Notes: generated from the sequence alone by a model not told the origin. DNA of 32,000 bases from Polynucleobacter sp. MWH-P3-07-1 (GCF_018687555.1 NZ_CP061296.1:1285983-1317982), one strand, 5' to 3'; numbered from the stretch's first letter, positions 1 to 32,000 are shown. Translations and numbers: made by a program.

Positions 1-572
1 GCGACATCAAGCCCAACACTTTTGGCATATACCGCACCAGCTCCAAAAATAAGCACCGGGACATAAAGAGGTAAAACGAGCAGACTCATCAGCGCCCCGC
101 CTCCCCGCAGCCCCAAAGTCAATGCAGCACCAATTGACCCAATTAAGGAAAGCACTGGGGTGCCCAATAATAGGGTCAGCAATAGGGTTTCTAAAGAGGC
201 ATTGTCTAGATCAAACTGCAAGCCAATCATGGGCGCCAATATCAACAGTGGCAATCCACAAACTAGCCAGTGAGCCGTGATCTTTCCCAAAACCAGTACG
301 ACGAATGAGCGGGGCGATAAAGCCAATTGCTCTAAAGTTCCATCAAGATAGTCACTCGCAAAAAGCCTTTGAAGGCCTAGTAAGGTAGCCAATAAGGCCG
401 ATACCCAAATCACCCCTGGTGCGATTTTGCGCAGCAAAGCCGTATCCGCTCCAATACCAAGGGGAAACAAGCTAGTCACAATCACAAAGAAAAATAAGGC
501 GGTCAGCACCTCACTCTTGCGGCGCATGACTAACAACAAATCCCGATGAACCATCACGAAGAAAGCATTCAT
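1..572 (-). CDS. ccmB: heme exporter permease CcmB (C-terminus cut by window edge)
   Basis: Absent from the ORF track because it has no stop in the window. My minus-strand translation from the ATG at 572-570 reads MNAFFVMVHRDLLLVMRRKSEVLTALFFFVIVTSLFPLGIG...IAPGVIWVSALLATLL...LLLGTPVLSLIG, colinear with CcmB. Its ATG overlaps the ccmA stop (ATGA at 569-572). Confidence 0.85.
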   Translation of the reverse strand, partial: MNAFFVMVHRDLLLVMRRKSEVLTALFFFVIVTSLFPLGIGADTALLRKIAPGVIWVSALLATLLGLQRLFASDYLDGTLEQLALSPRSFVVLVLGKITAHWLVCGLPLLILAPMIGLQFDLDNASLETLLLTLLLGTPVLSLIGSIGAALTLGLRGGGALMSLLVLPLYVPVLIFGAGAVYAKSVGLDV

Positions 573-1213
573 AGTTGCAAAGCCCTTGATCCAGTAATGC
601 TGATCTCTTGGTGACCAGTGAAGATGGTCATTCCACCTTGAGATAGATGCCGCTCAATCAGCTGAACCAATAATTGCACTCCTTGAAAATCAAGCGCATT
701 AAAAGGCTCGTCTAATATCCATAGAGGTGCTCTGCGCATGGCAATCCGCGCTAGTACTATCCGCTTTTTTTGACCTGCTGATAAATAATGCACTGGTAGA
801 TCTTCCCGCTCCCGCAAGCCAAACTGCCACAAGCATTGCAAAGCAGTCTCGTGACTCAAATCGACTTTAGCGAGCGCCGCATACATCATCAGATTTTCCA
901 AGGCACTCAAATCTTCTTTTAAGGCATCACGATGGCCCAGAAAGCAAAGTCCCTGATGGAAATTATCTAGATTGTTTTTGATATTCGCTGCATTCCAGAT
1001 CACTTCGCCCTGCTCTGGCTGCGCAAGTCCCACCAATAATCGGAGGAGGCTAGTTTTACCAACGCCGTTCTCACCTTTCACATGCAAACAATCGCCTGAA
1101 CTTAGAGCAAAACTCAGATTGGCAAAAAGTGTTTGCTCACCTCGAACACAGCTCAGATCCTTCGCTTGCAAGCTCTGGGAAGTAAAAGGGGGGTGAGAAA
1201 TATAAGCTGTCAT
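569..1213 (-). CDS. ccmA: heme ABC exporter ATP-binding protein CcmA
   Basis: 214 aa with Walker A GENGVGKTS, ABC signature LSAGQKKR and Walker B LWILDEP. Translationally coupled to ccmB. Confidence 0.9.
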   Translation of the reverse strand: MTAYISHPPFTSQSLQAKDLSCVRGEQTLFANLSFALSSGDCLHVKGENGVGKTSLLRLLVGLAQPEQGEVIWNAANIKNNLDNFHQGLCFLGHRDALKEDLSALENLMMYAALAKVDLSHETALQCLWQFGLREREDLPVHYLSAGQKKRIVLARIAMRRAPLWILDEPFNALDFQGVQLLVQLIERHLSQGGMTIFTGHQEISITGSRALQL

Positions 1214-1299
1214 AGAACAATGGCTTGAAACAAAATTTTCAGAATATTGTCTTTTATTTCAAGTATTTAAAGAATTATAGACGCAAGCCCTAGATATGA

Positions 1300-1323
1300 A
1301 AAAACCACCCGTAGGTGGTTTTT
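1300..1323 (-). terminator. rho-independent terminator after the YceI gene
   Basis: AAAAACCACC / GGTGGTTTTT 10-bp stem with a 4-nt loop (CGTA). On the minus strand a T-run follows, 20 nt downstream of the stop at 1343. Confidence 0.7.
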
Positions 1324-1342
1324 AAGCTTGAGCTAGCCAGAC

Positions 1343-1918
1343 TTATTCAGCCTTTACAGCCTCAATCGCAATCGCGATGGTAACTTCGTCGCCAACATTC
1401 GGAACGTACTTGGCCATATTGAAATCACTACGCTTTACTTTGGTCTCAGCATTTGCGCCGCAGACATCTTTACCAGACATCGGGTGCTTTTTGCACTCAA
1501 AATGGGTAATCGCCAAGGTAACTGGCTTGCTTACGCCCTTCAAAGTCAAAACGCCCTTCAATGCACTAGGTTTATCCCCTTTAAACACCATCTGGTCAGC
1601 TTGGAAAGTTGCGGTTGGGAACTGAGTAGTTGATAAAAAATCTTCACTCTGGATGTGCCCATTAAATACATTGGAACCAGTATCGACTGACTTGGTATCA
1701 ATCGTAATATCAGCGCTTCCTTTTTTAGCAGCCTGATCAATTGTGACTGTACCGGTGACAGTATTGAAACGGCTAGTCTGAATCGAGAAACCGAGGTGGT
1801 TATAAGAGAACTGAGCGAATGTATGGTTTGGCTCAGCAGTATAAGTAGCTGGAGCAGCAAACGCTGTCACTGTTAAACCGAGAGTCGCCACAAGGGCAAC
1901 GAGTAATTTAGATTTCAT
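1343..1918 (-). CDS. YceI-family periplasmic polyisoprenoid-binding protein
   Basis: 191 aa with a signal peptide (MKSKLLVALVATLGLTVTAFA) and the YceI-like block TYTAEPNHTFAQFSYNHLGFSIQTSRFNTVTGTVTID. Confidence 0.85.
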   Translation of the reverse strand: MKSKLLVALVATLGLTVTAFAAPATYTAEPNHTFAQFSYNHLGFSIQTSRFNTVTGTVTIDQAAKKGSADITIDTKSVDTGSNVFNGHIQSEDFLSTTQFPTATFQADQMVFKGDKPSALKGVLTLKGVSKPVTLAITHFECKKHPMSGKDVCGANAETKVKRSDFNMAKYVPNVGDEVTIAIAIEAVKAE

Positions 1919-1945
1919 TGATTTCTCCGTGATTAAAAAATACTA

Positions 1946-2521
1946 CTAATTAGAATTTAAGACTAAATGGACTTTAACGGGCACCTCATTAGCAACCGCA
2001 GAGGTATCTGCCCAATTTCCCGCTCCTAAACCATAATCCAGTCTAAGCAGCTGAAATGACGAATCAAAGACGATTTTTTTGCCCTGCACCTGGTAGCTTG
2101 CCGACATCGTCAAAGGCATTGCCTTGCCCTTAATTGTCAACTTACCGGCAATCTCCAGTCGGTTATTGCCTAAGTTTTTAACTGAATCGCTCACAAAATT
2201 AGCGCTTGGAAAACTTTTGGTATTAAACCAATCCTTACCTCGAGCCTCTTCTTGCAAATCATCCCCACCTGCATTAAAGCTAGCAATCTCAATGACTAAA
2301 TTGGCTTTGGCTTTTTCTGCTTGCTCGGGATTGAAATCCACCTTGCCAGAAAACCTACTAAAGCCGCCATTGAGGTTTGAGCCCATCAACTTCGTTGTAA
2401 AGGTAATCTTACTTTTGGCTACATCGATAGAATGAAATTCAGTTGCCTGAGCGGGCAATATAAAACCACATAAGAATAATGTTGTACTGAATACTGCAAA
2501 ACCAGTAAAAAACTTTTTCAT
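1946..2521 (-). CDS. YceI-family protein (second paralog)
   Basis: 191 aa with a signal peptide and ITFTTKLMGSNLNGGFSRFSGKVDF. Overlaps the cytochrome b561 stop by 4 nt. Confidence 0.8.
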   Translation of the reverse strand: MKKFFTGFAVFSTTLFLCGFILPAQATEFHSIDVAKSKITFTTKLMGSNLNGGFSRFSGKVDFNPEQAEKAKANLVIEIASFNAGGDDLQEEARGKDWFNTKSFPSANFVSDSVKNLGNNRLEIAGKLTIKGKAMPLTMSASYQVQGKKIVFDSSFQLLRLDYGLGAGNWADTSAVANEVPVKVHLVLNSN

Positions 2522-3075
2522 GCAGCATCCCTCTTGTTCGATGACTTACAGAATGACATTCGAGTAATTAGGCCATCCTTATCAATAAACTGATGCTTCA
2601 AAGCAGCCAGCACATGAAGGGCAACCAAAATCATCAAGCCATCAGCTAAAAAGGCATGCAAATCTTCTAGCTGCTCGGCTAGAGCCTTATCTTTTGACAC
2701 GAGATCTGGCAATTCAAATAGGCCAAAGTAGTTCACTGTATAGCCGTGAGCAGAACTCATTAACCAACCGACTACGGGAATAGTAAACATCAAAATATAC
2801 AGAGCCCAATGTGTGAAGACCATGGTGCGCTCTTGCCACTTAGGCATCACGATATGGAGTTCAGGTGCTGGATGGGTCAGGCGCCAAACGATGCGCAATA
2901 AGACTAAAAATAAGATCGTGATTCCAATCCACTTATGCCAACTAAAACTCACAATTCGATCCGGCCCCAAAGGCAAATCTACAGCAAGCGTTCCGATAGT
3001 CCAGACCACAACAATTAAAATTGCCATGACCCAGTGAATCAGAATGGCGGGAGTGGTGTAGCGTTCGCGTTCCAT
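2518..3075 (-). CDS. cytochrome b561 family protein (CybB-like)
   Basis: 185 aa with four hydrophobic helices carrying His residues (ILIHWVMAILIVV, FSWHKWIG, FTHWALY, ALHVLAALKH). Sits in the classic b561-YceI operon context. Confidence 0.85.
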   Translation of the reverse strand: MERERYTTPAILIHWVMAILIVVVWTIGTLAVDLPLGPDRIVSFSWHKWIGITILFLVLLRIVWRLTHPAPELHIVMPKWQERTMVFTHWALYILMFTIPVVGWLMSSAHGYTVNYFGLFELPDLVSKDKALAEQLEDLHAFLADGLMILVALHVLAALKHQFIDKDGLITRMSFCKSSNKRDAA

Positions 3076-3081
3076 GCTGAT

Positions 3082-3735
3082 TTACTCCTTTGGCTTACTA
3101 CTTTGCGGCGCTTTCTTGGGCAATGAAGCCAAAGTAGAGGCATCATTTAATTGCTGGTCGACTAAATAAAGTGTGCCACCGTAATTCGCTTGCAAATCAT
3201 AGCCAGATAACCCGACGGTATAAAATGTAATATCGGGATTAAAGGAGCGAATTGTGCCGCCCGAACCTGCAGAGAAATTAGCAGCGATATCAATGCCGCC
3301 TTTCTGGCCATCTATGGAAGTCAGCAAAAACTCATCAATTGATCCAGGGGTTTTAAAGAAGGCGATTTGATATTGATCTTGATAGCCCGCACCGACGCCC
3401 TCACCAGTTTTTAGGGCATTCATGAAGATCGGCTCTTTGCGACGTTTATCAAAGAGCACTCCCTGTCCTCTTGCGACTACAACCAAAACTACATTGATAT
3501 TGGTAGTGCTGAATACCGCGTATCCAGCAGATTTAGCGGCGAGATCTTTTACCTTAGGGTTCTGCTTAATCAGCGCATCTAAGCCAGTTTGCGCCATCTT
3601 CAATCTGGCCTCGCGCATTTGATTAATCTGCGCTGGCGTTAGAGGCTCTCCATTATTACCAGTAGACTGGCAGCCCGCCAGCAACATCGATAAAACCAAT
3701 AAGAACGTTGTCAGTTTTTTCATAAACCTAATCAT
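3082..3735 (-). CDS. lipoprotein, possibly SYLF/DUF500-like
   Basis: 217 aa with lipobox LLAGC. The Gly-rich beta blocks (ARGQGVLF, GEGVGAGYQ) are reminiscent of SYLF, but the family assignment is tentative. Confidence 0.55.
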   Translation of the reverse strand: MIRFMKKLTTFLLVLSMLLAGCQSTGNNGEPLTPAQINQMREARLKMAQTGLDALIKQNPKVKDLAAKSAGYAVFSTTNINVVLVVVARGQGVLFDKRRKEPIFMNALKTGEGVGAGYQDQYQIAFFKTPGSIDEFLLTSIDGQKGGIDIAANFSAGSGGTIRSFNPDITFYTVGLSGYDLQANYGGTLYLVDQQLNDASTLASLPKKAPQSSKPKE

Positions 3736-3747
3736 TGCATCAATACA

Positions 3748-4230
3748 TTAATAAACCCTAGGGACGAGTTTAGCAGTGCGTCTTTGATACTCTGCGTACT
3801 CAGGGTAAACCTGCCCCATCCAATACTCTTCCTGCCTAGACTTCACCTCAAAGAAAATCATCACAGCAATGAACTCAACCAGGGTCAATACAGCTTGAGT
3901 ATGCAAAAACCAAGCTAAAGCCATCAAAATCACCCCCAAGTAGATGGGATGGCGCACATAGGCATATAAGCCAGTTTGAATAAGTTCACCATGTTCTACT
4001 GGCATAGGCAAAGGTGTCAGATTCCGCTTGAGCTGTATGGCAGCAACAATAGCAATCAGAACACCTAGCGGAAAGAGGATCAAAGCAATCATCTTTAAGA
4101 TCTCGCTTACGATCTGAGAAAGCGAGAGGATGCCCCACCAGTCTGTAGGCCCCAGAAAAAGTATCCCCAAAAGACCAGCTTGGATCAAAACGTAAGTAAC
4201 GCCATTTTGGAATAATTTTTTAATACTCAT
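3748..4230 (-). CDS. isoprenylcysteine carboxyl / phospholipid methyltransferase family membrane protein
   Basis: 160 aa, polytopic, with the motif GLYAYVRHPIYLGVILMALAW typical of the ICMT/PEMT family. Confidence 0.75.
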   Translation of the reverse strand: MSIKKLFQNGVTYVLIQAGLLGILFLGPTDWWGILSLSQIVSEILKMIALILFPLGVLIAIVAAIQLKRNLTPLPMPVEHGELIQTGLYAYVRHPIYLGVILMALAWFLHTQAVLTLVEFIAVMIFFEVKSRQEEYWMGQVYPEYAEYQRRTAKLVPRVY

Positions 4231-4247
4231 GAAGCTCTCTCAATCTA

Positions 4248-4285
4248 AAAACAAAAAAGCCCCACTGGATTGCGAGGCTTTTTTA
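4248..4285 (-). terminator. rho-independent terminator after qor
   Basis: The minus strand reads AAAAAAGCCTC-GCAATCCAGT-GGGGCTTTTTTGTTTTT. The stem has 6 bp (one G.U), the loop is 10 nt, and a long T-run follows. Confidence 0.7.
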
Positions 4286-4306
4286 TATTGACAAACTCTC
4301 TAGTGC

Positions 4307-5287
4307 CTAAGGGATCATGATGATGGCACCAGACACTTTTCTTCCTTCTGCAGCTCGGTGCGCATCAGCTGCTTGCTCAAGCGAAAACTGAGCGCCAATT
4401 TGAACTTTGACCGCGCCACTCTGAATTGCGTCAAAGACATCTTTTGCATTTTCTTGAAGCAAGGCAGCTGTCGCATTGTGAGGAAAGACGGATGGTCTAG
4501 TTAAAAACAGACAGCCCTTCTTGTTCAAAATCTCCGGGTTGATATCTGGTGCAGGACCAGAAGCAGCACCAAAGAGCGCCACCGTTCCAAAAGGCGCAGT
4601 GCAATCTAAAGATCCCAGGAAGGTAGTCTTGGCAACAGAGTCATAAACGACATTAGCCTTACGACCACCAGTTGCCTTAATCACCTCCTCTACCCAATTC
4701 GGCTTGGAGTAGTCCACAACAGCATCGCAGCCCGCTGCCTTTGCTGCGGCAAACTTCGCTTCTGAGCCAACGGTGCCCACTACAAAAGCTCCTAAAGCCT
4801 TAGCCCAGCCTGCCAAAATCTGCCCAACACCACCGGCAGCAGCATGAACTAATACGACATCACCTGCTTTGACTTTATACGTTTTCTTTACCAAGTACTG
4901 CGCTGTCATTGCCTTGAAAAATACTGCAGCGGCCACTTCATCAGAAACCCCCTCAGGGATATGAACTAATTTTTCAGCAGAGACATTACGTAAGCTTGTA
5001 TATGCACCAATGCCAGCATTAATGTACATCACGCGATCGCCAACTTTGAAACCATTCACACCTTGACCAAGTGCTTCTACTACACCAGCAGCCTCATGAC
5101 CCAAACCTGTTGGCAGCTCTAAAGGGTACATACCCGAGCGCTGATAAATATCGATGAAATTAAAGCCAACCGCGGTCTGACGAATTTGTACTTCACCTGC
5201 TGCGGGAGCGGGAAGCTCCTTGTCAATCAATTCAATCACTTCAGCACCACCATGCTTTGCAAGACTAACCATTCGAGCTGTTGCCAC
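4307..5287 (-). CDS. qor: NADPH:quinone oxidoreductase (zeta-crystallin / MDR family)
   Basis: 326 aa with the nucleotide-binding motif AAAGGVGQ and an MDR N-terminal GroES-like region (GHEAAGVVEALG). Confidence 0.88.
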   Translation of the reverse strand: MATARMVSLAKHGGAEVIELIDKELPAPAAGEVQIRQTAVGFNFIDIYQRSGMYPLELPTGLGHEAAGVVEALGQGVNGFKVGDRVMYINAGIGAYTSLRNVSAEKLVHIPEGVSDEVAAAVFFKAMTAQYLVKKTYKVKAGDVVLVHAAAGGVGQILAGWAKALGAFVVGTVGSEAKFAAAKAAGCDAVVDYSKPNWVEEVIKATGGRKANVVYDSVAKTTFLGSLDCTAPFGTVALFGAASGPAPDINPEILNKKGCLFLTRPSVFPHNATAALLQENAKDVFDAIQSGAVKVQIGAQFSLEQAADAHRAAEGRKVSGAIIMIP

Positions 5288-5341
5288 ACGTCACCTCATT
5301 ATTATTTTGTTAAGTAAACATCATAGCGTAAGACTTTCGCC

Positions 5342-6043
5342 TTACTGTGCCAAGTCAAATACCAAGACCTCAGCATTGCGTCCATTGCTCAGTTGAATTT
5401 CATGCTCTTGAGCAAGATAAGCTGCATCACCACTTTGAAGCGCTTTGCCATTGACGGTGAGTTCGCCCTTAACTAAGTGAACATAGGCCTTACGGGATGG
5501 ATCTATTGTCAAGCTAGCCGACTCAGCTCCATCAAATAAGCCAGCATATAACTTGGCATCGGCATGAATCACAACTGAATCTTTTTCTCCATTGGTCGAG
5601 GCTACTAAACGCAATTTGCCGCGCTTTTCTATCTCTGGAACCGTTTTTTGCTCATAGCCTGGAGGGATGCCTTTTACATTTGGCTCAATCCAAATCTGCA
5701 GGAGATGGGTTTGCTTACCTTCAGCATGGTTGAACTCACTATGCACTACCCCGGTACCGGCACTCATTCTTTGCACATCGCCAGGAGGGATTCCTTTGAT
5801 ATTGCCCATGCTATCTTTGTGAGCCAATTCCCCTTCAACGACATAACTAATAATTTCCATGTCGCGATGGCCATGATCGCCAAAACCACGTCCAGCCTCA
5901 ATCCAGTCCTCATTAATGACTCTTAAATTACCCCAACCCATAAATTGAGGATCGTAATAGTTAGCAAAAGAGAAGGAGTGGAAGCTTTTTAACCAGCCGT
6001 GGTCTGCATAACCCCGTTCAGCCGATTTACGAATATTGATCAT
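5342..6043 (-). CDS. pirin family protein (YhhW-like)
   Basis: Cupin His motifs GFGDHGHRDMEIISYVVEGELAHKDSMGN and SAGTGVVHSE. I place the start at the internal ATG (MINIRKSAERGYADHGWL) because pirins begin there. The track ORF extends to 6079. Confidence 0.88.
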   Translation of the reverse strand: MINIRKSAERGYADHGWLKSFHSFSFANYYDPQFMGWGNLRVINEDWIEAGRGFGDHGHRDMEIISYVVEGELAHKDSMGNIKGIPPGDVQRMSAGTGVVHSEFNHAEGKQTHLLQIWIEPNVKGIPPGYEQKTVPEIEKRGKLRLVASTNGEKDSVVIHADAKLYAGLFDGAESASLTIDPSRKAYVHLVKGELTVNGKALQSGDAAYLAQEHEIQLSNGRNAEVLVFDLAQ

Positions 6044-6226
6044 TTGGTTAACCTTAAAACATGTTATTTCAGTGAACAACTATCCTACACCAAGGACCAA
6101 AATCTGGCTGAGGCCTGATTAGCCTTGTTTTAAATGCTCCTTCGACTCCCCAGCATCATCGGATTGTCATAATTGAATGGGAAACTTTGACCATATTCGA
6201 TTCCACAACCGATCGGGAGTGATGAG

Positions 6227-6649
6227 ATGCTCTACCAAATTATTCCTCTTGAAATGGGCTCCATCGTTGAGCGCGAGATTTATCGCAAATCCAATATGGA
6301 GATCAAATGTGGCCTAGTCTGGAAGCTGGGATCCGTCATTACTCCCCATAAGCCTACTTTCCTCAAAACCTATAACCCTGCTATTGGTATTTGTCTTGAG
6401 GATCTCAAGGGTGCAGAAATCAGCGATACCTATAACGGTGAAAAAGTGATCTATTTTTCGGAAACCGTTCCTGAGGATCTGCAAGAAGAATTAACCGATA
6501 TTTTTTATGGTATCTCCCGCAAATACTCCGGTCCGCATCAAGCTGTTTTTGAGGACCTGGATTGGTCTCTTGAAAAAGTAGAATCCTTCATCTTTGGACA
6601 GTTGGAAGTAAAAGAATTAAAAGAAGAGGATTTGGCTGCCTATAAATAA
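6227..6649 (+). CDS. hypothetical protein (acidic, 140 aa)
   Basis: ORF with a GGGAG Shine-Dalgarno about 8 nt upstream. No recognisable domain, and the start is uncertain. Confidence 0.5.
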   Translation: MLYQIIPLEMGSIVEREIYRKSNMEIKCGLVWKLGSVITPHKPTFLKTYNPAIGICLEDLKGAEISDTYNGEKVIYFSETVPEDLQEELTDIFYGISRKYSGPHQAVFEDLDWSLEKVESFIFGQLEVKELKEEDLAAYK

Positions 6650-6731
6650 GCAGTAGTAATTGGTTTTCTAAATCCAGTAGTCGTGCTATCGTCTTCTCGA
6701 TGCACTCCCTTTAGCCAATTTCGATACTAAT

Positions 6732-8342
6732 ATGACTCGCTACTTTGTTTGGAACGCCTCGGTCTTTCTTAGCATTCTGTTTGCTTATTTACTGTTAGCC
6801 GACCGTCAGACTCCCGTCATTTGGTATGGCCTCATTCTATTTTCCAGTCTCAGCATCATCGGGGCCCTCGATCAGATCCAGAAAAAACATGCCATTCTCC
6901 GCAACTATCCCGTCATAGGGCATTTGCGATTTTGGCTCGAATTCATCCGGCCTGAAATTCGACAGTACTTTGTCGAGTCGGATAGCGAAAAACTTCCCTT
7001 CTCTCGCAATCAACGGGCATTGGTTTATCAGCGCTCTAAAAATTTATCCGATCAACGTCCATTTGGCACAATCGATGATGTCTACAAACCCGGCTATGAA
7101 TGGCTGAATTATTCCAACGCGCCAATTACCGATGAGCTTCCAGATGACATCAGAATAGAGGTTGGGCAGCAAAGTTGCTCTCAGCCCTATTCCATTTCGT
7201 TATTTAATATTTCAGCGATGAGTTTTGGCTCTCTCTCAGCCAATGCAGTGCTAGCTCTAAACAAAGGCGCCAAACTTGGTGGCTTTGCACAAGATACCGG
7301 TGAGGGCTCAGTCTCTCCGTATCATAAGGTCTACGACGGCGATCTCATCTGGGAAATTGGCTCAGGCTACTTTGGCTGTCGTCAAGCAGATGGTCACTTC
7401 GATATTGAGAAGTTCACTCAAGTTGCGACCGACCCCCAAATCAAAATGATTGAGATCAAGTTATCTCAAGGCGCTAAACCAGGGCACGGCGGCATTTTGC
7501 CTGCAGCCAAAATTACTCCAGAGATCGCTCTTACGCGGGATGTGCCGATGGGAGTCGATTGCGTTTCACCAAGCAGGCATACGGCTTTTAATACCCCAGT
7601 CCAGATGTTGGAGTTTTTCTCTTTGTTACGTGAAAAATCCGGCGGTAAGCCAGTAGGCTTCAAGCTCTGCATTGGTAAACCCGAAGATTGGTTTGCCATT
7701 CTGAAGGCCATGATCGATACTCAATTAACACCAGACTTTATCGTAGTAGACGGTAGCGAAGGTGGGACAGGCGCCGCTCCTGTCGAGTTTATTGATCATA
7801 TTGGCATGCCAATGCGCGATAGCTTGCGCCTCATCCATGAAACTCTCATCGGCGCTAATTTACGTTCACGCATCAAGCTTGGCGCTGCAGGCAAAATCAT
7901 TTCCGCTTTTGATATCGTGCGCGCCTGTGCGATCGGTGCAGATTGGTGTAACTCAGCACGCGGCTTTATGTTTGCGATTGGTTGCATTCAGTCACGCACC
8001 TGCAATACGGATATGTGCCCCACTGGAGTCGCAACTCAAAACGCCCAAAGACAAAAAGCACTGGATCCTGTTGATAAAGGAACCCGGGTTTACCAATTCC
8101 ATAAAAATACAATGCATGCCCTTAAAGAAATTCTGGCTGCGGCAGCTATTCGACATCCCTCAGAGTTAAAGCCAGATCACATCATGCGCAGGGATGAAAA
8201 TGGAATTACTCAACCCTTCTCAAAACATTTACTTCACATAGCAGCAGGATCTTTATTGCAGAATGATCCAAGCAATGCATTTACAGGTGAGTATGCTTAT
8301 CTGATCAACGCTTGGAATGCGGCGAATGCGAAGAACTGGTAG
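6732..8342 (+). CDS. FMN-binding glutamate synthase family protein (GltB domain-2-like, membrane anchored)
   Basis: 536 aa with two N-terminal TM helices. Has the hallmark EIKLSQGAKPGHGGILP, the FMN-site motif VVDGSEGGTGAAP, and C-x-x-x-x-C-P-T-G-V-ATQ. Confidence 0.9.
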   Translation: MTRYFVWNASVFLSILFAYLLLADRQTPVIWYGLILFSSLSIIGALDQIQKKHAILRNYPVIGHLRFWLEFIRPEIRQYFVESDSEKLPFSRNQRALVYQRSKNLSDQRPFGTIDDVYKPGYEWLNYSNAPITDELPDDIRIEVGQQSCSQPYSISLFNISAMSFGSLSANAVLALNKGAKLGGFAQDTGEGSVSPYHKVYDGDLIWEIGSGYFGCRQADGHFDIEKFTQVATDPQIKMIEIKLSQGAKPGHGGILPAAKITPEIALTRDVPMGVDCVSPSRHTAFNTPVQMLEFFSLLREKSGGKPVGFKLCIGKPEDWFAILKAMIDTQLTPDFIVVDGSEGGTGAAPVEFIDHIGMPMRDSLRLIHETLIGANLRSRIKLGAAGKIISAFDIVRACAIGADWCNSARGFMFAIGCIQSRTCNTDMCPTGVATQNAQRQKALDPVDKGTRVYQFHKNTMHALKEILAAAAIRHPSELKPDHIMRRDENGITQPFSKHLLHIAAGSLLQNDPSNAFTGEYAYLINAWNAANAKNW

Positions 8343-8347
8343 GCGAC

Positions 8348-8899
8348 TTAACGCTTGTAGAAGCTAAGGGTTACCTCACCCAGGTAAATACCAAACTTGC
8401 TCATTTGGGCTTTATTGAGCATCACTTTGGGCGTCACTAAATACATCCAGTCATTGAACTGGACCTTGTAAACATCTTTATCTACTGGCAGCGCTAAGGT
8501 ATAGGTCCAATTGAGGGCATTGCCCGCAGACTCACCAATAGCCTCACCGACCACATCATCTGCCTTGCCAATATATTTACCTGGCGCTATCTCAGTTAAC
8601 TTCCAAATTCGCTTTTGCTTTGTCCCGTCAGAGTATTCAAAGCTTTCATCAAGAGTGCCCACCTTTTTCCCGTCGATCACCTCCCAATGGCATTGCATGA
8701 GAACGGTGAAACGCTTAACAACCTCCCCGCTACGATCAGTAAATATTCCGTAAGCATCCAGTGTGCCGTTAAAGTATTCAGATAAATCGAGCGTCGGCTT
8801 CTGACTGGCATAGTCAGTCACCTTAGGGCTCGCACAAGCTGACAAGAAACCAATCAGGCAGATGGCTAATAGTCGGTAGAAGATTTTCATGGTGCGCAA
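8348..8899 (-). CDS. DUF3833-family lipoprotein
   Basis: 183 aa with lipobox LSAC and the N-terminal block PTLDLSEYFNGTLDAYGIFTDRSGEVVKRF, which I recognise as DUF3833. Confidence 0.7.
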   Translation of the reverse strand: MRTMKIFYRLLAICLIGFLSACASPKVTDYASQKPTLDLSEYFNGTLDAYGIFTDRSGEVVKRFTVLMQCHWEVIDGKKVGTLDESFEYSDGTKQKRIWKLTEIAPGKYIGKADDVVGEAIGESAGNALNWTYTLALPVDKDVYKVQFNDWMYLVTPKVMLNKAQMSKFGIYLGEVTLSFYKR

Positions 8900-9444
8900 G
8901 GCTCGCTAAATAAAGGGGACAGACAATTCTGTCCCAGTAAGGTTTTACGTAATTTGGGTGAGCTGGTTTTATCGGAAAACCAAACTCCAAAAAAGGCTTT
9001 GGAGAAATCCTCACCTGAAACTTGAGCTAAGGGCTTTTGATTTAACAGAAAAGTAGTGCCTTGCTTTGGGACATAAACTGCAGTCAACATCGTGCCGGGC
9101 TCTACATTTGGAAAAATTTTTGCCAACTCTTTGCCCCACAAATCCGCTTGCTTCTCAGGAACCCCGGTCTTGATCATTTCATCCGCGGTTCGACTGGCCA
9201 ACGTATCCCGAGAAATGGAACGTTGATAGCGAATCTCTAGAGCAAACTCACTTGCATTGGGAGTGGCACTTCGATAGAGCGTGGCATCATAAATTGGCAA
9301 GCCCCAATACGTCAATCGACCAGTGCTCTGAACCTTGGCTTGATTAAGCAACTTATCCATATATAGAGCTTCATCAGCGTAGCCAGATCCAATTGCAGCC
9401 AAGAGCAACACGGCAGCACAAGAGGCTTTGAAAAACACTTTCAT
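8887..9444 (-). CDS. chalcone isomerase-like family protein
   Basis: 185 aa with a signal peptide and YWGLPIYDATLY plus FFGVWF blocks typical of bacterial CHI-like proteins. Overlaps the DUF3833 gene by 13 nt. Confidence 0.65.
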   Translation of the reverse strand: MKVFFKASCAAVLLLAAIGSGYADEALYMDKLLNQAKVQSTGRLTYWGLPIYDATLYRSATPNASEFALEIRYQRSISRDTLASRTADEMIKTGVPEKQADLWGKELAKIFPNVEPGTMLTAVYVPKQGTTFLLNQKPLAQVSGEDFSKAFFGVWFSDKTSSPKLRKTLLGQNCLSPLFSEPCAP

Positions 9445-9489
9445 GCAATCATCTTATTGCAAAAGGGTGTACGACGTATTACAGCCTGC

Positions 9490-10173
9490 CTATAGGGTTT
9501 CTAAGACCTCTGATAAGGATTTGCCTTCGTAATTCGGCTTCTCGCCAATCTCTTCAAATGGATGGCCAAGGCGATTGACCCAAAAGACATCATAACCAAA
9601 CCATTTGGCAGCAAGAGCATCCCAAGCGTTGCTAGATACAAATAAGACTTCATTTTTCTGGACCGGAAAAGCTTGTAATAACAACTCGTAAGCTTGCGGC
9701 GCAGTTTTAAATAAGCGCACTTCTTCAACCGTCACTACTTGATCCAGGTAAGGCTTGAGGCCGTTACTCTCAACCACCGTTGCCAGCATCTCGCGGCTCC
9801 CATTCGACAGAATCGCTGTTGCAATGCCCTTTTCCTTGATGGCCTTGAGCACACTTAGGCTATCCGCAAATCCAGTGAGCTTGGCATACTGATCCATCAA
9901 GCGTTTCTCATTTGCAGCAGATAGCTCAAGATCCATTCGCTTGCAGACGTAACGCAGAGAGCGAATCGTCAATTCCCAAAATGGAATGTAGTGTTTGCTT
10001 CCACTAGGATTGGGATCACTCATTGTGACTAAACGGGTGTACTCAATTTGGCGATCACGCCACATCAAGGCAAGTGCTACTCCATTTCCTGGGAATAACT
10101 CTTCTGCCAAAGCCCCCATGGAATAGACATCAAACAAGGTGCCATAGGCATCGAAAGCAATGAGTTTGTACAT
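9490..10173 (-). CDS. (S)-2-haloacid dehalogenase, HAD type II
   Basis: 227 aa with the nucleophile motif FDAYGTLFDV, plus SNG and SSNAWD motifs of L-2-haloacid dehalogenases. Confidence 0.88.
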   Translation of the reverse strand: MYKLIAFDAYGTLFDVYSMGALAEELFPGNGVALALMWRDRQIEYTRLVTMSDPNPSGSKHYIPFWELTIRSLRYVCKRMDLELSAANEKRLMDQYAKLTGFADSLSVLKAIKEKGIATAILSNGSREMLATVVESNGLKPYLDQVVTVEEVRLFKTAPQAYELLLQAFPVQKNEVLFVSSNAWDALAAKWFGYDVFWVNRLGHPFEEIGEKPNYEGKSLSEVLETL

Positions 10174-10205
10174 GAATATGAATGATTCCAGTTTTTTAAT
10201 TTCGG

Positions 10206-11474
10206 CTAAGCATTTTTGTGTAAACGATTACGGACAGCTAGTAAGGCCAATAAAGAAATGGTTGCTGCAGTCGAGAGGTAGTAGCCCACAAACTCTAGGC
10301 CGTAGTTTGTCGCCAACCAAGTAGCGATATAAGGCGCTAATGAGGCGCCCAAGATACCAGCTAGCGTAAATGACAGTGATGAACCGGTATAACGTACAGT
10401 AGTCGGAAACAACTGGCCTAGAGCAGTGCCGAGTGGGCCGTAAGTAAAGCCCATCAACAACAAACCCATTGCCAAGAATATGACGGTAGTCAGCCAACTG
10501 CCTGAAGTAAAGAGCGGTGCGAACACGAGACCAAATACGAAGGCTGCCAGCATCGTCACAATGAGTACCTTGCCGCAACCAAATTTGTCAGATAACACCC
10601 CAGAGACCGGCACCCCAATTGCGAAGAACAGCACTCCAATCATTTGCGCAATTAGAAAACTCGAGCGAGGGTAATGCAGAACAGAAGTGCCCCAGCTCAA
10701 GGTAAATACTGTCATCAAATAAAAGACGGCGAAGGTTGTAATTGATAGCAAAGTTGCCCAAAACAAAGTAGCAGTATGTTTTGTGAGGACTTCCATCATC
10801 GGCATTTGCACGCGTTGATTTTTTTGAATCGCCTCCAAAAATGCAGGGGTCTCTTCAATCTTCAAACGCACATACAAGCCGACAAATACCAAGACCGCAC
10901 TGGCGAGAAAGGGAATACGCCAGCCAAAATCAAAGAACTGTTCATCTGTTAAGTTTTTACTCAGAATCAGGAAAGTTCCACTCGACAATAAGAAACCAAT
11001 TGGCGCCCCCATTTGCGGGAACATGCCATACCAAGCTCGCTTACCTGCGGGTGCATTCTCTGTAGCTAGCAATACCGCGCCACCCCATTCACCCCCTAAG
11101 CCCAAGCCCTGGCCGAAGCGAAACAGTGCCAATAAAATCGGGGCCAAAATGCCAATCGAGGCATAAGTAGGCAATAAACCAATCGCCACAGTAGAAGGAC
11201 CCATCGTCATCAGTGCAGCTACTAAGGTAGCTTTACGCCCAATCCGATCGCCAAAGTGTCCAAATAAAGCGGCGCCGATGGGGCGTGCAAAGAAAGCCAG
11301 TGCAAAGGTGGCCAAGGACTGAAGCACAGCCGTGTTTGCATCACTTGATGGAAAGAACAGCTTTGGGAAAACTAAAACAGCTGCTGTGGCATAAATGTAA
11401 AAGTCAAAAAACTCAATCGTGGTGCCAATTAAGCTAGCCGTTAATACGCGTGTTGCTGAATTTTTTTGGCTCAT
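10206..11474 (-). CDS. MFS transporter, metabolite:H+ symporter family
   Basis: 422 aa with about 12 TM segments and GHFGDRIGRK in loop 2-3. Confidence 0.88.
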   Translation of the reverse strand: MSQKNSATRVLTASLIGTTIEFFDFYIYATAAVLVFPKLFFPSSDANTAVLQSLATFALAFFARPIGAALFGHFGDRIGRKATLVAALMTMGPSTVAIGLLPTYASIGILAPILLALFRFGQGLGLGGEWGGAVLLATENAPAGKRAWYGMFPQMGAPIGFLLSSGTFLILSKNLTDEQFFDFGWRIPFLASAVLVFVGLYVRLKIEETPAFLEAIQKNQRVQMPMMEVLTKHTATLFWATLLSITTFAVFYLMTVFTLSWGTSVLHYPRSSFLIAQMIGVLFFAIGVPVSGVLSDKFGCGKVLIVTMLAAFVFGLVFAPLFTSGSWLTTVIFLAMGLLLMGFTYGPLGTALGQLFPTTVRYTGSSLSFTLAGILGASLAPYIATWLATNYGLEFVGYYLSTAATISLLALLAVRNRLHKNA

Positions 11475-11665
11475 GCTTGTCTCCTATTTTTATTTTTTAT
11501 TGCTAGCCTCATAGGCCAATCGTCTGCAAAATCATAGCATTGGGATAAAACGTAGATTGCGATCGAACCCCCTCCAAAACCCGTAATCGGTAGACCTTTA
11601 GGAATTCAGAACCATTATTTTGGAGTACATTACAAGAAATCAGTGTGAGTTAAATACCCATCAAA

Positions 11666-12286
11666 ATGAACCAAACCTCATCTATAACCCCTCTGCGGAA
11701 TTTCATTACGAGCATGACTCGCTTGGTTGAGAAAACTCAAGATGAAACGCTCTTGCTGGCAGAAAGTAAGCAACTTCTCGCAAACCTGATTCAAAGTGAG
11801 TCCTGGTTACCTGAGTTTTGTACTGTGCCCCACCCGGAGTTCTATCAGCAATACTTGCTGCATGCTGATCCACTCGAGCGGTTTTCAGTGGTGAGTTTTG
11901 TGTGGGGTCCGGGACAAAAAACGCCGATTCATGATCACTGCACCTGGGGCTTAATTGGCATGCTCAGGGGCGCAGAAAAGGGACAGCGTTACCAATTCGA
12001 TAGCGCTGGGAAGCTAGTAGCAGCTGGGCCAGAGACGACCCTCAAACCAGGCGATATTGATGCTGTAAGCCCACATATTGGCGACATTCATGTTGTGAGC
12101 AATGCATTTGATGACCAAACCTCCATCAGCATCCATGTGTATGGAGGCAATATTGGCGCCATCCATCGACACGTCTACCAAGCAGAAACCGGGGAGATCA
12201 AGCACTTTGTCTCTGGATACTCATCGCCCCAGACCCCCAATTTGTGGGATCGCTCAGCCGAAGTCAGAGCTCAAATTCACCAATAA
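11666..12286 (+). CDS. cysteine dioxygenase-like cupin (COG5553-type)
   Basis: 206 aa with cupin His ligands in IHDHCTWGLIGMLRG and IHVV...SISIHVYG. The family call is moderate. Confidence 0.6.
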   Translation: MNQTSSITPLRNFITSMTRLVEKTQDETLLLAESKQLLANLIQSESWLPEFCTVPHPEFYQQYLLHADPLERFSVVSFVWGPGQKTPIHDHCTWGLIGMLRGAEKGQRYQFDSAGKLVAAGPETTLKPGDIDAVSPHIGDIHVVSNAFDDQTSISIHVYGGNIGAIHRHVYQAETGEIKHFVSGYSSPQTPNLWDRSAEVRAQIHQ

Positions 12287-12402
12287 ACCTGCAAAAACAG
12301 GAAGTTAGACACAATTTTTTCTGATTGCTGTCATGCAATATTCATGAAAAGGGCTCATAATAGCTAGGTATTAACCCTAATACGCTAATAAAGGAGCCTT
12401 AA

Positions 12403-12564
12403 ATGACACAATTATTGAGTCTCTGGAATGAGGTTTTTGCCCATAAAAGCAAGACCGCAAATCTTGAGCAATTTATTAACAGCCACAACCCCGCTTCTGA
12501 GCATGAGGTTGAAGTATTAACACGTGATTATTTATTTCACTACAGCACTGTACGGGGGCTCTAA
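12403..12564 (+). CDS. small hypothetical protein (53 aa)
   Basis: Below the track cutoff. AAAGGAG lies 6 nt upstream of the ATG. Translation is MTQLLSLWNEVFAHKSKTANLEQFINSHNPASEHEVEVLTRDYLFHYSTVRGL. Confidence 0.3.
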   Translation: MTQLLSLWNEVFAHKSKTANLEQFINSHNPASEHEVEVLTRDYLFHYSTVRGL

Positions 12565-12566
12565 TC

Positions 12567-12662
12567 ATGAAATCATTCAGTTCATTTTTACAAGATCTAG
12601 TGGCCTCTTACAAAGCCGCCAAAGAATGGCAAGAAAAAAATCTGCGCTCTGTGCTTGTCTAA
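12567..12662 (+). CDS. small hypothetical protein (31 aa)
   Basis: The ATG lies 2 nt after the previous stop. Translation is MKSFSSFLQDLVASYKAAKEWQEKNLRSVLV. A terminator follows. Confidence 0.2.
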   Translation: MKSFSSFLQDLVASYKAAKEWQEKNLRSVLV

Positions 12663-12701
12663 AAGAGCAGTTCAGATTCTCTTAGCAGATTCTTGAGAGA
12701 T

Positions 12702-12733
12702 AAAAAATACCAACCTCTAGGTTGGTATTTTTA
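12702..12733. terminator. bidirectional rho-independent terminator
   Basis: AAAAAATACCAACC-TCTA-GGTTGGTATTTTT: a 13-14 bp stem flanked by A-run and T-run. It lies between the convergent small ORFs (+) and cydB (-). Confidence 0.8.
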
Positions 12734-12758
12734 TTTGTACCATGCAGAATTAAATGAT

Positions 12759-13772
12759 TTAGTAGTAGCTCAGCGGCTCTGTTTTTCCCCAAAAGATTTT
12801 GTAGGAATAGATGGTGTAGCCAATGATGGTTGGCAGCACAACAATGGCACCCCAAAATATCATCCATAAAGAATCTGTTGCAGAGGCCGCTTCCCAGATG
12901 GTCATTTTGCCGACGACAATATATGGGAACATACTGTAAGCAATTCCCAAGAAGGCCAACACAAAAATGGCGACGCTCAGCGCAAATGGAAGCCAGACAG
13001 GCGCAGGTTTATCTCTTTGCATTTTTACTAAATTCAAATCAATCAATACAAAACAGGCCAGTGATAACACAGGGAATGGCAATAAGAAAAAGATATTCGG
13101 GAATGTAAACCACTTTGCTGCAATCTCAGCACTAAAGAATGGAGTCGCTATAGAGATAATGCCCACTCCCAGGGCTGTTAACCACAGGCATTTTCTGGCC
13201 CAAGCCACAGCCTTACGCTGAAGCCCTCCGGAGGTTTTCATAATCAACCAGCCCGCGCCCAGCAATGCATAGCCAGCAGGCAAGCACAATGCCACAATGA
13301 ATGCGAATAACCAACCCAAACCCCCGGAGTCAAAGCCGATCACCTCTCTACCAACCATCACGCCTTGTGATGCTGCCGCTAAGAAGCTGCCAAAAAAGAA
13401 TAGAAAATTCCAGACGGCTTTTTGACTAAGGTGCGCCTTTGCCCGAAAGTCAAAAGAAACGCCGCGCAAAATCAGTCCAGCAAGCATGATGCCAACGGGT
13501 AAATAGAGTTCGGTCAAAATAATGCCATGCGCCATTGGGAAGGCGATCAAGAGCACGCCAACGCCCAGGACTAACCAAGTTTCATTTGCATCCCAAAATG
13601 GGCCAATTGAGGAAATCATGATGTCTTTTTCTTCATCTGTTGCTTGATTAAGCAAAATGCCAACACCTAAGTCATAACCGTCGAGGACAACATAGGCCAC
13701 CATGGCAATACCCATTGCCACCAAAAAGAAAAGGGGTAACCAGCCTGCAGGTTCTAGTAGATTGGGAATCAT
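12759..13772 (-). CDS. cydB: cytochrome bd ubiquinol oxidase subunit II (CioB-size)
   Basis: 337 aa, polytopic, with the N-terminal motif VLDGYDLGVGIL and WDANETW. Lies immediately downstream of cydA. Confidence 0.9.
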   Translation of the reverse strand: MIPNLLEPAGWLPLFFLVAMGIAMVAYVVLDGYDLGVGILLNQATDEEKDIMISSIGPFWDANETWLVLGVGVLLIAFPMAHGIILTELYLPVGIMLAGLILRGVSFDFRAKAHLSQKAVWNFLFFFGSFLAAASQGVMVGREVIGFDSGGLGWLFAFIVALCLPAGYALLGAGWLIMKTSGGLQRKAVAWARKCLWLTALGVGIISIATPFFSAEIAAKWFTFPNIFFLLPFPVLSLACFVLIDLNLVKMQRDKPAPVWLPFALSVAIFVLAFLGIAYSMFPYIVVGKMTIWEAASATDSLWMIFWGAIVVLPTIIGYTIYSYKIFWGKTEPLSYY

Positions 13773-13779
13773 ATTTTTC

Positions 13780-15132
13780 TTAAGCTCCGATAGGACGGTT
13801 AACTAAGTTTGGCCTTGCGTCATCAGCAGCCTTTGCGGGTCCAGTCTGACGGGCTAAATAGAACACCACCCAGATATAAGAAAGGATCAGACCAAGATAT
13901 AAGGCTAGATACATCACCAAGGTTCCTAAAATCATATTGGTTGGTAGTTTCGTTACTGCGTCAGCCGTTTTGAGAACCCCCGTGACTAAGAATGGTTGTC
14001 TACCCACCTCTGTCACATACCAACCGGCTACGACACCTACCCATCCAGAGAAACTCATGACGCTGAGGGTCTTTAAAAGCCATTTTGGCAATTCTTGTTT
14101 TTTTCTAACAAGGTAGAAACCCACAAAGGCCGTGAGCAGCATGAGCATTCCAATTCCAACCATGATCCGGAATGCAAAGAAGACAGGCTTAACCGGAGGA
14201 TGCGTATCAGGGAATGCGTCTAAGCCCTGGACTTCACCATCCCAAGAGTGCGTCAGATACAAAGAAGCCAGTTTTGGCACAGCCACTTCATACTTATTTG
14301 CCTTGGCAGCTTCATCAGGAATGGCAAACAAAACCGCATCGGCACCTCTGGTGGTTTGCCAAATACCTTCCATTGCTGCTACCTTGGCAGGCTGATATTC
14401 CAGAGTATTTAAGCCATGCATATCACCCAAGACAATTTGCAAGGGGGCCAGCACCACCGCAACTGTCATGGATAGCTTAATCAATGCCCGGCTACCAGCA
14501 AGATTGATGCCTCGCAAGTATCGATAGGCAGAGATACCAGCAATTAAAAAAGTGACCGTCAAGAATGAAGCCGTCATCATATGGAAGAGTCGATACGGCA
14601 TGGAAGGATTGAACACAATCTCAAGCCAATTGGTCGCATGCGCTTGACCATTAATCATTTCAAAACCTTGTGGGGTCTGCATCCAGGAATCTAAAACGAT
14701 GATCCAGAATGCGGACAACGAGGTTCCAAAGGCAACCAGAAAGGTGGCAACCGTATGGGCTCTTTGTGAAACCCGTTTAGCCCCGAAGAGCATGATTCCC
14801 AAGAAAGTGGCTTCAAGAAAAAAGGCTGATAACACTTCATAGCCTAATAAGGGTCCAGCGATATTACCCACCGTTTGCATATAGCCTGGCCAATTAGTGC
14901 CAAACTGGAAGCTCATGGTAATGCCGCTCACAACACCCAAGGCAAAGGTTAAGGCAAATATTTTGACCCAGAACTGGTAAGCCTCACTCCATTCGATCTG
15001 ACCGGTCCTATTAAATTGAATCTTGAAATACAACAAAGCCCAAGCTAATGCAATGGAGATGGTTGGAAAAAGAATATGAAAAGTAATGTTGGCAGCAAAC
15101 TGAATTCTGCTCAAAATAAGTGCATCAAGCAT
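13780..15132 (-). CDS. cydA: cytochrome bd ubiquinol oxidase subunit I (short Q-loop, CioA-type)
   Basis: 450 aa with LSRIQFAANITFHILFPTISIALA and GWYVTEVGRQPFLV signatures. Its length suggests the short Q-loop class. Confidence 0.9.
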   Translation of the reverse strand: MLDALILSRIQFAANITFHILFPTISIALAWALLYFKIQFNRTGQIEWSEAYQFWVKIFALTFALGVVSGITMSFQFGTNWPGYMQTVGNIAGPLLGYEVLSAFFLEATFLGIMLFGAKRVSQRAHTVATFLVAFGTSLSAFWIIVLDSWMQTPQGFEMINGQAHATNWLEIVFNPSMPYRLFHMMTASFLTVTFLIAGISAYRYLRGINLAGSRALIKLSMTVAVVLAPLQIVLGDMHGLNTLEYQPAKVAAMEGIWQTTRGADAVLFAIPDEAAKANKYEVAVPKLASLYLTHSWDGEVQGLDAFPDTHPPVKPVFFAFRIMVGIGMLMLLTAFVGFYLVRKKQELPKWLLKTLSVMSFSGWVGVVAGWYVTEVGRQPFLVTGVLKTADAVTKLPTNMILGTLVMYLALYLGLILSYIWVVFYLARQTGPAKAADDARPNLVNRPIGA

Positions 15133-15217
15133 CGTATTACCCCTTATTTTTATCTTGTCCTTTCATTATGCTCTTCGGACTTGGGCAAAACAATTGCTTG
15201 ATCAGATTACTCAACTA

Positions 15218-15234
15218 CCCTTTTTCTGAAAGGG
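15218..15234 (-). terminator. weak hairpin after the amino-acid permease gene
   Basis: CCCTTT-TTCTG-AAAGGG, a 6-bp stem 10 nt downstream of the stop at 15244. There is no clear U-tract. Confidence 0.3.
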
Positions 15235-15243
15235 AAATGCCTT

Positions 15244-16689
15244 CTAGCGAGATCTGGCGCGGTATTCCTTAGCTGCCACTTTTTGAGCGATCACCTTCTC
15301 GCGGAAATTAGCAACTAAGGTTTTTTGATGGGCGCTTCTATGGGTCTTGAGCCAATACAAAACTCCGAGCAGTGCAAACCAGATTGGCAGCACATAAAGT
15401 GCAACCCGGGTGTCCTCGCTTAGAGTGAGGGCATAGAGCACAATCGCAAAAAAAATAAATGCAACGTAAGGCATGACTTTACTCAGGGGCATTTTGTACT
15501 CAGACTCATCATGAGCTTGAGGCAGTCGTCTGCAGTAGGCTAGATAAGCAAGCAAGATCATCGACCAAATAAAGATAAAAATAATTGCAGCCACGCTACT
15601 GACAATCTCAAATGCACTCATCATCGACTGGGTGGTTGTGAGTAGTACCGTCGCAGACAGGATTAAGCCAGTTCCCAAAAAAATACCGCCAGATGGAATC
15701 TTGAAGGCAGACAGCTTGCCGAACACAGCTGGAGCATGATGCTGCTTAGCGAGACCATATAGCATCCGTGATGTTGCATAGATGCCGCTATTGCTTGATG
15801 AAGTTGCAGAGCTAATCACTACCAAGTTCACTAGCGATGCAGCACTGGCCATGCCAATCAAAGAGAACATGCCAACAAATGGGCTCTCATTGGGAGAAAT
15901 GTCAGTCCAAGGCGTAACCATCATTAATACGATGATTGTGCCAACATAAAAAATCATGATCCGCATCGGGATTTTGTGAATCGCATCGGGCAGCATTACT
16001 TTTGGATTTTTGGTTTCAGCCATCATGGTTCCAATAATTTCCATGCCGGCAAAAGCAAAGATAGTCATCTGTAGCCCAGCAAGCAGGCCTGAAACGCCGT
16101 GCGGCATAAAGCCACCATAAGACCATAGATTACTTACCTTGGCATGAACACCGCCAGGAGATACAAATCCAGTCACGCACAGATAAAGACCCAAAACAAT
16201 TAAGCCTACGATTGCGACGACCTTAATGATGGCCATCCAAAATTCCAACTCACCGAAGGCCTTAACAGTCAACAAATTTAGAGTTAATAACAACAGAATC
16301 AATCCAACAGCAGAAATCCAATTAGGCAGATCAGGAAACCAAAATGAAATATACCCAGTGATTGCAATAATTTCGGCAATCGCTGCGACAATCCAAACAA
16401 ACCAATAAGACCAACCCACAAAAAATCCTGCTGTAGGTCCTAAGATGTCTTCTGAAAAGTCTACAAAAGATTTGTAGCTTAGGTTATGCAGCAATAATTC
16501 GCCCATAGCCCGCATAACGAAATACAAAATCAGTCCGGTAATCGCATAGATAAAGATGATTCCGGGTCCGGCCAAAGAAATTGTTTTACCTGAGCCCATA
16601 AATAGCCCTGTACCAATACAGCCGCCGATGGCGATCATTTCAATATGGCGTTGGTTCAGACCACGCTCTAGCTCACTACTCTTTTCCAT
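15244..16689 (-). CDS. amino acid permease (APC family, AroP/CycA-like)
   Basis: 481 aa with 12 TM segments and the N-terminal LERGLNQRHIEMIAIGGCIGTGLFMGSG consensus. Confidence 0.88.
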   Translation of the reverse strand: MEKSSELERGLNQRHIEMIAIGGCIGTGLFMGSGKTISLAGPGIIFIYAITGLILYFVMRAMGELLLHNLSYKSFVDFSEDILGPTAGFFVGWSYWFVWIVAAIAEIIAITGYISFWFPDLPNWISAVGLILLLLTLNLLTVKAFGELEFWMAIIKVVAIVGLIVLGLYLCVTGFVSPGGVHAKVSNLWSYGGFMPHGVSGLLAGLQMTIFAFAGMEIIGTMMAETKNPKVMLPDAIHKIPMRIMIFYVGTIIVLMMVTPWTDISPNESPFVGMFSLIGMASAASLVNLVVISSATSSSNSGIYATSRMLYGLAKQHHAPAVFGKLSAFKIPSGGIFLGTGLILSATVLLTTTQSMMSAFEIVSSVAAIIFIFIWSMILLAYLAYCRRLPQAHDESEYKMPLSKVMPYVAFIFFAIVLYALTLSEDTRVALYVLPIWFALLGVLYWLKTHRSAHQKTLVANFREKVIAQKVAAKEYRARSR

Positions 16690-16767
16690 ATGAGAGGACT
16701 TCCGTTAGGTATTGGCAATAAAAAGACTATATCAAAGATGACTTTAGCTGCAGAGCCATGCTCCTAT

Positions 16768-17421
16768 CTAAATCAGCAAATGCCCAGTCTTTACAAAGAT
16801 CGTGCAGCCTTCCTTACTAAAGGGCTGGTGGAGGCTCATATGAGGGCTTCTAATCCATGAGCCAGCTGGATAGCGTCCGTGCTCATCCTCGAACACGCCA
16901 TCAATTACAAAGATTTCTTCACCACCAAAATGCTTGTGTGGATTGAAGTAGGTTTGCGGCGCCCAGCGCACTAAAGTTGATCCGCTGCCTTGCCGCATCA
17001 GCGGCATTACCTGAAGACCGGGAACCATACCTTGATACCAAGCTGATGTTTTTGTATCAATCATTTCTCGCTCCACTTGATCCGGACCAAGATGTCGGAG
17101 TTTGACAAATAGAGTGCACCCGAACTCACTAAATGGTGCATGGGAAGAGCCCGGTGGATTCATGATGTATGTGCCCGCAGAGTAATTGCCAATCTCATCG
17201 CTAAATACACCATCTAAAACAAATATCTCCTCACCAAACTCGTGAGTATGGGTTGAAAACTTCGATCCTGGTTGATAGCGAACAATGGAAGTTGCTTTTG
17301 CTACCTCATCACCCATCCGATCCAGCATACGCCTCTCCACTCCCAACTCGGGACTTGAGATCCACGGTAAGTCATGGTGATTTATCACTACTCTCTGACT
17401 GTAATCAGCATTAATATTCAT
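16768..17421 (-). CDS. bicupin protein (ChrR-like cupin domains)
   Basis: 217 aa with two repeats of the HTHEFGEEIFVLDGVFSDE / HKHFGGEEIFVIDGVFEDE cupin core. Confidence 0.7.
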   Translation of the reverse strand: MNINADYSQRVVINHHDLPWISSPELGVERRMLDRMGDEVAKATSIVRYQPGSKFSTHTHEFGEEIFVLDGVFSDEIGNYSAGTYIMNPPGSSHAPFSEFGCTLFVKLRHLGPDQVEREMIDTKTSAWYQGMVPGLQVMPLMRQGSGSTLVRWAPQTYFNPHKHFGGEEIFVIDGVFEDEHGRYPAGSWIRSPHMSLHQPFSKEGCTIFVKTGHLLI

Positions 17422-17490
17422 GTAGTCATTTCAGATAGTTAAAAACTTGACAAAGCATAGCAAGCAAAATGAATGTGTGCCCAAAAGACA

Positions 17491-17518
17491 AAACCCTCAC
17501 CATTGCTGATGAGGGTTT
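17491..17518 (-). terminator. rho-independent terminator of the (now truncated) tRNA gene
   Basis: After ACCA the minus strand reads GAAACGC-AAACCCTCA-TCAGCAATGG-TGAGGGTTT-TGTCTTTTGG. Confidence 0.75.
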
Positions 17519-17525
17519 GCGTTTC

Positions 17526-17570
17526 TGGTGGGCCCACCAGGACTTGAACCTGGGACCAAAGGATTATGAG
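17526..17570 (-). pseudogene. 3' fragment of a tRNA(CAU) gene (anticodon loop to CCA), putative island att site
   Basis: The minus strand reads CTCATAA-TCCTT-TGGTC-CCAGG-TTCAAGT-CCTGG-TGGGCCC-A-CCA, giving the T-arm, acceptor 3' strand and CCA. Upstream sequence does not supply the complementary GGGCCCA acceptor strand, a D-arm, or the AAGGA anticodon-stem strand. Confidence 0.8.
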
Positions 17571-17627
17571 AGCAGAAGCCCATGATAGAACCATATAAAC
17601 AGGGGCTCTGCAGGTGGTCAGTGTCGG

Positions 17628-17651
17628 TGTGTAAGCAAATGTGTAAGCAAA
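17628..17651. repeat. perfect tandem 12-mer x2 (TGTGTAAGCAAA)
   Basis: Read directly from the sequence, about 58 nt inside the island from the att fragment. Confidence 0.6.
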
Positions 17652-17708
17652 TTCACTCATTTACTAGAAGAGCTAGCTCACTCTTTAGTTTTCAAAACCA
17701 AAGGATTT

Positions 17709-17741
17709 TTGGAGCAACCATCTAGCACTTCGTTGCTCCAA
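17709..17741 (-). terminator. hairpin downstream of the 279-aa gene
   Basis: TTGGAGCAAC / GTTGCTCCAA 10-bp stem with a 13-nt loop, 12 nt past the stop at 17753. No U-tract. Confidence 0.35.
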
Positions 17742-17752
17742 ACTCCTTCACA

Positions 17753-18592
17753 TTACACTTCGCCCTTTTCTTTTTGCTCCCTTCCCTCCAAAATCTTTGC
17801 CATACCTGGCGTCATGCTATCCCAACGCTCTTTGCGGGCCTCCATTGCCTTATCATGTAGCTTACTAACAAGTTCCTCTGCATTTTCTAAAGCACCAAGT
17901 TGATTACCAATTAACTGAATTGCACGATCATGAAATGCAGGATCGGCAGGAATATTGGCAATAACATAACGCATACCTTTACGCTTTATACATGCGTAAT
18001 ATTCAAAAGAAACATCTTTACGCTTGCTGAAATCTGTTGGAGATTCAAACACAGCAAAAGGTAACTCCTCGCGTGATAGACAATACTTCCAACCTAGGTC
18101 ATATTTAAATTGCTCAGACTCTTCCTGCTTGGCTTTCGTTGCTGGATCAACACCTAAAGAGCGTATGTTTTCTACTCCACCGCATTCTTGAACATAGTCC
18201 GTAAATTGCTCTACTGAGATTTGATTAGAGACAGCAGATTCAATCGCCCGGGCATAGACGTGAGCTGTTTTACGATCTGCGCGGGTGATATATCGAACTA
18301 ATACCGCAGTATCTGAGCTGTTTGATTGGACGCGAATCTTATAGCTATGAACTAGCTTGTGCTTCATATCACTGATCAAATCCTTTTTATCAGGGGCAGC
18401 ATCAAGCTGTTGATATAAAGTGAAAATCTTTGCAAGTAAATCATATAAAGCTAAACGTCCGCCAACAATATAGTTGGCATTAAATTGCTCATGCTCTTTT
18501 GCCAAATCATCAGCTTGGCTAATTAAGCTTTTGGTGATGACTGGCAGAGTACTTTTCTTAGTATTTTCTAATCTAATAATTTCTTTTTTCAT
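17753..18592 (-). CDS. hypothetical protein (279 aa)
   Basis: Long ORF in AT-rich DNA with an AAGGA Shine-Dalgarno upstream of the ATG. No domain recognised. Confidence 0.6.
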   Translation of the reverse strand: MKKEIIRLENTKKSTLPVITKSLISQADDLAKEHEQFNANYIVGGRLALYDLLAKIFTLYQQLDAAPDKKDLISDMKHKLVHSYKIRVQSNSSDTAVLVRYITRADRKTAHVYARAIESAVSNQISVEQFTDYVQECGGVENIRSLGVDPATKAKQEESEQFKYDLGWKYCLSREELPFAVFESPTDFSKRKDVSFEYYACIKRKGMRYVIANIPADPAFHDRAIQLIGNQLGALENAEELVSKLHDKAMEARKERWDSMTPGMAKILEGREQKEKGEV

Positions 18593-18613
18593 TTTTTCCT
18601 TGCTCTAACTACA

Positions 18614-18638
18614 CAGGCGTTACAACCTGTAACGCCTG
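18614..18638 (-). terminator. GC-rich intercistronic hairpin
   Basis: CAGGCGTTAC-AACCT-GTAACGCCTG, a perfect 10-bp stem between the 204-aa and 279-aa genes. No U-tract on the minus strand, so it could be an attenuator or processing site. Confidence 0.4.
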
Positions 18639-18650
18639 CATGTCTTTTTA

Positions 18651-19265
18651 TTAGTGAAATATAACTTTAGATAAATCTAAAAATTTCATTCCCAATTTTT
18701 CAGATGCATTTTTTCTCGCAATTTGTACTTTCTCATTACGCATGCACCAATTAAATTTCTTTTCGGCAACTTCTTCTATTGCATTAAAAGTCTTTAAATC
18801 AGCAATATCTAGATCAATGCCCTGCTTAACTTTATGCATTGCTTTATAAAAGGCCTCAATGCTACCTGCGCCTAACTTATCGGTTATATATGCACCAAAC
18901 TTATGTGCTGCAGTTTTTTCTTGATTTAAATTGATCATCATCTGTAAATGAATAACTAAACCATCCCTATCAATAAATTGCATTCCATACTTTTTACATG
19001 CTTTAAGTCTAGCCTTGGTTACAGCCGAATCTTTTAAACACATGCCATGCTTTTCATAAGTCAGCGCATCAATCTTATCTAGCACCTTCAAGTCATCTCT
19101 ACTCAAAGTAGCTTTATTCAATACCTTTCCAATAGCACGCGAATATATGTGTAATTCGGACTTCTCTAAAGAGCGAGTAATTGTTGTATTCACATCTAAT
19201 AAGTTTTGCCCACTGAACCTATCAATTACGTTGTTTAGTTTTACTTTTTCTTGAATAAATTGCAT
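18651..19265 (-). CDS. hypothetical protein (204 aa, internally duplicated)
   Basis: AGGAG Shine-Dalgarno upstream. The two halves align (see findings). Confidence 0.6.
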   Translation of the reverse strand: MQFIQEKVKLNNVIDRFSGQNLLDVNTTITRSLEKSELHIYSRAIGKVLNKATLSRDDLKVLDKIDALTYEKHGMCLKDSAVTKARLKACKKYGMQFIDRDGLVIHLQMMINLNQEKTAAHKFGAYITDKLGAGSIEAFYKAMHKVKQGIDLDIADLKTFNAIEEVAEKKFNWCMRNEKVQIARKNASEKLGMKFLDLSKVIFH

Positions 19266-19283
19266 TTTTAATACTCCTAATAA

Positions 19284-19303
19284 ACATAGCGAAATTGCTA
19301 TGT
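19284..19303. promoter_or_regulatory. inverted repeat in a divergent AT-rich promoter region
   Basis: ACATAGC-GAAATT-GCTATGT (7-bp arms) between the divergent genes at 19265 and 19377. Confidence 0.3.
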
Positions 19304-19376
19304 AAGTAGGATATGATTTATTACTTTTATTAAAAATTAACTTATATATAGATCTTTATTTTGGTAATATTTAATT

Positions 19377-20246
19377 ATGACAAATCGACAAAAATTACCC
19401 CGCTTTGAGTCTCAAGAAAGCCATTGGGAAGAAAGTGGCTTATTCGCTGCTAGTGACTGGCGTTATGACGCTTTAATTGATTACTTAAAACTCAGCCCCA
19501 GCTATCAGCTAGTTTGCGAATGGGCTAGGAAAGGTAAAAAAGCACTTCCGGCCAATGCTCCCAAAGACTGGCAGCAAATAGTTAAGACTTATGAAGATTT
19601 TGGGGATGTATGGCGTATTCCAGAAAGTCGCTGGTGGGACAGTCGCGGGAAAGCGCTATTTGGTATTAAAGCAGCCAAAGCTCAAACATTCGCCGTTGGA
19701 TATTCTGATGAAGCCACTCTTATTAATAGCAGCACAGCCACTCAATCACGGAACACATGGCAAGACATGGGCAAGCCAGAGTGCTTGGTACTAGCTATAC
19801 CAACCAATCAAACTAAACAAATGGCCCTAAAGCAAATTAATGCCATAGTTCGTGCTGGTAATTTTGTATGCACTAAACCAAAGTTAATTAGACCGAAATA
19901 TGAGCTAATACGCTCTAAGTTACGCGAGCCTACTATTAAGCTAGGCACTATTGCACTAAAGATGTACCAAAATGGTTACCCGCTTTGGCTTATTGGCACT
20001 AGACTTGAACTATCTCCTGCCCACCACATTAAATTAGATGATAAGGGAAATCCTGATCCCGGCGAACTCAATCTAGCTGATAAAAAAATACGTCTACAAA
20101 TCCTAGCGAGTAAATTGGTAGCTAAAGCAGAGCTGATTGCTGAAAATGCCGCACGTGGGCTCTACCCTACTGACGCTCCTTGTAGGTATGCCATGAAGTT
20201 TAAATCTGCAACCCGCAAAGTAGGCAGGCCCAGTAAATCTAAATAA
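19377..20246 (+). CDS. hypothetical protein (289 aa, basic C-terminal tail KSATRKVGRPSKSK)
   Basis: Long ORF in AT-rich DNA. The GRP-containing basic tail is AT-hook-like. No other domain recognised. Confidence 0.55.
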   Translation: MTNRQKLPRFESQESHWEESGLFAASDWRYDALIDYLKLSPSYQLVCEWARKGKKALPANAPKDWQQIVKTYEDFGDVWRIPESRWWDSRGKALFGIKAAKAQTFAVGYSDEATLINSSTATQSRNTWQDMGKPECLVLAIPTNQTKQMALKQINAIVRAGNFVCTKPKLIRPKYELIRSKLREPTIKLGTIALKMYQNGYPLWLIGTRLELSPAHHIKLDDKGNPDPGELNLADKKIRLQILASKLVAKAELIAENAARGLYPTDAPCRYAMKFKSATRKVGRPSKSK

Positions 20247-20811
20247 GCTCTACAGCTCTTCGCTTCATATCATCGTTCACATCAATATAAGCCTGCGTAG
20301 TGCTGATATTCTTATGACCTGCCAAGCTCATTAATACTCTCACCCCAATACCTTTACTTGCCAAGTTCGTAATAAAGCTTCTACGTCCACTGTGACTCGT
20401 GGCTCCTTCTATTTGGCATTGCCTATAGATGCCATTCATATGCTGAGTTAATGTATTAGCAGTAAAGCCTCTACGTGGAAACTTCTGGGTTGGAAAAAAG
20501 GCCCACTGGGGATCTCTGGTTTTTAGAGTATCTGCATAACCCTGTAATTCAACCCTCAACTTCTCATTCACAAATACAGTGCGAGCTATCGCACCTTTAG
20601 TCTGCTCAGCACTCAAGCGAATCTCGCTTTTCACCATCAAATTGGCGTCTAAAACGTCGCACATGCGTAGCGCAGCAACTTCACCCACTCTAAGTCCAGC
20701 CCAGTGGGTTAGCAGCAATATCGCCCTATTACGCTGGGCATGTTTAGATAGTTTTACGTAATCAAGTACTCGCTCTAATTCTTCAGCTTTAAATGTCTTT
20801 GCTTGTGCCAT
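20239..20811 (-). CDS. tyrosine recombinase/integrase, catalytic domain only (190 aa)
   Basis: AGGAG Shine-Dalgarno upstream. Catalytic residues are all present: R in AGLRVGE, K in EQTKG, H-x-x-R in SHSGRRSF, H in LAGHKNISTT and Y in TQAYIDV. Confidence 0.85.
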   Translation of the reverse strand: MAQAKTFKAEELERVLDYVKLSKHAQRNRAILLLTHWAGLRVGEVAALRMCDVLDANLMVKSEIRLSAEQTKGAIARTVFVNEKLRVELQGYADTLKTRDPQWAFFPTQKFPRRGFTANTLTQHMNGIYRQCQIEGATSHSGRRSFITNLASKGIGVRVLMSLAGHKNISTTQAYIDVNDDMKRRAVELI

Positions 20812-20939
20812 ATAGCTAGCTCCTAAAAGTAATATTTACTTAGCTATAAGCATATTTTCTGATGTATGGAATGGACAACCGAGAGTGTCAAAATGCCACA
20901 GAGTATGTGATCTCTAAGTTTTCAATGACTTACAGGCTG

Positions 20940-20973
20940 AACTACAGGAAAGCTAGATTTCCTGTAGTTTTTT
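20940..20973. terminator. 12-bp hairpin with T-run on the plus strand
   Basis: AACTACAGGAAA-GCTAGA-TTTCCTGTAGTT-TTTT. Lies between the 157-aa gene and the integrase gene, both on the minus strand. Confidence 0.45.
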
Positions 20974-21012
20974 AAATTATGGAATCTTTATGGAAAACTA
21001 TGGTGCAAATGA

Positions 21013-21486
21013 CTAAGGGATATTTGCCAACATTGGAAATGGCTGATGATCTGTCATACCACTTACATGCTCCATCCAAACTATCAATTTTTGTGAATCA
21101 GATAACTTACTATATGTATCAATTCCATCATAAACCTCATAATCTGTATAGCCAGGATCCTCAAAAGATCTTATGGCCCCATCATTTCCATTGCGAATTT
21201 CACGGAATATGATCTGGTACAAAAATTTATCGGAACCCATATCTCGATCTATCTTTCCGAAAAGGTCATCTAATTTGGCATGAAAGATTAAGTCTGCAAC
21301 TTTATCAAAATCTTTTTGATCGCTAATAGTTTTAAGCCAGTAATAGACCTCTAATCTTGTCATCTTATACACATAGTATGAAAAATCATTCCGATACAAA
21401 CCCTCCAAGAGTTTTTCTTGTGTTTTTAAAGCGCGATTAGACTCTGATGTTCCTACTTGAATTTTTGATTTTTTACTTGTCGCCAT
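21013..21486 (-). CDS. hypothetical protein (157 aa)
   Basis: The longest ORF at this locus, with AAAAGG upstream of the ATG. No domain recognised. Confidence 0.55.
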   Translation of the reverse strand: MATSKKSKIQVGTSESNRALKTQEKLLEGLYRNDFSYYVYKMTRLEVYYWLKTISDQKDFDKVADLIFHAKLDDLFGKIDRDMGSDKFLYQIIFREIRNGNDGAIRSFEDPGYTDYEVYDGIDTYSKLSDSQKLIVWMEHVSGMTDHQPFPMLANIP

Positions 21487-21632
21487 GATTACCTTTTTAT
21501 AGAAGGTGAACTGCGTTCACCCGTTCTTCGCTCGCGCTCATCACATTTATTCCGTTCTATATTACATAATAATCATGATTGGATCTATTGATTTATTGAC
21601 AAGATTGGTTGATAGATTCTTTAGTCAAACGA

Positions 21633-21663
21633 CGGCTATAGCACTAGGAAAGTACTATAGCCG
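21633..21663. other. strong hairpin in a 391-bp non-coding region
   Basis: CGGCTATAG / CTATAGCCG 9-bp stem plus an inner 3 bp (ACT/AGT), with a 5-nt loop. Confidence 0.5.
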
Positions 21664-21815
21664 CCGCTTCGTGTAGATTGGTCTGATGAGTTCCTCAGCA
21701 ACACGACTCTAAAAGAATTTATTGGAGACAGATGTATTAAAACTCCAAACCCTAAATAACAGGGAATTCTGCGGCCTACTTGTAGTGCATAACCTTTAGA
21801 GCATTTATGCCAAGT

Positions 21816-21853
21816 GCGGGCTCATTAGCCGACGTATTACAACCCGCGTTTTT
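21816..21853 (+). terminator. terminator-like hairpin plus T-run, with no upstream plus-strand ORF
   Basis: GCGGG...(inner GGCT-CATT-AGCC)...CCCGC followed by GTTTTTGCCGTTT. Confidence 0.35.
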
Positions 21854-21877
21854 GCCGTTTAAGGTGAGCTAACCTTA

Positions 21878-22183
21878 TTACCCCTGTTTTTGCCTATGTA
21901 ATTGCCTGCGTATCTTTTTATATAAATTGAGTACTTGGTACATGCGCTTTTGCGTAGCATTACTATTAAATGCCTGTATTAGTTCAGTTTGCTCTGACGT
22001 TAATAAATCCACACAATCAATCAATAACTGCTTACTAGCTGCCTTCGCCCTTATGTAATCAATCTCCAAATCTGGGCTAAAGAAAGTGCTTGGGTTATAC
22101 CCATTAGCCTTAAGCCAAGCATCTCTTAGCTTGATGTCTTTGATAGTCTGATAACTTTGCATACAGTTATTTATTAATACCAA
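21878..22183 (-). CDS. hypothetical protein (about 94-101 aa)
   Basis: The track start at 22183 is a TTG. The first ATG is at 22162 (MQSYQTIKD). No domain recognised. Confidence 0.5.
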   Translation of the reverse strand: MVLINNCMQSYQTIKDIKLRDAWLKANGYNPSTFFSPDLEIDYIRAKAASKQLLIDCVDLLTSEQTELIQAFNSNATQKRMYQVLNLYKKIRRQLHRQKQG

Positions 22184-22316
22184 TGATCGCCCGCTGATCT
22201 TTTATTTCTTCATGGATTTCAATGGCTTATATGGCTTATTTTGTGGCCTTTTTCGGTAGGAATTTAAATACTCTGAAGTTACTGTAATAGCTATACAAAC
22301 ACTCCAGGAGCAAGAG

Positions 22317-22760
22317 ATGACAGCGCTTAGCAGCTTACAGCTAGTTAATAGTAAGAAGTCTTTAAAGGTTAGCCCAATCGTTCATAGACGCAATAAGTTG
22401 GTAGCCAAAATTCATGAGCAATTAGAGCTGTGTGAAGCAAAAATGAATGGGCAACTATATGCACCTAAAAAGCTACGTACATATATTAATAAACAAACTG
22501 GTGAGCGTATGACTGTGGAAGCTGTTAAACGGATTAAGGAATGGCACTGGACTACGCCCGATGGACTCATTCATTTGTCTGTCAAATACGGATCCAAAGT
22601 ATTGCCCTTATCAGCAGATGGTAGCAATGCCATTGTTTGCGCTAACAAGGATGCACTAGTGCAAGCTCTTAAGACATTAAAGGTTGCTGTGCTAGATGGG
22701 GAATTAGATACAGCTATTGCTGAAGCTAGCAGCTACACAAAATCTGGCTTTATCAAATGA
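22317..22760 (+). CDS. hypothetical protein (147 aa)
   Basis: AGGAG lies 6 nt upstream of the ATG. No domain recognised. Confidence 0.6.
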   Translation: MTALSSLQLVNSKKSLKVSPIVHRRNKLVAKIHEQLELCEAKMNGQLYAPKKLRTYINKQTGERMTVEAVKRIKEWHWTTPDGLIHLSVKYGSKVLPLSADGSNAIVCANKDALVQALKTLKVAVLDGELDTAIAEASSYTKSGFIK

Positions 22761-22865
22761 CCTTACTAATTTTCCTGGCGCTATTGGCAGAGCTCAATGA
22801 ATACCTTTAATCAGATTACTTCATCACCTAACTCATAGTACTAAATATATGAATAGGAGAACATC

Positions 22866-23333
22866 GTGCGCATATATGAAATTACCAACCCAGAAGATCA
22901 ACTGGCTTTACTGAAAATGATCATCGATAACACTTGGGCGGCCATTAGCAGAGAACAACAAACCAAAAAACCACTAGTCAAAGCTACTCCAGCGACTCCC
23001 CTTAAAAAAGGTGTAAAGCCTAAGGCTATTCCAAAGCCCAAAAAAGCTCCTTATGCTGCGACTCCAAAACCCTTAGCAAAACCTAATCCGGTATATCAAA
23101 CTCCAACACAAATACATCATCAACAACTCAAAACTAAGCAAGGCTATGCACAGGAGGTTGAAGGGACTTTTAATAAGGATGCCGTAAAAATGCCTAAGTC
23201 ATTGCAGCCCCTGCCAGGTAATATCATCAGCCCTATTGGTGGTGTTGATCCTGACTTTGAGAAGAAGATGCAGGACGCCCGAAATCAAGGCGAGCAAAAC
23301 CGCGCTAACGGGTCACTACCGCTGTCAAATTAA
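22866..23333 (+). CDS. hypothetical Pro/Lys-rich protein (155 aa, GTG start)
   Basis: TAGGAG lies 7 nt upstream of the GTG. The middle of the protein is low-complexity (KPKAIPKPKKAPYAATPKPLAKPNP). Confidence 0.55.
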   Translation: MRIYEITNPEDQLALLKMIIDNTWAAISREQQTKKPLVKATPATPLKKGVKPKAIPKPKKAPYAATPKPLAKPNPVYQTPTQIHHQQLKTKQGYAQEVEGTFNKDAVKMPKSLQPLPGNIISPIGGVDPDFEKKMQDARNQGEQNRANGSLPLSN

Positions 23334-23397
23334 TCAGATTAATTTTCCTACTCATCAGGCAAACAGGCTATGCGAACCGCAATACTGATACTTTCTA

Positions 23398-23418
23398 AGC
23401 GTTACTTTAAGTAACGCT
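23398..23418. promoter_or_regulatory. perfect 21-bp palindrome upstream of the exonuclease gene
   Basis: AGCGTTACT-TTA-AGTAACGCT, 37 nt upstream of the ATG at 23455. No adjacent T-run. Confidence 0.4.
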
Positions 23419-23454
23419 CATAATTACACCTATAACTACCAATCCTAATTACCC

Positions 23455-24111
23455 ATGTCCAAAACCATTATTTTCGATACCGAAGCTACAGGTATTAAAG
23501 AACCCGTACTCATAGAAGCTGCTTGGGTTGAACTGGAGTCCTTATACCCATTCTCAATCACTAACCCCTTTGTCCAGCGTTATAACCCTGGTAAACCTAT
23601 TGCCTTAGGCGCACTAGCTACCCATCACATCATGGATGAGGAATTGGTTAATTGCCCACCAGCTGCTAGCTTTACCCTGCCTGGACACGTGGACTACATG
23701 ATTGGGCATAACGTGGACTTTGACTGGGAAGTAATTGGTAAACCTGATGTCAAACGTATCTGTACACTGGCACTTGCTCGCAAACTATGGCCAGACTTAG
23801 ATAACCATAATCAAAGCGCATTGATGTACTACTTAGAGCGCGATACAGCACGAGAGCAATTACGTAATGCTCACTCTGCTATTGCCGATGTGGGTATATG
23901 CGCCGTGATCCTAGATCACATTTGCCAAGAGCTAGGGGTAAAGACTATTGAAGATTTATATGCTGAATCTGAAAAGGCTAGAACCCCAACAACCATGCCA
24001 TTTGGTAAACATAAGGGCGTGTTGTTATCAGATGTTCCCAGCGACTATAAACAGTGGCTACTGACTCAAGGGGATATTGATCCGTATTTGAGAAAAGCTT
24101 TGGAGGTTTAA
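23455..24111 (+). CDS. DEDDh 3'-5' exonuclease, ExoX-like architecture
   Basis: 218 aa with Exo I IIFDTEATG, Exo II GHNVDFDW and Exo III HSAIADV. The C-terminal MPFGKHKGVLLSDVPSDYKQWLL resembles the ExoX C-terminal domain. Confidence 0.85.
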   Translation: MSKTIIFDTEATGIKEPVLIEAAWVELESLYPFSITNPFVQRYNPGKPIALGALATHHIMDEELVNCPPAASFTLPGHVDYMIGHNVDFDWEVIGKPDVKRICTLALARKLWPDLDNHNQSALMYYLERDTAREQLRNAHSAIADVGICAVILDHICQELGVKTIEDLYAESEKARTPTTMPFGKHKGVLLSDVPSDYKQWLLTQGDIDPYLRKALEV

Positions 24112-24112
24112 A

Positions 24113-24529
24113 TTAGCCAACAATGCCATCATTTGAATAAGGCTCGGGAATTATTAAATCTGGTATTGGCTCACCTAATGTTACAAGCCTCGGGGTGTGA
24201 AGATCATTCAAATCAAAAAATGAGTTTAGTAATCTAAAGCAATTAATTACCGAATGATGCGTTTGTATAGGTTCAATTTCTGGATGGGATATATTCCGGG
24301 TGCCAGAATATATCATTGAATAAATGTCGTATAGCCAGTTTGATACAAGTTCAGAATTACCCCCCAACGAACCAACCAATGCTTCTGGTGCAAAAAAATT
24401 ACTAGCGCCCTTTAGAATTTCCGAGGCGAGAGAAGTATCGCCATTCAATAAAGCCTCTTTACTCGCTTTTCCTACCCAATCCACAACTTTCAAATCATCC
24501 TCTTGACCCCAAAGCCAACTCCTACTCAT
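24113..24529 (-). CDS. hypothetical protein (138 aa) translationally coupled to zorD
   Basis: Its ATG overlaps the zorD stop (ATGA at 24526-24529). No domain recognised. Confidence 0.6.
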   Translation of the reverse strand: MSRSWLWGQEDDLKVVDWVGKASKEALLNGDTSLASEILKGASNFFAPEALVGSLGGNSELVSNWLYDIYSMIYSGTRNISHPEIEPIQTHHSVINCFRLLNSFFDLNDLHTPRLVTLGEPIPDLIIPEPYSNDGIVG

Positions 24530-27500
24530 ATATTCACCGAAGATTTAGACGTACTCATATAGAACTTAAAAATTTCTTCATCCAGAGTTAATTGCTTAAG
24601 CTGGACTTTATTCAACAATTCAATCAACTCAGCTCTTCCTATTAGCTTTACTCCAAGAGTGTTGGCCTGCTGAATTGCAGTTGCATTAAATTTCTTATTA
24701 GTAATTGCAGCCTTCTGGAATATTACGCCCGGATGCCTTGCCTGATAAGCCGGACTTCCAGCGGTAACTTCTTTGACTGCATCCCACCCTAGCTCATCTT
24801 GCGTGCTGTGTTTACACTGACCAATCATACCTTTGCCATCGATACCAATAACAACAATATCAATGCCGCCATCACCTCTTTGTTTTTGGGTAATGTAGGC
24901 TTTATTTGGATAGGCGCCAAATAGTAGCTGACAAAATACCTCAAATGTAGCCCCATCCAGAGTATCGACACGGTTTATATCAACCAACTTATCTGCATCA
25001 ACTTTAATTCCACCAGGGCCACTATCTGGCATTAATGTTCCGGATGGTATATCAGAACCCACCCCATCTAACATATCCCCAGCAAGATCCATCTTTAAAG
25101 TCATTAATCGATCTAACTTAGCGTCAAAGGTCACAAAGTCTTCAGCTGTGATAGTTGGGCAATAAACATATACATCCTTAGTCTGCCCAATACGATATGC
25201 CCTATCTGTTGCTTGGCCTTCTTTAGCCGGATTCCACGTTCTCGTGAAATGGATCACATGATTGGCTGAAACTATGTTTACTCCAAAGCCAACAGCCAAT
25301 GGAGAGAGAATGATTACGCCAAAACCGTCGCGTGATTGGAACGCATCAATTAAATCCTGTCGATCATCAATATCTCCATTAATGATCTGCGCTGAAAAAT
25401 CAAAGCGTTTACGTATAAACAGAACTAATGATCTTTGAATTTCCTTGATATCTGTAAATATGATCACTTTCTCTTGCTTTTGTGCAATCATTTCCAGCGT
25501 ACTCAATAACCACTTCAATTTAGGAGCATTATTTAAATGAGTGTCGACCCCATTTGTATCTATAGCAAAAGTGGTCTTTGGGAGACAATAGGGTTCGGAA
25601 CACAAAGCTCTTACAAAATGGAGAACTGCAAAAGAAATATTTGACCTTCTTCTTGCATCCTTTTCTTGAGCTGCTGCTGCAATTTGACGCAATCCCTGCG
25701 CATATAAATTTCTCTGATGATTTGAAATGGGAACAGATAACCTTTTCCTAAGAGCTCCATCAAACTCATATTCATCATTTGAAACTAATATCTTCTGAGG
25801 CAACTCATCAGCAATATCACTCTTCATTCTTCTTAAAATCTGAGGGCTAACTATTGCACGCAGATTTTCGATTACTTCTGCCGCCTTTTCATCGCCGGCT
25901 TCCTTAGCCTCAATCGGTTTTCTATATGTTCTACCGAATTCATCTAGAGCCCCAAGCAATCCAGGCTGTATAAAGTCAAACAAGCACCATAAATCTGCCA
26001 AACTGTTTTCTACAGGCGTTCCTGTGCAAGCAATTCTAAATTTAGCCTTCTGTTTTTTAGCCGCTGTTGTAGATTGTGCATTTGGCGTTTTAATTTTTTG
26101 AGCTTCATCACAAATCATGAACGTAAATTCTTGTCTAGCTAAACTAAACTCATAATCTCGTACAGTTTCATATGTAGTTAAGACCACCTTCGCAGAACCT
26201 AACCAATTTGGCGTTAATAGGTTTGCAATCTTCTTATCAAGTAATGACTGATCAATAAATTGCTTGGGCTGTCTTCTAGCACTTAACCCATCAGCATGAA
26301 GCAGCAATATCTCTGGAAAATTATTAAAAAAGTTCTTAGCTTCATTCTTCCAGTTTTGCATTAATACTGGAGGCGCAACAATTAATGAAGGCGGCGCCTC
26401 TGGATTGCGCTCATAAAACCAAGAAAGCAATGATAGAAGTTGTAATGTCTTTCCAAGCCCCATATCGTCAGCCAACAATGCACCTCGACAATATTCCGGA
26501 GCTTTTGAATACAAGTACTGCATCCAAGCTAATCCATCTAACTGATGTTTTTTTAACTTAATTTCACTCTTCAGATCAGTAGGTAGTTGAGGCGAAAAGC
26601 CTTCTGGCACTTTAAGTATTGCCGCACGCATTTCCTCTGCCGCAGTTTCACTATAGTCAAGCTGTGTAATATTTACTTTCACCAAGAGCGTCTCTTTGCG
26701 ACCTTTTCCTGGCGGGTTTGGACTTGGTGGAGTCGGGCCAGGTGGAGTCGGGCCTGGCGGGGTTGGACCTGGTGGAGTCGGGCCAGGTGGAGTCGGGCCA
26801 GGTGGAGTTGGGCCTGGCGGAGTTGGGCCAGGCGGCAGAGGATCACCCCCTGAACCAATAATCCCAAGCAAAACCTTTAGCTCTTTTACTAAATCAATAG
26901 CTTCAGGTATTGAAAGAGGAATTGGTAATCGGGGATCGGCAACTTTGTCGACACCTGCTGCCTTTGCCTGCTCAATCTTAGCCTCAAATTCCGTTACCCA
27001 TATTTCATCAACAGCTATAAAAACAGGTGCTGAGCCTGGAGTTAATGAAACACCGAGAAGCGGTGGCGCCCAAGAAGAGTCATCTCCACCCTCTTTTTTT
27101 ATGTAAGCTGAGTAGATGGGTTTTGCAACTCCAATACCATCAATTCGCCCACCATAATTATCGAGAGCATAAATGTCGTTAAAGTCTATGAAATTTTTTA
27201 CCTGATCTTTCCAAACATTGAACCAAACCTTAGCGCTATCCAATGTCTGATAAAGATCACCATCAACATCAATTACAAAATTACGCCAAGTAAAAAATTG
27301 ACGCTCTTCCGAGAGAGCCGATTCAATTTCTTGTATTAATAAGTTAAGCTCATGGGCAGTTGAAATAATTGATCTATCGGCCTTCGCCATCCCATCTTCA
27401 AGATTCTGATATATGGTTGCAGTAACACTTACAATGGTTCCTTTTTGTATGTCAGGAAAAAGCGTAATTCGAGTAGAGTAAATTCCAGCTTCTTCCTTAG

Positions 27501-28506
27501 CTTCTTGTATCTGCTTCTCATCTAAAACTTTGGAGGCAGCTTCACCAAGATAAGCGAAGGGATTTCTAAGAAATGCTTCGGCCTTACTACCAGCAACCTT
27601 ACGTCCATCAAATTGTGTTTTGATGACTGTAAGAACATCTCTAATCGCCTCAGGAAAGATAACTCTTGTTTTACCTGTTGCGGTTGGAAAATCACTATGT
27701 TCAGGGATGAATTTAAATGCATCAAACTGACCCATCCAATTATCAGGCGCTCCATCAAAATAGGGTTCGATTGTTACAACGCTAGTACCCAAGGCTTGCG
27801 CTCTGATATAACGCATCTTTAGCAGACTTGGGACCAAAACAATAGTTGAGAATAGGTATGGTGAAAGCTCCGCTTTTGCCAACAAGGCTAGTTTACGTGC
27901 TTCACCCCACAATATTTCATTATCAGATTGTGAGCGTGACTGGTCTTCAAATCCTTGATGGCGAGTAATAAAATCTATCAACTCCCAAGACTCTTTTGTT
28001 TGAAGTGAGTATGTTGAACCATCAACAAATGCGCCCCCAAGGCACTTTCTAAGCCTGATGCTACGACCTGAGGCTTCACGCCAACCATCAATTCGTAACC
28101 TGAAGAATTTATCCGCCACCGTTCCTACCTCACCAAGAACTGGAGATGATTTATCTATTTGTGGAAGTGATAACAAATATATGGAATCTTCGTGATCAAT
28201 ATCTGCTTCTAAGGCATAAAGATGAGCCCAAGAAATAACTACATCAGAACCATTGAGTATTGCAATCCCGTCGGAGACAAGCTGCGCTAAGTAGATTAAC
28301 TGCTGACTACCCTTAGCAGGATCAGTTGCAATATCCATCAGTTCGCTAGGTGTACTTAGGGCATTGTGTGCACCAGTAGAATATGAAACAGCATCATAAA
28401 AAAAACTAGGCTGAATTAAATTTTGAGAAGCAGGACTATTGCTCATCCCATCGAAAACATTTTTAACTTCAGGATGTGATTTAAAAAGTCTACTAAGAAA
28501 GTTCAT
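24526..28506 (-). CDS. zorD: ZorD-like SNF2-family helicase with C-terminal Mrr-type nuclease (1326 aa)
   Basis: SNF2 motifs LADDMGLGKT, DEAQKIK, TGTPVENSLADLW, GFGVNIVSANHVIHF and QATDRAYRIGQ. The C-terminus has GDGGIDIVV...GQCKH (Mrr_cat-like). Fourth gene after zorABC. Confidence 0.85.
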   Translation of the reverse strand: MNFLSRLFKSHPEVKNVFDGMSNSPASQNLIQPSFFYDAVSYSTGAHNALSTPSELMDIATDPAKGSQQLIYLAQLVSDGIAILNGSDVVISWAHLYALEADIDHEDSIYLLSLPQIDKSSPVLGEVGTVADKFFRLRIDGWREASGRSIRLRKCLGGAFVDGSTYSLQTKESWELIDFITRHQGFEDQSRSQSDNEILWGEARKLALLAKAELSPYLFSTIVLVPSLLKMRYIRAQALGTSVVTIEPYFDGAPDNWMGQFDAFKFIPEHSDFPTATGKTRVIFPEAIRDVLTVIKTQFDGRKVAGSKAEAFLRNPFAYLGEAASKVLDEKQIQEAKEEAGIYSTRITLFPDIQKGTIVSVTATIYQNLEDGMAKADRSIISTAHELNLLIQEIESALSEERQFFTWRNFVIDVDGDLYQTLDSAKVWFNVWKDQVKNFIDFNDIYALDNYGGRIDGIGVAKPIYSAYIKKEGGDDSSWAPPLLGVSLTPGSAPVFIAVDEIWVTEFEAKIEQAKAAGVDKVADPRLPIPLSIPEAIDLVKELKVLLGIIGSGGDPLPPGPTPPGPTPPGPTPPGPTPPGPTPPGPTPPGPTPPSPNPPGKGRKETLLVKVNITQLDYSETAAEEMRAAILKVPEGFSPQLPTDLKSEIKLKKHQLDGLAWMQYLYSKAPEYCRGALLADDMGLGKTLQLLSLLSWFYERNPEAPPSLIVAPPVLMQNWKNEAKNFFNNFPEILLLHADGLSARRQPKQFIDQSLLDKKIANLLTPNWLGSAKVVLTTYETVRDYEFSLARQEFTFMICDEAQKIKTPNAQSTTAAKKQKAKFRIACTGTPVENSLADLWCLFDFIQPGLLGALDEFGRTYRKPIEAKEAGDEKAAEVIENLRAIVSPQILRRMKSDIADELPQKILVSNDEYEFDGALRKRLSVPISNHQRNLYAQGLRQIAAAAQEKDARRRSNISFAVLHFVRALCSEPYCLPKTTFAIDTNGVDTHLNNAPKLKWLLSTLEMIAQKQEKVIIFTDIKEIQRSLVLFIRKRFDFSAQIINGDIDDRQDLIDAFQSRDGFGVIILSPLAVGFGVNIVSANHVIHFTRTWNPAKEGQATDRAYRIGQTKDVYVYCPTITAEDFVTFDAKLDRLMTLKMDLAGDMLDGVGSDIPSGTLMPDSGPGGIKVDADKLVDINRVDTLDGATFEVFCQLLFGAYPNKAYITQKQRGDGGIDIVVIGIDGKGMIGQCKHSTQDELGWDAVKEVTAGSPAYQARHPGVIFQKAAITNKKFNATAIQQANTLGVKLIGRAELIELLNKVQLKQLTLDEEIFKFYMSTSKSSVNI
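26710..26835 (-). repeat. in-frame tandem 15-bp repeat encoding (PPGPT)x7-PPSPN-PP
   Basis: Plus-strand units GGTGGAGTCGGGCCA with synonymous variants. Falls at residues 558-599 of ZorD, between the N-domain and the SNF2 domain. Confidence 0.9.
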
Positions 28507-29987
28507 TAGAAATATTTGTCAATTGAAAATGTGATTGTTCCTGAGCTCACTTTACCAGCTCGGACATCATCAAAGATGCCAAATGCAGGCAACTGATAGG
28601 TTCTAGCTTTATATTGCCATCCCTCTCTGTGCACAATGTCAGGACCTTTGGCGCTACCAGTGTAATAACGCTCTTTTAAACCTTTTGAGCTTGTAGATGC
28701 ATCAAGACTGACCGCATTTACATTAAATTTATTTTCCCCTTTTTGATAGATGTAGCATCCACCATGAGGATTGAACTCAACAATTAAATGTCCGCTGATT
28801 TCCATAATGAATGCATCTAGCGATGACTCACCTTTAGCGCCCATTAGATTGGCGTATGACTCGACATCATTTTTAAAGTGCTCTTTTAACTCTGGATGTG
28901 CCGTCAAATATCTGCGCATATCCTCACCCAACACAAGTCGGGTGAAGGTTATTTGATTTATATACTGCATCCAAAAATCAAGTCTTCCATGTGGATCCGG
29001 AACACCTCGGCGCTTGAGCAGTTCAAAGAATAGTCTGAGATTGGCTTCTTGCACCCACGTCAATACCATGCGCCATGTGGGATCCGATACATGGATCCAT
29101 TTTGAAGCTCCAGTATTCCGCAGCTTGGGGCTTTTCCAAGTCTCTAAAGCAAATTCTTTAAGTTCCCTGTGAACCCGTATATCTGAGGATGCCCTATACC
29201 TATCCAACAAGGCGCGCAAACCATTATCCAAATAGGATGGGTGTCGCCTCAACAAGGAAATAATTAGGGGTATAGATTCTTTAAACTTGGCATCAGATTG
29301 AGATAAAGAAGCTTTCAAGCAGGACTTAAAGAATTCCTCCCAAAACCAGCTTGCATCCGGAATATGCAACTCTTGTTTAATTTGCTTAACCCGAACCTCG
29401 CTACCAGCAAGCCACTCAGCACCATAAATCTCACATGGCGACTCTCCAAGTAAATGTTGGTTTGCCTCAATACTTTTCATCCAATTAGTTGAAAAGGTTG
29501 CATTCTTTTTTACATAAGGCCAAGTTTTAGCCAAGAAATTACGTATAGCCCGTTGGGAATTAAAAAAAGTATCACCCTCGTAATTTATCTTTTGTGCTTG
29601 AAAGTAAGATTGAAAAACTCCAAACCAAAAGATTCCATCAATCTTGTCATTCTCAAACTCAGTTGTATAACGATCGAAGAGAGTCCTTAGCTTTACACCA
29701 TCTGAGGCAACAGATATTCCACCTAATTCAGAAATGGGTTTTGTAAGAACAAATGAAATTATTTCGTACTCACCTACATCACCACTTAAGGAGCCATCAA
29801 GAAAACTGCGTGCCGCTGCATAAGCAACTTCATCCTTTGGCTTTAGAATAAAAGTAAATTCATCTGTTATTTTTTTATGAATCTTGGATAGCTTAGGATA
29901 GCTCTCACCACGATCACTTTTCAACTCAAATTGAAAAGTATTATTTAAATCAGCAAGAGAATTTTTTAGTAGGTTTGCGAAGGACAT
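28506..29987 (-). CDS. zorC: ZorC-position protein (493 aa, presumed EH-signature domain protein)
   Basis: Third gene of the operon. Its stop overlaps the zorD ATG (TAATG). The assignment rests on position and size, and I cannot verify the EH-signature profile by eye. Confidence 0.6.
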   Translation of the reverse strand: MSFANLLKNSLADLNNTFQFELKSDRGESYPKLSKIHKKITDEFTFILKPKDEVAYAAARSFLDGSLSGDVGEYEIISFVLTKPISELGGISVASDGVKLRTLFDRYTTEFENDKIDGIFWFGVFQSYFQAQKINYEGDTFFNSQRAIRNFLAKTWPYVKKNATFSTNWMKSIEANQHLLGESPCEIYGAEWLAGSEVRVKQIKQELHIPDASWFWEEFFKSCLKASLSQSDAKFKESIPLIISLLRRHPSYLDNGLRALLDRYRASSDIRVHRELKEFALETWKSPKLRNTGASKWIHVSDPTWRMVLTWVQEANLRLFFELLKRRGVPDPHGRLDFWMQYINQITFTRLVLGEDMRRYLTAHPELKEHFKNDVESYANLMGAKGESSLDAFIMEISGHLIVEFNPHGGCYIYQKGENKFNVNAVSLDASTSSKGLKERYYTGSAKGPDIVHREGWQYKARTYQLPAFGIFDDVRAGKVSSGTITFSIDKYF

Positions 29988-30715
29988 ACACCAAAATCTT
30001 TCCCCGATAAATCTATTGTTGACTCTTGTTGTCTCTTTTTATCGTCGCCTAATTGCCAGAATTCTAGCTTCAATTCCGCCCGTCTACTTTCTTCATCGCT
30101 TCTTTTTTGCGAATTGAAGGAGAACCCACCAACCAAGAAAAGTCTCTTCACTTGATTTTTTTCATCAAGAGATAAGCCACCTGAACCATCGGGGTCATTC
30201 TTTGCAAGCTCACAAACGACCTCCCTACTTCTTTTTAAAGAAAGATCAAGATTAGTCATATAGTTACCCGTTTTACTTGTGTATCCCTCAACAATTACAC
30301 GTCGAAAATAATCTTGACACTGATTTTCTTTAACTGTTTTTAATACGGCCGGGATATATTGTCGTAAAAATTTTGAAGCCTCTGGACTAATTTCATTGGA
30401 CTTTTCCTGGAATTTAACAATGGAACCCAGATCAATCCTTATTGCATCCCCTTTGTTGTATTCGATCTGGGCTTTTCCAGGAAATTCTTGATTTGCATTC
30501 TTCTGAAGTTTTTTAGCGCAGTCCGAGATTGATTGCTCCCTCTTGGCGGCAGCCTCGTATTCCGGAAGATATTTGGTCTTAATCATAATAATGTTGGCAG
30601 CCATGACCACTAAAAAAAGGGTCATACAAGCAGTCATCAGATCTGAATACGAAATCCAAAAAGGCTTTTCACCCTCATCCTTATATGACTTCTTAGAAGA
30701 TCTTTGATTAAACAT
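29966..30715 (-). CDS. zorB: ZorB-like MotB/OmpA-family protein (249 aa)
   Basis: MotB-type TM segment with Asp (FWISYSDLMTACMTLFLVVMA) and an OmpA-like C-terminus (VIVEGYTSKTGNYMTNLDLSLKRSREV). Confidence 0.8.
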   Translation of the reverse strand: MFNQRSSKKSYKDEGEKPFWISYSDLMTACMTLFLVVMAANIIMIKTKYLPEYEAAAKREQSISDCAKKLQKNANQEFPGKAQIEYNKGDAIRIDLGSIVKFQEKSNEISPEASKFLRQYIPAVLKTVKENQCQDYFRRVIVEGYTSKTGNYMTNLDLSLKRSREVVCELAKNDPDGSGGLSLDEKNQVKRLFLVGGFSFNSQKRSDEESRRAELKLEFWQLGDDKKRQQESTIDLSGKDFGVCPSQTY

Positions 30716-32000
30716 TATTCAGACTTCTTGAGCTTGGCAACCGACATCAACATTGACTGCACAGCACCCTCTAAGGCACTTAATGAGCCAGTGAGTAAGG
30801 TATCTGATGAAACTTTTAGCGCCTCAACCTGGGCAACCATTTCTTGTCCAAACTGCTGGAATGAGCCTTTGAGCACAGAATTAACTTGATTTAAATAATC
30901 AGTGCTTTGTTTTTCAGCGGCCTGCAATGAACCCAAAATTCTTTCTAAGTCAGAAAGCATTTGAGTACTTAGACCAGCCTCTTTTTTAGCATTTTCTACA
31001 AGGGTCTGCAGCTGTAGTACATAACCCTGAACAGATTCACGAGACTCATCATACTTCTCAAATGCCGTTCTTACCGATGAAGAAGCCATCTGAAGTGTGG
31101 AGGCTGTTTGCTCCAATTGATCCGTTACTACACGGCTCTTATCAAACACACCACCTATACTATCTCCAGCCTTAGAAAATCTATCCGCCGCATCTCGCAT
31201 CACAAGCGCACCGTCATTCATTCCTGAAATAGCGCCAGTTGCAGCATTCTGAATAGCTCTGATATTTTCTTCGGTCTTAAAGGCTGCGTTCTTTACGTCA
31301 GTCATTAACTGAACAACATTATCAGTTAATCCGCTATAAAGACCTTCTGTTTCTTCCACCAAACGATCTGCCCGCGCTTTATCGGCAATAGCTTGATTTT
31401 CCCTTTCGGCAGAAATTACAGAAATTGACTTTTCAAGCTCGGATAGAATATTTTGCATAGTCTCATCCATCGCCTGCTTAGTTTGATTTTGCTGCTCCAA
31501 AATTAAATTACGCAATTCCTCTACAAAACTTCGTAGCTGTTGATTCATCTGCTCTTGTGCAAGAGCAGCCTTGGACATTGACTCTTCCATCTTGGCTGAC
31601 ATTTCAGATGTAGCTTTTTGACCAGCACCTGAAATATCCGTAATTAATCGAGTCATTGCCTCCTGAACCATGGTCATCGAATCCGATGATTTCTGAATTG
31701 CAGTATTGATATTTTGAATTTGAGATCCAAAGGTCTCATCAATTTTTGCCATGAATGCGCTTAGCAAGTTCTCTAGCATACCGGTAACAGCGCCGCCCTG
31801 CTCTCCTGAAGCTCTGGCCACTACATCCATTAAATCCTTCATCGGAGCATCGAGGCTCTCTTTAATAGCGCCCGATACTTGCGATGAGAAGTTTTGTGCC
31901 GATTGAAGTTGAGCATTTATTTGCTTATCCGCTACCTCGTGCATTAACTGCTTTAAATCATCAATCAATGCATCTTTAAGACTTGCTGTATTGGCTGAAC
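30715..32000 (-). CDS. zorA: ZorA-like protein, C-terminal coiled-coil tail only (N-terminus beyond window)
   Basis: The frame stays open from 31968 to the window edge (..SANTASLKDA-LIDDLKQL..), so the TTG start in the track is an artefact. About 427 aa of helical Q/S/A/E/M-rich sequence with a single Pro. Its stop overlaps the zorB ATG (TAATG). Confidence 0.7.
   Translation of the reverse strand, partial: SANTASLKDALIDDLKQLMHEVADKQINAQLQSAQNFSSQVSGAIKESLDAPMKDLMDVVARASGEQGGAVTGMLENLLSAFMAKIDETFGSQIQNINTAIQKSSDSMTMVQEAMTRLITDISGAGQKATSEMSAKMEESMSKAALAQEQMNQQLRSFVEELRNLILEQQNQTKQAMDETMQNILSELEKSISVISAERENQAIADKARADRLVEETEGLYSGLTDNVVQLMTDVKNAAFKTEENIRAIQNAATGAISGMNDGALVMRDAADRFSKAGDSIGGVFDKSRVVTDQLEQTASTLQMASSSVRTAFEKYDESRESVQGYVLQLQTLVENAKKEAGLSTQMLSDLERILGSLQAAEKQSTDYLNQVNSVLKGSFQQFGQEMVAQVEALKVSSDTLLTGSLSALEGAVQSMLMSVAKLKKSE

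Follow-up and report, generated by a model that had tools for sequence, protein, structure and literature searches.

The genome of the freshwater bacterium Polynucleobacter sp. MWH-P3-07-1 very probably carries a type I Zorya anti-phage operon, a single minus-strand transcription unit, as read from sequence, on a horizontally acquired integrative island. Within the window (the whole stretch analysed, 32,000 nucleotides, NZ_CP061296.1:1285983-1317982), the genes zorA, zorB, zorC and zorD lie contiguously and co-directionally in the type I order and are followed by a coupled fifth gene (Table 1). The operon is a complete-looking representative of a known system and ordinary in kind. This copy appears to be a lineage variant that combines an Mrr-bearing ZorD, a polyproline-like linker, a short ZorC and the coupled fifth gene, and the interest of the locus rests mainly on the last of these.

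Table 1. Coordinates of the Zorya genes, their junctions and the associated island features, counted from the first nucleotide of the window.
Feature	Position	Strand	Description
tRNA-Met(CAT) 3' remnant	17526-17570	minus	45 nt, anticodon loop to CCA
Island-end arm	17571-17745		conserved; includes tandem ATTTGCTTACAC x2
Tyrosine recombinase, island cargo	20239-20811	minus	190 aa, catalytic domain only; Pfam Phage_integrase 1.2e-22; phrog_216 integrase 6.8e-40
Gene 5 (g5)	24113-24529	minus	138 aa
g4/g5 junction	24526-24529		ATGA within ATATGAG; gene 5 ATG overlaps zorD stop
zorD (g4)	24526-28506	minus	1326 aa
zorD, Mrr-type nuclease domain	24613-24966	minus	follows the SNF2 core
zorD, SNF2 helicase core	25186-26547	minus	follows the N-terminal domain and proline-rich linker
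zorD, PPGPT repeat	26708-26832	minus	in-frame 15-nt tandem repeat, (PPGPT)x7
g3/g4 junction	28504-28508		TAATG within TTCTAATGA; read from sequence
zorC (g3)	28506-29987	minus	493 aa
g2/g3 junction	29966-29987		22-nt overlap; read from sequence
zorB (g2)	29966-30715	minus	249 aa
g1/g2 junction	30713-30717		TAATG within TGAATAATG; read from sequence
zorA (g1), 3' part	30715 to beyond 32000	minus	frame open to window edge; 427 codons and stop visible

The initial annotation had read the region as type I Zorya, and this is borne out by PADLOC profiles (ZorA1 6e-124, ZorB1 1e-83, ZorC1 9e-102, ZorD1 E=0), by Pfam domains and by solved E. coli structures, all four proteins matching cryo-EM chains of the E. 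coli type I system (8qyd_A, 8qyd_F, 8r68 and 8qy7). Those of its suggested checks that were open to computation all gave the expected outcome. Its five minus-strand ORFs, and each of the overlaps by which it had joined them (TAATG twice, 22 nt and ATGA), are present as listed in Table 1. None of the NCBIfam equivalog cut-offs was reached (ZorA1 358 of 750 bits, ZorB1 188 of 400, ZorC 180 of 490, ZorD 863 of 1500), where these cut-offs define E. coli/Klebsiella-like equivalogs for naming and not the Zorya I class of Doron 2018 or PADLOC. This sets the system apart from the E. coli/Klebsiella type as a divergent one. ZorA did exceed the threshold of the 'subfamily' model NF033916 (370 versus 250). 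Within the operon, sites resembling promoters or terminators showed no excess over shuffled sequence. The five-gene arrangement was found again in independent contigs with different flanks, and dN/dS is low (0.03-0.10 for zorA-D, 0.19-0.33 for gene 5), so the arrangement is not a chance one.

The part of zorA within the window encodes a long helical tail, with approximately 225 5' codons, including the TM segments, lying outside it. The visible codons contain a single proline, and their composition (A 11.5%, S 11.0%, L 9.8%, Q 9.1%, E 8.2%, M 5.2%, P 0.2%) agrees with the earlier description of a nearly proline-free, Q/S/A/E/M-rich sequence. This portion aligns to positions 238-662 of the 663 in the PADLOC ZorA1 profile PDLC00598 (6.1e-124). 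Metagenome contigs that share 5.2 kb with the window at 99.8% identity encode a full ZorA of 652 aa, and it is in these contigs, not in this genome, that three hydrophobic TM-like segments were read at the N-terminus. The full protein (from L001) matches EcZorA 8qyd_A at 2.5e-79, starting at residue 26, and the tail spans approximately 430 residues. The zorB product is predicted to carry Asp25 in a MotB-like TM helix, with an OmpA-like peptidoglycan-binding domain after it. On translation, the segment FWISYSDLMTACMTLFL places this Asp at residue 25, aligned with Asp26 of EcZorB, which ZorB matches at 1.7e-40 (8qyd_F). Three of the four residues in the EcZorB peptidoglycan-binding set Y151/N152/L155/R159 are kept (N, L and R), Y151 being replaced by Thr. 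The MotB-type and OmpA-like assignment of gene 2 held, with Pfam MotB_plug matched at 25.3 bits and OmpA scoring 26.9 bits, 0.3 under its cut-off of 27.2.

ZorC carries the EH-signature domain expected of gene 3 (Pfam EH_Signature PF15611, 1.6e-36, above the 27.5-bit cut-off) and matches 8r68 at 1.5e-32. Equivalents of EcZorC D332, R335, W339 and E400 are kept, the last within VEF, and a His is kept in IVHREGW, aligned with ITH/IVH in relatives. In ZorD, an N-terminal domain, a proline-rich linker, the SNF2 helicase core and the Mrr-type nuclease domain follow each other. The PADLOC profile ZorD1 PDLC00632 (E=0, 1271 bits) covers residues 58-1156, including the ZorD-specific N-terminal domain, and EcZorD 8qy7 is matched at 3e-196. 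The SNF2 and Mrr modules that had been assigned to gene 4 were all recovered with Pfam (SNF2-rel_dom 4.2e-52, Helicase_C 7.8e-13, Mrr_cat 1.2e-08), and the translation contains GLGKT at 683, DEAQ at 800 and QATDR at 1098, together with the Mrr motifs DGGID at 1212 and GQCK at 1229. TRF analysis of the zorD repeat gave a period of 15 and 7.1 copies. An otherwise identical stretch of zorD in L001 is shorter by 60 nt, or 4 units, leaving 3 units versus 7 here. By sequence comparison, (PPGPT)n thus appears to be a copy-number-variable, hypervariable linker joining the N-terminal domain to the SNF2 core. In homologues where it could be delimited, the linker measures 33-64 aa with 39-52% Pro and PPxPx periodicity; it is absent from the ZorD of L013, L014 and L141.

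The operon had also been placed on a tRNA-linked island. ARAGORN and Rfam (gathering thresholds) called no tRNA gene in the window, so the window has no intact tRNA; the link takes another form, in that the island's left edge carries a 45-nt tRNA-Met(CAT) 3' remnant. This remnant matches exactly positions 33-77 of intact 77-nt tRNA-Met genes (L017, L041, L060, L076, L082 and L088), and reads as an att-like mark of that edge. On its core side lie a terminator-like hairpin (17494-17515) and then a cupin gene. The genes left of the island (cytochrome bd oxidase, permeases and similar) agree with the absence of flagellar or TonB context noted in the initial annotation. The island extends over at least 14.4 kb and is common to Ferrovum, where both the 190-aa recombinase and a 289-aa ORF (19377-20246) are kept. 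Positions 17526-17645 align with Ferrovum L007:16564-16683 at 95% identity, and many metagenome contigs bearing the tRNA-Met remnant show 77-93% identity to the island-end arm. The tandem repeat within this arm may form a set of recombinase arm sites. The operon DNA is 85% identical over 7.9 kb to that of Ferrovum sp. PN-J185, a bacterium of a different order, and a 99.8%-identical operon lies in another island, beside an integrase and a tRNA-Val. Together with the att-like remnant, these observations support the proposed horizontal acquisition.

The gene 5 protein is acidic (pI 4.6), with a conserved DLIIPEPY tail, and is predicted to form a four-helix bundle (AF2 model, pLDDT 78.8). Its rate of evolution is 4-6 times that of zorA-D. 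The protein gave no match in Pfam, NCBIfam, PADLOC or PHROGs, and its model gave no Foldseek match at E<=0.001 in PDB or BFVD. The family is tiny: searches of 5.8 billion and 1.84 billion proteins yielded 13 clusters and 8 representatives, respectively. In L001-L005 and L007-L012, gene 5 comes right after zorD and is co-directional with it, and remote homologues follow zorD in L137, L138 and L141. The family is thus found after zorD in every examinable genomic context, across two divergent Zorya I lineages, and we read it as an orphan family linked to zorD.

We considered whether the pair of stator-like genes could serve motility or energise the envelope (as MotAB, ExbBD or TolQR), the helicase gene being a separate one of restriction or Dpd/DISARM type. 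Both the ZorA1 and the ZorB1 profile outscore all MotB models by far, although ZorB does match MotB family models weakly, and g1 has the Zorya-specific tail; moreover, the four genes overlap as a single unit. ZorD also matches the PADLOC DpdE (4.9e-198) and DrmD profiles, but via the shared SNF2 core, the DpdE profile covering the helicase core alone whereas ZorD1 takes in the N-terminal domain. Among the window ORFs examined, neither flagellar or TonB domains nor Dpd/DISARM partners were seen, and this explanation is hardly credible. The flagellar stator MotAB was rejected as a candidate on the basis of the long tail, scores for MotB models of 15-30 bits versus cut-offs of at least 250, and the lack of flagellar genes among the window ORFs examined. 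The Dpd system was likewise rejected, as the DpdE profile aligns to the SNF2 core only (residues 634-1147) and NCBIfam DpdE scores 25 bits versus 500; no Dpd matches occur among the neighbours, which are ZorA-C and island genes. A different doubt concerns the state of the type I Zorya locus. The ZorC alignment to the PADLOC ZorC1 profile (8.8e-102) stops at position 481 of 575, approximately 95 positions early, and the C-terminal globular domain is lacking, the last ~60-75 residues being absent by alignment with the 555-aa L013 and 570-aa L014 ZorC. Deletion of this domain in EcZorC abolishes DNA binding and defence (PMC11946911). With the NCBIfam equivalog cut-offs also unreached, the locus could be viewed as a decayed, inactive relic, providing no defence since ZorC lost an essential domain. 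However, the five ORFs are intact with their overlaps kept across at least six independent loci, and zorA-D show the low dN/dS given above. Several PADLOC ZorC1 profiles are just 432-467 positions long, and the L141 ZorC matches one end to end, so the short ZorC is a normal state of the lineage and not a truncation. A relic is most improbable, and the locus may be functional, as the initial annotation had supposed. The same short ZorC occurs in L015, there in the absence of gene 5.

Whether gene 5 belongs to the Zorya unit is a more balanced question. It may be an unrelated hitchhiker, or an island gene merely abutting zorD, in which case the unit would be a plain four-gene Zorya I. The lack of any domain, fold or family match and the faster evolution fit such a reading, as does the absence of gene 5 from L013, L014, L015 (despite a ZorD 69% identical), L016, and Klebsiella and Nitrosospira Zorya I plasmids. 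Yet in each examinable context the family member is the gene next to zorD on its 3' side, co-directional with it, and the flanks differ; the 4-nt ATGA overlap is conserved, and the family turned up nowhere else. In addition, members of a remote subfamily (28% identity, hhalign probability 96%) sit behind a ZorD of just 32% identity, within a Zorya I built from different PADLOC subfamilies. The hitchhiker explanation is a serious possibility to which we give somewhat under an even chance. Synteny points to a ZorD-associated accessory or adaptor subunit as the most likely role of the gene 5 product, a proposal we hold at roughly even confidence.

A mechanism for the type I Zorya operon can be proposed by analogy with the E. 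coli system (Hu et al. 2024, PMC11946911). In such a scheme, a 5:2 complex of ZorA and ZorB would act as a proton-driven, MotAB-like motor in the inner membrane, with ZorB providing the ion-conducting Asp (Asp25 here) and the peptidoglycan-binding domain, and ZorA bearing the long cytoplasmic helical tail (~430 residues here). Injection of phage DNA would perturb the envelope and cause ZorB to engage peptidoglycan, and the motor signal would pass down the ZorA tail. The soluble effectors, ZorC as an EH-signature DNA binder and ZorD as an autoinhibited SNF2 ATPase-nuclease, may then be recruited and activated locally, leading to degradation of the incoming phage DNA without killing of the cell.

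A comparison with EcZorI (Hu et al. 2024, Nature, PMC11946911; PDB 8qyd, 8r68, 8qy7) reveals the same four-gene order, a ZorA with a long tail and, judging here from near-identical contigs, probably three TM segments, a ZorB with the Asp and a peptidoglycan-binding domain, a ZorC EH-signature core with the D/R/W/E network, and a ZorD with the N-terminal domain and an SNF2 core containing DEAQ. In contrast, sequence identity is low, ZorA has 652 aa versus 729, ZorC lacks the C-terminal globular domain, and ZorD has 1326 aa versus 1080, with an added Mrr_cat domain and PPGPT-repeat linker. In the annotated Klebsiella Zorya I (NCBI ZorA1, ZorB1, ZorC, ZorD) no fifth gene follows zorD, whereas one is coupled here. 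The present locus resembles the MotAB and ExbBD/TolQR 5:2 motors in its MotB-like TM helix bearing the conserved Asp, its OmpA-like domain and its probable membrane partner of MotA/ExbB type; unlike them, it has a long ZorA tail and coupled nuclease and helicase effectors, and is free of flagellar or TonB context. The domain description of type I Zorya by Doron et al. in 2018 reportedly includes Mrr-bearing ZorD variants. Such variants (PADLOC ZorD1 PDLC00628, 00630 and 00631) have the same architecture of SNF2 core and C-terminal Mrr-like nuclease, and these profiles align through the Mrr region of ZorD to residue ~1304-1310. The Mrr-bearing relatives, found in Paraburkholderia (L014) and on a Nitrosospira plasmid, differ in having a long ZorC with its C-terminal domain, and in lacking the proline-repeat linker and gene 5. 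The L141 locus (MAG GCA_947380975.1) differs in all four PADLOC subfamilies, in a ZorD of 1042 aa without Mrr domain or proline linker, and in a gene 5 homologue that begins 26 nt past zorD instead of overlapping it, but is alike in having zorA-B-C-D followed on the same strand by a member of the gene 5 family, and in a short ZorC of 437 aa.

An ORF scan places five co-directional genes on the minus strand, exactly as the initial annotation had described. The four gene overlaps it listed were all read at the junctions on that strand: ...GAATAATGTTT between zorA and zorB, 22 nt between zorB and zorC, ...TTCTAATGAAC between zorC and zorD, and ...ATATGAGT between zorD and the last gene, referred to as gene 5. 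The zorA frame starting at 31998 is open to the window edge and leaves 427 codons visible, with a single proline among the 427 residues and an abundance of A, S, L, Q, E and M. Every motif quoted for ZorB and ZorD was found in the translations. ZorB contains YSDLMTACMTLFL, with the Asp at residue 25, while ZorD carries GLGKT at 683, DEAQ at 800 and QATDR at 1098, together with the Mrr-type D...QxK motif (DGGID at 1212, GQCK at 1229). A 136-aa plus-strand ORF with GGVGP repeats (26696-27106) was rejected as a gene, being the PPGPT repeat of zorD read in antisense.

Features of the Zorya operon (genes from the ORF scan) and of the adjoining island, in window coordinates
Feature	Position	Strand	Product (aa)	Match
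zorA (gene 1)	30715 to beyond 32000	minus		PADLOC ZorA1, E 6.1e-124, profile positions 238-662 of 663
zorB (gene 2)	29966-30715	minus	249	PADLOC ZorB1, E 1e-83
zorC (gene 3)	28506-29987	minus	493	PADLOC ZorC1, E 8.8e-102
zorD (gene 4)	24526-28506	minus	1326	PADLOC ZorD1, E 0, 1271 bits over residues 58-1156
15-nt tandem repeat in zorD, (PPGPT)x7	26708-26832			
gene 5	24113-24529	minus	138	
DEDDh/RNase_T-type exonuclease	23455-24111	plus		PADLOC DEDDh, 3e-22; phrog_192, 4e-51; C-terminal QSregVF_b
DUF6641-family ORF	22317-22760	plus		DUF6641, 2e-09; phrog_31551, 1.8e-15
tyrosine recombinase, catalytic domain only	20239-20811	minus	190	
ORF convergent with recombinase	19377-20246	plus	289	no family match
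five cargo ORFs	17753-19265; 21013-22183; 22866-23333	minus; minus; plus	279, 204, 157, 101, 155	
tRNA-Met remnant	17526-17570	minus		
remnant plus arm	17526-17745			
island (at least 14.4 kb)	17571 to beyond 32000			

The locus holds a type I Zorya operon, and an integrative island carries it. The Zorya reading, first made from the sequence, is borne out by the PADLOC profiles, by Pfam domains and by matches to the E. coli cryo-EM chains. The ZorA1 alignment begins at profile position 238, so approximately 237 N-terminal positions lie outside the window. Pfam identified MotB_plug in ZorB, where OmpA scored 26.9 bits (cut-off 27.2); the domains anticipated for the other two proteins were recovered as EH_Signature in ZorC (1.6e-36) and SNF2-rel_dom, Helicase_C and Mrr_cat in ZorD. 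Among the cryo-EM chains, ZorB matched 8qyd_F (1.7e-40), ZorC 8r68 (1.5e-32) and ZorD 8qy7 (3e-196). ZorB Asp25 aligns with Asp26 of the E. coli protein (EcZorB), and of the EcZorB peptidoglycan-binding set N152, L155 and R159 are kept, with Y151 replaced by Thr. ZorC retains counterparts of all four EcZorC residues D332, R335, W339 and E400. The NCBIfam equivalogs ZorA1, ZorB1, ZorC and ZorD were the top matches, yet scored well under their strict cut-offs. By these scores, the window Zorya is a divergent lineage rather than an E. coli-type copy.

A MotA-like N-terminus had been predicted for ZorA. Its own 5' end lies outside the window, and the prediction holds by proxy: an exact-match search with ZorB retrieved six metagenome contigs (L001-L006) sharing 99.8% identity with the window across 26786-32000, in which ZorA is 652 aa long and differs at 2 of the 427 visible residues. 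This protein has three hydrophobic segments (1-31, 127-145 and 162-183) and matches EcZorA (8qyd_A) from residue 26 (2.5e-79). Upstream of zorA in these contigs and in the Ferrovum contig lies a divergently transcribed pair of ORFs of 157 and 201 aa (L001 6814-7889; L007, Ferrovum sp. PN-J185, 618-1693), conserved at 87% and 61% identity between the Polynucleobacter-like and Ferrovum contigs and absent from L008 and L010. Neither ORF has a Pfam or PADLOC match; the N-terminal region of the 201-aa product is hydrophobic.

The same data bear on two other explanations of the gene set. A stator pair serving motility or uptake, lying beside a helicase of Dpd or DISARM type, is excluded: the profile scores count against both parts, the ZorA tail counts against a motility or uptake stator, the coupling of the operon counts against two separate modules, and partner genes for a stator, Dpd or DISARM reading are missing among the ORFs examined in the window. 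A type I Zorya that has decayed to a relic is unlikely, given that the ORFs are intact, that purifying selection is strong and that the operon recurs across loci.

Left of 17.4 kb the window contains ordinary core genes (cytochrome bd oxidase, permeases, an MFS transporter, a cupin), and from 18 kb rightwards GC falls from ~0.43-0.48 to 0.36-0.44. The island had been described as tRNA-linked. No intact tRNA gene was found in the window by ARAGORN or by Rfam at gathering thresholds, and a permissive Rfam scan yielded only a partial tRNA (16.8 bits); the link stands in the form of a 45-nt remnant, which reads CTCATAATCCTTTGGTCCCAGGTTCAAGTCCTGGTGGGCCCACCA and is the exact 3' end (anticodon loop to CCA) of an intact 77-nt tRNA-Met(CAT) in several freshwater metagenome contigs. 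Next to the remnant, a terminator-like hairpin and then the cupin gene lie on the core side, and an arm of ~175 nt on the island side. The arm is 95% identical in Ferrovum over 120 nt (17526-17645), and 77-93% identical in many contigs bearing the remnant. The 45-mer was found in more than 120 contigs from freshwater metagenomes, four of which carry it twice as direct repeats 1-10.7 kb apart. Two contigs (L022, L127) share the core flank at 98% identity and have other DNA past the remnant. We take the remnant to be a displaced tRNA 3' half that marks one end of an element integrating into tRNA-Met; an intact tRNA-Met would then lie at the far end of the island, outside the window. Remnant and arm together, found in L017, L068, L073, L086 and more than 100 other contigs, mark an integration hotspot of an element family with variable cargo, and within the arm a tandem ATTTGCTTACAC x2 may represent recombinase arm sites.

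The Ferrovum operon is 85% identical at the DNA level over 7.9 kb, and three further genes from 19.3-22.8 kb of the window recur at that locus: the one encoding the DUF6641 protein, the 190-aa tyrosine recombinase gene and the 289-aa ORF. In L001 the near-identical operon resides in a different island, 3.4 kb from a gene for a 421-aa integrase and with a tRNA-Val nearby; homology with the window ends at 23461. The recombinase and 289-aa ORFs converge with an 8-nt overlap, are conserved as a pair, with ~70% DNA identity, in the Ferrovum island, and may represent a recombinase with its partner or directionality factor. The five cargo ORFs have a low GC of 0.36-0.39 and no significant Pfam, PADLOC or PHROGs match, the 101-aa product giving a marginal phrog_21778 match (E 0.009) with no passing stretch. 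The DEDDh exonuclease gene converges with gene 5, their stop codons being 1 nt apart; in L010 and L011 a comparable gene also adjoins gene 5, L001 has a fragment of one in that position, and L007 and L008 lack it. This exonuclease was the only PADLOC match among the island ORFs at 17.7-24.1 kb, with no further defence system. Related Zorya I loci lie in defence neighbourhoods (L008/L009 10552-16555; L013 1-2930; L014 487-2394 and 15547-18339; L141 18367-20417) with a NERD/UvrD-like helicase and DUF2779 protein, a HinfI-type restriction-modification pair, an SbcC-like ATPase, GmrSD, and Eco57I-like and MmeI-like enzymes, consistent with a defence-island context elsewhere.

ICU98_06885 of Polynucleobacter sp. 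MWH-P3-07-1 matches gene 5 at 100% identity, and gene 5 has no match in Pfam, NCBIfam, PADLOC or PHROGs. Among 5.8 billion proteins its homologues fall into just 13 clusters. When 1.84 billion representatives were searched exhaustively with a profile, 8 matched, and since none is longer than 151 aa, no fusions were seen among them. The AF2 model (pLDDT 78.8) predicts a four-helix bundle with an extended conserved tail; Foldseek found nothing at E<=0.001 in PDB or BFVD, the best values being 0.26 (designed helical repeats) and 2.1, respectively, neither of which is informative. The proteins are acidic (pI 4.2-5.8), and the alignment of 13 sequences has 32 invariant columns; W7, W65, F104-N108 and the LIxPE tail are invariant. 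Together with dN/dS of 0.19-0.33, compared with 0.03-0.10 for zorA-D, this is evidence for a real gene. Gene 5 is constrained and evolves several times faster than its neighbours.

Gene 5 starts at the zorD stop in every locus with context (L001-L005, L007-L012), while the flanks differ. It is absent from L015, despite a ZorD 69% identical, from L013, L014 and L016, and from the Zorya I of a Klebsiella IncR plasmid and of a Nitrosospira plasmid. The most distant family member, P0020, was detected at 8.7e-4 in a library-wide search and aligns with the family at an hhalign probability of 96% (28% identity over 131 columns), sharing the MSRS..W start, the F.DLN.L motif and the LI(I/L)PEP tail. 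P0020 and its relatives start 26 nt after zorD in L137, L138 and L141. The last of these, a metagenome-assembled genome, encodes a complete Zorya I whose PADLOC subfamilies (ZorA PDLC00600, ZorB 00612, ZorC 00619, ZorD 00629) all differ from those of the window; its ZorC is 437 aa, and its 1042-aa ZorD has neither a Mrr domain nor a proline linker. The gene 5 family thus accompanies zorD in two Zorya I lineages that are far apart, which makes a dedicated role more likely than chance neighbourhood.

Short ZorC proteins accompany gene 5 in both lineages that carry it. More distant relatives, L013 and L014, have ZorC of 555 and 570 aa that continue into a C-terminal domain (CTD) in the alignment, and a short ZorC is the normal state in several PADLOC ZorC1 subfamilies. 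A scan of genome contigs with ZorC led to one locus, L012, and diversity was then sampled via ZorD homologues. The association of gene 5 with a short ZorC is suggestive, but it covers only two lineages and has L015 as a counter-example. ZorD shows a further variable feature, a (PPGPT)x7 linker joining its N-terminal domain to the SNF2 core. There are 7 units in the window and 3 in the 99.8%-identical operon of L001, a difference of exactly 60 nt. Where it can be delimited in homologues, the linker is 33-64 aa long, 39-52% proline and built of varying PPxPx units; no such linker occurs in relatives with ZorD identity of 54% or less. As the two halves of EcZorD touch each other and autoinhibit the nuclease (PMC11946911), a stiff, polyproline-like spacer of rapidly varying length at this position is of mechanistic interest.

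Tentatively, and with confidence a little below even, we propose that gene 5, a small acidic four-helix bundle with a conserved (D/E)LI(I/L)PEP(Y/F) tail made in step with ZorD, is an undescribed fifth component of some type I Zorya, acting as an adaptor or regulator at the ZorC/ZorD stage, and that the PPxPx linker is a second, fast-evolving element tuning effector activation. One possibility is that gene 5 stands in for the absent ZorC CTD, since both lineages carrying it have a short ZorC. Gene 5 as that domain itself, detached, was rejected at the sequence level (hhalign probability below 1% against the L013 and L014 CTDs). An immunity-like inhibitor of the ZorD Mrr domain is unlikely, as homologues follow a Mrr-less ZorD in L137 and L141. 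Binding to the proline linker is unsupported: L141 has gene 5 and no linker, and L015 has a P/G-rich linker and no gene 5. Should gene 5 prove a true subunit, PADLOC, DefenseFinder and NCBI, which define the system by four genes, overlook one of its components in these lineages.

Within the paper library searched, none names both Polynucleobacter and Zorya. Type I Zorya has been described before, with a mechanism established in E. coli, and what the locus chiefly contributes is a divergent betaproteobacterial example from fresh water, carried on a mobile island. Remaining interest lies in the zorD-linked orphan gene 5, the CTD-less ZorC and the hypervariable linker of ZorD. Such natural variation is relevant to the step that is understood least, the recruitment of ZorC and ZorD and the release of ZorD from autoinhibition. 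By analogy with the E. coli system (Hu et al. 2024, PMC11946911; Mariano et al. 2025, PMC11890865), a proton-driven ZorA5B2 motor would anchor to peptidoglycan once phage injection perturbs the envelope, and a signal would run along the ZorA tail; the DNA binder ZorC and the autoinhibited SNF2 ATPase-nuclease ZorD would be recruited and incoming DNA degraded locally. EcZorC needs its CTD both to bind DNA and to provide defence (Hu et al. 2024, PMC11946911). In contrast to EcZorC, the 493-aa window protein ends ~13 residues past the EH core and lacks this domain, and presumably functions without it. ZorD likewise departs from its E. coli counterpart: window residues 617-1147 align with EcZorD (1080 aa) no further than EcZorD residue 1063, and the alignment therefore ends ahead of the C-terminal Mrr_cat domain that Pfam places at window residues 1181-1298.
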